A stretch of DNA of 64,000 nucleotides, from contig ML992506.1 in NCBI GenBank assembly GCA_010093995.1, positions 789,196 through 853,195 of the forward strand. The letters are read 5' to 3'. Shown piece by piece: positions 1-64,000 of the stretch. The translations under genes and the position numbers were made by a program. Source of the stretch: Elsinoe ampelina. Its lineage: Eukaryota. Numbering within the stretch: the stretch's first letter is position 1; the number at the start of each line of letters is the position of its first letter. The notes beneath the pieces were generated by a model. That model was not told where the DNA came from. It was given only the letters and a program-made list of their open reading frames with translations, and did not search any database.

Positions 1-1662
1 ATAGATAGCTCTATTAAAAAGTTTAAGGCTAGACTAGTTACTAGAGGCTTCTTATAGAAGTATAGTATTAACTATAAAGACATATTTATACTAATAGTTA
101 GAGTAGATATACTTAGGCTATTCTTCGCTATTATTTATATATATAACCTTAAGTATTACTAGGTAGATATTAATAACGCCTTTATAAAGTTCTTTCTTCA
201 TAAAAGAATTTATATAAGGCTACTACCTAGACTAAAAGTTAGTCCTAGATTTACCTTCTAGATTCTAAGGAGCTTATATAGACTTAAGTAAGCTACTAGA
301 GACTAGAACTAGTACTATATCTCTAAGCTTCTAAAGCTAGACTTTACTTAGAGCAAAGTAGATCTCTATCTTCTTATATACTATAATAAGAAGATTATTC
401 TTTTAGTTTATATTAATAATATACTATTTATAGTATAAAGTAAGAAGAACATCTAGTAGTTTAAGTAAGAACTTAGTAAGATCTTTAAGATTAAAGATCT
501 TAGTAAGGTTAATAAAGTTCTTAGGGTTAAGGTTATAAGGGATAGATAATAAGGCACCTTAAGACTTAATTAAATCTACTATGTAGATAATATACTATAG
601 AGGCTTAATATAACCTCTAATAAGGTTACTCTAACAAAGTAGCTAATAGATAATAAGCTCCCTTAAAGAGCTTAGAAAGATAATATAAGGTTTAGTAGAA
701 CTAAGTACTTATATACTATTAGAAGCTAGATATACCTTAGCACCCTAATAAGGCTAGATACTACCTTTACCTTAGAAAGGCTAAGTTAGTTTATAGTAGA
801 TCTAATAGATAGTTATACTATTAAAATAAAGAAGATATTAAGATATATTAGATTAACTAAAGATCTTAGTATTATATTTAGAAGAAATAGGAATAAGACC
901 CTTAAGGGATACTCTAATTTAGACTATGCCTTAGATAAGTTAGATAGAGTCTCTATCCTTAGATATGTCTTTATACTTATAGGTAGTTCTATTAGCTAGA
1001 TAAGTAGGAAGTAGAAGTCTATTTTAACCTCTACTATAGAGGCTAAATATATAGTAATATACTCTTATATAAAGAGATTATAGTTCCTATCTTAGTTACT
1101 AAGAGATATAGGCTATTATAAGATAGTTAGGTAATTACTATAGAGACTAACTATAAAGGAATCTTAGAAAGCAATAATAAAATTACTCTTTACTACTAGA
1201 ATTAATAGTAATAACTAAGTAGCTCTTTTACTTATAAAAGAGCTATATACTTATAAAAGGGCAAAGCATATTAATGTTACTTACTACTATATTAGGAGGC
1301 TATAGAGAGACTAGAGGATTTAAGTAGAGTTTATAAGGACAGTAGACATAGTAGCTAATAGGTTAACTAAGCTATTATAAGGTTAAATCTTTACAAGGTT
1401 TATAAAGTAACTTAGCTTGTTATTAACCTAATAGCTTATCTATAGGAGCTAAGTAGAAGTGTTAAGAATATAGCTCTCTCTAGATAATTAGACTATAAAG
1501 TTATATAACCTTAAGTTATGTAATGCTAAGGCCTAGGGATTTATAGCTGTTCTTTCTTCTAGTAGATAGACTCCTTTTAATCAATTAACTCGTCTATCAC
1601 CTAATTAGTGTGCGATTGGTTCTATATAATATTCCACCCCTGAACGTGCCTTCCGCTTAACA
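1..1662 (+). mobile_element. Ty1/Copia LTR retrotransposon, 3' part (RT-RNase H, polypurine tract, 3' LTR), inactivated by RIP-like C>T/G>A mutation
   Basis: Very AT-rich. Frame 1 gives stop-riddled copia motifs: FKARLVTRGF (KARLVARGF), VDINNAF, SLYRLK*A (SLYGLKQA), LVYINNI (YVDD), YSNLDY (YSDSDY), STIEAKY (STxEAEY), KHINVTY (KHID), DIVANRLTK (ADGLTK). A purine tract at 1444-1459 precedes a TG...CA LTR. Confidence 0.93.
1460..1662 (+). repeat. 3' LTR (203 bp) of the Copia element
   Basis: Starts TGTTAAG directly after the purine tract AGGAGCTAAGTAGAAG and ends CTTAACA, a perfect 7-bp terminal inverted repeat. Confidence 0.85.
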
Positions 1663-1871
1663 CCTTACACTATTAAGGGCTAGATTAGGGCCTAGCAAAG
1701 AAGGTAGACAGGGGGTCCTCTAAGCCCTCTATTACTAACCACTGGAGCGCGCACTCCAGAGGCAGCAAAAGGCCCTAATTACCGGAGTAAATACAGTATA
1801 TAGCACACGCTGCATGGCGCCTAACGGCAGCCGGTCGGCTTAATGGAATTCAAAAAAAAAAAAAAAAAAAA
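1663..1871 (+). mobile_element. Probable 3' end of a non-LTR (LINE/SINE-like) element with poly(A) tail
   Basis: A20 run at 1852-1871, preceded by a short stem-loop (AGCCGgtCGGCT) and a further hairpin CTGGAGcgcgcaCTCCAG at 1742-1759. Resembles my recollection of fungal Tad1-like LINE 3' ends. No coding remnant is visible. Confidence 0.5.
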
Positions 1872-1998
1872 GCAACCAATCGGGGAAGCCGCCGTGTCCC
1901 CGCCGCGGAAAGGCTGAATTTGATACTGGTACATCGACGATGACAGTCTCCTTTTCGGAATCCTACCTTGTCATCAGAGTAGCTGGACTGGCTATGTG

Positions 1999-3951
1999 AT
2001 GATATTCAGAACCTGCCTGTATGTTCGTCGTCAGGCCTGTTACCAATGGACGCAACGGCGATGGCAGACAGGTGGCGTGCCTTCGTTAGTAGTCGAGCGT
2101 CCAAAGATTCCTCCTCTGAAGATTCTTTTCTGCGGCTCGGATGAGTTCAGCATATACTCCCTATTCGCACTGTGTAAGCTGCCATCTTCGGTGGTCGAGT
2201 CGATCGATGTCGTCTGCAAAACCGGGGCCAGGGTAGGCCGCGGCTTGAAAGATATCAGGCACCGTAAGTCCATCAACCTTCTCCATGAGCATTTGCTAAG
2301 CAATTCAGCACTCATCAAAGATGCTGCCGAGCAGATCCATCTCCCCGTCCATCAGATATCGACATTTACCTCTTGGACCCCTCCTAGGCCGGTTGACCTT
2401 GTCATTGCTGTTTCTTTTGGCCTGCTGGTCCCACCTCGCATTCTATCCCTCGCCACCTATGGCGGACTAAACGTGCATCCGTCCTTCTTACCCGATCTCT
2501 ACGGCCCTGCGCCTATCCACTGGGCCATGCTTCACAGCGATAAATACAGTGGCGTAACTCTTCAAACGCTCCATCCTACCAAATTCGACCAAGGGGATAT
2601 TGTAGATCAGACGCCGCGGCCGGGTGTGGAATTGGCGTACTCTATCGATAGGAAGACCAACAAGTCGGCACTGTTCCGCAACGTGGATCGCTTAGGATTA
2701 GCCGGAGCAGAAATGCTCAAGGAGAACTTGGAAAGCGGAGCATTCTTGACTCGAAGGATAGAATCGACAATCGAAGGCGAAGTGAGGCATGCACGTAAGA
2801 TCAACAAAGAAGATAGGCGGATCAAAATCCACGAGTGGACGGCAGAAGAGTTGCTACGTCGTGATGCAGTCCTGGCCCTGTTGTGGGATAGGTCTACATA
2901 TGGAGACCTGAAACGGGCAGAAACCTTTGTATTGGGCAAGGAATGGGACCGCGATCCTGCTGGCCGAACGAGACTATCGCAATGGGAAGATCTCACCGAG
3001 CTGGTCATGAGCGCCAGAAAGGGCAAGGGAGGAGACCGCAACGCCTGGTTCACAAGAATCGAGCTCAAGAACGACGAACCCGGGGGATCCCCCATCACAG
3101 AGTTCGCTGCAACGGACAGCCCGAGCGACCATGGAGCCGATACTCTTGACGATGCCCCGTCAGTCAGCGAGCCTCAAACCAAGCAACGAGGTGCTTTTCT
3201 ACTCCGCAGAGGGACAGCCGACTGGGTCCTCGTCTTCCGCACCAAGGATGGCCGCTACGTTGGGCCTGCCTACGCTCGCTACTCCAGCAAAGCCACAGTA
3301 CCGATCAACGTGTTCGTCGGCAGCCTCGTGAGTGCCGTCACGCAGCAGCGTCGAAAGGCCAAGGAATTAGAACAAGGCTTCAAAAAGTGGCGGTTACCCA
3401 GCCCAGAAGCAAGGCCGCAATCGCCACCTATAGCCCCAACAGATGGTCCAACACAAACAGAATCCTCGACCGATGTCTCTTCGATGCCCACCACACCACC
3501 CACTCCACAACCCCCCTACGCCCCCGCCTCACGCAACGATTCCCCCGCCTCATCCTCCTCTTCATCCCCGGACGCTCCCACCAGCACTCCCCCCTCCCCT
3601 CCCAAACCAACCCCTCCCCGCCCCTCCACCTCCTCCATCCTCGCCGACATGCGCGCCAAAGCCCTCCGCCGCCACGAAAACAAAGTCGCCTCCGAGCGCG
3701 ACCAGGGCTCCAATCCCCGGGCGCCGACTCCCACTCCGACAACAACCCCAAAGGTCCAAAAGCAGGACCAAGGCCAGAGAAGAGAGGGGGACGAGGGATT
3801 CACGATCAGGAAGCATAAGAGCCCGGACAAGGTGAGGTACGAGGTTCAGACTGAGGAGCGGGTTCACGCGAGGGAGGTGCATGTGCGGGATAAGGCGAGG
3901 GCGGAGGCGGAGGACAACGGGTTCAGGATCAGGAGGCATAAAGTGATGTGA
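1999..3951 (+). CDS. FMT1: Mitochondrial methionyl-tRNA formyltransferase with long Pro/Ser-rich C-terminal extension
   Basis: ILFCGSDEFS, IAVSFGLLVP, LNVHPSFLPDLYGPAPIHW, GVTLQTLHPTKFDQG formyltransferase motifs. Arg-rich N-terminus. Intron 2264-2308 (GTAAGT...GCTAAG...CAG). Confidence 0.9.
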   Translation: MIFRTCLYVRRQACYQWTQRRWQTGGVPSLVVERPKIPPLKILFCGSDEFSIYSLFALCKLPSSVVESIDVVCKTGARVGRGLKDIRHRKSINLLHEHLLSNSALIKDAAEQIHLPVHQISTFTSWTPPRPVDLVIAVSFGLLVPPRILSLATYGGLNVHPSFLPDLYGPAPIHWAMLHSDKYSGVTLQTLHPTKFDQGDIVDQTPRPGVELAYSIDRKTNKSALFRNVDRLGLAGAEMLKENLESGAFLTRRIESTIEGEVRHARKINKEDRRIKIHEWTAEELLRRDAVLALLWDRSTYGDLKRAETFVLGKEWDRDPAGRTRLSQWEDLTELVMSARKGKGGDRNAWFTRIELKNDEPGGSPITEFAATDSPSDHGADTLDDAPSVSEPQTKQRGAFLLRRGTADWVLVFRTKDGRYVGPAYARYSSKATVPINVFVGSLVSAVTQQRRKAKELEQGFKKWRLPSPEARPQSPPIAPTDGPTQTESSTDVSSMPTTPPTPQPPYAPASRNDSPASSSSSSPDAPTSTPPSPPKPTPPRPSTSSILADMRAKALRRHENKVASERDQGSNPRAPTPTPTTTPKVQKQDQGQRREGDEGFTIRKHKSPDKVRYEVQTEERVHAREVHVRDKARAEAEDNGFRIRRHKVM

Positions 3952-4977
3952 GGTGTGAGGTTCAGACTGTGCAGCGGATGAGGGCGAGGAGGGCGCATGA
4001 GCGGGGAAAGGGGGAGGTGGAGGGGGAGGGGGAGGGTGGAGGGTGGGCAGGGGAGAGTGGGGAGGGTGTGTAGCTAGCTAGATTCAAGGGGGGAGATGAA
4101 GGGGTGTGATGGGATGGTTGGAATGGGGTGTAATTATGGGAGAAACTTGTGATCACGGCATTGGCAAAAGTGGGAAAAGGTTGTGATGCTGTATTATCCA
4201 ACGATGGCTTGCTCTCTACTCCTCCTTCCTCCATTCGTGCCAATCATTGGCTCGCCTTGCTTTACAAACGGGAGTAAAGTCTGTGGTTGACAAAGTGAAT
4301 GCCGACAAGTGTCTTTCGTCTCCGTTTACGACGTGATCCTCCATGTCCCTTCAACCACCGTCCCTTGATACATGATGTGTCTCCCCACCCTTGCATATCC
4401 AGATCCACCTCAGTCCGCAGAGACTGCTTTCCCCTCCGGCTTTCGTCTTTTGTATTGCTTTTTGTATGGCCGTCCTGTGCCCGCCCCGACAGCTCCCTGA
4501 GCCTTCCTACAATTATGAACAAGAATCCGTGTGGGTTCGGTGATGCAGTAGTAGTGAAAGGAGAAATGGTGCAGTCCCGAAAAGGAAAAAAAAAACGCCA
4601 TGCTGATGCAATTGATGATGATGCTGAAACGCGCTTGTCCGCTGAATGTGTGCTCGCTTGCTCGTTCCAACGCTGATGATGATATTCGTAAAACCGTGAC
4701 GGAGGTGTGCACTTGCTTGATGAGTGCAGTCGCTGAGTCGAGAGAAGTGAATAGAGGAGATGTGTGTTGATGGTGATGATTTTGGTTTATCCAAAGCTTT
4801 GATGTGTTTGACATTGGCAACTCGACCGGAAGAATTAGAGGAGGCAAATGCCGGGGCCGTGAAAGAAGCGAAAACTCGTCAATCGTGAATCTTGAGTGGT
4901 CGAGTCAGACGTTCCAATGCCGGGTAGCGCTTGTGGTGTAGATTCCTTTTTGATGGAGTTGTTCGTGGATAATGAAT

Positions 4978-6485
4978 TTAGCCGCAGCAGAGAGCCTTTT
5001 TCAGCTTGGCAAAGAAGCCGGGCTGCGACTCTTGTGGTGGTGACTGCTGAGTCGGTCGAGTAGCCGCAGCCGTCGACATGCCCATGCCGACTTGTTGCTG
5101 GGAACTCAGGCGACCTGGCAGATTAGCGTTGCTATTGGCAAATTGTGCTGCCGTAGAACCTTCTGGCGCTGCGAGATCCTGTGCACCGCTACCACGCTTT
5201 TGGAACGTGGGTGTGGTATACTGTTGATCCCGTGTGCGCGATTGTCTGTTGCTCTGCCCAGGTTGTCGTGCGGCACCTGGCTTTGGAAGCTCCTGCTCGA
5301 GTCTTCCGGGAGGAATTGCACTCTTTGATTGGCGGTTGGCTCCATGAAGCTCCTTGGTCGACACGTGTTGACCGCCAGTGTGTTGGAGGTGAGCTTGTGA
5401 TGGGTGTTGCTTCATGCCTTCCCAGCCCTTGCCGTTGTTGAGCTTCATCCAGTCATACTCTCCATCTTCAACCTCGCCAGTGTTCTTCAATGCCTGAGTG
5501 AAGAGGTCTCGGAGGTAATCGTAGTCGGGCGTGTCTTCGAAGCCAAGGTTGCGGACGTACGAGAGGTACTTGTTAAATTCCTCTGTTCATGATTAGCGTT
5601 GAGCATTATTACTTATCAATGACGACCATACCAGGGAATCCATCACACAGATCTTTGATTGCGGTTGTCTGCTTCTTCTCTCCAATCTTCTCGTACTTTT
5701 GCTTATTAGTCGCTGCCTTGAGACCTTGCCACGGCAGTCCTCCGCGGAGGAAGTACATGAAGACGTGTCCGAGAGCTTCGAGATCGTCTCGCCGTGATTG
5801 TTCACGGCCCAAGTGTGTGTTGATGGACATGTATCGAGCTGTTCCAGAGAGTGACTTTCGCTCTCGGTACGGGATGTGTTGCTTGGTTTTTGGGTCCCGG
5901 TATTGTTTAGCCATACCAAAGTCGACCACGTGGATAACATTGGCGACTTTGCTTCCCGGTCTTCCTATCAGGAAATTGTCTGGCTTAATATCTCGGTAGA
6001 TGAGGTTCTTTTCGTGGATTGTTTGGACTCTTGAAAGCATTTGCTTGGCGACCATGACCACGGTCTTGATTGTGAACCGACGATTGCAGTGGTCGAAGAG
6101 ATCCTCGAGTGAAGGTCCGAGGAGATCAATCACAAGGATATTGTGAAGACCTTCCTGGCCGAAATAATAGACATTTGGGATACCGGCTGTGGGGTACTGG
6201 TCAGTGTAAGTCACGATATCAATATTGGTGAGTCTTACGGCATCCTACGAGTATCTTGTACGTTCTGTACTCATCGCGAAGCTGGGGCGCATCGCTTTTT
6301 CTTGGTTCCTACTATTCGTTAGGCTGCAACTATAACTCCAGCTCGATAACGCGTACGAATTTGATGGCGACTTGAGTGTTATTCAAGAGATTGGTGCCCT
6401 CAAAGATGACACCAAAGGACCCCTCTCCGATCTTCTTGCCCACGCGGTAGTGGACGCCAACCACATTGCTACTGCTGCTAGCCAT
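4978..6485 (-). CDS. Casein kinase I, Yck1/Yck2 (CK1-gamma) type
   Basis: [48 protein letters not shown], and C-terminal CCG palmitoylation motif. Exons 6485-6357, 6308-6239, 6186-5632, 5582-4978. Confidence 0.95.
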
Positions 6486-7302
6486 GTCGGCGGTGGTTGT
6501 GCTCGCGTTTCGAGCCGAGTCGGTGAATGGAGGAGCCTGGTCGCAGGCGGGCGATTGTGCTCGATGCGGCGACCGAGTGTAGTCTGAATTTGTGTTGGCT
6601 GTCTGCGGAAGAATTGTCGCGTGTTACGAGACAAAGAGCAAAAGCCGTGTAGAAGACGGTGAGTTGGAGTTGCAAGGGGGGTGCAGGGAGCGAGAATAGC
6701 AGATGGCTGAGGAAGTCAAAAGGCGCCGTCCGCGCTTTGGGAGCCAAGACGGCGCTAACGGACTAGCGCAGCTCCTTTTCGTGAAGCAGGCAGCGCGCCG
6801 CTTTCGCTGAGAAGAGAAGAGCCTGGGAATACGGAGTAGTTCCTTCGAGCCCACGGACACGACTCGACTAGATTCCTGATCGCCCTGTCAATTTTTATCC
6901 TGCATTTTCCCACGGCGAATGGATTTGCTGCCCTGGCTTGTCTCGTTGGCTCCCCGTCTGCAGGTACGAGATGGCATTGCTTAGTGCCCACCACGAGCCG
7001 TGGTTTGGACACAGATTGCCGGCTCGTGCTCTCTGCTCTCCCCACAGGTGCGTTTCCATGCCCATTATCGAACGGCGAAGACCTAAAAGCTACAAAACGT
7101 TTGATACTCGCGCTCTTTGGTGTCCGGGGTCAACAACGGAAACGCCATCGACGCACAATTTGCGATCTCAATTGTATTGTGACGTGATCATCCGTCGTCT
7201 ATATTATTGTACAGTCTATCTTGATTCTAGGTATCACCTTTTGACGATATCCAACTCCATGCACCCCAAAACACCGCAAGACTCCTGTCGGATTAGCACC
7301 TC

Positions 7303-8456
7303 CTATGCAGATGGCTTGAATGTCATCCGTGCGTCCTGACCAGGTTGAAACGGAACACCCAGCTCCAAAAGCTTAACAAAGACGTCAGAGAACTCCTTGA
7401 AGAAGACGTCGTTGTCTTTGGCAAACCGCTCCACATGAGCTTTGAACTCATTGTCTCGGATCAAGGCCATGTCGGTCGGCAACATCATCAAGCTCTTCGA
7501 GGTCACGTCCTGGAACTGCTTGGGTCCGTCCCACTTCCGATCGAACCACTTCTCCTCGAGCAGCAGCTTGTAGTAGTCGTTGGTCAAAGTGGTTGGTGAG
7601 AAGGTCCATGGACCATCAAAACCTGACCTGTCGGTGTGGCATCGACCGAGAGCATGTGCGCCGCTCAGTGCGACGATCTCGCGGTCGTCAAATCCCATGC
7701 GATGGAAGATGGCTCGCAAGTGATCCTGGCCTTGCGAAGCATCTGGCAATCTACCATCCGGAGTGCACGCTGCAATATCGCGATCAGATCTGCCTGGTCG
7801 CCATGGTACGACTGGTCCTTGCATTTCTTGAATGGCACAAACGCCTGACAAAGTCCTGCAAGGGTTAGAGCTCGAGCGTTTTGATCTGGTAGGTCAAATA
7901 CTCACCACAGGTCAGAGTAGGTGATCCACGGGAATTGCTGCTTGATAGGCTCCAAGAAGTCCCTGGCCTTTTTCAAGCCAGAGTTAGCACCATGCTCAGA
8001 CTCTGGGGCGAATCTCATGGTCGCTCCGTTACTGCCGCCAGTTCCTGTCTCCTTGTCGTATGTGCCCGAAGCATGCCATGCCAATCGGACTAGTACCGGT
8101 CCGTAGCTGCCATCGTCGTATTCGTCTTCATCGACGAGCTTCTTGGCCACAGCATCGTAGACCTTCTGGTAGTCTGATTGCGACGGCTTGAAAACGGCGA
8201 CACCGCTGTCGATGGGATGCTTCACCTCCTTGTTGTAGGCGTAGAATCCGGCAGCACCGATCAAGGCAGTAGCCGCTCCAAATCCAAGCCAGGCTGAGTT
8301 ACCACCGGCAGTGCTACCGGAAGAAGTATAAACACGGTGCTGTTGACGAATGGTCGACCTCGCTGCGAGTGCTGGACGCAGAGAAGAGGCATAGACATTA
8401 CTCGGTTTCAGCGTCGACCGAGCTGCTCTAGAAAACCCTCTACCAATTGACGCCAT
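7303..8456 (-). CDS. CCP1: Mitochondrial cytochrome c peroxidase
   Basis: [46 protein letters not shown]. Presequence plus hydrophobic segment. Intron 7905-7856. Confidence 0.95.
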
Positions 8457-9882
8457 ATTCTCTGCCGTGTAGTGTCTGATCAGTTGAATCATGAGGAGGA
8501 CTGAAGTGAGAACAGAAAGAAAATATGGATGAAGAAAAAGGCATGTGCGTTTTGCACTGCGTGCTTGATAAGGTGAGAAGTGGTGTGACGTTTAAGCAAA
8601 GGGTGGGCAAATTCGGCTGTAAAGGCCGTGCATTACCAATCTCAAAAATCACACGATTCCAAAATGACACACTAGACTGGACATGGGTATCTCTCGGTGG
8701 CCACTCAGCGAGCTTGGATAGAACCATGCTGTCGAGGGTCATGAAATCCGGCGTCTGCTTGGCCATGATACCACCGAAGCCGGATGTAGACCCACAGTCG
8801 TGTTCTGGTACTTCTTCTAGTCATCAAATTTTGATACGAAATCTGCTGAGTGGGTCAAGATATTGCGCGTGGTCCGAGCCAAACGTGCCCTTGTTGGGGT
8901 CCAATACCTTTCCTAGGTCATGGATGCTCCTTGATGATTGTTCAAGCGAGAGGAGGCATATCAGAACCAAGTTACAGCCTCCTTGTCGTCTAGTTCGCCT
9001 TCATTTCCACGCAAGCAGGCATTGGGAACTGGAATAGGTCTTGCTCGAAGATCCTCAACATCGGCGACCTGCCCGAAATGAGCCGCAAGGTCGGGAGACC
9101 AGAGAAGCCGCAGGTCGATGTCAAAGGCTTGGGCGCTCTTGGAGAGCTTGTCCTGTGGTCCGGCTGTGACTTCATGCTTACACCGCTCCTACTTCCAGTC
9201 TGCTACCACTGTATCTGTTAGACGAGACTGTTTCCGGGAATAAGAAGTGTACGCCTTCGTGGCTGGTGACCGCCGCGCCGAGTCCGCCGCCGACGTCGCT
9301 GATGTGAGACTCCGTCACCAAACTTTCCTCCCTTTTCCGCGTCTTACTGAGGAGGCGCATGGAATATGTCCTCAGGCGTCCGTTCTCTGCACTCGTCGAT
9401 GCAGCAGGGGCTGTGGAGGCTCTGAAACACAATTTCTCCTTCCAGTAGCCAACAGCGGCGTTCGCTTCATTCTCGCTTCATCTCAACCACGTGCAGCTTA
9501 GACCAAACTCAAACACACGGCTCAAGCTCCTTCAAGACCACCTCGGTTTTCCTGCCGTGTGGTTGCTCAGAGTCGTTGATCGGCTGCCGTCGGATACTAC
9601 CATTCGCCGTCAGACTGAGTATGCGGCGTGTCGATCCTTCGCTCCAAGTGCGGAATTCGGAGACCCGCCACAGTGCCCCCGAGTATGGGGACGATTGATA
9701 TCCCCGCATCTTGAAGGATGCTTAAAATTTATGCTTGGTCAGATCAGTCATCTTGTATTGCTTTTGCCGTTTCAAGGTTCCTCAACTTCTTGAAGGCTCA
9801 ATTCTCCAAAACTCCGCAACCGCCATCAGCTAGTGTAGATACTACCAGACATCTGCAGCACACGATCTGAGTCCTGGGCATT

Positions 9883-11749
9883 ATGAAGAACAGTGAGTCA
9901 ATCCAGTTTTCGCGTTTCTTTGCAATCATCGTCATTTGTTGTATTCCTCATGTTATTCGCCTGGTGGATTTCATCGCCACCACGTATTGCCAGCGAGGTG
10001 ATGCCTACCAGGACACTTTTGAACGCATCACAATACGCTCAATTGCTCTTTCGACATGAAAACTGATAGTGCCTACCAGATTCTTCACCAGACAGCGCTT
10101 CTGATCCGGAAAAGTCGACCCAAGTGCCATACAACGCCACCGGCTACGAAGATGATCTCCACGTCCCATGCCCTTCCCACACAACCGAGCGGAAGTTGAT
10201 GACAAAGGTCGACTTCCGTGTCATCCCGTTCCTGTGCATCCTATACCTCTTGGCGTTCCTGGACCGAGTCAACATCTCAAACGCCAGTCTCTTCGGCCTC
10301 AGGGAGGAACTACGACTCGACGGCAACAAGTATAACAACGCATTAGTGATCTTCTTTATACCATATATAATTCTGGAAATTCCGTCAAATATCCTTCTGA
10401 AGAAGTTCAAACCGCATGTGTGGTTGTCGATATGCATGTTTGGCTTCGGGGCGGTCACCCTGATTCAGGGGTTCGTCAACAACTATGCCGGCCTACTCGC
10501 GACTCGGTTCTTTCTCGGAGTGTTTGAGACAGGATAAGTCATCCCATACTGCCGTATTAGGAGCTTTGCTGACGATTTGAACAATGTTTCCAGGTATGCA
10601 AACCACGAGAGCAAAATTTGCCACAACATCTTGGATCTTGGTATACAGCGATACTAATACTTATTTAGGTTGTTTCTATCTCATCGGAATGTGGTACAAG
10701 AGATCGGAGGCACAGAAGCGCTACTCTTTTTTCTTCTCGTCGACTACCCTCGCCGGCGCCTTCGGGGGTTTGCTCGCAGCAGCTATTGGCAAAATGAACG
10801 GCGTCAGGGGTTACCTCGGTTGGCGATGGATCTTCATCCTCGAGGGTCTCTTTACATGCATCGTCAGCTTCACCTTCTTCTTCCTGATCCCCGACTTTCC
10901 CGAGGAAGCAAAATGGCTGAGCGAAGATGAACGCGCCTACATCTCAGCCCGCCTGCGAGCCGACCAAGGCCGCAGTGCACGAGACCGCAAGATCACTGGC
11001 AAGGACGTAGCGAACGTATTCAAGGACTTCAAAGTCTGGATCGGCGGTTTCATGTACCTAGGTCTCATCGTCCCAGCCTACGGCTACGCCTACTTCGCCC
11101 CGAACATCATCCGCACCTACGGCTACAGCCCCATCCGCACCCAACTCTTCTCCGTCCCGCCCTGGGCCGTCGCCTTCTTCTTCTCCATGCTCATGGCGTA
11201 CCTCTCCGACAAGATCCGGCACCGCTTCGCCTTCACTATGATCGGCACCGCCATCGGCCTGGTCGGCTTCGGCATCCTGGTCAGCGTGACCAATTACCGC
11301 AGCCTGCAATATGGCTCCCTCTTCCTCGTGACAATGGTAAGCCCGCCCACTTCCCCTGTCCCGCGTCCCTTTCCCCACCCCGTGGCCAACTCCCATAACC
11401 TTTCCAGGGCACCTACTCCACCATGCCCATCATCGTATGCTGGTTCAACATGAACCTAGGCGGCCACCACCGACGCTCCGTCGGCTCTGCCTGGCAAATC
11501 GGCTTCGGCAACATCGGCGGCATCATCGCAGTGTACGCGTTCCTGCAGAAAGACGCCCCGCGCTTCATCCCTGGGTATAGTATCTGCTTGGGTTTCACGG
11601 CGTTGGCGATCTTGAGTTGCATTGCGTATTTCTTCGCTTGTAGGATGCAGAATAGGCAGAGGGAGAAGGCGCCGAGGGATGTGGGGTTGACGGAGTATGA
11701 GAGGACGGAGTTGGGGGATTTGAATCCTGATTATAGGTATCAGTTGTAA
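9883..11749 (+). CDS. MFS transporter, allantoate/nicotinate (Dal5/Tna1, ACS) family
   Basis: KVDFRVIP, FLDRVNISNA, EIPSNILLKK, RFFLGVFETGMFPG, GWRWIFILEG, C-terminal PDYRYQL. Exons 9883-9892, 10080-10533, 10583-10593, 10669-11336, 11408-11749. The first exon is tentative. Confidence 0.9.
10534..10582 (+). other. Non-canonical AT-AC intron with U2-like signals in the MFS gene
   Basis: Donor ATAAGT, branch GCTGAC, acceptor GAAC. Removal deletes the in-frame TAA at 10535-10537 and gives GG|A ATG TTT CCA, restoring FETGMFPG. Confidence 0.8.
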
Positions 11750-12129
11750 GAAGCAGGGAGGCATGAAGGGGTTGGTGGTAGTGACTAGAAGATGAGACTG
11801 GAATGACAGATTGCACATCATGTTGTTGCCATGTTCCTTGCACATGTGGTGTCGCGACGGCCTGGTGGTACCTTCAGCATGTCCTGCGATCAGTGAGCTG
11901 TGCACAGAGATGAGGAAGCGGCAACGTGTTCGGTGAGGAGCAAGATACGACTATGTGTCCGTGGGTCTGAGCAAGGTCACATGGAGACTGCACAGCACCA
12001 CAGGAGTTCAGAAGAAAGACTTTTTCCATTCCGAAAAAAAGGGTTGGCTGGCCGTGGCCGCCATCATGATATCGCTCGAAAGTGATCCTCATCCATGCAT
12101 CTACTCCTCCCATCACCCCCGGACACCAT

Positions 12130-12752
12130 TTATGCGTCCTCGACAATGGCAGTGGGCAGACCCTTGGGGTTCTTCACGTTCACCGCCTGAACGTAGCTGT
12201 AGAGCTTCTCCTTGGCACCCTCCTCGTCGTTACGCTTTCGCGAGATTCGGACACGGAGCCTGAATGGGACACCCTTGATGCCGGACTCCCAGACCTTCTT
12301 GTTCAGTTGCGGGTCGAGGCGGACGTCGTTGGTACCCTGTGACAGGTGATTAGCAAGATTTCTCATGCGCTGATTGGCGCTGCAACAAAGTGTCAGCAGG
12401 GAGATGGGGTTAGATTACATACCATTGCCTTTGTAGCGAAAGCCCTGATCTCCTTGATCGCGCGCGGTGCTCGCTTCTTGAAGCTCACGCCATGAACCTA
12501 TTATGTCTCAGTCCCATCTTCTTTTCTCAGTCTTCCGCCCAATGCCACCACCGAACGATCGTCTTGTCTCCCGGTACATCCATTCAAGAAGACCGAACCG
12601 ACAAAGACGACTGCCCGGTGTGCCATAGTTGGACTTCATCAAACTGAACGTACTCTCTTGTGCAGGTGGATGGTGTATTCGCGGGCGACGACGTCGGCGA
12701 TGGCACTACGGCCGGCCTTGGCTGGCTTCTTGCCGGACTTGGTGGAGGACAT
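12130..12752 (-). CDS. RPL31: 60S ribosomal protein L31 (eL31)
   Basis: [44 protein letters not shown]. Introns 12653-12498 and 12422-12337. Confidence 0.97.
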
Positions 12753-13092
12753 TGTCGACGTGGGAGGTGGTGGTGGTTGTCGGGTTTCGTGGTGTAGGCG
12801 ACCTCTGAGAAATTCTGAAGCTGGAGATTGGCGATGGAATTTTGGCAGATTGTGCGGTGCGCGGCGCTAGTGGTCGGCTGGTCCCGAGGGCTTGGCGATC
12901 TGAGCAGCAAATGCGGGCGAGATCTGGAACCGACGAGTTCCAGCTCATGACGTTGACCTCGAGATGTCGAGGTTTGTTTCTTGGGTTGTTATTACAGATT
13001 CCTTCAATCATGTTATCATCATGTGAGTAGTTTTGATTGCTCTGGGTTGGGATTCGGTTTCTTCTCTGTCTGTATCCCTTTGTTAAACGACC

Positions 13093-15402
13093 ATGTCTCT
13101 GTCGGCTGCTTCCAAAGGCGTGGCCATCACCAACCCTCTGGTTCTGTACCGAGCACTGCTTGCAACGAATAGAATAATACCCGATCCAGCACAACATAGA
13201 CTTGGTGAGTCAATGCCTGGGAGACTTGATCCTCGATATTGATAATATGAAGCAATCCATCTACAAAAGCTCTACGATAGACTAAAGGACTACGAACCAC
13301 CAGTACAATATAGCGAACGTCTAAATCAGATCTCGAAGGCCGTAGGCTCGAATGGGACACAGCAAACAATCGATGATAAGCATGATATCCTTGGTCTCGG
13401 ACGACGTGGTCTCTGGCAAAGCATCGTAGCAGAAAAGGAGAGGAAGGACTCTACTGCACTGACCCGGGTCCTCACGAGCCATGAACGGGCACGTGATCTG
13501 GACTCGCCAAAGGGCCTCATGCTACATGGAGAAGTCGGTACTGGTAAGAGTATGCTCATCGACCTTTTCGCGGACTGCCTGCCAAATCAGAAGAAGCGGC
13601 GATGGCATTTCAACACCTTCATCCTCGACGTGATCGCCACGCTCGAGCAGATTCGAAGGGACAATCTACTGAGAGCGGCGCCAGCTAGTCCTGAAGACTA
13701 CTCGATGCTTGTCCTCGCCCGAGACTTGATCAAAAAATCTCCAATTCTTTTCTTGGACGAATTCCAGCTACCCGACAGAGCCGCGAGTAAGATCATGGCC
13801 AATCTTATGACTGCATTCTTTCAGCTTGGGGGAGTGTTAATAGCCACAAGTAATCGTATGCCCGAGGATCTACACAAGGCTGCTGGTATCACGTACTCGC
13901 CACCACCCACCCGCATGGACTCGTTGCGTTGGAAACTGGGCCTAAACCCTTCGAGCAGGAAGAAGACTGGTAGCGCAAATATGTTTGCATATCAAGAAGA
14001 GTATTCCGAATTTCTGGATGTTCTAAAGGCTAGGTGCGAAGTATGGGAAATGGAAAACAGCAAAGATTACCGGCGACAAGAATATGGGACTGTGGCGCCG
14101 GCATCAGAGGACGAGGGCCAGTGGGTACTGGACGAGCAGCAAGATCTGCAGAAACTTCGTGACGAGCTTGATCTCACGGAAGAACTCCAAATAAATGCTC
14201 AGGAACCGGCCGACAGCAATGAGTCTGCTAGCAGCCCTTCTGCACCAGCTCATTACCACATCCAACCAGATCTCTCGCCTCAAACTTCACTCCAATCACT
14301 CACGGCCGTCATCGACGATCTTCAATCCCAAGGGCATCTATCTTCTCCACCAAAGTGGCAACCCACGATCATGCGAGTCTATGGTCGATCAGTACCTGTG
14401 CCCCGGGCCTCCAACGGGATAAGTCAATGGACCTTCACAGAGCTATGCTCGTCTCTCCTCGGTCCGGCCGACTACCTCACTCTAGCCAGCACCTTCCATA
14501 CCATCATTCTCACCGATGTACCAATCCTCACCCTCCTCCGCAAGAATGAAGCCCGCCGCTTCATCACCCTTCTCGACGCCCTCTACGAAGCCCGCTGCAA
14601 ACTCCTCATCACCGCCGCTGCCGGACCGGACGAGATCTTCTTCCCCGACCAAGCCAACCGCCCTACAGAAGGCGACAGCGCTGACGCCGTCTACGCCGAA
14701 ACACTCGCCGAAGCATATCAAGACGTCACTAGCCCCTTCCGACCCAATGTCCTCTCATCGAACCCCGACTTCCGAGAAGACAGCGAGACATACTACGTCC
14801 CCCGCCGCGAGCCAGACTACACCCATTCTCGCCTCTCCGGCATGCTGGCACCAGACGCACTAGAAGACGACCCTCCCAACCGTGTCCTCCGAGCACGAGA
14901 GCGACAACGAGAACGCGACGCGGGTCCCATCGATCCGGACGCCAGCAGGGTCCGCAAGGTCGACTTCCAAGCCACGGGTGCCTTCACGGGGGAAGACGAG
15001 CGCTTCGCGTTCAAACGCGCCCGGAGTAGGCTCTGGGAGATGTGCGGCCGAAAATGGTGGGCACGCAACGAAGAAGGGTGGTGGCGGCCTTTACCCAAAG
15101 AAGTCCGGCGGTGGGAGCGAGCGATTGGAGAAATTCCCGTGCCTTCGATGGGGAGGGTCGAGGAGATCGTGGAGGATGAGGTGCAAGGCGATGTCGTCAT
15201 GGGGAAGAGTAGAGGCGTGGATGAGCAGCAGGACGAGGTCATGTTTAGGCATGGCGCGAGTCCGTTTAGGGTGGCGAGGGAGCCGCCGCCGAAGTTTAGC
15301 TGGGCGCATGTTTGGGGGACGGTGAAGTGGGGGAAGAGGGCGGGGGCTTGGGGCCAGGGACCGGAGGGGTTGAAGGATAGGAAGAAGGAGGGGGATGTGT
15401 AG
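13093..15402 (+). CDS. AFG1/LACE1-like mitochondrial AAA+ ATPase
   Basis: Walker A GEVGTGKS, Walker B LFLDEFQ, ATSNRMPEDL, LGPADYL, NEARRFITLLDALYE. Intron 13205-13252. Confidence 0.9.
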
Positions 15403-15682
15403 GAGATGAACGGATAGAGGGTATAGAAGGTTTGGGGTAGAAAGTGCTCGTATGCAAAGTGCAGATGTTTCGATGAACGGCATGAGGTGCGGTTATGGCA
15501 GTGCGGTGCGTGATGTCTCGTATGAGAGGATCTACGATGCTTGAAGATTTCATTTCTGCAGCTGTATCATGCATTCTGCGTCAATGATGAGAAAAAGCCC
15601 ATTTCGCCTGGTCTGATTCGGTATGCTTTCCATCGCCAACCTCAACCATCATGACACTCATCCCTTGACCCCATCGAGTCGT

Positions 15683-16178
15683 TTATGACCTGGGCTTCTC
15701 CTTCTTCTCCTTCCACAGAGCCATGAGACCGACACCAGAAACCTTGACGACCTTGAAACGCACACCAGGAATATCACCCTTGGCCTTGCCCTTACGACCG
15801 AAACCAGCGAGCAGGACCTCGTCGTTCTCGTCGACAAAGTTGAGGCAACCGTCGTTTGGCACTGCACGTAATCATCAGTCTGGGTGCTACACCCTCGTCG
15901 ATGCGAAAATTCCACCTACCGAAAGCCGTGACCTTCTTTCCGTTCTTGATCAATTGCACCCTGACGCACTTCCTGATGGCCGAGTTTGGCTGCTTGGCCT
16001 CGACACCGACCTTCTCCAGGACGATGCCCTTTGCGTGCGAGGAGCCACCGAACGGCGATGACTTGTAGGCGGTTCCCAGAAGTCGCTTCTTGTAGTGGAG
16101 GTCGGCCCACTTCTGGTCTTTGCGGTGCAAGCGCAGCTTGCGGGCGGCGTTGAGTCCTCTGGGCTTTCCCTTACCCAT
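15683..16178 (-). CDS. RPS23: 40S ribosomal protein S23 (uS12)
   Basis: [39 protein letters not shown]. Intron 15919-15862. Confidence 0.97.
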
Positions 16179-16630
16179 GTTGGCGGTTGTGAGTTGATGA
16201 AGAGGTTTGAGCGAAGTCGAAATTTGTAAAGCGTTCGATGGGTCCCGGCGAATTCTGGTGTGCGTGCCAAGGCTGGTGCGGGAAGACGGGATTGGCCGCT
16301 GGTCAGAGCTTCTGGTGGAAACTCGGATGGGCAGGGCAAGCTCTTCCCCCAGCCACGAGTTGTGCTTGCTCGCGCTAGAGTGACTCGGTGTGCTGTTGTG
16401 CTTCCTTGCTTTTGAGGTCATTGACCAGCCATGTAAATCTACAAGCTAAGTTTTGTTCACTGTTCGACTAATTTTTGTATACTGCGATTGTTTTCTTTGG
16501 AATTCCTTTGACGTCGCTTGCTCTGCCGTTACCGTCTTCCTCCTGTAATTCCGAGTAGATCGATCAACACAGCTGGGTCGAGAGGTTTACGAACACTTCA
16601 GGCTTAGTGGGCTTGCATATCTACGGACAA

Positions 16631-17953
16631 ATGCTTGGACGATGGCTCCTTGCCGGACTGCTCGCTCAATCCCGATACATCACAACATATGCATATGCTG
16701 AACCCGAGGGACCCGAGAGCGACGGTCTAAAGACAGACCAGGATACGCTTCAACGACGACACGATGACCATGAACGAATATTACAGAAGCTGCAAAGGCA
16801 GCAACCGATTGGAATGCGAAAGATGAGCGACGATGAGGGCGAGATGTTCTTCCTGGACTACTGGACGTTTGACCCTCTGGGATCAAGAGCAGGAGCTATA
16901 TCAGATGTGGATGGCATGAGCGGCTTGGGCAACAGTACCCATAGCTATCTCAACCCACCGCTGTCGCCGCATAGTCCTTCTTCGGATTCGAGATCTGCTC
17001 TGCGATTGGCAAGGAGTATCTTCAAGCGAGATTTCGAGTGCCCAGTCGGAACGTTTGCTTGCACATCGATCAATCAACCGAACAGCTGCTGCTCATCCGG
17101 CGAGACGTGTATCAGCGTTCAAGATACTGGACTGGGGCCTGTTGGATGCTGTCCTCAAGGTCAGAACTGTGGAGGATCCGTGGCTGGCTGCAACACCGAT
17201 GAGGGATTCTCGAGCTGTCCAGGCAGTCCCAATGGAGGTTGCTGCATACCAGGATACCAGTGTCAAGGAGTTGGCTGCATACGAATAGGAACCGAGATCC
17301 TGACAAGCAGGCCTGTGACCACTGTCAATCCGGCGACAACCTCGCAAGTGACTTCGGTTCAGACAGTGACCACAACAGTGGTGATCAGCCCATCCACAAG
17401 CGCCGCGCCCACTACTGTGACCCAGACGTTGATCATATCTCCATCCTCGACCTCGATACCTTCCACAACAGCTTCAGCCGTGGCACCCGTCCGACCCACT
17501 AGCAACTCGAACACAGGAAGTGCGGCGCCTTCACCATCTACAACTTCTGCACCTGCAAATGCCGGCTGCCCTACTGCCTTCTACAGATGTAGCGCTTACT
17601 ACGTGGGTGGTTGCTGCCGAGTGGGCCGCGATTGCGCCTCAACATCATGTCCAGTTGGATCCTCCACGACTGTCGTTGGAAATGGAGATAGAACAATCGT
17701 CGCTCCAGCCGGCGCAACCACGGCCGCGCTAGTAGGAAACTGTCAATCGGGATGGGCGACCTGCGCTGCGAGTGTCGGAGGCGGTTGTTGTCCTTCCGGA
17801 TTCGTTTGTGGAGCTGCAGACTGTACAGCTACAGCGAGTGGGCAGGCAAACGTTGGGAAAGAGGCACCGAATACAGCAACAAGACTAGCTGGCCTGGAGT
17901 GGACCATTTTCATTCTCGCAGTCGTGTCTGGTGTTGGGATGGTTCTGCTCTAG
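16631..17953 (+). CDS. Secreted Cys-rich, Ser/Thr-rich, probably GPI-anchored cell-surface protein
   Basis: Signal-like N-terminus, dibasic KR before Cys-rich modules (GGCC...C), S/T-rich stalk, hydrophobic C-terminal tail. Confidence 0.8.
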   Translation: MLGRWLLAGLLAQSRYITTYAYAEPEGPESDGLKTDQDTLQRRHDDHERILQKLQRQQPIGMRKMSDDEGEMFFLDYWTFDPLGSRAGAISDVDGMSGLGNSTHSYLNPPLSPHSPSSDSRSALRLARSIFKRDFECPVGTFACTSINQPNSCCSSGETCISVQDTGLGPVGCCPQGQNCGGSVAGCNTDEGFSSCPGSPNGGCCIPGYQCQGVGCIRIGTEILTSRPVTTVNPATTSQVTSVQTVTTTVVISPSTSAAPTTVTQTLIISPSSTSIPSTTASAVAPVRPTSNSNTGSAAPSPSTTSAPANAGCPTAFYRCSAYYVGGCCRVGRDCASTSCPVGSSTTVVGNGDRTIVAPAGATTAALVGNCQSGWATCAASVGGGCCPSGFVCGAADCTATASGQANVGKEAPNTATRLAGLEWTIFILAVVSGVGMVLL

Positions 17954-18784
17954 GAGATTCTGATGGGGATCCACGTTTTATGATACCACGGACCGGCATA
18001 TATCATTCTTAGCAGGCACAATGCATTTTGTACATATCTCATCCTTGTGTTGATTGTGTTGATTGTTTTGGTAGTACCTTGTTCTGGGTATTGTGCATGA
18101 TGGTGAACAGGCACTTTATATGCGGTGGTATCGAGCCGTAGGATGCTACCAGACCCATGTCAGGACAAATTGTTTCAATGCTGGGATCACCCTCATCTGG
18201 TAGTTCATAGCTGTAAGGTACTACCAGAAGCCTGTGAGAAGGATTGAAACGTCTCTTAAATGTGCATCGTTGTGGTAGTCTGTCATTGGTAGGTACTATC
18301 AGGCGCTTCAAGGGCGGACGCAGTGGATAGCATTACGAATGCATTTCTAGTAGGACTTGGAAACAGTATGGATCTGATGGAGAGAGGTGGGGAAGGATTG
18401 CGGAGAATCACATGCATCGGAAATTTGCCCCGCCTTCGCTCGAGGTCAAGGATTCATGGTTGAACTGCGAACACTGCACAGTCTTGCGCTCTGACGAGGC
18501 GACAAGCATGCATGAATACTACCGACAGCCATCGCAAGCGTTACGGACCAAGATAGACGTAGCAAACAGATATAACAAAAAGTCAATGGCATTGTCGAGG
18601 CAAAAGCATAAAATAGAGGTCGCTGAATTGGTGAGCGCTGATTGGCGCAGACGTCATAGTGGGGGGCTTGGCGTGAAGCTCGACCCTCGACTTCGCGAAT
18701 AGTTGACGGCTTCACTCACCGTCGACTTCACATTCTCCTACAACACCTCCCACCACCACCACGCCACCACCTGCTCCTCCAACT

Positions 18785-18857
18785 GTGCGCGCTGCTCGCT
18801 GGCTCTGCTCGCGTGCTCTCTGATATACTAACCAGACGGCTACTAACGTGGTCACAG
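18785..18857 (+). other. Probable 5'-UTR intron of the mitochondrial carrier gene
   Basis: GTGCGC donor, perfect TACTAAC branch at 18841-18847, CAG acceptor 75 nt upstream of ATG 18933. Confidence 0.6.
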
Positions 18858-18932
18858 TCCTACCAACTCGACAGCCCTCTGGCTAAGTGAAGTGCGTTGT
18901 GAAGACATCACGTCTTCACACGCCTTCAAGCC

Positions 18933-20184
18933 ATGGCACCACAGGGGCAAGACCCCAGCACGCCTGCGGGCGTATCACCGCCGGTTGGCGGTAGCGCGCT
19001 CTTTGGGGATAACTTTATGCGCATCGCGAAAGAATATCGTACCCCCCTCGCCTCGTCAAGCGCATCAGTCCTCTCCACCTTCATCGCAGTAATTTCTACT
19101 TCACTCCACTGGTCTACAGACAGCCACTGATCATGCCTATAGTTCCCGCTAGATTTCGCAAAGAGTCGCATGCAATCGTAGGACATTTTCACATCCCATG
19201 TGAGGATCAGACATTGACCCCTATCGACAGCTATGACACCAAGTTCGTGCCAACCATCACAGAGGCATACCGCGCAGAAGGAATCCGTGGTTTCTGGAGG
19301 GGTAAGATTGGATTACACCAGGTCACGGCGAGCACAATTGGATAACATATTACCAGGAGTACTCCCACCACTCGTTAGCGTCACAGCAGTCCGTACAGCT
19401 TCATTCTCGATCTATCAGATGGCCAAGTACAAGTACGCCGGGTATTTCGAACGCATCACGGGGGAATCTCCACTCGCCATCGCCAACGCCCCCGGGCGTT
19501 ACCCGACAGCTTCAACCATGCTCTGTTTCGGCGCAGCAGGTGCTACAGCAGGATCAATCGTCACGGTCCTAGCATGTCCATTCGAGTTGACCAAGCTACA
19601 TGCTCAGCTGGCGAGTAAGATGGCAAGAGAGCAGGGGAAGAAGGATGTAAACAGCGGTTCCTGGCCACTCGCAAGGCAACTCATCAAGGATCGTGGTTTC
19701 ATGGGGCTCTACAGCGGCTACAGGCTTCACTTGAGTGAGTCACATGACGGACTCGAGTTGAGATCTACTGACAATCACAGTTCGCGACACGATGGGCACA
19801 TGCATCTACTTCACCACTTATGAGACGGCCAAGCAGATCTTCGGCAACGCACGCGGCAACTCACCAACTTCTCCCTTTGCTGTCATGGCTGGCGGTGGTC
19901 TCTGTGGTATCGTCAGTTGGGCTTGCACCTACCCCATCGACGTCAGCAAGACTGTCTACCAGAAGGCACTCCTGTCAAACCCGCAAGAGGAGATTGAGAA
20001 GCCAAAGATCAAATTCTTCCAGCAAGGTTCTTACAGAGGTCAGCACCTCCGTCTATGATCCTCGTACCCACGCTAATCGTTATCAGGTCTCGGCGTCTCG
20101 GTGGCCAGGTCATGCTTGATCAACATGATTTTCTTCAGCATGTTCGAGGTGATCAAGAAGAGGATCAATGACTTCACGGTCTGA
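18933..20184 (+). CDS. Mitochondrial carrier family (SLC25) protein, multi-exon
   Basis: Three PxD/ExxK signatures (FPLDFAKSR, CPFELTKLH, YPIDVSKTV), EGIRGFWRG, GFMGLYSG. About five short GT-AG introns. Confidence 0.9.
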
Positions 20185-21366
20185 GCAATCGACTTTCAGC
20201 GACATGGATATCGGCGTCTTCTTTCATGGGAATGAGCTCTGCACAGTTGAGCCGGAGTTCGGAAGATACCACTTTTCACATGGCCATGGAGTTTTGGGAA
20301 GGGTTTCATGACATGCCCGGATAGAGGGTTCACGCGGCAAGGATTTATGCTGCGCATGCATTCATGGAACGGCAGAGGCCACAGTGCTCGATATCTAACA
20401 GAATGGATTCCAGCGCACGCTCGAAGGAGATACTACGGCATCCTCTATAGCATCAGCTTGGAGCAGATGACATCGTACGGCCCACAGATCGAGCAAAATA
20501 GTGTATATTGAGAAAAAATCACCAGAGAAATGAAAGCAGCGACTGCCGATGCGGTCCTCTTAAGATCCAAAGGCATGACTTGTGCGCTCGCTTGTGTGTT
20601 ATACGTATTGGATTTAGCGGTGATGTGCCTTTGGCAATGCCTTGGTCTTGAACAATGATCAAAAGTTAAGTGGGGAACACGTGGGATGAGGCTGTCGTGG
20701 TTGCTGTGGAGACGGTTGGCCTTTGTAAATAGATTAATCTGTGGCTGAAGCCATGGACATGAAAGATTGATTGCGCTGGACCCGCTTGTCCCCGGAGCTT
20801 GACTGCTCATGGTAAACGCAGACTCGCGTAACGTCCTCGTCCTGAGAGGTATCAGTGGCTTTTTGATTGACCAAGATCCACCTGTCGAGCGACAGGCGCA
20901 CGAATGCCGTGGTGATTCGCCCGTTGAAATACAGCTCAGACCCTTGTCGTCCGGGAGGCCCGTGTGTTTACCACTGCAGCAATCCACAGGCATCCACACG
21001 ATTGCATACGCACACCCAGCCCTCTCTCACTCCTCTAGACGCCTGGCCCACATATCTCGACCTGTGACCAAACCGGATCACTGGGATGCCACAGTGATCG
21101 AACGCCTGTTGCAGCTCGTCAATTGCCCCGCCAATCGCTTTTTGTTTCCTGTGTTTCCGACCTTTCCTACAGTACAACTCCGACGCATAGACCTCTTTCA
21201 TTATTGCTATCACCACCTCTTTTGCGCTCAGCACTTGCAGACGACGATCGCGGGGCGAACACAGCTTCTCATTTGACATGAGACTATACGCATTTCCTTG
21301 TCCGAACTCATGAGTTACGCGAGCGCATCTTTGCCTTGATATACTATTCTTCTTGCTCGACTGGAT

Positions 21367-24300
21367 ATGCGACCTCTTTCGCTCCCAGCTCGATACTTCT
21401 CGACTGTATCACTACTTATTTGCTTGGTTTCTGCCTCAAATCTACCATATAACCCGACGCGCATACATCTGTCGAATCAGCCAGATGGCAAGCCTCACGC
21501 ATACATACTCCAGCCGGGCTCGGACTCGACGACTTCGGCCCAACTGTCCTCCCTCGACCTTTCCAACTCAATAGACTCGAGCAATCCAAAACCAAAGTCG
21601 CTTTCCTCGACTCTGCCTTTCGTCACCGCCAACAAGGCTACAGCATATACATCATTCGTCGACCAGAGTGGGAACATCACAGTCTTGTCTGGGGATTGCA
21701 GCAAGGGAGCGGATGGAGCATCGCTGTGGAGACTCAAGCCGGACAATGGCGCACAAAATGGGGGGACCTGGTCGCAGGACAAAGTCGTGGCCAAGGACCT
21801 CAAGGGACAAGACTCTGTCTCGGGCGCAAACTTCTTGAACGCCGCTGTGGCCTTCTCGGAGCTGGTCGGAGGAAATGCGACAGATACAGATCTGTACGCT
21901 TTCGGTGGCATGTGTCCGGATACTGGTGCTTCCGACTCGACGTGGACGACCACTGCACAATACTCAAACGTCATGGTCACATACTCGCCTCAAGACGACA
22001 CTAAAGAGGAAGATGATTACAAGGTCGCGCTTATCACCAGTAAAGGACCGCCCATCGCCGAGGCTGGCATGAGCATGACACCACTCTCTCCAACCTTCTC
22101 AAACACTAGCGGCGTTCAGACACAGCAACAGGACTTTGTTGTTCTTGGAGGACATACACAATCTGCCTTTATCAACATGTCGCAAGTTGCTATGTTCTCT
22201 CTACCACAAGCAATCTGGTCATTCCTGCCTGTTCAGCAACCCGGAGGAGCTATAGTACCCACTGATTCCAACTTCGTCACACCACGATCGGGTCATACTG
22301 CAGTCCTGTCCGAGGATGGCAGAAGCATTATCATCTATGGCGGCTGGGTTGGCGATGTAAATACACCTGCTTCACCCCAGATTGCTATCCTACACATCGC
22401 GTCGGGCTATGGGGGTACAGGAGCTTGGAAATGGTCCACAGTGTCCATGCCTGGTGGTTCATTCTCGGGAGGACTCGGTCTCTATGGTCACGGAGCTGTG
22501 ATGTTGCCCGGCAATGTCATGATGATCATGGGAGGCTACACAATCTCCACATCTTCATCGAAATTGTCCAAGAGAGCAGGACCAATGGCAAATACCAGGA
22601 CTTTCCTGTACAACGTCACGACAAACTCTTGGGTCACCAGCTACTCTGCTCCGCCCGAGGCACTGGCAGCAATCTCGGGTGATCAGCCGACATCAACTGG
22701 GCTTCAAACACCTTCTCAGAAAGCTGGCGTTGGTATTGGTGTCACTTTCGGTGTCATCGCTCTCGCTGGTGCAGGCGTCTTGTACCTGTGGCATTCAAAG
22801 CGGTCGAAGAGACAACGCCTCAACAGGGATAGCATGGCCATGAACCTGACCAACGAGAAGCCGACTTGGGACGATGGATGGAACACTCACACTTTGACCC
22901 ATGGACGAATTGATTATGATCCTGGCCGATCTGAGTATCATCCTGACTCACCTGAACGAGAAGCTTTTCCTTGGCTGCCACAAATTGGTCAGAGCTGGAA
23001 GACCGAACAGGCAAAGCGTCGCGAAGTGGACTCGACTGGTGCTTTCCTGAATATACCAAGCCCAACGCGTGGTTTGAGACGCGCATCTGGTGGACGAAAC
23101 TATACGTACCAGGCAACTCCTGTAGAGGAACCTCGAATGAGCGGTGCTCTCAGTGGCATTCATCCTATCGTTGAGACCGACGAAGAAGGCTATGTCAGTA
23201 ACGCAAGCTCTCGTCCCGGTACCGCGGATGCACAAAGGCGTCTCCTCGCCGCTTCTGAGATCTTTGATCGCAGATCAGGCAAGCAGGGAGAGTCAACCGA
23301 GGACCCATTCAAGGACCCAGAGCCAAACCCTCTAGGCTCACACCCTGTTTCTCCCGAGCCAGAAGCTGGCTCTTCGTCATCACCTTTCCGGGGTCATCCT
23401 CCGATCTACGCTTTGAATATCAACAAGGAGAAGGGCAATACCTCGACGCAGGACTGGGCTTCGACACACTCTCACGCCGATCGATCCAGTGCCGGTCGTT
23501 CATCTCCCACCAAATCTTCTTCCGATGATCGAACTCTTTCGAATCTGTCCGAAATGTCATCGCGGAGCTACCAGTCTGCTCGCTCTGTAGCACGCACGAC
23601 TTCCACCCGCAGCCAAGCCTTCTTTGGTCTGGCTGGTGCTCCTCGCATCTCACCACAACCATCACCGACAGAAGACCGGACCTTCTCTTTCACCCCATCT
23701 ACCCACGCCGGCATCACTGGTTCCCTCTCTGGTCGCCGTTCACCTCAGCGCACCAACAGCTCCGGACCAAAGCACAGCCGTGCCGAGTCGGACCTCAGTC
23801 GCAAACGCAGTGTTACCTCACCAATTCGAGGCACTTTTGGTCATCGACCACAATACTCCTTCGACCAACTTCGCAACGAAGGTGAACTGCTCCTGGGACC
23901 CTCCACCGATCTTCAGTCCTCCATGGCCAAGAAACGCCCTGTCCGCCCAGCCAGCAGTCTGTACTCGGACAACTTCGACCCGGACCTCTCCGACCACGAC
24001 GGAGACATCACCCCTACCTCTCCCACCCGCAAACGCCTCAACTGGGTCGGATCCATCCGCCGCGCCCTCGGCTCCTACAACCCCATCGACCTCGCCCGCT
24101 CCGCCTCGGCCACCTTCCACGCCCCCATCGGCCCCGTGGAACAATCCCAACTCATGTCCTCCTACTCGGACCGGTCCCAAACCCCCTCCCCCACCAAATC
24201 CTTCGACCAATCCGACCCCACCTCCACCCGCTCCAAACCCCGCCGCACAGCGAGCGACTCCTCGGCCTTCCTCGCCCTGAAACGCGGCAAAGACGACTGG

Positions 24301-24831
24301 GCCACCCCGGACGAGAAATCCGCCTGGGAACCCTACCGCGACGAGCCCGACGGCGGCGACTGGGGCGTCCCCGACGCCGACTCGGCCCCTGCACCTGTGT
24401 TGCCGCTCAAGTCGGCCCGGCGCAAGACCCGCGCCAACACAGGGAAGAGCGTCAATTTCGCCGACGACGACCACGACGCCTCGTCGCCCGGCGAGAAACG
24501 GGGCAGCCAGATCGGGGAGCAGAGGTACTCGCGCGCGTCGTTGGACGAGGAGGAGGAGGAGGGAGGTACTGCGGGTGGGACCGGCGCCGGTCGTCAAGGG
24601 GGAGGTAAGAGGAGGAGAGGGAGAGGGAATGAGGAGGAGGAGGATGATTGGGATGTCGAGCGGGAGGCGGCGAAGCGGGACGTGCAGATCATGTTCACGG
24701 TGCCGAAGGCGAGGTTGAGGGTCGTCAATGCGGATCCGTCGGATAGGGGCAGTTTGAGGAGTGTTAGTGCGGGGAGTAGGGGGAGTGGGAAGAGTCCTAG
24801 GATAGGGGGAGGTGGGGAGGGGGGCAGGTGA
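21367..24831 (+). CDS. Type I membrane protein with extracellular kelch/galactose-oxidase-like beta-propeller and long disordered cytoplasmic tail
   Basis: Signal peptide, kelch-type motifs (YAFGG, VVLGG, PRSGHTAV..IIIYGG, LYGHGAV..MIMGG), one TM segment (AGVGIGVTFGVIALAGAGVLYLW), S/P/R-rich tail. Confidence 0.85.
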   Translation: MRPLSLPARYFSTVSLLICLVSASNLPYNPTRIHLSNQPDGKPHAYILQPGSDSTTSAQLSSLDLSNSIDSSNPKPKSLSSTLPFVTANKATAYTSFVDQSGNITVLSGDCSKGADGASLWRLKPDNGAQNGGTWSQDKVVAKDLKGQDSVSGANFLNAAVAFSELVGGNATDTDLYAFGGMCPDTGASDSTWTTTAQYSNVMVTYSPQDDTKEEDDYKVALITSKGPPIAEAGMSMTPLSPTFSNTSGVQTQQQDFVVLGGHTQSAFINMSQVAMFSLPQAIWSFLPVQQPGGAIVPTDSNFVTPRSGHTAVLSEDGRSIIIYGGWVGDVNTPASPQIAILHIASGYGGTGAWKWSTVSMPGGSFSGGLGLYGHGAVMLPGNVMMIMGGYTISTSSSKLSKRAGPMANTRTFLYNVTTNSWVTSYSAPPEALAAISGDQPTSTGLQTPSQKAGVGIGVTFGVIALAGAGVLYLWHSKRSKRQRLNRDSMAMNLTNEKPTWDDGWNTHTLTHGRIDYDPGRSEYHPDSPEREAFPWLPQIGQSWKTEQAKRREVDSTGAFLNIPSPTRGLRRASGGRNYTYQATPVEEPRMSGALSGIHPIVETDEEGYVSNASSRPGTADAQRRLLAASEIFDRRSGKQGESTEDPFKDPEPNPLGSHPVSPEPEAGSSSSPFRGHPPIYALNINKEKGNTSTQDWASTHSHADRSSAGRSSPTKSSSDDRTLSNLSEMSSRSYQSARSVARTTSTRSQAFFGLAGAPRISPQPSPTEDRTFSFTPSTHAGITGSLSGRRSPQRTNSSGPKHSRAESDLSRKRSVTSPIRGTFGHRPQYSFDQLRNEGELLLGPSTDLQSSMAKKRPVRPASSLYSDNFDPDLSDHDGDITPTSPTRKRLNWVGSIRRALGSYNPIDLARSASATFHAPIGPVEQSQLMSSYSDRSQTPSPTKSFDQSDPTSTRSKPRRTASDSSAFLALKRGKDDWATPDEKSAWEPYRDEPDGGDWGVPDADSAPAPVLPLKSARRKTRANTGKSVNFADDDHDASSPGEKRGSQIGEQRYSRASLDEEEEEGGTAGGTGAGRQGGGKRRRGRGNEEEEDDWDVEREAAKRDVQIMFTVPKARLRVVNADPSDRGSLRSVSAGSRGSGKSPRIGGGGEGGR

Positions 24832-25733
24832 GGAGAGCGTGGAGCAAGAGTTGGATGCGGGGAGGAAGGGAGGGGAGGAAGGGAAGGGAGTAGAGGCGAG
24901 GAGTCCGGGGAGGATCAAGAAGAGGAGGAAGAGGCGAAGTGATGGAGGCTAGAGTTGGAACGCGACGTGTACATGATCTCTCGCTTATCTCTTGTAACTT
25001 TTTTTTTCTTTGGTTGTAGCATTGGAGTTGGACCTCTTTGCTTGTTCTGGATATGGGGAAGGGATGATATACACTGGCTTGTTGGAACACTCGTTCAGGG
25101 ACATATTGCTTGGGAATATCATCCGGCACACCGATTGAGTGGTGATGGGATGTAGTCGATATGTATCTACCGCTGTGATGGAACGGGAGTATTGATATCT
25201 TGAAGTGGGATTGCTTGCTGTGATGGTCCTTTGTGACTTGTGCTGTGACGATCCATTGTATCTGTGACGTGAACAAACTGTCTCCTGGACAGTTCTATGG
25301 TGCTGAGTCTGCAACCCGTGGACATCGCCCTCATCCATCATGCATGGATCATCCGTCTCGCACGTCCTATCATACTCCGTTTACCCACATGCGCAGGACG
25401 TTCGACCGCTCGATAGTGAAGACCAGAGACACTGGTAAAGAAATTCTGTTCTTTTGATGACTACCACTGCTGGCGCTAACACTGCTTCTGATACCGCTAC
25501 TCTTCTATCGCTACCGAGGAAAGGTATACTGATCCTACCTCGTCCGCCTCAAAGACACTTTTCCACCCTTCGCCTCGACCCCGACCTCACCCAAAACTCA
25601 CAAACGAAGGCACAGGACTCCGCACCAACCTTTTGCCGACCCTTCCCACTGAATCGTGCTTTTCCTGTTCGCCTCCCAAGCCGTGCCGTCCCCTGGGCAC
25701 TTTACTTGATATGTGCATCCTGTTCTGAGAATG

Positions 25734-26288
25734 CTACTCCTTATTCTGATCGTCCGCATCCCTACTGCTCGCCACATGCTCGTGCCATTTTGCTGCAATC
25801 ATGTTCTTCGGTTGAGACATGTCCATTGATCTATGCCTGCGACGGCGACGAGGATGCAGTCGGATCTTCTTTGGCGATGGTGGGGGTGGCGGCGGTGCGT
25901 GAAATGTGAATGTTGCAGTGTGGGTGTCTGGCTCGGAACCTGATAATGTTGCTGTCGTGGATGAGGGCACTAGAGGCTGCTCAAGTGGAAGATCCGAGGT
26001 CAAATCCGATTGCCCTGACTGCACGTGTTCCTCGGTTATGCTGGGTATAGTCCTTGCCGGCCCGGTGGGAAGGAGCTCTTCGGTCTCAGGCCAGTGTATC
26101 ATTGTCGCCAGGTCGCCCTCATCGCTTTCCTCGACATCCCCTGACTCAGGGGTTCTTATGGATTCCGAATCCAGCAGTGTGTTGGTGCCTAGAAGGAGAT
26201 GCTCGAATGTATCGCGAGTAGAACTCCACATATCCCTCTTTGGCCGCGGCCAGCCATCTCCGAGTTCGACCAACGAGTCAAGTGCCAT
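25734..26288 (-). CDS. Hypothetical protein (unsupported ORF, in frame with the NUP133 stop)
   Basis: 184-aa ATG ORF, acidic and low-complexity, no recognisable domain. Confidence 0.25.
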   Translation of the reverse strand: MALDSLVELGDGWPRPKRDMWSSTRDTFEHLLLGTNTLLDSESIRTPESGDVEESDEGDLATMIHWPETEELLPTGPARTIPSITEEHVQSGQSDLTSDLPLEQPLVPSSTTATLSGSEPDTHTATFTFHAPPPPPPSPKKIRLHPRRRRRHRSMDMSQPKNMIAAKWHEHVASSRDADDQNKE

Positions 26289-26384
26289 TTCACAGTCACG
26301 CCCTCTGGGCCGCAGTCCACCATCTCTCCTCGCACGATCCTCCTCTCTGCCGGGAGCTTCCGCAAGATGGTCTTCAATGTCCGA

Positions 26385-29300
26385 CTAAGACATATCGACA
26401 TCCCCCTCCGCATCTCGCCCAGAAGTGCTCCTAAGCAGCCTCTTGCTCTTCCTCGCACCGGGAAACCCTTCATTCTCCTTACCCATATTCTTTGACTTCT
26501 CCTTGATGCCATTCGTGCCGTTGACCTTTGACTTCCTGGTCTTTCTATCCTCAGTCGTTTCGACCACTGGCTCTTGCACTTCTTCTTCGTACTCTTCCTG
26601 ATAGTCGTCCCCCTCGATCATATCTCCCTCCAACTCATCAAGGCTGTCGTCTAGACCGTTCTCGAGGATCTCGCCGTTGAGATTGCCATCGCTGAGCAGG
26701 AGACCGTCGCCGTTCGCGTCAGCCTCGAAGCCATTCTGGGATGACTGTTCGACTGCCAAGCGATACTCAGCTTCTTCATCCGCGAGCTTCTTCGCCTCGG
26801 TGACAGCTACATCAACCCACTTCTGCAACTGATGCTTGTCGAGAAGCTGGCGAAGAGCTTTATCTTGAGCGGCATTGTCTTGTACGATAGGATTGCGGAT
26901 GTCAGCATCCGGGAATTGTGCAGCTAGGTCTTCTGATGCAGATCCAGCACCAATACACTCTTCAGCCTTGAGAATGGTGATGACGGAGTCAATTGAGAAG
27001 ACTGGACAGGTCAGTAAACTGTCTACACGAGGGCTGAATAGAAAGAACACCTACCATCAGCAAGCCCGAGAGCAATAGTCGAGCAAGTATTAGTCTCCCG
27101 AACACGTTGAACAATCTTCTCATCGCTACGTCCCTTTGTCTTGCTGATCAGATCCCAGTCGTCCTGAAGGAAGCAACGTTTCCAGATCAGACGAACCAGC
27201 ATCTGGAAGCGTTCGTGAGACAAGCTCGACCGGGATGTCCGCAGGACCTGGAAGGCAAGCAGGAATTCGTGACCGGCAATATCCGCGTCAGCATCGGCAG
27301 AAGGTACGGAGTCCATCAGGGTGAGAACATCGATGATTTCGTCGACAGATAGCGCGACATGGTTGAGTAGATTGTCAAAGTTGCGTTCGAGAAGCTGGAA
27401 CAGATTGGGGTATGGTTGGCGGATATTGACCGAGTATGCATCCGAGACAAGCTGGACTTCAGCCTCGTGGTCGACTGCAGTAGCCACTACAGGTTTGAGG
27501 TGGGCGTAGATGGCTTCCTGGATTCGGATGAGACTTAGATCCTGGTTGATGCTGTCAACCACAACATCGTTCGCAGGCGTCGAACCACTTTCGAGAGCAG
27601 CCAGTGTTGTCAACTTGGCAAGAGATAGCTCAACCTTTTTGTTCCAGACCTTCCTCTCGTGCTCCTTGGCCAGATTGTGCAGAGCTGATTGCGCTTGAGT
27701 CAGATCACCAGTATTGAGGACTTCATTGATCCAGCCAAGCTTGCCTCTGGAGCCTTCTGCTCGAAGATACTTGGTTAACGGCTCCTTGAACATGGCTCCT
27801 TCGGTCTGATCGATCAGCAGACCGTAGCTATGCTGGCCAGCAAGATGCGCATCAAAGTATCTGTTGGCAAAGTCGTCTCCATGATCGCGGAAGAAGCCCT
27901 TGATCTTCTTGGTAAGCCCATCCATGCGGTTGAGGATGATCTTCCTTTCTCCAGCATCGACATCTGGCGCCACACGCATCTCGGTCAGATAGGCCGTTTC
28001 GCTCATGACCAGGGTGACAAGATTGTCCATATCCTTGTACTTCTCCGCAACATCAAGACCTGCTGCAGCTTGCCCGATCCGCATCAAGCCCTTCAGATGA
28101 TGCTCGCGAGACCGCCCGAACTTTTCAATCAGACCAGGCGCATACTTGCGGTGCTTCTCGGAATAATGCGCGGAACACCATGCTATGCGCTCCTGGTAAC
28201 ACTTGCAGAGTATCTCGACCAATTCCGGGTTGCCCTTAACCACCTTTGTGACGAAGTGGTCGTCGTAGTCAACATGGTCGTCTTCATGGGCGTCGTAGAA
28301 ATGTATCGCAAAATTTCGCGCATTGTCGACGTGCTGATCAAATCCATTGAGCAATTCATGTGTTGCAGTCCATGGCTCGGGCAGATCCTCCCACCCTTCT
28401 TCGAGGACACCATCGATGATAATTGCTGGATTGATGTCGTATGCTTCGGCATGCACATAACGGAATTCGAAGACCGTTTTGAAGATGATCGAAACGATGT
28501 CGTCGCATTCGCTGAGCATTTTGATTACATTGTCGAGCTTGTTGTTGGCGCATACACTCTTGCTGATTGAGAACACGTGAGTCACAAGGCGATCGAGCTG
28601 ATGCAAGCCGTGTGTAAACCAGTCACGAATCTCGTCTGGGTCCGAAGTCTTCTTGGAGCTTCCGTCACTTTTGCCACCTGGAGTCCGCAGTATCTTGATG
28701 ACCACAGGTAGGACGGACTGTTGAAGACGCGCATCTAATCCCAGACTGTGATTCCACTGTTCAAAAAGCGCGGCTCCAGCTTTCAACTTTTCACTGTCGT
28801 TGAGCAATCTCCAGCATGTGGGTTTCGAGATAGGACCAAAGTGACGGCGAATGTATCCTATAAGAGTCAACGCCAATCGTTGTCGAGTTTGGATTTGCTC
28901 CGAGACGGTCGAGAAAGATATCGATAGGAAAGGCGAAGCAGATGCTAGTAGCTCTTCACTGATTCGAAGAGCCGCTTCCTCCACCTCATCCTGAGAGTAT
29001 GCATCGCGGTCGATGTGTTGGAAATCGATCACACTATGACCCTGAGCTCCATAATAGATCGCTTGCTCGATCCGCGATTTGACCGGTATCTTGACTTCTG
29101 AGCTAGCACTGGAGTCGCTCACAGCCAGTCGCGCTACACCTGCGCCTTTGATGAAGAGCATGCAATTGGACTGCTTTGTTCTGTCGTCGGGTTCCTCGAC
29201 ACTTGCGCTCTCGATGATGGCATGCGAGTCTTTGCGGAAGTGGATGACGTCCTGGAAGAGTTTCGGTGCGCGGTGTGATTCCATAAGCAGCTGTGCTTCA

Positions 29301-30814
29301 GGTCCTGAATTGTCCAGGTCTGCAAGGCCCATCACTGCGACTGCTTGAGGGAAGACGACGACTGCAGAATGTCCAGGTTGTGGCAAAAGCAGTTTCGGGC
29401 TCTCGTCCGGTGTCAGCGCTGAGTACCCTTTGAGCTCGGTCGATCGCTCTATGAAAACCTTTGGCCCATCGATAGTCACTTCGACCAGGTGATATATCGA
29501 CTGCTTTCGCACCAAGAAAACCAGGTCAATGCTTGTCGTCTCCGAAACCAGCGACAGCTCATTTCCGTTCGAGACGATAGGCAAGACGCCAAAGTCTACC
29601 ACGTGCGCTTGGCTGAATTTCGAGCTGGAAGGGGTCGAGTCGAGGCGTCCAAGTTTGGATTGTAGAACTTCCTTGAAGTCATAGGACTCGCGATATGACG
29701 ACTGACCAGACCAAGCAAGGTCCCAGACCTGAATCTGTGCACTCGCCGTAGCAGAAATGACCTGCATTTGTCCCTTTGAGCCTTGGGACCGAGTCCTAAC
29801 ACCCACTAGGTCACGCTTCCAGCCAACTCCCAAGACGCCCCGTAGACTTCCGAAGAGACCACCGTTGTTCCCATCTTTTGACCGCAAGAACTGTGCCTGG
29901 ATCTTCGGCTTTCCTTGTGCGTCGCGCAAATTGATCTGAGCAATACGTCCGGAGCTGAGCGTCAGGATGATGCCAGCATGTTCTGCATCGGTGATAGCAG
30001 TGACCGTCTCGCCTGAGAAGAGACCTCCGATTGACCCTCTGACACCTCCATGCCTGTCCTGGAAAAGGCTGAGAGACTCTGCTGTTTCGATATTCTCCCA
30101 ATACGTGACCTCTCCAGTGGTGGCCGAGACAACCGCCAGACCAACAGATGTGCTCGCACCATTGACTATTAGCTGACCGAGCGGAGCTGGCTCCGAGATT
30201 TTGCTTGGGTTCGGCACGTCAAAGGTTCGCGGTTGCGTGACTGTCGTGGAAGAGGTATAGTCCCAGATGTATGCGTGCTTTCGTGTGACTACCAGCGCGA
30301 GGGAAGGTGAGGATAGCGTGGATCCGTGAAAGTCTGGCTCATTGTCAGCCTGGGGATAGCATGAAAAGAAAGATCGTCGCTCACCACTTTCGCACCTACG
30401 GACTGCCTCGGGAGTACTCGACAGTTGGCGCAGAGAATAGTGCGAGTTCTGAGTCTGTGTCACCACATCAGCTTATATATCATCTTTTGTGTCTCGATTC
30501 CGTACCATCACAAGTCCAGCATCACCTCGAGGAGCTCTCTTCTGCGTCGATTTTTTCGACCTCAGCGGAATATCCAGCGAATCCGCCGGTGTTGCGCTCT
30601 TCCTGCTCCTCGCCTCAACGTGTCCGTTCAACAAGCTCTCATTCGCGAGTGATCCATTGGTGAGCGTGAGCTCGTCGAAGGTCTCGGAGGTGACCTTTGA
30701 CCTCTTCCGTCGTGGTTGATGACCGACGCTGTCGCTATCGAGTCGTTGTCGCCTGCGCGGGTTGCGCGTCGAGACACGCCTGGCGCTCTGGCTCTCGCCG
30801 CTTGCGAGCGACAT
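26385..30814 (-). CDS. NUP133: Nucleoporin Nup133
   Basis: N-terminal RNPRRRQR, beta-propeller region (VTYWENI, LSSGRIAQI), helical C-terminal region (WINEV, KKVELSLAKL, IWKRCFLQDDW). Introns 30505-30455, 30384-30334, 27054-27002. Confidence 0.9.
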
Positions 30815-31248
30815 TGTGGAAAGGTTTGGGCGCTCTGATGGATGGCGCGAGGGTGTGCACGCTGGTGCGTGATGTGGAAGCTTTGTTTAGAGGTTGCGGT
30901 GTTAGAGAAGCTTTCTCCGTCTTCACCTTCGGCTGCGCTTGCCCGATTGAGGTGAATGCCCGTTTTTGTGCCTGAGGCAGGAATGTCGATACCCATCGTG
31001 CCATGCAGTATGTCAACAACGACGGTCAATGGAAGTGAGGGTGGCCTTTGAGCAGTAACGTTGGGACTGTTGCGAGATAATCGTGACGTGTAAAGTCGAT
31101 AGCATTAGGTCGTCGGCTCAACTGCGAGCCTTTGGTTCTATATAACAATTTCCCACCCTATGCACCATCCATGACCCAGTCATCTCGTTGCTCTCGATCA
31201 TCAGATCGACCCTATCTATGCTGTACAAGTGGTTCTCTCTCTTCCCTC

Positions 31249-32335
31249 CTAAAGCTGCACATCGTTGTTCAGCAATCTCACCTCCTCCCCTGGTTTGAAA
31301 GCAGGCATGCCAATGTAAGGGCAGCCATCACACCTGAAGGCGTCTCCAAGTGCGCAGTTGCCACAACTACCGACCTTTCCTTGCACCGTAAAGTCCACCT
31401 CCGTCAGATCATCGGCGCCCAGCTTGAGTGACTGCAGCCCCTTATCGGCAGCCGCCCGCTTCGCCGCATCCTCTGCCTCGATCTTTTCCTTGAGTCCACA
31501 AGAGCAGTCCTTGCACGCTCTCCGTCGCTTGCCATTCGGCTTGCATGCCTCGGCTGTGACACATTAGTCTCCTATCTCTCCAAGCCAGACCTCAATACCC
31601 ACGAATAATCACCGGTTTCATCCTATCCTCCTCCGTCAACAACGAATCCGGATCAATCATGTCCCCCTCCAACAGCTCCTCCTTACTCGGAATCTCCATC
31701 TCATCCCACTCATCCTCCAAACCATCCCCCATATCAAACCCCACCCCTGCCGGCGCCGCTCTCTTCACCCCCTGCCCTTGTGTCTGCCCCGTATTCCCCG
31801 CCTCCACCCCATTCGCCGGCACGGCAGCAGCATTACTCCTCTCCTTCTTCTTCCCAAAACTCAGCTTCACCGTCCCCGCAGCCTGCACAGGCTTCACCGC
31901 CCCCTCCTCCCCCACCTCCAACCCCGCCAACACCGCCTCTGTCCTCTCTTTCCCTGGACTCCTTGCGAAACCCCCGTCCTGACTCTTGACCGCTCCACCG
32001 GGCTTCAGCGATCGTACCACCCGTCCCAGCACTTCTCTCTGTAAGAGGGACTGGCTCTCGCCTCGCGTGCCGTCCGCGTCACTGAGGAGTAGCACGAGAT
32101 CGTATGTCGATTCGGGCAGGGAGACAAGGCCGAGCGCGAGGCGGTCGAGCATTTGAATATCTGTATTCGAGCGGTCGTGTGCAGCGAGGAGAGAGTTGAG
32201 GATTTCCGGATGCGAGGAGAGGGAGGGCGGGGAGAGGAGGAGGGTGCGTTGCGTTTGCTGAGGGGAGCCATTCTGTTTCGTCGCGCGGGGGAGGACGATG
32301 TCGTCGCTTGGATCAATGAGGAGTGAGGGCGCCAT
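31249..32335 (-). CDS. DRE2: Fe-S cluster assembly protein Dre2/anamorsin
   Basis: [15 protein letters not shown], then after intron 31602-31554 [17 protein letters not shown] and [31 protein letters not shown]. Confidence 0.95.
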
Positions 32336-32694
32336 GGTGCTGTGGTTGTGTTTGCAAATTTGCTGGTTTGGAGAGGGGAGGATGAAGAGCTGGGTGAAGC
32401 GTGATAAGGGAGAGCGGCTATTGGTCGCTGAGTAATTCTTTGGTATGACGAACGGCGCCCACCGCGGAGACCCTGGCGTGAGAGTGCCAAGTCCGATCGC
32501 GGGATGCCCGGGAAGGGCTCAGGTTTTTGCTTCCAGGCAGGGCTCAGAAGTCCGGGCTGCGGAAATGGTCACTCATTACTGCACAGCAAAGAAGGTGAAC
32601 GACAATACAGATATGTACAGAATGGTATCCTCGCCACATTAGCCGCGTGTACCCGTCATGCCATGCCAAATCATTACAAAAGTCGTACCAAGAC

Positions 32695-35172
32695 TCACTC
32701 TCCCTCCTGGTGTTCATAAATCATATCAACCTGTTTCACGGGATGCAGCAACATGGTAGGCAAACACATCCTACCTTCTCCGGCTTTCTCCTCTTGCTCA
32801 CCCCCATCGCCATCGACCTTGTACCCCAACCACCGCTTCCACAAATTACCCGGGAACCCAGCGTGGTAGTACCAGGTCGTCCCAAGGAAGTTGTGCTGTC
32901 TTTCGTCTGAAAAGACACTGGTCCTCGCACCTCCAGCTGCGCCGTTCCGTCCATTATTGAAGATCGCAGCAAGGTACGATGTCGGCCAGCGACGGTCGAT
33001 GTAGACTGGATGAGGAGCGTACACCGCTTTTAGCCCGTGATGCAAGGCGCAACTGCCCGGCCACATTTCGCTGAACATGGAATGGCGCTTGAGGGCTGTC
33101 TCACGATGCATCACATCCAAAAGACGTCGACTGAGTCGAGATGCGGTGACGATTGCGGTCCGTCGCGGTGGAAAGCCCCCGGTGGTGTTGTAGCCGGTGA
33201 CATCCTCGTTCAGGATCCAATTCGTCTTGTCAGGGTCGAACAGCGGATTGAGCGTGATAAAGTCGGCGTCTTCGCCAACTCCCCAGCTGTACTTGTCCTC
33301 GGCATACTCGGTAGGTGGCTTCGGATCTTTCTCGACCTCAAAATGCTCTTCATCATTCTGTGGCCTCAGCGGACCCCAGATTGGGGTTTCAGGCCTGTTG
33401 TCTTCAGCATCATCAGGGTGCTTCGGATCCTTGGCCATCTTGTGATACATATTCCCTCGGTTCCCGGTTCCATGCTCGGTTTGCACGCGGACCATTTGCG
33501 AGAAGTCCTCCCAGGACCCGTGTTCTGTAGGGATGTAAAAGCGGCTGTTTCGCTCCCAAAGTCCTTTCCGAGGCTGCTTCTTCGCCCACGATGCCAACTT
33601 CTCGAACAGCTCGTAGTAGTGGCCGACGTATCGAGCGTCCATCTCCCAGTGCCAGAAGTAGTCGTATTCGGGGTGGTTGTGTGCAAAGTACTGCACGGGC
33701 ATGTAAGTCGATCGATAGACACCATGGACAGGCAGATCGCGGTACATGGACTCTGCGATGCCACCATAGATCAAACCCATCTGCCTCTCAGACCAAAGCG
33801 TGCCCATGCCGCGAAATTCTTGCGGAAGAGCATTATCCACTACTCGCTGATACATCTCGTCGTCGGCCCAAACTTGCAGGTCGTTGTCCTTGACATGTAT
33901 CAGAAAGTGTACCGTATACTCCCCACTAGATTGCAGCGAAAGCTCATTTATCAGCGCCCTTAGGTATATGATATCCTCCTCATCATACTGGTAATCGAAC
34001 CACGTTCGAATCAACACAGCCGTCCGTGGCAATCTCCTGCTGTCATCTGTTGTCGCGCCACCCACGTCTCGCTCCTCGATCTGCTCTTTCTCCAGCCCCC
34101 GATCATCGATTCTCTTCGGTGGGGCCTCAGCAGCCGGCTTCTTCTTCTCCGGCAACTCCCTCGCTGGGCTTCCCTGTGGCATAGTCGAGAAGAAATGGTT
34201 CCTGCTGTTCGAGACCTGCTTTAATCGATTCCTGTTCTTGTAGGCACAACGCGCCTGCGCATCAGCCCAATCCACCTTGCGGTAGTCGATCTCCATCCTG
34301 TCGCCCCAGACGCCCTTCATCGCCTCGTCTCTTCCTTCACCCTCCATTCCTGCCCCTGTCCCGCCATACTTCCTACTGTATCCAAACCCATACGGTCCCA
34401 GTCTCCCATACCGGTCAAAGCAACCCGTGTTCTGCAGCCCAAACATCTCATAGCTCCCCATGACGGGATCCGGCATCCCTTTCGGCACACCATGATGTAT
34501 CTGCAACGGCGGCACCGCGACCTCATCGTCCGCGTCCAAAAAGCACTGCTTCCTCCCTGTCCCCCTCCCCTGCTCGACCGGAACAAATGCATCCGTCTGC
34601 GCCTCCGCCCCTCTCTTCTCCTTCCTCTGACCCTCCTCCTTTCCCCCCTTCTCCCTCCCCCTCCCCTTCCCCTCCTCTCCCTCCCCCTCCACCACCTTCT
34701 TCCCCTCCCTATCCTTCTTCCCCCTCCCAATCTCCAACTCCCTCTCCTTATCAGGGTACTCCGCCCTCATCCCCTCCCTCCCCACCAACGTCCTCACCCC
34801 GCCATGATACCTCTTCAAAAAAGGAAACTCCTCCCACGCAGGCGGCGGCGGCGGCGGCCTCTCCTTCAACCCCAACCTGATCTCCGCTTCCGACAAACTC
34901 TTCTGCCTGACGAGGAACACGACGAAGAACACCAGCGACGACGCCAGCAGCAGGGTGAAGTACCGGCTGAACCGTCGCCGTCGCGTGAGGGACGGGTACG
35001 AGACGGAGAGGAAGCGTTTGCGTCGTTGTTGGTATGGGGGCGAGGCGAGGAGGCCGATGTGTGAGGAGGGAGGTGAGAAGGAGGAGGAGCTGGAGGAGGT
35101 GGAGGAGCGGCCGCGGGTGGTGGGGAGGATGGTGCGGCCGTCGAGGGCGGTGTAGGTGTCGTGTTTGCCCAT
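32695..35172 (-). CDS. DUF3405-family type II membrane protein
   Basis: Single N-terminal TM, CFDRYGRLGPYG, RTAVLIR, LRALINELSL, WHWEMDARYVGH, RLSRRLL, LLHPVK. The ATG at 35172 is preferred over the longer ORF start. Confidence 0.8.
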   Translation of the reverse strand: MGKHDTYTALDGRTILPTTRGRSSTSSSSSSFSPPSSHIGLLASPPYQQRRKRFLSVSYPSLTRRRRFSRYFTLLLASSLVFFVVFLVRQKSLSEAEIRLGLKERPPPPPPAWEEFPFLKRYHGGVRTLVGREGMRAEYPDKERELEIGRGKKDREGKKVVEGEGEEGKGRGREKGGKEEGQRKEKRGAEAQTDAFVPVEQGRGTGRKQCFLDADDEVAVPPLQIHHGVPKGMPDPVMGSYEMFGLQNTGCFDRYGRLGPYGFGYSRKYGGTGAGMEGEGRDEAMKGVWGDRMEIDYRKVDWADAQARCAYKNRNRLKQVSNSRNHFFSTMPQGSPARELPEKKKPAAEAPPKRIDDRGLEKEQIEERDVGGATTDDSRRLPRTAVLIRTWFDYQYDEEDIIYLRALINELSLQSSGEYTVHFLIHVKDNDLQVWADDEMYQRVVDNALPQEFRGMGTLWSERQMGLIYGGIAESMYRDLPVHGVYRSTYMPVQYFAHNHPEYDYFWHWEMDARYVGHYYELFEKLASWAKKQPRKGLWERNSRFYIPTEHGSWEDFSQMVRVQTEHGTGNRGNMYHKMAKDPKHPDDAEDNRPETPIWGPLRPQNDEEHFEVEKDPKPPTEYAEDKYSWGVGEDADFITLNPLFDPDKTNWILNEDVTGYNTTGGFPPRRTAIVTASRLSRRLLDVMHRETALKRHSMFSEMWPGSCALHHGLKAVYAPHPVYIDRRWPTSYLAAIFNNGRNGAAGGARTSVFSDERQHNFLGTTWYYHAGFPGNLWKRWLGYKVDGDGGEQEEKAGEGRMCLPTMLLHPVKQVDMIYEHQEGE

Positions 35173-35581
35173 GGTGAGCGAGGGGTTGGGGGAGCTAGGG
35201 TGTGGGTGGTAGGCGCATGGGGTGGTTGTGGTGGTGTTGGTTTTGAGTGAAGTTGGGGTTTGTTGCGCCTCGGGGTTGGTCAACGGTTTATTAGTAAGAT
35301 GTGCTGGCACGAGATCGTCCGGGGGTGATTGAAAGATACACGAACTCTGAAGGTGGAGAGGGAAATATTGAGCTTCAATGACGGCAGTGTTGGTTCTTGG
35401 TTTCTTGGGATCCTTCTCGTTGCCGTGGTGAGAAGTTGTGGTCGATCATCAGAGGGCTCCACTTTTTTTTGGTCCGCGGTGCCATGTGTTGCAACATGCG
35501 AACGAGGGACACGTGCGCGTATTGAACAATGTGTTTATCTATTCTATCATTTCCACCAGACTCTCTTCGTCAACAAAAGGT

Positions 35582-37156
35582 CTATGAGGCATTGCACAGA
35601 CCAGGCACCCTGTGAGCCCCCTGCCCCACCAATCCATCAAAGTACTCCAACACCTGTTTCAAAGGCACCATATCCATCACCCCCAAAGCAGGACTCGAGC
35701 TCCTCAAGATCTGCCCACCCCAGAGTACCCTCACGAACCACTCCTTCGTCCCCTCGGCGGCCTCCCTGCTGAACAACTCAAACACCACCTCCGCCCCCAT
35801 ACCCGGCCACACCATCCTATCCACCTGCAGGATACTCAACAACCTACTCACACTCCCGTCGTGCGCAACATTGTGTCTGTACTTGACCTTGTCCTCCACG
35901 GTGCTGTTCCCCAGTCCTGCCTTGTTGCGTAACGTGTCAGCCAATTCGGCAATCCAGATACCGTAGCCTGAGACAGCAGCGCGAAGAGTATCGGGTCCTG
36001 CAGCGCGGTAGGTGTAGCTGTATTCCCATTGACCAAGGCGGAAGACAGTGTCGGCTTGTCCTTGCGTGACACAGATGTCGGTGTTGTTGGATGAGCATGG
36101 CAGGGGTAGGGCGTGACAAAGACGGGCAGAGAGATTGTCGTAGTAGTGGTCCCAGGAGACGTGCCATTCTGAAGAGGTCGGAGAGACGCCAGAGAGAGTG
36201 TCAAGTGTAGCGTAGAGGGGGGCTGTGATGTCGAGGTGGGTCTGCCATTGCCCTGTGGTCGCGCCGGATGCGTAGGAGCGATAGAGAGCAGAGGAGGCTG
36301 GGCAGCTGTATGAGGGCTGCAGAGAATCGATAGCAGCTGGCTGGATGAGAAGCGGTACGACGGCAGAAGATAATGCTGGGTATAATCCTGGTATCAAAGA
36401 CGAGGCGACTTGGGAAGTGATCGTGTTCGAGGTCACCCGGAAGGTGGACAACTTGGGCTCATATGTGTCTGGTAAGAAGCCCAGCAGAGTCTTGTAGACA
36501 CTCGCAAGATCCAGCCCGTGTTGATGTGAATCTCGCAAACCCGTGGTCGTGATTTGGGGAAATTGACAGTTCCCGGGAAATCCTGGTGCCCGTAGAGGAT
36601 TTGAGGTACTGTTATAGACTGACCAGTAGGTGGAGGCGGACGTATCTGCAGGGTCAACAGGAAGTGGTGATCCATAGTAGAAGAGACCTTGATCCGAGCA
36701 ATCCCATCCATACGCCTCTACAGGAAAGGTGTTTGCTGCGTATGGCGTTCGTTTGTGGTGCCTATGAATAACCTCGACATACTCCAGAGTGAAGGAAGAG
36801 TTGGCTCGCGGATACTCCTGAGCCCGCACATGAGGCATGTTGCACCAATTATAAGTCGAGTATGGTATCGACTCCGGTGTCTGTGAAGAATTGAAGACAA
36901 AGCCATAGACTCCAGTTCGGTTCAGTATTGTTGACAAGTCATCGATATCTGATTTTGCAGGAGCAGCCCATAGCTTCGACGTCGAATTGACATCCTGTGA
37001 GTGTCCCACGGCTGCCATGGTAGCGATGAGCCATGATCGCGGGCTGGTGGAGAAGCGCATTGTGGCAGTCACCGCGAGTTGGAGGGTGAGGATGAGCAGA
37101 AGGACCAAGAAGATGCTTCTACGTGATGGCAGGACTGTAGATGACCATGGTGGCAT
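35582..37156 (-). CDS. Secreted histidine acid phosphatase (clade 2)
   Basis: RHHKRTP catalytic motif and AHDG acid motif, hydrophobic N-terminus, YNWCNMPH. The start could be the downstream MRFSTS ATG. Confidence 0.88.
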   Translation of the reverse strand: MPPWSSTVLPSRRSIFLVLLLILTLQLAVTATMRFSTSPRSWLIATMAAVGHSQDVNSTSKLWAAPAKSDIDDLSTILNRTGVYGFVFNSSQTPESIPYSTYNWCNMPHVRAQEYPRANSSFTLEYVEVIHRHHKRTPYAANTFPVEAYGWDCSDQGLFYYGSPLPVDPADTSASTYWSVYNSTSNPLRAPGFPGNCQFPQITTTGLRDSHQHGLDLASVYKTLLGFLPDTYEPKLSTFRVTSNTITSQVASSLIPGLYPALSSAVVPLLIQPAAIDSLQPSYSCPASSALYRSYASGATTGQWQTHLDITAPLYATLDTLSGVSPTSSEWHVSWDHYYDNLSARLCHALPLPCSSNNTDICVTQGQADTVFRLGQWEYSYTYRAAGPDTLRAAVSGYGIWIAELADTLRNKAGLGNSTVEDKVKYRHNVAHDGSVSRLLSILQVDRMVWPGMGAEVVFELFSREAAEGTKEWFVRVLWGGQILRSSSPALGVMDMVPLKQVLEYFDGLVGQGAHRVPGLCNAS

Positions 37157-38019
37157 CTTTGGCGGGACTCTGAATTGATATAGGTGCGCTCATGTCATGG
37201 CTCTGGTTGTACGTGTGGAGTGCTGATCCTCTGAGAGCGAGAAGCCCTTGAAAGCGTGCTGAGGTCGACGGTGGTCATTGGCTGGCACTTTGTAAGGGAC
37301 GAAAAGTTGCCGTCTTCACAACCTCTGATCAGCTACTTATCCAATGGTTGCCTTTCTCCTTTGAGTGATGGCTCGAAAGAAATTTTCGGCATGGAATACG
37401 CGGATGGAAACCGTGGTTGGGTTTAAGAAGGATGGTCTTGTGGTGGCAAGAGGGTTTGGACAAGCGCCGCCATACTGAAGAGATTACTCCAACCAACAGA
37501 GGCATATACGACTGCCACACAATACGTAAAATGGCCCTACAGCGCTTCTGTCGTACACTCTGGAGTCGAAGATGGCCAGGATTATTTTTCTTGGTGTGCA
37601 GCAATAGTCTGGTCACTGGTGGCGTCTAGAGGCATCCCAGACCAAACCAAACGAAACACAATCTGGGAGACAATTCAACATTGATTGTCATTGACGAGTA
37701 CTAGAATACATGTTTTCTTCCTCAGATGGATAGAGGCCGTCCCGCCATAATGCATGGCACTTCAGGCCAGACCGGACTCCTATCTGAATTTCATCTTTGA
37801 TGAGCCATGATAGCAAAGGCTCGAAAAGTTGAGCAGCAACGCGACCCCCAAACTCGAGATCGCTGTCGTGATAACACATGCAGAAGCAAACCCCCAGTGT
37901 ACGCCATTATCATCTCGTCGTCTCTCCGTCCCGCGTTGTTTGTCAGACAGACATGGAAGAAATTCCGCCCGTGTCAAGTTGATACAGAGCAGATGCCTGT
38001 CCGACTCAACAACGCGGGC

Positions 38020-38677
38020 TCATTTCTTGTCGACAGTCGCCTCTTCTTCTTCGACAGACCCGGAGCCGGCGGAAGAGTGGGTGCTCTGCTCTTCGAGAGC
38101 CAAGTCGTCGGCCTCAGGTCCGTGGATGTCCTCTTCGAAGACTGGTTCGGGCTCGATGGTCTCGAACTTGGTGCGGTAGGTGTTGTGGCCCGGAGCCGCG
38201 CTGAAGCTGTTGCTGCGGCGGCGGGGTTTGGTCAAGTTGTAGTCGTAGTCCTCGAGCTCGTCTCCCTGCTTGCCCCTAGTCACGTGTCAGTGTCTCGAAG
38301 TCAAATGGTTGTGGATGATAGTCGGCCGATGTGAAGGTGGATAAAGACGATGCATCGCTTGTTTGCTTGATTCTCATCAGGAACTACTTACCAGTTGCCT
38401 TTGCCAGACCCCTGCTTTTTGGTAGACTTGGGGTCGACGTCGACGTAGCCGGATTTGCTGAAGTAGCGAGGAAGGTGTTCTTCGGGGCCGGCAGTGCCGT
38501 TGACGAGTCCAACGTGATCACGATCGTTTGCCTTGTGGGAACGAGTCACTGTGATTGTCTGTCAGTCTCATTGTGCATTAATGTCGGGCGTTGAGGTCCA
38601 AGGTGAGGCTGATCACCAACTCCGACTCCGGAGGTAGCGGATGAGGTCAGACCACCTCGAGTGGGGTAGTACCTACT
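38020..38677 (-). CDS. STF2-like / Hyaluronan-mRNA-binding-like small hydrophilin
   Basis: MTRSHKANDRDH...PRYFSKSG..DPKSTKKQGSGKGNWG..GDE..RRRSNS. Exons 38677 (A of ATG), 38548-38392, 38275-38020. Confidence 0.8.
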
Positions 38678-39817
38678 TATGCAATGGTCAAAGAGGTATG
38701 CAGAGTGTTTGTTGTTGAATGATATCGTCGATCTGAAGAGTTGCAAGAGGTTGTGGTTGATGTTGAGAAAAGAAGTGAGGTGAAGAGGAGTGAGCTGGTT
38801 CGAGGAGCTTCAAGGGAGCTATGGGCTTCGTGGTCACGGGGTCTGGCAGCCGAAGAGTTCCAGGGCTCTTTTTGAGGAAAGTTGCCTTCGTTCCACTCGA
38901 ATCAAACGGTGTCCTGGATCAGGCGGACGAATTGGATTGGTCACTGTGGGTGCCGGGTGGGCTTTGAACACCTTGTGTTTCTTTGTTCATGCAATTGGGC
39001 GATCCCAGCTTCAAGAACAGCCCACTTTTGATGATGATGTGCTGCAGCACTGCGAGTGATAACAAGCCTGGGCGATCGAAGCACGCGACAGGATGCGGGA
39101 CCTGAGAGGAATGGCAAGCAGTTGGGCAATCAAATGGAACCACAACCCCGCGCCGGTCTCACATTGCTCTCAGCCATGCTCAAGATTGACAAACCCCTGT
39201 CGTTTAACCTCAGCGGGCTCGTGGAGCTTCGTGAAGACCTCGACTCTTGTTTGTTTGACTCATCCTTCCTCTTTGGAAATCACAAGCAGGCAACGTGTCA
39301 ATTTCTCGTCATGCCCTACCATCAATTGCATCAACCATGATGCCTTTTATCGTGTCCACCAAGGACCCACAGGGGTGCGTAGAAAGTTCCATCGTTCGTC
39401 ACCTTCCCCGGATTTGGAGCTGCATTGCGGGGAATGAGACAGGGTGCTCGACGCTGATTGGTCGCCTGATCTCATGCGATATGTCACAGAGACAACCTCG
39501 TGCACTCAATCGGGCCATCTTCTCTGGACATCGAATGCAATTCTTCCAGGAAAGATGACCTACCACGACAACCATTCTATAGCATACGGATCGGATTGCA
39601 TTCATGTCTATAACTGTGAGACTGCAAGTCAGCTGCTCCAACACTCTCTGTATCCGATAACAGCCGCCGTTTCTGCGGGCGTTGCCAAAACAGGCACGTG
39701 CTCATTTCGCTTGCCCGAGCTCAAACGCCACGAACCCTTCCAGGGTAACAAAAACAGGCAGTGCATATGCAGGAAACACTTTTCGACAAGCCGTAGATTC
39801 GACATGTATAACGTGCT

Positions 39818-42334
39818 CTATCCTTTTACCTGTTGGTTTCTGAACGCCTTCAAGACCTCTGCCCTCATCACTGGTCGTGGTGCCCTCCTGCCCGTGAACA
39901 GCTCAAATTGAGCAAAGGCCTGTTCGGGAAGCATATCCAGGCCAGTCATGATGATCCATCCCCGGGATGCCTGACTCTTGATCTGTCGGACCAGAGCAGT
40001 CACCAAAGGTTGGTAAGTCAGATCGACTACGACGCCGCCCGAGGGACTGCCAAGCCATTCTTCTGGCAAAGTAAAGTTGGCTTCTAGTTCGCCATTGACC
40101 ATCTCCGAAGGTACGCTGGATGCAATCATAGTTGGTAGTCTGTAGCCTTCTGGCCATCTGGTTTTGAGTGACACTAGCACATGCACCTGTGGCCGCTCGT
40201 TACCATCGCTATGTCGGGTCCTAAGCCAGTCGTTATAATACTGGGCTAGCTCCTCGGCTCTCGCTATTGTCCGATTACAGATGAAGATGTTCTGTACACC
40301 CATGTGGATCATACTATACACAGCTGCTCTGGCCATACCGCCAGCACCAATGATGAGTCCTGAAGACGTTTTTCGGACTGCATTGACAGGTGACAAGCCG
40401 CGGCGAAGGCAAGCCTGCATGCCTATCCAATCCGAATTGTCGCCATGTAGTGCCAGGATGGGGCCGCTCTCATTGCGAGTGTTGACGACGTCGGCAGCGT
40501 TGATCTCATAGCCAGGCTGATATTCACGGCGGATGGGGAGAATGGTATTGACGGCTCGAATCACGCGAGCGTGAGGACTGAGCGACTTCAATCGGTCGAC
40601 CACTGCGATCTTGTATGGCTGCGTGACAGCTGTGCCGCCAAAAGATTGGTCCGCCATGAGCTGATCGAGCACTGACAAGGTTTGCGTCGATCGGGATGTG
40701 TACTCGTGTGGCATTCCTAGCGCCTTGTAGGCTGCGTTGTGCATTGCAGGCGATAGAGAGTAGTCTACCTTTGCCCCAATGATGCAGAAATGGAGGGGTG
40801 CTTTCATGAAGCTGGCAAACATGGCCTGTGTCGCATCACGAGCTGTCAACTCAGGTGCTGTATGTCGATCTCGGAGACCTTGCTGGTCTGCTCCGCGCAC
40901 TGGTAAAAGACCTTGGTTGGTGATCTGGGAGTATCTACCTTGAGGACAATCATTAAATGCGCTCAAGACAGGCAGGGCTGCGTTGGTGTCACGCTGACCT
41001 GCGATCTTGTAGCGAAACGCATTCAGAGGAGCCATGGTCGTGTAGTCCGGGGCGTGCGACGTCACCATAACCATGTCGCAGCCATGCCCAGAAGCATTGT
41101 GGTACGCCGGTTCAAGTTCCGGATCTGCCCATGACTGGGGCCTTTTCCCGACATCAATCTTGACGATGATTTTTGGCAACTTTGGCGCCCTGCCGGCGGA
41201 ATGCTGCAACGACGACAAGACGTCGGAGTGGATTATCAGTCCTTCAGGCGCTAAGCGACAGCAAAAGGTCCATGAGTGATCATCTTGGCGATTCGCTGTG
41301 TCAGCACTAGGATCGATGATGATTGGTAGGATGGTGAACCTTCTCACGATGGAGAAGGCTTGCGCGATATCTGTGTATTGCCGATTTCGCTCCTCCTTGG
41401 CAGGTGACAGTGGAGGCATTCGTAATATGAAAGCATCCGCTCCAGTTTGGAATATCTCCAGATCGATGTCGTCACGCAGAATCTCTTCGACTGATACACT
41501 CGCCGCATATGTATGTTTACGAGTCCGAAGAGGTAGATCCGATAGGGGATATGCTGATTGTTGAGAGGGCGCACGGGAATGATCTCCAAGGACAAGACGT
41601 AAGAATTTGAGAAAGTCTCGCTCCGTCCGCTTCAGTCTAAGGAATGGCAATGACTGCACATTATCCAACTCGAGGTTGTGCTCGTTCAGATGAGCGCTGA
41701 CCGATTGCGACGATCCAGTCTCTTGTCCACTTTCGGTCCAATTGAAGTACTCGTAGGTGGTACATTCACGAAGGAGATGAGCACTAGATGAAAGCATCTG
41801 TGCCAGTCTGTTCTTCTCCCAAGTCTGCATGTGGCCATGCACGCCGTCGACATCCCGATTGATGTAAATGACAGGATGACTCGACGCAAAGTTTAAGAGT
41901 GTTTGTGATCCATATTCCAGATCATTGAAGTCGCATACAACGACAGCTCCAGTGTCATTTTCTTTCAGGATTGTACTGAGGACTTCCTGTCGTTGCTTCC
42001 TTCCAGACTTGCCCTTTTCAGTCTGGCGATGAGCGGCAAGCGATTGACCTATCCGTTCCTCAAACTGACGTTCAAGCTCCAGTAGCCTTCGATTGTATGC
42101 ACTTGCAGCCAGGAATGCTAGACTTGACTTTCCAGCTCCCCGATTGCCGATCAAGACAATGGTGGCATCCGACCTGTAGGAGGCCGGGGCCAGGCCAGGC
42201 ACGGCAATAGTCTCCAAAGGCGCGCCATTAGCGTCCCGACTGCTGCTTGCGACATGAGGTGAATGGCTACTGTGACTTGCGTCACGTGCATCGTGCGCGT
42301 ACTCGTGAAATGATCGTTTCCTTGCGCCGGTCAT
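39818..42334 (-). CDS. qutR: Quinate pathway repressor (AROM-derived shikimate kinase/DHQase/shikimate dehydrogenase-like domains)
   Basis: IVLIGNRGAGKSSL, YSLSPAMHNAAY, GTAVTQPYK, HGDNSDWIG, IGAGGMARAA, EQAFAQFELFTGRRAP. Divergent from the activator. Confidence 0.93.
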   Translation of the reverse strand: MTGARKRSFHEYAHDARDASHSSHSPHVASSSRDANGAPLETIAVPGLAPASYRSDATIVLIGNRGAGKSSLAFLAASAYNRRLLELERQFEERIGQSLAAHRQTEKGKSGRKQRQEVLSTILKENDTGAVVVCDFNDLEYGSQTLLNFASSHPVIYINRDVDGVHGHMQTWEKNRLAQMLSSSAHLLRECTTYEYFNWTESGQETGSSQSVSAHLNEHNLELDNVQSLPFLRLKRTERDFLKFLRLVLGDHSRAPSQQSAYPLSDLPLRTRKHTYAASVSVEEILRDDIDLEIFQTGADAFILRMPPLSPAKEERNRQYTDIAQAFSIVRRFTILPIIIDPSADTANRQDDHSWTFCCRLAPEGLIIHSDVLSSLQHSAGRAPKLPKIIVKIDVGKRPQSWADPELEPAYHNASGHGCDMVMVTSHAPDYTTMAPLNAFRYKIAGQRDTNAALPVLSAFNDCPQGRYSQITNQGLLPVRGADQQGLRDRHTAPELTARDATQAMFASFMKAPLHFCIIGAKVDYSLSPAMHNAAYKALGMPHEYTSRSTQTLSVLDQLMADQSFGGTAVTQPYKIAVVDRLKSLSPHARVIRAVNTILPIRREYQPGYEINAADVVNTRNESGPILALHGDNSDWIGMQACLRRGLSPVNAVRKTSSGLIIGAGGMARAAVYSMIHMGVQNIFICNRTIARAEELAQYYNDWLRTRHSDGNERPQVHVLVSLKTRWPEGYRLPTMIASSVPSEMVNGELEANFTLPEEWLGSPSGGVVVDLTYQPLVTALVRQIKSQASRGWIIMTGLDMLPEQAFAQFELFTGRRAPRPVMRAEVLKAFRNQQVKG

Positions 42335-42773
42335 TGTGAGACGATGACCGCGGCGGGGCCATGAACGCGGATCCAAAGTCCAGATTGGAACCTAAGCGTG
42401 CATCACTCTCGTCATTCTTGCTGATTCGATTTGCCTGGAGCTTATCCTCGACAAGATATTGCGGTTGGAGGGCGAGGTAGAGAAGTGAAAGGATGGAGTG
42501 TGGAGCCGCACGTGGGAAGTGCGGCCGCCGGTTTGCCTCGGCCAAGACACGCCACCATCCGACCACATCGCAACACCTCGAATGTCTCTTCGGACCACAT
42601 CTTGATCATTGGACGATCGTCATCACGAACGCGATCACTGCTGCTCGGGACTTGGATCAAAATCGACAGGATCGATACAAGGGGCCACATCTGAACAAGA
42701 CTCACTATTGGCGGGTATCCGTGCTGCACAGCAACAGCATTTCCTCGACATCTGAATGGAGTCGTAGTGACCA

Positions 42774-44897
42774 ATGGATAATGGGGAGGATACGAACAGG
42801 GAACAAAATGTGTCACGGCGACGGCAAAGGAACGACGATGGCGATGAAGTGCCAAAAGCCAAAAGATCTCGCGTTTCGCGCGCCTGCGACCAATGCCGAC
42901 TGAGCAGGGACAAATGCGATGGGAAGTCTCCGTGTCAGACGTGTACGGCCAGCGGTCGTGACTGCAGCTATACCACCAATCCAAAGAAGCGAGGTATTCA
43001 GCCAGGCTATATCCGGACACTCGAATCCGCACTGGCATTGCTTTTCCAGCGAGATACAGGAGCCCAGAAGTTCTTGTCAGGCCAATTGAGCAAAGGCCCA
43101 CTACGTCAATACGTCAAAGATGGTAATCACTCGGAACAGCTACATACCATTTGGACCAACAGTAGTGTCTGCAAACAGATTGACGCAATTCTCTCCGGCT
43201 CGCCCTCTAATGACTTTGACACCTCAGAAGATCTGCAGGATGGCCCGATGAGCGAGCGCCATGCGTCGTTGCCTGAGATTGCCGCGACCGATCATTCCGA
43301 TCCTTACACAGCAGCTGGCCTGGCTACAACTTTCCATCAAACATCCCATGGCAACACATTGAACGGAGACGCTCAGGCCCCCATTGACTTGCCCACAAAC
43401 TTTTGGAACTTGGTGGACCACTACTACGCATTTACACACAATTGGCTACCCATTTCGGAGAAGAACGATGTCCTGAAAACGGCGTATCTGTACCCTTTGA
43501 GAGGTGCTGATCCGGCTATCACGCAGTCGGGAACCCATGCTGAATTATGGGCCATTGTTGCCTTGTCTTCTCGTCAAAGCGAGCCATCAAGCTCGGCGCA
43601 TCGACGCTACACCGAGCTTGCGCGAAGTTTCATACCGGACCATGACGGAAGATATGACAAAGGCCACGTTCGAGCTCAGATCCTCATGTCTCTACTCTGT
43701 GTCGGCGATGGCGAAGCCGCTGCGGCATGGATAAAGATAGGACTGGCTTCTCGCATTCTGACGCATTTGGGTTTGCACAGGAGTGCGTCTGGTAGGGACA
43801 CAAAGGACAGGCATCTAGTCCTAGGATGTTTGGCAGTCGATAATATGATCGGGTTGTATTTGGATCTGCCTGGTCATTTGAGCGCGATATATGACTTGCG
43901 AAGGGCAAGAGTGGACGAGGACGGCCTGGAGGAGTGGACACCCTGGCAGTCGCCTTCGCAGCCGGGTTCCAATGCTGGCAACGGCCTTCTCAATCGTGAG
44001 CCAGGCCGTTGCTTGAGCACATTCAATGCCCTGGTGGATGCTTTGAGACAACCAGAGATTGAGCCCGTCCGACATGTTGCGCTATCCAAAACTCCCCATC
44101 AGCTTCATCTCGAATTGGTAAAGGTATGGGCCTCTTACAGAACGGCTAGGGTAACACATCAAGAATGTTTGGACCGAATGTCAGATCTGGTATTGCAGAT
44201 GATTGGCTCCGGCGGCATAGCTGCAGCACCACCGACGGTTGCATTTATTCTGAGAAACATACAACGACATGGCCGGTTAGGTCCCTCGGCACAACAACTA
44301 CTCCAGAGATGGACAAGTCCGCCATTGAATCCCCCCGTACGTCAGACAACCGAGAACAGCATACAGCGATCGGTCGCTCTACCATCAGTCTTTGGCTCCT
44401 CAAGCGATGTGCACTTGCCTCCTTTGCCAAACTCCGACAACTGGGTCAATCCTCCGTCAACAATCAGTGCCGGGTTTCGACAGACTGTCTCATTCGGTCA
44501 AGAAACTGCTCCGTCGAATTTCGCTCAATCACAGCAGCCTGCGTATGATCAAATAAATGTATTTGACAGTCAGCGTAACAATCTCTATGATGGTCGACAA
44601 TCACTAAGTATGACTGAGGTTCCCAACAACACCTCGAACAATCAAGATACCCCAAGCGGAGTGTCGGACGGAGGGGCTATGAATTCGGAATTCGAAGCAA
44701 TATTTGAGGAGATGGCACAGCTCGACGCAAGCCGGCAAATGGACGACGGACAGTTCATGCAGAACCTTGGACTGGGGCCTGATTCGGATCTGAGAGCATT
44801 CTTCGGTGCTGACTACCAAGAAACTGATCCACTACTGGCATATCTACCATTCGACTCGGCAGGCCGAATTCAGCCTGGACCAACCTATCCGACCTGA
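42774..44897 (+). CDS. qutA: Quinate pathway Zn(II)2Cys6 transcriptional activator
   Basis: KRSRVSRACDQCRLSRDKCDGKSPCQTC..C..NPKKRGIQPGYIRTLE, YYAFTHNWLPI, DEDGLEEWTPW, acidic C-terminus ending FMQNLG. Confidence 0.93.
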   Translation: MDNGEDTNREQNVSRRRQRNDDGDEVPKAKRSRVSRACDQCRLSRDKCDGKSPCQTCTASGRDCSYTTNPKKRGIQPGYIRTLESALALLFQRDTGAQKFLSGQLSKGPLRQYVKDGNHSEQLHTIWTNSSVCKQIDAILSGSPSNDFDTSEDLQDGPMSERHASLPEIAATDHSDPYTAAGLATTFHQTSHGNTLNGDAQAPIDLPTNFWNLVDHYYAFTHNWLPISEKNDVLKTAYLYPLRGADPAITQSGTHAELWAIVALSSRQSEPSSSAHRRYTELARSFIPDHDGRYDKGHVRAQILMSLLCVGDGEAAAAWIKIGLASRILTHLGLHRSASGRDTKDRHLVLGCLAVDNMIGLYLDLPGHLSAIYDLRRARVDEDGLEEWTPWQSPSQPGSNAGNGLLNREPGRCLSTFNALVDALRQPEIEPVRHVALSKTPHQLHLELVKVWASYRTARVTHQECLDRMSDLVLQMIGSGGIAAAPPTVAFILRNIQRHGRLGPSAQQLLQRWTSPPLNPPVRQTTENSIQRSVALPSVFGSSSDVHLPPLPNSDNWVNPPSTISAGFRQTVSFGQETAPSNFAQSQQPAYDQINVFDSQRNNLYDGRQSLSMTEVPNNTSNNQDTPSGVSDGGAMNSEFEAIFEEMAQLDASRQMDDGQFMQNLGLGPDSDLRAFFGADYQETDPLLAYLPFDSAGRIQPGPTYPT

Positions 44898-44960
44898 GAA
44901 GATCCGGAAAGAACCAAATCTCGTTTCATGTTCAGAGTGGCAATGATTCCCAGACGGCAA

Positions 44961-45413
44961 TCATGCTTTGTTCTTCGCCAAATACCTCGCCGCAAAGTCA
45001 ATCGCAGCAGTGTAGCCAAACGTTCCCAGCCCACATATCACACCCACCGCCTTGTCACTCAGGTAGCTCTTATGCCTGAACTCCTCCCTGGCATGGACAT
45101 TACTGATGTGAATCTCCACGAATGGAATTGCCACGCCGCTGAGAGCGTCTCGAATCGCCACGCTTGTATGAGTGAAGGCACCAGGATTGATGACGATGAA
45201 CTTGACGCCCTCTGTCTTGGCGGCATGGATGCGATCAATGATCTGACCTTCGTGGTTTGATTGGAACGAGGAGACGGAAAAGTCGAGCTTCTCGCCTTGA
45301 AATTCGGCGGCTGTTTCAATGTCGGATAGGGTCTCACTGCCGTAGACGCCGGGTTCCCGGGTGCCCAGGAGGTTGAGATTGGGGCCGTTGATGAGGAGGA
45401 GGGGGATGGACAT
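44961..45413 (-). CDS. qutE: Catabolic 3-dehydroquinase (type II)
   Basis: [59 protein letters not shown]. Confidence 0.97.
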
Positions 45414-45717
45414 GTTGGAGGAAGCCGACTACAGTATTGGTGCTCGTACGCAGATGAATCAATGCTCTGGCTCAGACCGGAGTTCCTGTGACCTTGACCT
45501 CCAAAGCTTTACTTTGTATCCTTAGCGATGATACGTCGTGATGCAAACGCTTCTGTCCCAAAGTCCTCGAGCAAGTTCTTAGATGGCTGTCTATATGGAC
45601 ACTGTCGATGTTGGATGTGAATGGATCGCAGAGACATCTTCAACATGCCACAGAAACCATGACCATTCCCCCGCAAAGTGCTCACCATGTGGTTGGAAAA
45701 AAAGGCCCCCACACGCA

Positions 45718-45733
45718 GGCAAAGACCTCTTCC
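45718..45733. promoter_or_regulatory. Candidate QutA/QA-1F binding site in the qutE-qutG divergent promoter
   Basis: GGCAAAGACCTCTTCC, a 16-bp partial dyad resembling the known GGRTAARYRYTTAYCC and GCCAGANCGTTCTNCC consensus sequences. Confidence 0.5.
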
Positions 45734-45828
45734 CCTATCGGCAATTGTCGGCTCAACCACAGGCCACGCCCCCCGTTGGCCCTAGACAGGACACCACACA
45801 CAACAACGCCTCCGCAAAGAGCTATACC

Positions 45829-46957
45829 ATGTCAACGGAGCTCAGCGAAGACGAGATCACCGAGATCTATGACTTCGCCGTCCAGCTCGGCAAAGATGCA
45901 GGCCAAATGCTGCTGGACGGCATGCTCGCCCGCATGTCAGGAGGCGTTACCCACGCCAACATAGAAAAAGACAGCTCGGTGGACATAGTAACAAAGACTG
46001 ACGAAGGTAACGCCACTCGTCTTCCTCGAACACCATCCCCCAGCTCACCACTCCCAGACGTCGAATCCTTCATCCACACCTCCATCACCAAACGCTTCCC
46101 CACCCACGCGTAAGCCCCCTCCTCCCCTCGCCGACCCAACCTCTTCTAATTTTGCCCCCCCCCCCAGCTTCATCGGCGAAGAATCCTACTCCAAAGGCAC
46201 CTCGAAACACTACCTCCTCACCCCGTCCCCGACCTGGATCATCGACCCCCTCGACGGCACCGTCAACTACACCCACCTGTACCCCACCTTCTGCGTGTCC
46301 ATCGGCTTCTGCGTCTCCTCCCGCCCCTACATCGGCGTCATCAACGCGCCCTTCCTCTCCCAATTCTGGTCCTCCTGCCACGGGCGCGGGGCCTGGTTCA
46401 CCACCCCCTCCCTCGGACCCACGCCCGTGCGTCTGCCGCTCGTCCGCGACCCCATCCCCCCGCTCCCCGAGCAGGCGCCCAAGGGGTGTGTGTTTAGCTG
46501 CGAGTGGGGGAAGGATCGTCGCGATCGCGCCGGCGGGAATATGTACCGCAAAGTGGAGACGTTTCTCAATATGGCGGCGGAGATTGGCGGGCGGGGGGGT
46601 AAAGGGGGGATGGTGCATGGGGTGCGGAGTATAGGGAGTGCGACGCTGGATTTGGCGTACGTGACGCTGGGAGGGGTGGATGTGTGGGTTGAGGGAGGGT
46701 GTTGGGAGTGGGATGTTTGTGCGGCGTGGGCGGTGCTGGTGGAGGCTGGGGGGTTGGTGACGACGCCGAGTCCGCCGGAGGGAGGGGATGTGGAGACGGC
46801 GGAGATAGGGGAGGGGAGGTTGGGGAGTCGGTTGTATTTGGCGGTGAGGGCGGTGGGGGACAAGGAAGGGGTGAGTGGGAGGGTGCAGCAGGAGAGGTTG
46901 GTGAGGGAGGTGTGGAGGAGGGTGGTGCCATTGGATTATACGAGGCCGGGGTTATAG
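45829..46957 (+). CDS. qutG: Inositol-monophosphatase-family protein of the qut cluster
   Basis: DIVTKTD, FIGEES, TWIIDPLDGTVNYTH, RSIGSATLD, WEWDVCA. Introns about 46007-46058 and 46110-46167. Confidence 0.93.
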
Positions 46958-47023
46958 GGGGGAAGGCATGCATATAGATGGAGGTTCTAGCGTGGCATAC
47001 AATATCATACATTCATGCTGAGG

Positions 47024-48007
47024 TTAATGCTTTATCGACTTTTCCAACTCCTCGGCGATAGTCTTCTTTACCTTCTCCACTGGCAAATCCTCCAGCCCCT
47101 TGCCAGTCCAGTACCGATCCTGCTCAAACCCTTGATAAATCATCGCCTCGGTCCCAAGAATGACCTGCCACCCAGCATCCGTCGACAGCTGCGCCACACT
47201 CGTCCACGGCTTCGGATGATACGCCATCTCCAGAATCGCGCCCTTGTGCTCCCTCGCAAGGAAATGCTCCAATATCCCCCTCGCCATCTTCTCCTCGGCC
47301 GTATTCGGCACCAAATCCGGCACACAAGCCACAATCGCACCCACACTCTCCAGCCCCTCCGCCTCCTCCACCGTCTTCACATGCACCAGTCCCTCCCCGT
47401 ACCCTTGCTTCGTGCACCACTCCACCAAAACCTCCACTTCCTTGACATCCCTATTGACGAGGTAAATCTTCTCCGCCCCGAGATACCGCCACAACGCATA
47501 CACCGCCGCCCTCGCCGCTCCTCCACCCCCGACCACCATCCCCGGCCTCCCCTCGTACCGCGTCTCCCCGTCCTTGACGTTCTGGAGAAACGCCTCCCTG
47601 ACGCCAACAACATCCGTGTTCGTCCCGCAGAGCACCCTCTTCCCATCGCGCTCGCGGAGGAAAATGGTATTACACGCTCCGCACGCCTTGGCTTCCTCGG
47701 TGAGCTCGTCCAGCTGCGACATGATGGCGATTTTGTGGGGCATGGTGACCGCCGCCCCGTAGAAGGCCGGGTCTTGCAGGTATTGCTGGCAGTCTGGGAG
47801 GGAGGCGGATTCGAGGAGGAATTGTTGCCATTTGAGACCTAGGGAGTGGTAGATTGTGTTGTGGAAGAGGGGGGAGAGGGAGTGGCTGATTGGGTTGCCG
47901 AAGAGGAAGCCGTAGCGGTCGAGGTGGGTGCGGGAGGGGAGGAGGTCGGGAGGGGAGGTAGCGGAGGGGGTGGGAGTGGTCATGGTGGCTGTGATGGTGC
48001 TGGTCAT
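47024..48007 (-). CDS. qutB: Quinate/shikimate 5-dehydrogenase
   Basis: GFLFGNPISHSLSP, GAAVTMPHK, GACNT, GTNTDVVG, GGGGAARAA, LEMAYHP, GTEAMIYQG. Confidence 0.95.
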   Translation of the reverse strand: MTSTITATMTTPTPSATSPPDLLPSRTHLDRYGFLFGNPISHSLSPLFHNTIYHSLGLKWQQFLLESASLPDCQQYLQDPAFYGAAVTMPHKIAIMSQLDELTEEAKACGACNTIFLRERDGKRVLCGTNTDVVGVREAFLQNVKDGETRYEGRPGMVVGGGGAARAAVYALWRYLGAEKIYLVNRDVKEVEVLVEWCTKQGYGEGLVHVKTVEEAEGLESVGAIVACVPDLVPNTAEEKMARGILEHFLAREHKGAILEMAYHPKPWTSVAQLSTDAGWQVILGTEAMIYQGFEQDRYWTGKGLEDLPVEKVKKTIAEELEKSIKH

Positions 48008-48297
48008 GTTACTTGATGTTGGGAGGAATGGTATGGGAGAGTTGTACGTGAGGAGATGATGGGTTGGAATGGGGTACTCAGCACGGCGAATGGGAGGCAA
48101 GGTATTTTCTATCCAAAACCGTTAAAGGGAACGACTCCGCTTACACCCGGTGATGATGCTGGTGGTACACGGCACTGGGGGTTTGCATACACGGCCGCGT
48201 GCCTGTGTTGCGGGGGTGGGTGTTGCTCTGCCCGTGGGGATAATTTTTTGATGAGGGGCAGTTGGAGGGGCAGTTTCAGACGCCGATGGCATGGGAG

Positions 48298-48353
48298 AGG
48301 CAAACGTTCTTCCAGGTCACTGGAACGTTCGGGATGCGGAAGAGACTTTAACC
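48298..48353. promoter_or_regulatory. Two candidate QutA sites upstream of qutB
   Basis: AGGCAAACGTTCTTCC (48298-48313) and GGAAGAGACTTTAACC (48338-48353). Confidence 0.5.
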
Positions 48354-48712
48354 ACAAGACAATCTTGCGTTTGTGGTTATATCCGACGCGACTGAGCTTG
48401 TGGAAATGAGTTCACAAGTGTACTCGGTACCAAGAAGCTGAGCTTACCACGTGGAGACCTTAGTAATGCAGCCGAGATCATTTGCAGAGCTTTCGTTGTG
48501 ATCCATGGCGCCGCCCAGGACAGAGGCGACCATTCAGGTTTGGATCGCATGCCGAGATATTGCAATTTGCTCAAAGGTAGGCACATGAGTGCCAGGAATT
48601 CGTGGTCAGTATGGAGCTACGTGAGAACTTCTTCTTGGATAAAGTACAGCGATCAATATGTGACTTTGAGATTGCTCAACTTTCTATGTAACAATCTAGA
48701 TTATACATGCTC

Positions 48713-50402
48713 TTAAACATCAGAAGTCCTCTCCAACTTGTCCAACTTCTCCTTTGCGACGCTGAGATCGGCACCCTCAGCATCGTGCCTGAATTCCTCG
48801 TCACGTTGACGAACCTCAGCGAGGACAGTCTTGTTGGCCTGCCAGACTGGCTTGACTTCAAACAGCCGGTCCATGTACTCAAGTGGTACAGACTTGGTCT
48901 CTGGGATGAGGAAGAAGACGAAGAAGACCGAGACGATCATCAACGAGGCAAAGAAGAAGTAGACACCGCAGCCTGACCTTCCCATCTTCAAGAACATCTG
49001 AGGTGTGAAGCGAGATACAATAAAGTTGTAGAACCAGTTGCTTGCTGCAGCAGAAGCTTGGCCCAATGGACGACTGGCTGTGTCGAACATCTCAGAATTG
49101 AGCACCCATGGGGTACCGTTCCATGATGGAGTGTAGAAAGCGGTCCAGAGGTAGAAAAAGAAGATGGCTGCGATACCGCCAGAGGTGGGCGCAGCATTCG
49201 TACCAGACGCGTTGGCGTTCGGGTTGGAACGGTACACGTATGCTCCGATGATCCACATGCAGACTGAGCCTCCACAAGCACCAATCATGAGCAATTGCCT
49301 GCGTCCGAGGTGGTCGATGAGATAGAGCAACCAGATAAAGGTGAGGACTGTCTTGACCACGCCGAAGAGACCAGTTGTGAGGAAACCAGTGTTGGTTCCA
49401 GTAATACCAAGCGATCGGAAAACCGTGGGAGAGTAGTAATTGACGGCATTGATGCCCGATCCGTTCTGCCAGAGGAAGAGCATGCTACCGAGGAAAAGTC
49501 TGTAGAGAACTTTCTTGTCGCGGGCAGCTGCCTTGAATGGAGCCCAGAAACCAGAGCCGATACGCGAGGTATCAGCGGTGATGGCTGCGTCAATCAGACC
49601 GACCTCTTCAACAATGTAGATGTCATCAGCATTCAGCTTGCGAATCCAGCAGAGGTTCTTCATGGCCTCGTCGCGTCGGTTCTTTGTAAGAAGCCATCGT
49701 GGAGACTCCTTGAGGAAGAATGTGCCGAACAAGAGCAGACCTCCTGGGATGAGTTGCACAGCGAAGGGAATGATCCATTGAGACCAGGATTCCGGCATAG
49801 TAGTGTTGACACCGTAACTGGAAAATATCAGTAAAGCAAATTGACGCACAGCGCGAGTCTACTTACTTGATCCAAAAGCCCACAAGGCCTCCAATTTGCC
49901 AACCAAATTCGTAAATGCCGACGAGACGTCCACGAATGGCTGGAGGAGAGAGTTCTGAGATGTAGATGGGTACCAACATGGATGAACCGCCCACACCCAG
50001 ACCAGCAAGGACGCGTCCGCCGTAGATGAGACCAAGGCCGCGTGCGCGGTTGGCACCCAGCATAATGCCAGCACCGACTTGAAAGATACTTGCGTAGACA
50101 TACAAGCTCTTCTTGCGGCCGAGGTAGTATGCAAATGGATATGCAGAAATGGCGCCAAAAAAGGCACCGGCCTGGTAGACTGAGACGATATTGGAGTTGA
50201 TCAAGGCGCGCTGAGGGGCACTGAGTGTGCCGAGCTGGAATTCCTTGACAAAGGACGGGAGAGCGAGTGTCGTTCCAATGAAGGCCGAATCATAACCGAT
50301 CATGCATGCTGCGAATGAGGCAACAGCGGCACACATGTACACACGCCAGTTGTATACGGCCTTTGGCGTTGGCCTATCCTCGACGAGGGTGAGGATGCCC
50401 AT
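48713..50402 (-). CDS. qutD: Quinate permease (sugar-porter MFS)
   Basis: LVEDRPTPKAVYNWRVY, GYDSAFIGTT, PIYISELSPPAIRGRL, QNGSGINAVNYYSP, WNGTPWV, PETK. Intron 49866-49818. Confidence 0.96.
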
Positions 50403-50899
50403 GATGAATGTTGTTCAAAGGTCTGTCGACCCTTGCGTGTAGGTAGAGTAAAGGTGGTGAAGAGGGGAAGATGCAAGTGATGAAAAAGATCAAGGGCGAA
50501 TCGAGATTGATTTAATTAGCTCGAGGTCCGGGGGCGAGTATCTTATGCAGATCGCGAGACGACACTTCGGGATGTGAGCAGAGGGGACTGGGGTAGTCTC
50601 CACGGGGTGCCCGCATGTAAGATGCCAGCCACAAACCGTTCTCGTCGTGAGTGCTAAGGCACTATCTCCGCTTGACCTGTGTCCTGACGTGTTTGAGGAG
50701 AGATGGATCAGGGCCGGAAGAAGACTTTTCACTCACACAACGTTGAAGTCACGACAAGGAGCGATACCGGGAGCAGGGCACGAAGGTGTCTGTGGTTGGT
50801 TGCTGAGAGAAACAATTTTGCGGACCCTGTTTCTGTGTCTTGATTTGCCGAGAACGGTCCAGCCTGGATCAGTCGTTTCAAATACTCGATCATTGGCGC

Positions 50900-50948
50900 A
50901 GAAGAATCTTTATCCGCCCACCTCCAGGTTTTCAAAGAGCTTTCTTCC
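50900..50948. promoter_or_regulatory. Two candidate QutA sites in the qutD-qutC divergent promoter
   Basis: AGAAGAATCTTTATCC (50900-50915, reverse complement GGATAAAGATTCTTCT) and CAAAGAGCTTTCTTCC (50933-50948). Both are followed by GCC. Confidence 0.5.
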
Positions 50949-51266
50949 GCCGTGTGTTTCGACCTGACATTGTTGTGATTACGCACTCGAATCCTGTCCG
51001 GCTGATCGCGATCTCTGCAACATGCTGGAGTTATGATCTTACTGCGCGCATGAGTGTTCGTCCGCAGCAGTGGTCGGTTCAAGGTAAGGCCCATTCGGCC
51101 AAGTCATTGTCTGATTATCATCCTCTGGGGGCTTGCTATCTCGCAACCAGCTGCATGTACGCAACTGTTTAACCTCGAAGCTCCTCCTCGTAGCCAGCAT
51201 ACACTCGATCCCACAAGTTCTTCTAGTCCCTCTCACACTTCGTATCACACTCTCCATCTTTCCACA

Positions 51267-52379
51267 ATGCCCTGCAGACCGGGCATCTCTTCCATGTCAC
51301 TAGGCCGTGCATGGGTCCATGGCATGCGAACCAAGCTCGAACAAGCTGCCAAGTATGGCTTCGAAGGTGTCGAGATATTCTACGAAGATCTGGAGTATCT
51401 CGCAGATTCCTCATCGAATGGCAAGTCCCACCAAGGTCTGCGAGCAGCAGCACAATCGATACGGAACATGTGCGATGAACTCGGCCTTATCATCATCAAT
51501 CTTCAACCATTCAGCCAGTACGACGGTTTACGGGATCGTTCAAAGCATGCGGCTCGTCTGGAGGAGATGAAGCTCTGGTTCGAGCTGGCCGACATCATGA
51601 GGACTGATCTTATCCAAATACCTGCATCGTTCCTGCCCCCTGACCAGGCCACTGGCGATATCTACACTATCGTGTCTGATTTGAGAATCGTTGCCGACCT
51701 CGGCCTTCAAAGAAATCCGCCCATCAGATTCGCATACGAGAGCTTATGCTTCAGTACCTACATCGACACCTGGGAAAAATGCTGGGATGTCGTCCAGCGT
51801 GTTGATCGACCCAATTTCGGCATCTGTCTCGACACATACAACATCGCTGGCCGCGTCTATGCAGACCCAGCCGCTCCGACCGGAAAGACAGAAGATGCAG
51901 AGATTGCTACCACCATCTCCATCCAGAATCTTGTCAAGACACTCGATGTCAGTAAGGTTTTCTTCATCCAAGTCGTTGACGCCGAGCTACTCTCTGGTCC
52001 ACTAGTCGAGGGACACGAGTTCTACGACAAAGAACAGCCCGCACGTATGAGCTGGAGTCGAAATTGCAGACTCTTTTACGGCGAAGAGGATCGCGGAGCA
52101 TACCTGCCTGTGAGGGAAATCACCAAGGCTATCATCAATGGCCTGGGCTTCCAAGGATGGGTGTCGATGGAGTTGTTTAATCGGTCAATGTCAAACCCAT
52201 CCCCGACGGTACCACAAGAACATGCCAGAAGAGGCATGGTTTCATGGTCCAAGATCCAGAAGGACACACAACTCGTGGCTTCACCACCCAGATATCAACC
52301 AGAGCAAATCCGCGGTCCGACCGCGAACATGACGATGATGTCGACACACAGCGAGCCACGTCTTGTCAGTATTCCGTAA
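51267..52379 (+). CDS. qutC: 3-dehydroshikimate dehydratase
   Basis: ISSMSLGRAW, GFEGVEIFYEDL, LQPF..YDGL, RFAYESL, RPNFGICLDTYNIAG, RMSWSRNCRLF, GWVSMELF. Confidence 0.95.
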   Translation: MPCRPGISSMSLGRAWVHGMRTKLEQAAKYGFEGVEIFYEDLEYLADSSSNGKSHQGLRAAAQSIRNMCDELGLIIINLQPFSQYDGLRDRSKHAARLEEMKLWFELADIMRTDLIQIPASFLPPDQATGDIYTIVSDLRIVADLGLQRNPPIRFAYESLCFSTYIDTWEKCWDVVQRVDRPNFGICLDTYNIAGRVYADPAAPTGKTEDAEIATTISIQNLVKTLDVSKVFFIQVVDAELLSGPLVEGHEFYDKEQPARMSWSRNCRLFYGEEDRGAYLPVREITKAIINGLGFQGWVSMELFNRSMSNPSPTVPQEHARRGMVSWSKIQKDTQLVASPPRYQPEQIRGPTANMTMMSTHSEPRLVSIP

Positions 52380-52916
52380 AGAGGGTCGCTGAAGCACACC
52401 TTCATGTTTTCGGTACCAAGTGCATAGCGACGGATAGGGAAAGCATGTCGGGTCAGTAAGATTACCTACTTTGTATATAAATGCTGCACGAGCTTGCATA
52501 TATCATAACGAATGAATGTTCTCTAAAGCAGAATTGACCACTCACAAGCTGCCTAATTGACGTTGTCTGAAGCAGGGGAGCTCTTCGGCTACCTGCGGCT
52601 GTAGGCCAGACCGAAGACGTTCTTTTGCGGCTCAGATCTCGCCAACCAATCAGATACGACTTCTCCACACTTTTCACGTGTCGGTCATCAAAGGCCGCTC
52701 ATTTGCGCGGCTGTCCGCGGTTGACCTAAATTGTATCCGGGCTTGTCCTTGAATAGCAGCAGAACTGCCTGCGCTATCCGGCAGGTTGTCAGACGAAGAG
52801 GTAGGTGTAAGAGACATTTCGGTTAAGAAGGCTGACCTTCCACCATCTCTACTTTCGAGCGCCTCTCCTTTCCTCCCTCCTCCAAGCCGGCATTACAGCA
52901 AGCACTAACCACAGGC

Positions 52917-54568
52917 ATGGCACTGCTGGATCTTCCCTTTTTCAAGGGCCTCGTGCTCCTCGTCACTCTACCCGTAAGACGAAATGAATCACTAGGAGAT
53001 GGTAGTACGCTGACATGTCTAGTTGATCGGCATCTTTGTCTACAGAGTCTTCCTGCACCCTCTGGCAAAGTACCCTGGCCCCCTCCTCGCAAAGTTCACA
53101 GATCTCTGGGCTGTATGGCACGCATGGCAGGGATGCCTCGCGCAAGAGCTGACGCGGTTACATGAAAAACATGGTGAGTAGCCGTCCGGCGGACCACGGC
53201 AATAGTAAGCTGACCAACATGTCAGGCGACTTTGTCAGATTCGGCCCCAACCGTATCTCGGGCAACACGACCGAAGCGCTAGAGAATGTGTATGGCTTCA
53301 AGGCCAACACACGTAAGAGCCAGTGGTACTACACCTTTGCCGTTGATCCGGCCCGACCAAGCACCCATACCATCATCGACAGGACGCAACATGCCAGGAA
53401 ACGCAGAGTTGTGGCTCAGGGACTCTCGACAAAGTCCACTGCCGCTTTTGAAGAACATGTAATTGAGAGCGTGGACATTCTTGCCAAGGCCATGTCCTCC
53501 TCCAAGGTCAAGCCAGAGTACAATGAAGGCTGGACCGATAGCAAGGACATGGCTGAATGGGCTAGCTACCTCACTAACGATGTCATGGGCTCTATGGTCT
53601 TCAGCAAGCGCTTTGGTCTCATGGAGACTGGCGAGAACAGATGGCTGAAAGACGCTGTCCCAATTGCTTCTCGCAACAAGTACGCTTGCGGCTTCATGCC
53701 GTGGATCATCCGTTCTGGATTCGACACCATCATCATGCCGAAGCTGGCAGGACTGCGTATCAAGCTCAAGGCTTTCAGTATTGCCCAGCTGCAAAATCGC
53801 TTTGCCCGCAAGGACGACGAGAGCTTACACGACATCTTCCACTTCATTCTCAAAGCCAAGGACCCTGAGACTGGTGAAGGATTTGGCATGCACGAGCTTG
53901 GGTCCGAGGCGAACCTCATGATTGCCGCTGGCGGCGACACGACTTCTACAGCTATTGCTTCCACCTTCTTCTTCATCACCAAGGCCGGCAACGAGCATGT
54001 TCTTGAGAAGCTGACCAAAGAGATCCGAAGCAAGTTCTCTTCCTACGACTCTATCCGCCCGGGTGCTGAGCTTAGCGCCTGCACCTACCTGCGTGCATGC
54101 GTGGACGAATCCATGCGCATCTCTCCACCCGTACCATCCCCTCTTATGCGAGAAGCACTCACTGGAGGCGTCAACATCAATGGCAACAACTTCCCGGCAG
54201 GCACTGATCTCGCTGTCCCATCTTACGCCATCCACAGAAACCCGAAATACTTCACCGAACCCCTCCGCTTCGAGCCCGAACGATGGATCTCTAAATCAGC
54301 CAGCGAGAAGGATGCTTCAGTACAACTCGCACAGTCCGCTTTCTGCCCCTTCTCTATTGGTCCAAGGAATTGTGTTGGACGCAGCGTTGGCTACCTCGAG
54401 ATGACGACCACTATTGCTAGGATTCTCTGGTCGATGGATATCCGGAGAGAACCAGGCAGCGTTGAGGGTGAGGAGACGGATGGTACTTATAAGCTGATTG
54501 ACGGTTTCGTGGCAGAGAAGACGGGACCTATGGTGCAATTTAGACCAAGAAAGTCTGCCATGGCGTGA
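52917..54568 (+). CDS. Cytochrome P450 monooxygenase, substrate unknown
   Basis: N-terminal anchor, HPLAKYPGP, VRFGPN, I-helix AGGDTT, ESMR, PERW, heme motif FSIGPRNCVG. Introns 52974-53022 and 53174-53225. Confidence 0.93.
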
Positions 54569-55068
54569 TGGATGTACCGGGGCAAAAGTTGAGAAGAGGA
54601 GGACGCATCGCTTGTCATGACTCTCATATCACGGGGCATATTGTGGCGCTGGGACATGATATTCGGTGACCTACATAGCATGGCCTTTATTCATGAATTT
54701 TGGATGCGATCAAGTAAGGTATGGCAGAGAGAAATGTCTGTCGATCTCATTACGGTAAATCGATCTGTAGACCCCTGCTGGCGGTGCCGCGCTAAAGACG
54801 GACGCTAGGGCCCGATCCGCGCTCGGTTGCCCTGCACGCCGACCTTGTTTTTGGAGCAGGAACGGCCGCGGAGCTTCGACTGACACACGAGGTGCTACAG
54901 GCGAATCACACTGCAATTCGTTCTTCTCGTGGCACAGAGCCTATTATCACAGCTCATCAGCAGACAAGAAAAGGGAGCACTCAAACAAAATGCCTTCCAC
55001 ACCTCTGGTACGTCGTCGAAGTCCATTCCACCAACATACGTATGAGTTGAACAACCCCGCTAACAACA

Positions 55069-57083
55069 ATGCAGCACGATAATGCCTTCTTCTCGCCATC
55101 ACAGACACCCCAGGGCAGTCCGAGCAAGAAGCAGGCTCCTCCAGGGGCTTTCGACTTGCCAGATGCGTTCGCCAACGCGATGAAGCTGATGCCTTCATCG
55201 AATGCCAGCAACAAAGGAGCGGGGTCACCAGGAAAGGGGCTGCAGACATGGCAGGACCAGTTCCAAGACGCGATGAGTCCGATCGACGGCAAGAACGCAG
55301 CACCTGGATCACCGACGAGGAAGTCGAACCAAGAGAACACCCCGCCTGCGAGAGCGAACCTACAGAAGGATGGTGGCTACCTGAGTCAAGCAGCGGCATC
55401 ACGTCAGGATCCATACCGAACACATGACCGCCCAGCGTCGCCAACGCGACAGCCCTTCACCATCTCACCGACACAGGAAGAGATTGAGAAATTGCAGAAG
55501 CCCAATGTCAGGCGATTGGCAAACGTGACACAGCTATGTAAGTGATACTCTCCAGTAGTGTCCAGGTGATAACTGACAGGGGCAAGATTTTCTCGACTAC
55601 TACTACGATCTTCTAAGCTATGTTCACACCCGCCAGACTCGTATGGAGACCTTCAAAGCTCACAACCCGCTTCCCCCTGCAACGGACAAGGACGAGTACC
55701 AGACGAATCTCACACAATACCTCGGCCGTGAGCGCGCAAATCTGCGCAGTCGTCGTACGAGACTGCGACATGGTGATTTCCAGGTCTTGACACAAGTCGG
55801 ACAGGGTGGATATGGTCAAGTCTACCTGGCGCAAAAGAAGGATACACGCGAAGTTTGTGCGCTCAAGATCATGTCAAAGAAGCTTCTCTTCAAGCTCGAC
55901 GAGGTTCGCCACGTCCTGACCGAGCGCGACATTCTCACAACCGCTAAGAGCGATTGGCTGGTACGTCTACTCTATGCCTTTCAGGATGATTCAAGCATCT
56001 ACCTCGCCATGGAGTACGTGCCTGGTGGAGATTTCCGCACTCTGCTCAATAACACTGGGGTCCTCCACAATCGTCATGCTCGCTTCTACATCTCCGAGAT
56101 GTTCATGTGCGTCGATGCTCTCCACCAGCTCGGCTACATCCATCGCGATCTCAAGCCGGAGAACTTTCTCATCGATGGTACTGGCCACGTCAAGCTCACC
56201 GACTTCGGGCTCGCAGCCGGTTTTCTCGCTCCTGCCAAGATAGAATCCATGCGCATCAAGCTCGAAGAAGTCGGCAAAATGCCACGCGAAGCCATTCCAT
56301 TCGGCCGTCCAATGGAAGAACGTTCTCTGAAAGAGCGCCGCGACGGCTACCGCTCCCTCCGCGAACGCGACGTCAACTACGCCAAATCCATCGTCGGCTC
56401 CCCCGACTACATGGCCCCGGAAGTCCTCAAAGGCGAAGAATACGACTTCACAGTCGACTACTGGTCCCTCGGATGTATGCTGTTTGAGGCCCTAGCCGGC
56501 TACCCGCCCTTCGCCGGCTCTACCGTCGATGAAACCTGGCAAAACCTCAAACGATGGCAACAGGTCCTCCGCAAGCCCGAGTACGAAGACCCGAACTACT
56601 TCCTGTCCAAGCGCACATGGGACCTCATCACTCGTCTCATCGCAGTCAAGACCAACCGTCTTCGCGGGTTCAAGGCCGTCCGCGAGCACGCTTACTTCGC
56701 GGAGGTGAAGTGGGATGGGCTCAGGGAGGAGCGCGCCCCGTTCGTGCCAGAGCTGGACAGCGAGACGGACGCGGGATACTTTGATGATTTCAGCAACGAG
56801 AAGGATATGGCCAAGTACAAGGAGGTGTTGGATAAGCAGGAGGCGTTGGAGAAGATGGCCGAGAGGGATGAGAAGATGGGGAAGCACTTGTTTGTTGGGT
56901 TTACTTTCAGGTATGTCTACCCGTGTGAAGGGAAATGAGGAAAGGGGGAATGGTCTTGTGTGATGGGTGCTAATGGGTGGCAGACACCGTAAGCCGACGA
57001 CGGATGAGAATGGGAGGCCGAGCAGTCCGAGGAAGCCATTGGCTGCTGTGACGGAGGATGAGAATTTTGGGACGATCTTCTAG
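55069..57083 (+). CDS. DBF2: NDR/AGC kinase Dbf2/Sid2 (MEN/SIN)
   Basis: RRLANVTQLYFLDYY, GRERANLRSRRTRL, QVGQGGYG, HRDLKPENF, SIVGSPDYMAPE, FVGFTFRH, NFGTIF. Introns 55538-55586 and 56911-56983. Confidence 0.95.
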
Positions 57084-57524
57084 GTCGCTCGCCATGCTAA
57101 TGGGTCGGAGAAGGGGAGAGGTGTGGTGGAGAATGCAGTGCTGCTGCGGAACGAGCAAGATGAGACGACGCTAGGCAGGCGAGATGACATGAGACGCGAC
57201 GAGGGAGGTGAAATTGCATACTTGGCGTCACGGGACAAGGACATGGGACATGGACATGAGCGACGAGGGGAATGGTATGACTGCTTTACTTTACCGTAAG
57301 GGATGATGGCGTATGGTGCTCCGTCTGTGTCTCTGTACTTTAATCACAGCCTCAAGGGAGACGAGCTGGAATGGATGAGGTTATGCATGTCTTGTCGTTG
57401 CACTGAGGCCCATCGTGTCCGATAGAAGATGAGTGATGCGACGGTGAGAACGCATGCTGTAGACCAACGCCGGAGTTATGCTTTGCCTCCCCCATTACGC
57501 TAATGCCGTGTATGCCCCACCCGC

Positions 57525-57971
57525 TCAAGAATCACCACCCTCATCGTCGCCCTCGTCGACGCTCTCCCTTTCCTGTTGTTCAAGCTCCATGATCCTGACG
57601 AGATCCCTCACGGGGTCATATTCGTCAAAAGTGAGACGACCCAACGAGCCCTCGAGATTTTCCTGATACGATTGCGCCTCTCCCACCGCGGCCTCGTGCT
57701 CAGCGGCTCCATCGCCCGTCCCAGCGACTTGATCCTGATGTGCAGGCGGAGACGTCAAAGGGGTACGAGTCTCGGGCAGCGCTCTGCGTAGCGTTTCCCT
57801 GTCGACGAAGAACCAGTCGTTTCCTCCATCAGTGTTCTGTACATCTTCATGCTCGCTTCTTTGCGCATCTGGGTCTGGATGAGTTGTGTCGTGCTGAGGG
57901 ATGAACAGAGGTGGGGAGGTGGCAGGAGGTGTGAAGGGAGGTGTGACGGGACGACCGTGGTTGTCGCACAA
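57525..57971 (-). CDS. Hypothetical acidic low-complexity ORF
   Basis: 148 codons, no in-frame ATG near the 5' end. A CTAAC...CAG/TAG acceptor-like signal lies near 58082-58100. Gene structure unresolved. Confidence 0.25.
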   Translation of the reverse strand: MCDNHGRPVTPPFTPPATSPPLFIPQHDTTHPDPDAQRSEHEDVQNTDGGNDWFFVDRETLRRALPETRTPLTSPPAHQDQVAGTGDGAAEHEAAVGEAQSYQENLEGSLGRLTFDEYDPVRDLVRIMELEQQERESVDEGDDEGGDS

Positions 57972-58190
57972 TGGGCTGGAGTAATGCCTCTTTCTCGTGA
58001 TGCCTCCAGGTGGTAGAGGGATATCGAATTCGCCGTTGACGAGGTCCTGCTAGGTCGCTCGGGCGGCTCCGATCTGATGCTCTACTGGGTGATTGTTAGT
58101 GTCGTTCGTAGCTTCAAATGTCCGAGATGATGAAGATAGTTGAGATTGTATAGTGATGCTTTAGATGGAGATGAATGTGACGAGGTTAGA

Positions 58191-59420
58191 TCACCGACTT
58201 TCGCTGTAATCATTCAGAGCTACGCAGACTGCGCCTCTATGGTGGCCGTTGTATTGTCTGATGACACTCTTGCTGCTCAGCTCCCACAGACGAGCGTAAT
58301 GGTCGCTACAAGCTGTGACAAGGTATGCCGAGTCGGCTGAAAAGGCACAATCCCACACCCATCGCTGATGTCCGTCCAGCTCTTGCTCGAGCTTGAAAGG
58401 GCTATCGGCGCCGGGATCGGTGTTGCGCGACTTCTTCTCCTCTTCTTCAGGCGATAGGACCGGCGGGTTCAGGGCTGCTGGATTGCTGAGATCGACTCCC
58501 CAAATGCGAGCTGTGTGGTCGGCGGAGCATGTCGCAAGATGGCGAACGTCGGGTGAGAGCAGAACGCGAGTGATGTATGTCTGATGTGCTCGGAACTTCG
58601 TCACTGGGACCAGGGTAGTAACATCCTTTGCCGTGATCATGCGCCACACGTAGACAGCACCGTGCATGCTGTTGGATACAGCGGCGCATAGTAGGCTCCC
58701 ATCTGATGCCACCGTGACAGAAGCGACCGATTTGTCTTCCTCCGGAATGAGCTGGTGACTGCACTTGTTTTCTGACAAATCCCAGATGCGCACGTTGCCG
58801 CCACGGTCGCAAGAAATGAGCTCGCCCTGATTCGGGTGTATCACCACATCATTGACCGGAACGCCGTGAGAGTAGTTGCGCTGCACATTGCCAGTCCGAG
58901 TGTCCCAGATCTTGACGGTGCCATCTTCAGAAGACGTCACCATCCATTTACCCTCACAGTGGAACTGTACACCGGTGATGTTGTTGGTGTGGCCTTCGAA
59001 GGTGAGGACTGCGGTCGGATTTGTGGACTTGATATCGTAGAGCTTGACAGTATGGTGACCAGCTGCTGCTAGAAATCGCTTGTCGGGAGAGATACATAGA
59101 CGGTTGACTTGGCTGTCGGGGTGAGGAATGGTGCGAGAGCAGATACCCGAGAGGGCTTCCCAAAACCTGTTCAGTTCAGCGCCTGCACGAGTCTTGACCC
59201 TTGGAGACATTTTGATGATAATTGAAGACCCCAGGCACCATCGATTGATGGATATGAGGACTGATCAATGAAGGTTCACTCCCGAGGTGAAACGCCAGGC
59301 TCAAGATTCAACGTACCTGATTGTGTGGTCATAACCAGCTTGACAGTGTCAGCTCCACGGTCCTTATGAGCTTCTTCTCCACCAGCGGGGTGACTTACCG
59401 GTACACAGAATGACGCTCAT
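58191..59420 (-). CDS. LST8: TOR complex subunit Lst8 (WD40)
   Basis: [68 protein letters not shown]. Exons 59420-59399, 59338-59317, 59166-58191. Confidence 0.96.
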
Positions 59421-61565
59421 GTCGCGCGCCTGTGGTGCTGCAACAGCGGCTGGTCACTGAGTGATGTTATATTTCAGCTCATGTGCTCTCGGACTCCTTG
59501 CTCTTCCCAACCGTTCGGAGTCCACGTGGACTAGATCCGGTCTGTGCAAAAAGGGTCTTGTTTGTCCGATGGCCACGCTCGTCTCTGACTTTGACGTCCG
59601 TTGCAGGCGGCTGAAGCGAAGCAAAATGAACCCTGTGATTGGCAACCTTCGTAACGCAAGTGTACCTTGGCGGCGCGTGCCTTGCGGGGATACGCGACTT
59701 CGTCTTTCGCCGACGATAGAATCCTCTTTGATAAAATATTAACAACAAGGTCAACCTTTCTGTAATGACGTTCGTTGTAGTGGATGTGCTAAAATGGAAC
59801 GATGCGGTGCGAATGAAGTGCAGAAATGTCGCTGAAGTCGGATTGCGCCCGCACGAGAGCTTGGCAAAACGCTCGAGAGGTCCCCGAAGTCCAACCAGTC
59901 GGGATGCGTCTATGGTCGGCTGGGAAGGGGGAATAGAAGGTGCTTGCCAAAGGTCAGGATCTGTAAGCATGTGTTAGTCGATTCAGCGGATCACTTGCCC
60001 TATTTTCACATGAAGGACGAGCTGTCTGGCTCCAAGTCGTTTCCCAGCATGTGGCAATCTCCCGACATCACCCCAAGTCATGGAGCGACGTTGGACATTG
60101 TGCTTAGTTATATAGTTAGCATCAGATGCGAATGGGGCCCTCATGCCATTCAGCTATGCTGTCATACGTACATGTTACGCTCAAGGAAACGATACTTTGT
60201 CTTCGAGGCTCGAAACGCTGGACAATCTTGGGTTCAGCGATGGACGCCAGCTAATGTTGTACTTGGTAGGCGAACGCTATGTGCTAGCTGCTGTATGCCA
60301 TTCGAAGTGTTATGAGGAAGAGTAGTCTACGGCGAAGGCGAGAAGCGGTCGCTTTCGCGTCCCCAGAGAATCACGTTCGCGTCGACGCGTCTGCTCAGCA
60401 ACTCGGAGAGCGACACCAAGGATCCACTCTGTCAGCCCCCGACTACGGCCATGCCTCGACACTGTTAGCTCTGGGAAAGAAGGCCGGTGCTGCCAGCTGA
60501 CCTCGTCGAGTCAACCAATAACTTCCCGATCCCGTCGAGTCTCGCAGCGGGAATTCATTCAGCACGGCGGCCACGGCCTGCCACGTACGCTATCCGACCA
60601 GCTACGAATCTTTGCTACAGGAGGGTATCCTGGCTTTCGATAGTGGTGACGCATAAGAGAAGTCTACTGGCATCGCGGTCGATATCAAATGCTTATTCAG
60701 GCACCTGTGTGGAAGATGCCTGGAAGAAGCATGCTGAAATTCATTCATCTGGAGCTTGGACCCCATTTCCGCACGAGGCTGAGCTGCGCGTGACCCACAC
60801 ACATCGGAAATGAACAAACAAGATCGACAACCTTGTTCATAGCACGTCGTCGCCATTATCGACCATCTAGTTGACCACAGTCAAGCACTGCATCGTCTAC
60901 CCAAGATCATCTCGTCGCTGGCTACATTCTCCGACTTTTCTCGTTCTGAACGGACTACCTTTGGCAGAATGGCAAATCTAGAGGCCATGTCGCCCAAGAG
61001 ACAGCACGCAGCAGACCCTGCTCCATTGCCTTTAAGCTTGATCTTAGGCTTGATCTGAGATCCATTCGCGTCTATTTTGACAGCCGATGAGTGGTTCGCC
61101 CGCTCCCCTGGGTCCATGACAGTATGTATGCCATCCATCACTCTGAGACATCACTCTGAAACTCTCTGCTGCAGCTATAGCAGAGCTCATCAGAGTTGGA
61201 TGAATTCTTGCCAAAGACCCATGCAAGCTTCTATGAGTGCTGTTCTTTTGCCAGATGCCCAAATGGGTAATTCTGAGAGTAGGTCATGGTATATCTACAC
61301 AGGTAAGCCCAGCAACCCCCCTCTTCTTACACCACATCGTGATCACCCAACTACGATTGCATACAGCATCGAAGTTTTCACACCGTCTTCCGGCACTTTT
61401 TGCATTGCTCTTTGCATTGTATATTGCCTCAAGCATACCAACACAACCACCACGCCATCTTCTATCACGACTACCCCATCACCTTCTCCCACGCCAACCA
61501 CCTCACGTTCTCCGACACCTACCACACCTCCTCATCTCCCTCCAACCTCTCCTCTCCGTCCAACA

Positions 61566-63347
61566 ATGGACTCCTCCGCCCCCACCGCCAACTTTGGGAT
61601 AGGAGCATCGTCTGGTAGTTCTTCAAATATAAACTACCAGAACTTTGATGGAACCCAGGCCCCACTCCAACCCGACAACTACCAGTATGTTGACTCTGGT
61701 AGTTTCCAAGGTCAGGCTGCTCCAGCAGCCGTCCTTCCTCACCATCCCTTTCCCTACCAGCATTTTGCTGGTAGTCACAACTCTCCGGCTGTTGCGCCCG
61801 ACTCTTTTGCCTGGCATGCCACCTACCAGCAACGTGCTGGTAGTTACAACCCTCCGGTAGCCTCTATCACCCCGCCCTCCTGGCAGAACGCCACCTACCA
61901 GCATCAAAACGCTGGTAGTTACAACTCTGCCTCCGTGGCAACCCTTTCCCCCTTCGCCCTTCCTGTCAACTACCAGCAGCAATCTACTGGTAGTGATCAA
62001 GCCCCTGTGGCACCCCTGTTCCCCCTTCCCCTCCCCGCCAACTACCAGCAGCAATCCACTGGTAGTGATCAAGCTCCTGTGGCACCCCTGTTCCCCCTTC
62101 CCCTCCCCGCCAACTACCAGCAGCAACCTGGTAGTGGTCCCTTCCCTGCTCCTGCTGGTCAAGCACTCCAGCCAGCCATGCCCTTCGCCAACTACCAGCA
62201 TGGCATGGTCCCCCAGCAGGAGCAGGGGTCTCAAGTCCCGGAGGCGCCCCGTCGACCCACCACCAACAAGCCCAAGGCCACAGCGTGCACCTACGTCATG
62301 GCCAGGCACAGAGGTCGCCCTGGGGAACCGACGGAGAAGGTGCCCTACAAGGACGCCAACGGGGGCATCAAGGCCGGCGACCACCCCGCTGCTAACGCCG
62401 ACTGCGCTCCTCCCCGCGTAAGAAGGCCCAAGCAGCCGAGGGGCGAGAGGCCAGAGGGAGTGACCAGATCCGGGGCCCGTAGGAACCCCAGGGGAAGAGG
62501 ACGGACGTCGGCCACCGCCGTGGGCCAGCTCGAGGCTCTGCTTGCGCCTGCGGTGGAGCCCCAGCTCCAGCCCGCCGTACAAGCCCAGCCGGAGCAAGCC
62601 ACAGCGTCCCAGCCGCAGCCAGGTCCCGAGGCCTCGTCGGATCGAGCCGGCAACTACAACCTTCTGCTCGCCCTGGGGTCCTGCCCAGGCATCAACGTCA
62701 ACCCCGCGCTGCTGGCCGAGTACGCGCCGAGGCCAAACCCGCCCGCCGAGCCCCAGGTATGGCACCAGCCCACGGCGCCCATACCAGCCCAGGAGGCACC
62801 ACCGGTCCCGCAAGCCGGGCCAGACCCCACCCCTGTCCCTGGTAGTTTCGACCCCTCGAGCACTACCAGCTTTGACCTGCCTGCCCCTCCCCCCGCCGAG
62901 CCCGTGGACTACTTCGCGGACTTCGTCATGCCCGACCCCGAAGCGGAACTGGCGAATGCTGGACCTGGCTGGTATTTGCAAACTACCAGCCAGCCAGAGG
63001 CAGTGGAGGGGTTCAATACCCAGGTCGAAGAGGCTGGTAGTACTTGGCCGCCGCATCTCACCAGTCCGCCAGGGCTAGAGGGGTACCCCCAACTCCAGGT
63101 CGAGCAGGCTGGTAGTTCCTTCTCGCTGGAACCTACCAGCCAGCTAGAGACAACGGATTCGGCCAGTTACTCGGTCGAGGCGGCTGGTAGTTTCCCCCAG
63201 GAGTCGGACCCGGCGCCGCAACAGCAGTTCGTGCCGGAATGGGACCACCACCCGGAGGACGACTACCTGGACAACGGGCTGGCATCCCTAGAGGAAGTGG
63301 ACAAGATGTTCTCGGATCTCCCGAGGAAGGAGCCGGAGGAGAAGTAG
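61566..63347 (+). CDS. Orphan intronless Pro/Gln/Ala-rich repeat protein
   Basis: 593-aa ORF from ACAATGG. N-terminal ~24-aa repeats (xYQQ..xGS...VAP), basic central patch, C-terminal VExAGS repeats, acidic tail. No recognisable domain. Confidence 0.6.
   Translation: MDSSAPTANFGIGASSGSSSNINYQNFDGTQAPLQPDNYQYVDSGSFQGQAAPAAVLPHHPFPYQHFAGSHNSPAVAPDSFAWHATYQQRAGSYNPPVASITPPSWQNATYQHQNAGSYNSASVATLSPFALPVNYQQQSTGSDQAPVAPLFPLPLPANYQQQSTGSDQAPVAPLFPLPLPANYQQQPGSGPFPAPAGQALQPAMPFANYQHGMVPQQEQGSQVPEAPRRPTTNKPKATACTYVMARHRGRPGEPTEKVPYKDANGGIKAGDHPAANADCAPPRVRRPKQPRGERPEGVTRSGARRNPRGRGRTSATAVGQLEALLAPAVEPQLQPAVQAQPEQATASQPQPGPEASSDRAGNYNLLLALGSCPGINVNPALLAEYAPRPNPPAEPQVWHQPTAPIPAQEAPPVPQAGPDPTPVPGSFDPSSTTSFDLPAPPPAEPVDYFADFVMPDPEAELANAGPGWYLQTTSQPEAVEGFNTQVEEAGSTWPPHLTSPPGLEGYPQLQVEQAGSSFSLEPTSQLETTDSASYSVEAAGSFPQESDPAPQQQFVPEWDHHPEDDYLDNGLASLEEVDKMFSDLPRKEPEEK
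61611..63191. repeat. Array of CTACCAG/CTGGTAG inverted-repeat hairpins, including a near-perfect 72-bp tandem duplication (61968-62111)
   Basis: 12 CTGGTAG and 12 CTACCAG counted by eye, mostly paired into 8-10 bp stems. Period 69-77 nt in 61677-62135 and 75 nt in 63021-63191. Confidence 0.9.
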
Positions 63348-63394
63348 ATAGATTGCGTGTCTGTCTAAATCGATACCCTGGTTCCTCCCACTTG

Positions 63395-64000
63395 TCATCC
63401 CAAAATGCCCAGCGCCTCCCAGCTGTTGACGATTGGTACGTCCCTCTTGACGCCAGCCTCCTGTGCATGAGCTTCATCTCCCATCTCAATGTCCTGTGAT
63501 GGTCTGGTGCTCTTGCCCCATTTGTCGACTTCCCATACGACTTCCACTGCTTGCTTCGCGCCACGGACCACTTCCCCCATCAGGGAGCCCACTCCTTTCG
63601 CGCGTTCCCTCATCCCTCTCCGCATCAACCCCTCGACTAGCCTCCCGACCTCCTCTCCCATCCCGTTGAGTCGGTCTACCAATCTTCCGATCGAGGCAAC
63701 GAGGTACTCTTCTTCGTACACGCTGCCTTTCTTGCCGCGCGCTTTCTTGCGCTCTTCCCTGCGACGGTTCTTGGACGAGCGTCGCGTGGTGTTGGTCGCC
63801 AGAGTGGCGTCGGTGCGGTGGGTGTAGCGTGTCATGAAGGTACCGGCTGAGGTGCTCATGGAGGGGGCGAGGGAGATGTCGTCTGGTATGTCGGGGTTGG
63901 TGGCTGAGGGGTGGGAGTCGTAGAAGGAGACTAAAAGGATCAGTGATGCACCATTAAGAAAGACGAAGGGGACGGAGGGGATAAGAATGCAGCGAGGTGG
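63395..64000 (-). CDS. ELP1: Elongator complex protein 1, 3' end (partial, continues beyond window)
   Basis: DIPDDISLAP..STSAGTFMTRYT..RRSSKNRRREERKKARGKKGSVYEEEYLV, the Iki3/Elp1 basic C-terminal signature. Intron acceptor at 63931. Confidence 0.93.
   Translation of the reverse strand, partial: PPRCILIPSVPFVFLNGASLILLVSFYDSHPSATNPDIPDDISLAPSMSTSAGTFMTRYTHRTDATLATNTTRRSSKNRRREERKKARGKKGSVYEEEYLVASIGRLVDRLNGMGEEVGRLVEGLMRRGMRERAKGVGSLMGEVVRGAKQAVEVVWEVDKWGKSTRPSQDIEMGDEAHAQEAGVKRDVPIVNSWEALGILG

Follow-up and report, generated by a model that had tools for sequence, protein, structure and literature searches.

The window analysed here, a 64-kb stretch of Elsinoe ampelina DNA, contains on its plus strand a single-exon coding sequence of 1,782 nt (61566..63347, with its ATG at 61566). 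The encoded 593-aa protein consists of repeats rich in P, Q, A, S and G, and is probably disordered. A Pfam search identified no domain in the 593-aa protein, and the Atlas gave no usable match to it. A homologue search covering proteins of near length, proteins of shorter length and a representative set found a single homologue, the hypothetical protein KVT40_000758 of Elsinoe batatas. The preliminary description had called the gene an orphan ORF, which is nearly right, the exception being this one homologue in one other species. A protein-guided scan of metagenome contigs found no relatives, and a wider search for the two-hairpin DNA pattern returned three loci, all unrelated. The gene is fungal and lineage-restricted.

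The repeats are in-frame, head-to-tail units with lengths that are multiples of three; the peptide units align and the ORF is unbroken, as in a coding minisatellite or tandem-repeat protein. Unit number and content differ between this gene and its E. batatas orthologue, which retains YQ and GS and has S, A, T or P before GS at 11/11 repeat positions. The suspicion that the region might be an assembly artefact was dispelled for the intervals covered by contigs from four other sequencing runs (three studies), which are identical to the genome, with 0 differences and 0 joints, over 61660-61960, 62146-62363, 62333-62706 and 62606-63500; the near-identical units at 61968-62109 are without cover. 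Spliceosomal introns or introner-like elements were considered as an identity for the units and rejected: the ORF and the E. batatas orthologue read through the units, the contigs show no joints, and the GT..AG spans between arms are 59 or 62 nt by hand arithmetic, not a multiple of three. The introner-like elements of the Dothideomycetes are likewise short, structured sequences multiplied in genes, but the units here are translated and unspliced, with contigs collinear with the genome; a search of the literature on introner-like elements found nothing bearing on the array.

Paired heptamers and stem-loops in the gene

The window contains 18 copies of the heptamer CTGGTAG, of which 12 fall in the gene and 6 elsewhere, and 20 copies of its reverse complement CTACCAG (12 and 8), so that the earlier count of 12 copies of each in the gene is exact. 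The copies outside the gene do not amount to enrichment, at 6 and 8 against a mean of 3.9 for heptamers of the same composition. Across the window, CTGGTAG-N(3-30)-CTACCAG has 4 matches against 0.00 expected from 100 dinucleotide shuffles, and CTACCAG-N(3-30)-CTGGTAG has 7 against 0.02 expected from dinucleotide shuffles. The complete word exceeds the heptamer, at about GCTGGTAGTT / AACTACCAGC (8-10 nt). Words in opposite orientation lie at most 24 nt apart, with start-to-start spacings of 14, 17, 22 and 24 nt and no helical phase. All 12 copies of CTGGTAG in the gene are read as xCT GGT AGx; CTACCAG is read in two frames, as had been claimed, with xxC TAC CAG in 9/12 copies and xCT ACC AGx in 3/12. 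Recurrence in the 5' block, earlier put at about 72 nt, measures 69-75 nt, and the 3' block has a period of 75 nt; TRF detects a 72-nt period only in the youngest units (61889-62126). A literature search on the CTGGTAG/CTACCAG motif words returned only unrelated papers. Short partial matches of ACCAGC to an Ace2/Swi5-type site, of CACTACCAG to CACTA-type termini and of GGTAGT / ACTACC to the U2 branch-site helix are presumably at chance level.

Heptamer pairs form 11 short stem-loops in the gene, in three architectures: CTACCAG precedes its partner across loops of 3-10 nt, CTGGTAG does so across loops of 11-17 nt, and V1 has the arrangement described below. All of the stems previously listed are present, and all fold beyond shuffles except 63032-63066; bar that weak stem, local folds range from -10.5 to -27.6 kcal/mol (z -2.65 to -7.01). 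H0 (61611..61641), TCTGGTAGTT-11-AACTACCAGA, forms 10 bp at -12.5 kcal/mol (z -5.49), and its arms read GS first and NYQ second. H1 (61677..61704) pairs AACTACCAG-10-CTGGTAGTT over 9 bp, and both H2 (61754..61774, z -7.01) and H3 (61823..61843) are CTACCAGCA-3-TGCTGGTAG with 9 bp. H4 (61882..61931) surrounds an 8-bp core at 61895-61918 with an outer 6-bp helix, GGCAGA/TCTGCC, and folds at -23.4 kcal/mol (z -6.53). H5 (61969..61994), ACTACCAGCAG-4-CTACTGGTAGT, has 11-nt arms with one mismatch; H6 (62041..62066), ACTACCAG-10-CTGGTAGT, belongs to a unit copied recently, and almost without change, from that of H5; and H7 (62113..62135) is ACTACCAG-7-CTGGTAGT. A solo arm, AACTACCAGC at 62190..62199, encodes NYQH and lies more than 30 nt from any CTGGTAG; 11 codons downstream of this arm, GS is written GGG TCT.

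In the 3' block, V0 (62839..62869), CTGGTAGT-15-ACTACCAG, has an arm read as TTS and folds at -15.9 kcal/mol. In V1 (62958..62993) the homologous arm has decayed to GCTGGACCT (62958-62966), and a new arm, CTGGCTGGTATTT (62965-62977, read as GWY), pairs with AACTACCAGCCAG (62981-62993) over 13 nt with one mismatch, folding at -18.7 kcal/mol. V2 (63032..63066) keeps GGCTGGTAGT intact, its partner having decayed to CTCACCAGT, and 63027-63071 folds no better than shuffles (z +0.27, 112/200 equally good). V3 (63100..63148) has 16-nt arms, TCGAGCAGGCTGGTAG / CTACCAGCCAGCTAGA, that are 88% complementary, with one arm read as PTS and a fold of -27.6 kcal/mol (z -4.33). V4 (63175..63195) is the last GCTGGTAGTT arm, which pairs back to 63128-63148 (21 nt, 81%) in a fold of -32 kcal/mol (z -3.51). 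The suggestion that the array is a small-RNA precursor is unlikely because perfect stems are only 7-11 bp long and Rfam gave only matches below threshold, such as mir-24 with 23.9 bits against a gathering score of 50. A miRNA-like precursor, with a stem of ~20 bp or more, was likewise rejected, the longest arm being 13 nt with one mismatch. The imperfect 16-21-nt pairing in V3/V4 is an exception to the shortness of the stems.

A second array in intergenic DNA

A new observation of this analysis is a three-unit hairpin array with a 75-nt period in intergenic DNA at 18068..18302 (locus X), 43 kb from the gene array. Locus X lies 115-350 nt past the stop of a plus-strand ORF (16607..17953), and the next plus-strand ORF has its ATG near 18934. 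A 90-aa minus-strand ORF over the locus has a TTG start and no homologue, and the locus was treated as non-coding. The unit X2 (18196-18228) is an exact hairpin, TCTGGTAGT-15-ACTACCAGA, whose 9-bp arms are identical to those of H0. X3, at +75 nt from X2, carries GTGGTAG at 18272 and CTATCAG at 18296; X1, at -75 nt, carries CTACCAG at 18146 and GTGGTAT at 18124. Solo TGGTAG words stand at 18069 (TGGTAGT) and 18287. Two of the three units are partly decayed, and neither X1 (z -1.79) nor X3 (z -1.19) folds more stably than shuffles.

An exact hairpin of the locus-X type appeared in 0 of 300 Markov simulations, and the chance values are 3e-4 for a second unit in register and 6e-5 for the mirror arm. 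Locus X shares arms and geometry with the gene array (51 and 24 nt, period 75), and identity in its spacers is at background level, at 28-37% against 25%. Hairpins with at most one mismatch per arm are not unusually frequent outside the gene, at 14 compared with a control mean of 6.05 and a maximum of 19.

Constraint on the nucleic acid and on the peptide

The preliminary description held that the constraint or generating mechanism acts on the nucleic acid and not on the peptide. Evidence bearing on the nucleic acid came from codon use in units U1-U5 and U7, U6 having been dropped as a recent copy. Codon pairs encoding the same residue were identical in 63/63 cases in the arms, compared with 24/61 in the spacers, and third positions were identical in 75/75 compared with 100/274. 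The invariant T-ending codons of the arms go against codon usage: T is the third base of 75/521 non-arm codons in the gene, and across another four long ORFs in the window GGT stands at 0.22, AGT at 0.12 and NCT at about 0.23. GS is written GGT AGT in 12/12 arms, the other two GS in the protein being GGG TCT and GGG TCC, and the codon before GS is NCT in 12/12 even though the residue varies among S, A, T and P. In V1, the unit's own arm is lost and the replacement arm sits in a third frame. The free synonymous sites expected of a coding minisatellite were not found in the arms, by either the codon-pair comparison or the NCT codons.

Synonymous shuffling of the whole gene is confounded by regional GC, the control block itself reaching z -2.7, and shuffles within blocks were therefore used instead. 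In the 5' block the MFE z was -7.5; none of the 100 shuffles was as stable, and the block had 11 stems where the shuffles had 1.6. The 3' block had z -3.3, again with 0/100 as stable, and the heptamer-free middle block had z -1.2, with 12/100 as stable. Synonymous shuffling thus abolishes structure in the heptamer blocks, and stability beyond protein-preserving controls is a property of structured cis-regulatory RNA. The compensatory base changes that also characterize such RNA were not found: the stems show no covariation, the core is invariant, and flank pairing is not better between true than between swapped partners (2.50 vs 1.87 of 5; 2.00 vs 1.83 of 5). G-U pairs are rare, since a hand tally of 100 flank positions gave 5 G-U and 45 Watson-Crick pairs, and synonymous changes compatible with G-U pairing (TAT for TAC, or T in place of C at the end of the preceding codon) are each seen in none of 9 copies. 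This lack of G-U-type changes is more readily reconciled with a fixed word or strict complementarity of DNA than with RNA stability in general. The minus strand of the gene folds as well or better, and the plus-strand folding advantage at locus X is compositional; strand asymmetry of folding follows base composition and is uninformative. Loops and spacers vary while the arms stay fixed, and unconserved loops are unusual for protein-bound RNA stem-loops.

Because the arms are identical at silent sites and a non-coding copy exists, something acts on the nucleic acid too. These data support a constraint or generating process acting on the nucleic acid as well as on the protein, as seen in the synonymous invariance, the NCT codons, the two frames, the turnover in V1 and the non-coding array. 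The exclusion of the peptide was too strong: CTGGTAG keeps one frame in 12/12 copies, YQ and GS persist in E. batatas, and the peptide is likewise under constraint. Silent sites of each arm pair with non-synonymous sites of the other, as can be read directly from the letters: in the gene, the T in xCT is opposite the A in CAG and that in GGT opposite the A in TAC, while the C in TAC lies opposite a G in GGT. Peptide selection for YQ/GS (or TS/GS) combined with a pairing demand would therefore lock all seven bases.

Possible origins of the arrays

Our preferred but tentative explanation, held at rather less than even confidence, is a selected, sequence-specific stem-loop element that spread by tandem duplication. 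The element would be an 8-10-nt word (about GCTGGTAGTT) lying 3-17 nt from its reverse complement AACTACCAGC and forming a 7-13-bp stem-loop. Units of 72 nt (24 codons) and 75 nt (25 codons) would have been duplicated in tandem, multiplying the element and leaving two arrays in coding sequence and a third, partly decayed and non-coding, at 18.07-18.30 kb. The pairing demand would be purifying selection on the stem-loop, most likely in the transcript and less probably in DNA; the transcripts carrying it would be the mRNA of the gene at 61566..63347 and, at locus X, what is presumed to be the 3' UTR of the gene that ends at 17953. This stem-loop may serve as a repeated cis-element, for example as a binding platform through which the fate or translation of the mRNA is set. 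There are parallels with the DSR hexamer clusters of fission yeast and the ASH1 zipcodes of budding yeast, which are also frame-blind, repeated signals within ORFs; one difference is that the words here are inverted pairs able to form stems. Points counted against the stem-loop element are the lack of covariation, the rarity of G-U pairs, the variable loops and the solo arms, together with the weak folds of X1 and X3 and a minus-strand fold of the gene that is equal or better.

A rather doubtful alternative is that the arms are functionless, self-maintaining quasi-palindromes, in a coding minisatellite where template switching re-copies the arms and selection on YQ/GS purges wrong-way corrections, restoring the non-preferred T-ending codons. 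According to PMC8794818, template switching makes perfect stems in one event and helps maintain them. Arms of the coding arrays are complementary in the strict Watson-Crick sense, G-U pairs being few and covariation absent, and V1 resembles a fresh reverse-complement copy of AACTACCAGCCAG, unusual flank bases included; the partner arm of this hairpin is missing in E. batatas. V1 may thus represent a lineage-specific multi-base change that copied nearby sequence as its reverse complement. The partial decay of two of the three units at locus X, which is free of peptide selection, also agrees with such maintenance. However, correction preserves complementarity and not one particular word, and X2 carries the H0 arms amid surroundings at background identity; in our judgement, it is also doubtful that correction would exceed point mutation on stems of only 7-10 bp, as the 36 synonymous T's kept in 12 copies would require. 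The template-switch hairpins of PMC8794818 share with the array perfect reverse-complement repeats a few bases apart, and V1 has the look of a one-step copy, but those hairpins lie in RNA genes and have varied stems. Here, one identical word recurs across the two loci, in no fewer than 15 stems, a recurrence that copying inside a single hairpin leaves unexplained.

The word might instead be a site in double-stranded DNA, 8-10 bp long and bound either way, with hairpins as a by-product of duplicated sites, a reading that we consider unlikely. It would account for a word that is invariant and not covarying, for the avoidance of G-U-compatible changes, for the solo sites at 62190, 63183, 18069 and 18287, and for the presence of the word in intergenic DNA between two genes, and V1 resembles binding-site turnover. 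The three architectures and the lack of helical phase would not be expected of a dimer, and independent monomers leave them unexplained; the literature search found no matching motif word, and we know of no precedent for 24 binding sites inside one coding sequence. Very unlikely is a very small palindromic element, mobile now or in the past and surviving as terminal-inverted-repeat remnants around variable interiors, that reached both the gene and locus X before tandem amplification, the protein repeat being partly its translation. The same arms do recur at two unlinked loci whose interiors and flanks bear no relation to each other, and arms are conserved where interiors vary, but inspection of the flanks by eye found no target-site duplication around X2 or H0, and the heptamers are not enriched in the 61 kb outside the two loci. 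The shared 75-nt period points to duplication rather than insertion. With regard to MITE/TIR features, the 64-kb window has inverted arms and one further locus in 61 kb; to our knowledge, units of 21-31 nt are far smaller than known mobile elements. Bacterial REP/BIME sequences are also short palindromic words, dispersed and arrayed, and at locus X the array likewise lies downstream of a gene; here, in contrast, the host is a eukaryote, most copies are coding, the loops are unconserved, and no dedicated transposase is known or was seen in the 64 kb.

An ordinary peptide repeat, in which YQ/GS is selected, the codons go back to one ancestral unit and the arms are reverse-complementary by a coincidence that duplication carried along, is highly improbable and already strained by the present results. 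While YQ/GS is kept in E. batatas, CTGGTAG has one frame in 12/12 copies and a 72-nt unit has about a 1 in 5 chance of a stem of at least 7 bp (1.6 per 612 nt in the shuffles), this reading is at odds with arm synonymous sites that are invariant next to saturated spacers (63/63 vs 24/61), with NCT codons beneath a variable residue, with the different frames of the other arm (second) and of V1 (third), and with the same hairpin array in non-coding DNA. Fungal intragenic minisatellites resemble the gene in their in-frame 72/75-nt units, low-complexity protein and between-species unit variation. They differ in that each unit here has two complementary words fixed at silent sites and across frames, and in that the same words are also arrayed outside any gene. 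Literature searches on hairpin-bearing fungal minisatellites and on Elsinoe genomes returned nothing bearing on the array.

If template switching maintains the arms, the array would be an unusually clear case of that process in coding sequence. If instead the arms are selected as nucleic acid, as the stem-loop explanation proposes, they would offer a clean natural example of two codes that interlock at the level of single bases, with the silent sites of each arm set by the amino acids of the other and the repeat motif shaped by RNA or DNA. They would then also indicate a family of dispersed stem-loops, so far undescribed, in a group of crop-scab fungi. It is possible, though fairly unlikely, that Elsinoe-type fungi carry dispersed, sequence-specific stem-loop repeats, comparable in a eukaryote to bacterial REP arrays, that are selected in coding and non-coding transcripts and dictate the repeat motifs of the protein, with YQ, GS and TTS as translations of the element and not its cause.

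The hairpin-bearing gene and its surroundings

The heptamers CTGGTAG and CTACCAG form paired hairpin arms in a single unbroken ORF (61566-63347, +) that runs from an ATG at 61566 to a stop ending at 63347 and encodes 593 aa, with P, A, Q, S and G abundant, a composition that points to a largely disordered protein. A Pfam search of the product found no domain. The sole homologue was P0002, a hypothetical protein of Elsinoe batatas (KVT40_000758, 583 aa; BLASTP 53% identity, 98% query coverage); beyond it, a near-length search, a shorter-length search and a full HMMER search over 1.84 billion representatives returned no homologues. Since the two proteins can be aligned over their whole lengths and all gaps are in-frame, the ORF was taken as coding, and the window, which is eukaryotic, as DNA of a fungus related to E. 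batatas. The block best kept between them is the basic middle region (62240-62520; PRRPTTNK ... EKVPYKDANGGIKAG ... KQPRGE), whose RGRP motif, similar to an AT-hook core, is RGGP in E. batatas. An antisense ORF of 477 aa (61623-63056, −) spans most of the gene in what is, by hand arithmetic, the codon-aligned antisense frame; because stops in that frame arise only from the rare sense codons TTA, CTA and TCA, codon usage has probably produced this ORF incidentally.

Directly upstream of the ATG, 61400-61565 is CT-rich with tandem periods of 18 and 24 nt, and weakly matches other CT-rich stretches of the window (e.g. 46838-46927 and 35035-35174); these stretches probably represent pyrimidine-rich tracts of promoters or 5' UTRs. 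Farther upstream lies a WD40-repeat ORF (58191-59210, −; 339 aa), LST8-type in appearance by eye. A 4,525-nt contig of sequencing run X3, whose kind was guessed as RNA, extends at depth 80 from 62884 to beyond 63500; contigs across the rest of the gene have depths of 3.5-8.3. Should run X3 be RNA, the 3' hairpin block may be overlapped in antisense by transcription of the convergent minus-strand neighbour (stop at 63395).

Anatomy of the array and a second, intergenic locus

The preliminary description had reported an excess of both heptamers in the gene, and recounting bore this out: each occurs 12 times there, against 6 (CTGGTAG) and 8 (CTACCAG) in the remaining 62 kb, where neither is more frequent than composition-matched heptamers. 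Searched for as close inverted pairs, they matched 4 and 7 times across the window, with 0.00 and 0.02 expected from shuffles. All the stems it listed are present, 10 of 11 folding locally with z of −2.65 to −7.01, and the one it called weaker folds no better than shuffles. An assembly artefact is excluded by contigs of four other runs from three studies, which show no differences in the parts they cover (61660-61960, 62146-62363, 62333-62706 and 62606-63500, with 61968-62109 outside them). The conserved word exceeds seven bases, being approximately GCTGGTAGTT and AACTACCAGC. Units of the 5' block are 24 codons long and follow the pattern YQxxx[SATP]GSx...N, TRF detecting the youngest only; those of the 3' block have 25 codons (..VE.AGS......TSQ..) and recur every 75 nt.

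Beyond the gene the window contains just one exact hairpin (TCTGGTAGT-15-ACTACCAGA, 18196-18228), and it has the arms of H0, the gene's hairpin at 61611-61641. It belongs to locus X, an intergenic array (18068-18302) between a plus-strand ORF stop at 17953 and the next plus-strand ORF start near 18934. GTGGTAG and CTATCAG stand in register at +75 nt from this hairpin; at −75 nt come CTACCAG, which is exact, and GTGGTAT, displaced from register by two bases. The gene's 3' block has these spacings too (51 and 24 nt). An exact hairpin arose in 0 of 300 Markov simulations, and the chance is about 3e-4 for a second in-register unit and 6e-5 for the mirror arm. Spacers at locus X show background identity, both among themselves and to the gene's units. 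A minus-strand ORF across the locus begins with TTG, and a homologue search with it was empty. As the array encodes no protein, the word pair and the period also exist without coding.

The loci matched by a two-hairpin DNA pattern included two on metagenome contigs (L001 and L003, 1001-1136 in each; GC 0.69), where two 72-nt units stand in tandem, unrelated and bacterial in appearance. In every unit CTGGTAGTGAC...GTCACTACCAG encloses two inner hairpins, and Rfam gave nothing for these units at E of 0.01 or below.

Constraint on the arms

Several independent lines, from within-window comparisons and one orthologous protein, indicate a constraint on the arms at the level of nucleic acid, as had been proposed: codon identity, NCT codons, reading of one arm in two frames (CTGGTAG as xCT GGT AGx in all copies; CTACCAG as xxC TAC CAG in nine and xCT ACC AGx in three), arm turnover in unit V1, and shuffles. 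Among the 72-nt 5' units U1-U5 and U7 (U6, a recent copy of U5, was left out), codon pairs for the same residue were identical in 63 of 63 cases in arms versus 24 of 61 in spacers, whose alignment is uncertain, so that the latter figure may in part be misalignment; third positions agreed in 75/75 and 100/274, respectively. Misaligned or not, the spacer sequences are deeply diverged while the arms are unchanged.

The fixed arm codons are not the preferred ones: T-ending codons make up 75 of 521 non-arm codons, four other long ORFs (predicted gene models) use GGT at 0.22, AGT at 0.12 and NCT at about 0.23, and the two non-arm GS dipeptides are coded GGG TCT and GGG TCC. The residue preceding GS is S, A, T or P, and its codon is nonetheless NCT in 12 of 12 copies; conservation tracks the heptamer edge rather than the codon. 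The E. batatas protein likewise has S, A, T or P before GS in 11 of 11 repeat positions; three orthologous differences are first-base changes. In V1, a unit of the 3' block, decay has left GCTGGACCT in place of the homologous arm, and 10 nt farther downstream a new arm, read in a third frame (GWY), pairs with AACTACCAGCCAG, the pairing taking in flank bases outside the usual arm. Within-block synonymous shuffles destroyed the structure, with z of −7.5 for the 5' block (11 stems versus 1.6), −3.3 for the 3' block and −1.2 for the heptamer-free middle block. Base by base, each synonymous site of the stem faces a non-synonymous site of the opposite arm, so peptide selection and pairing together would fix all seven pairs.

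Explanations for the array

A number of observations argue against a simple RNA structure. Covariation was absent, flanking positions pairing no better with true than with swapped partners; by hand tally G-U pairs make up only 5 of 100 flank positions, and the arm copies lack the silent changes that would result in such pairs. Loops are not conserved, solo arms are present, folding stability is not significant for units X1 and X3 of locus X, and strand asymmetry of folding tracks base composition. An Rfam search gave no fitting family.

Maintenance of the arms by template switching (PMC8794818), with the peptide as anchor, is a possible explanation that would account for strict complementarity, for V1 and for the decayed units of locus X, but not for the persistence of the word itself. 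An array of double-stranded DNA sites would produce a fixed word and solo sites but not close inverted pairing at unphased spacings, and we consider such an array rather unlikely. A mobile micro-element and, marginally less credible again, a pure peptide repeat fit more poorly than these two or a stem-loop element, and both seem improbable. That a non-coding locus unlinked to the gene carries identical arms is explained only by selection on a particular word. Our tentative preference is for a selected, sequence-specific stem-loop element that would have been multiplied by tandem duplication and would most likely be at work in transcripts.
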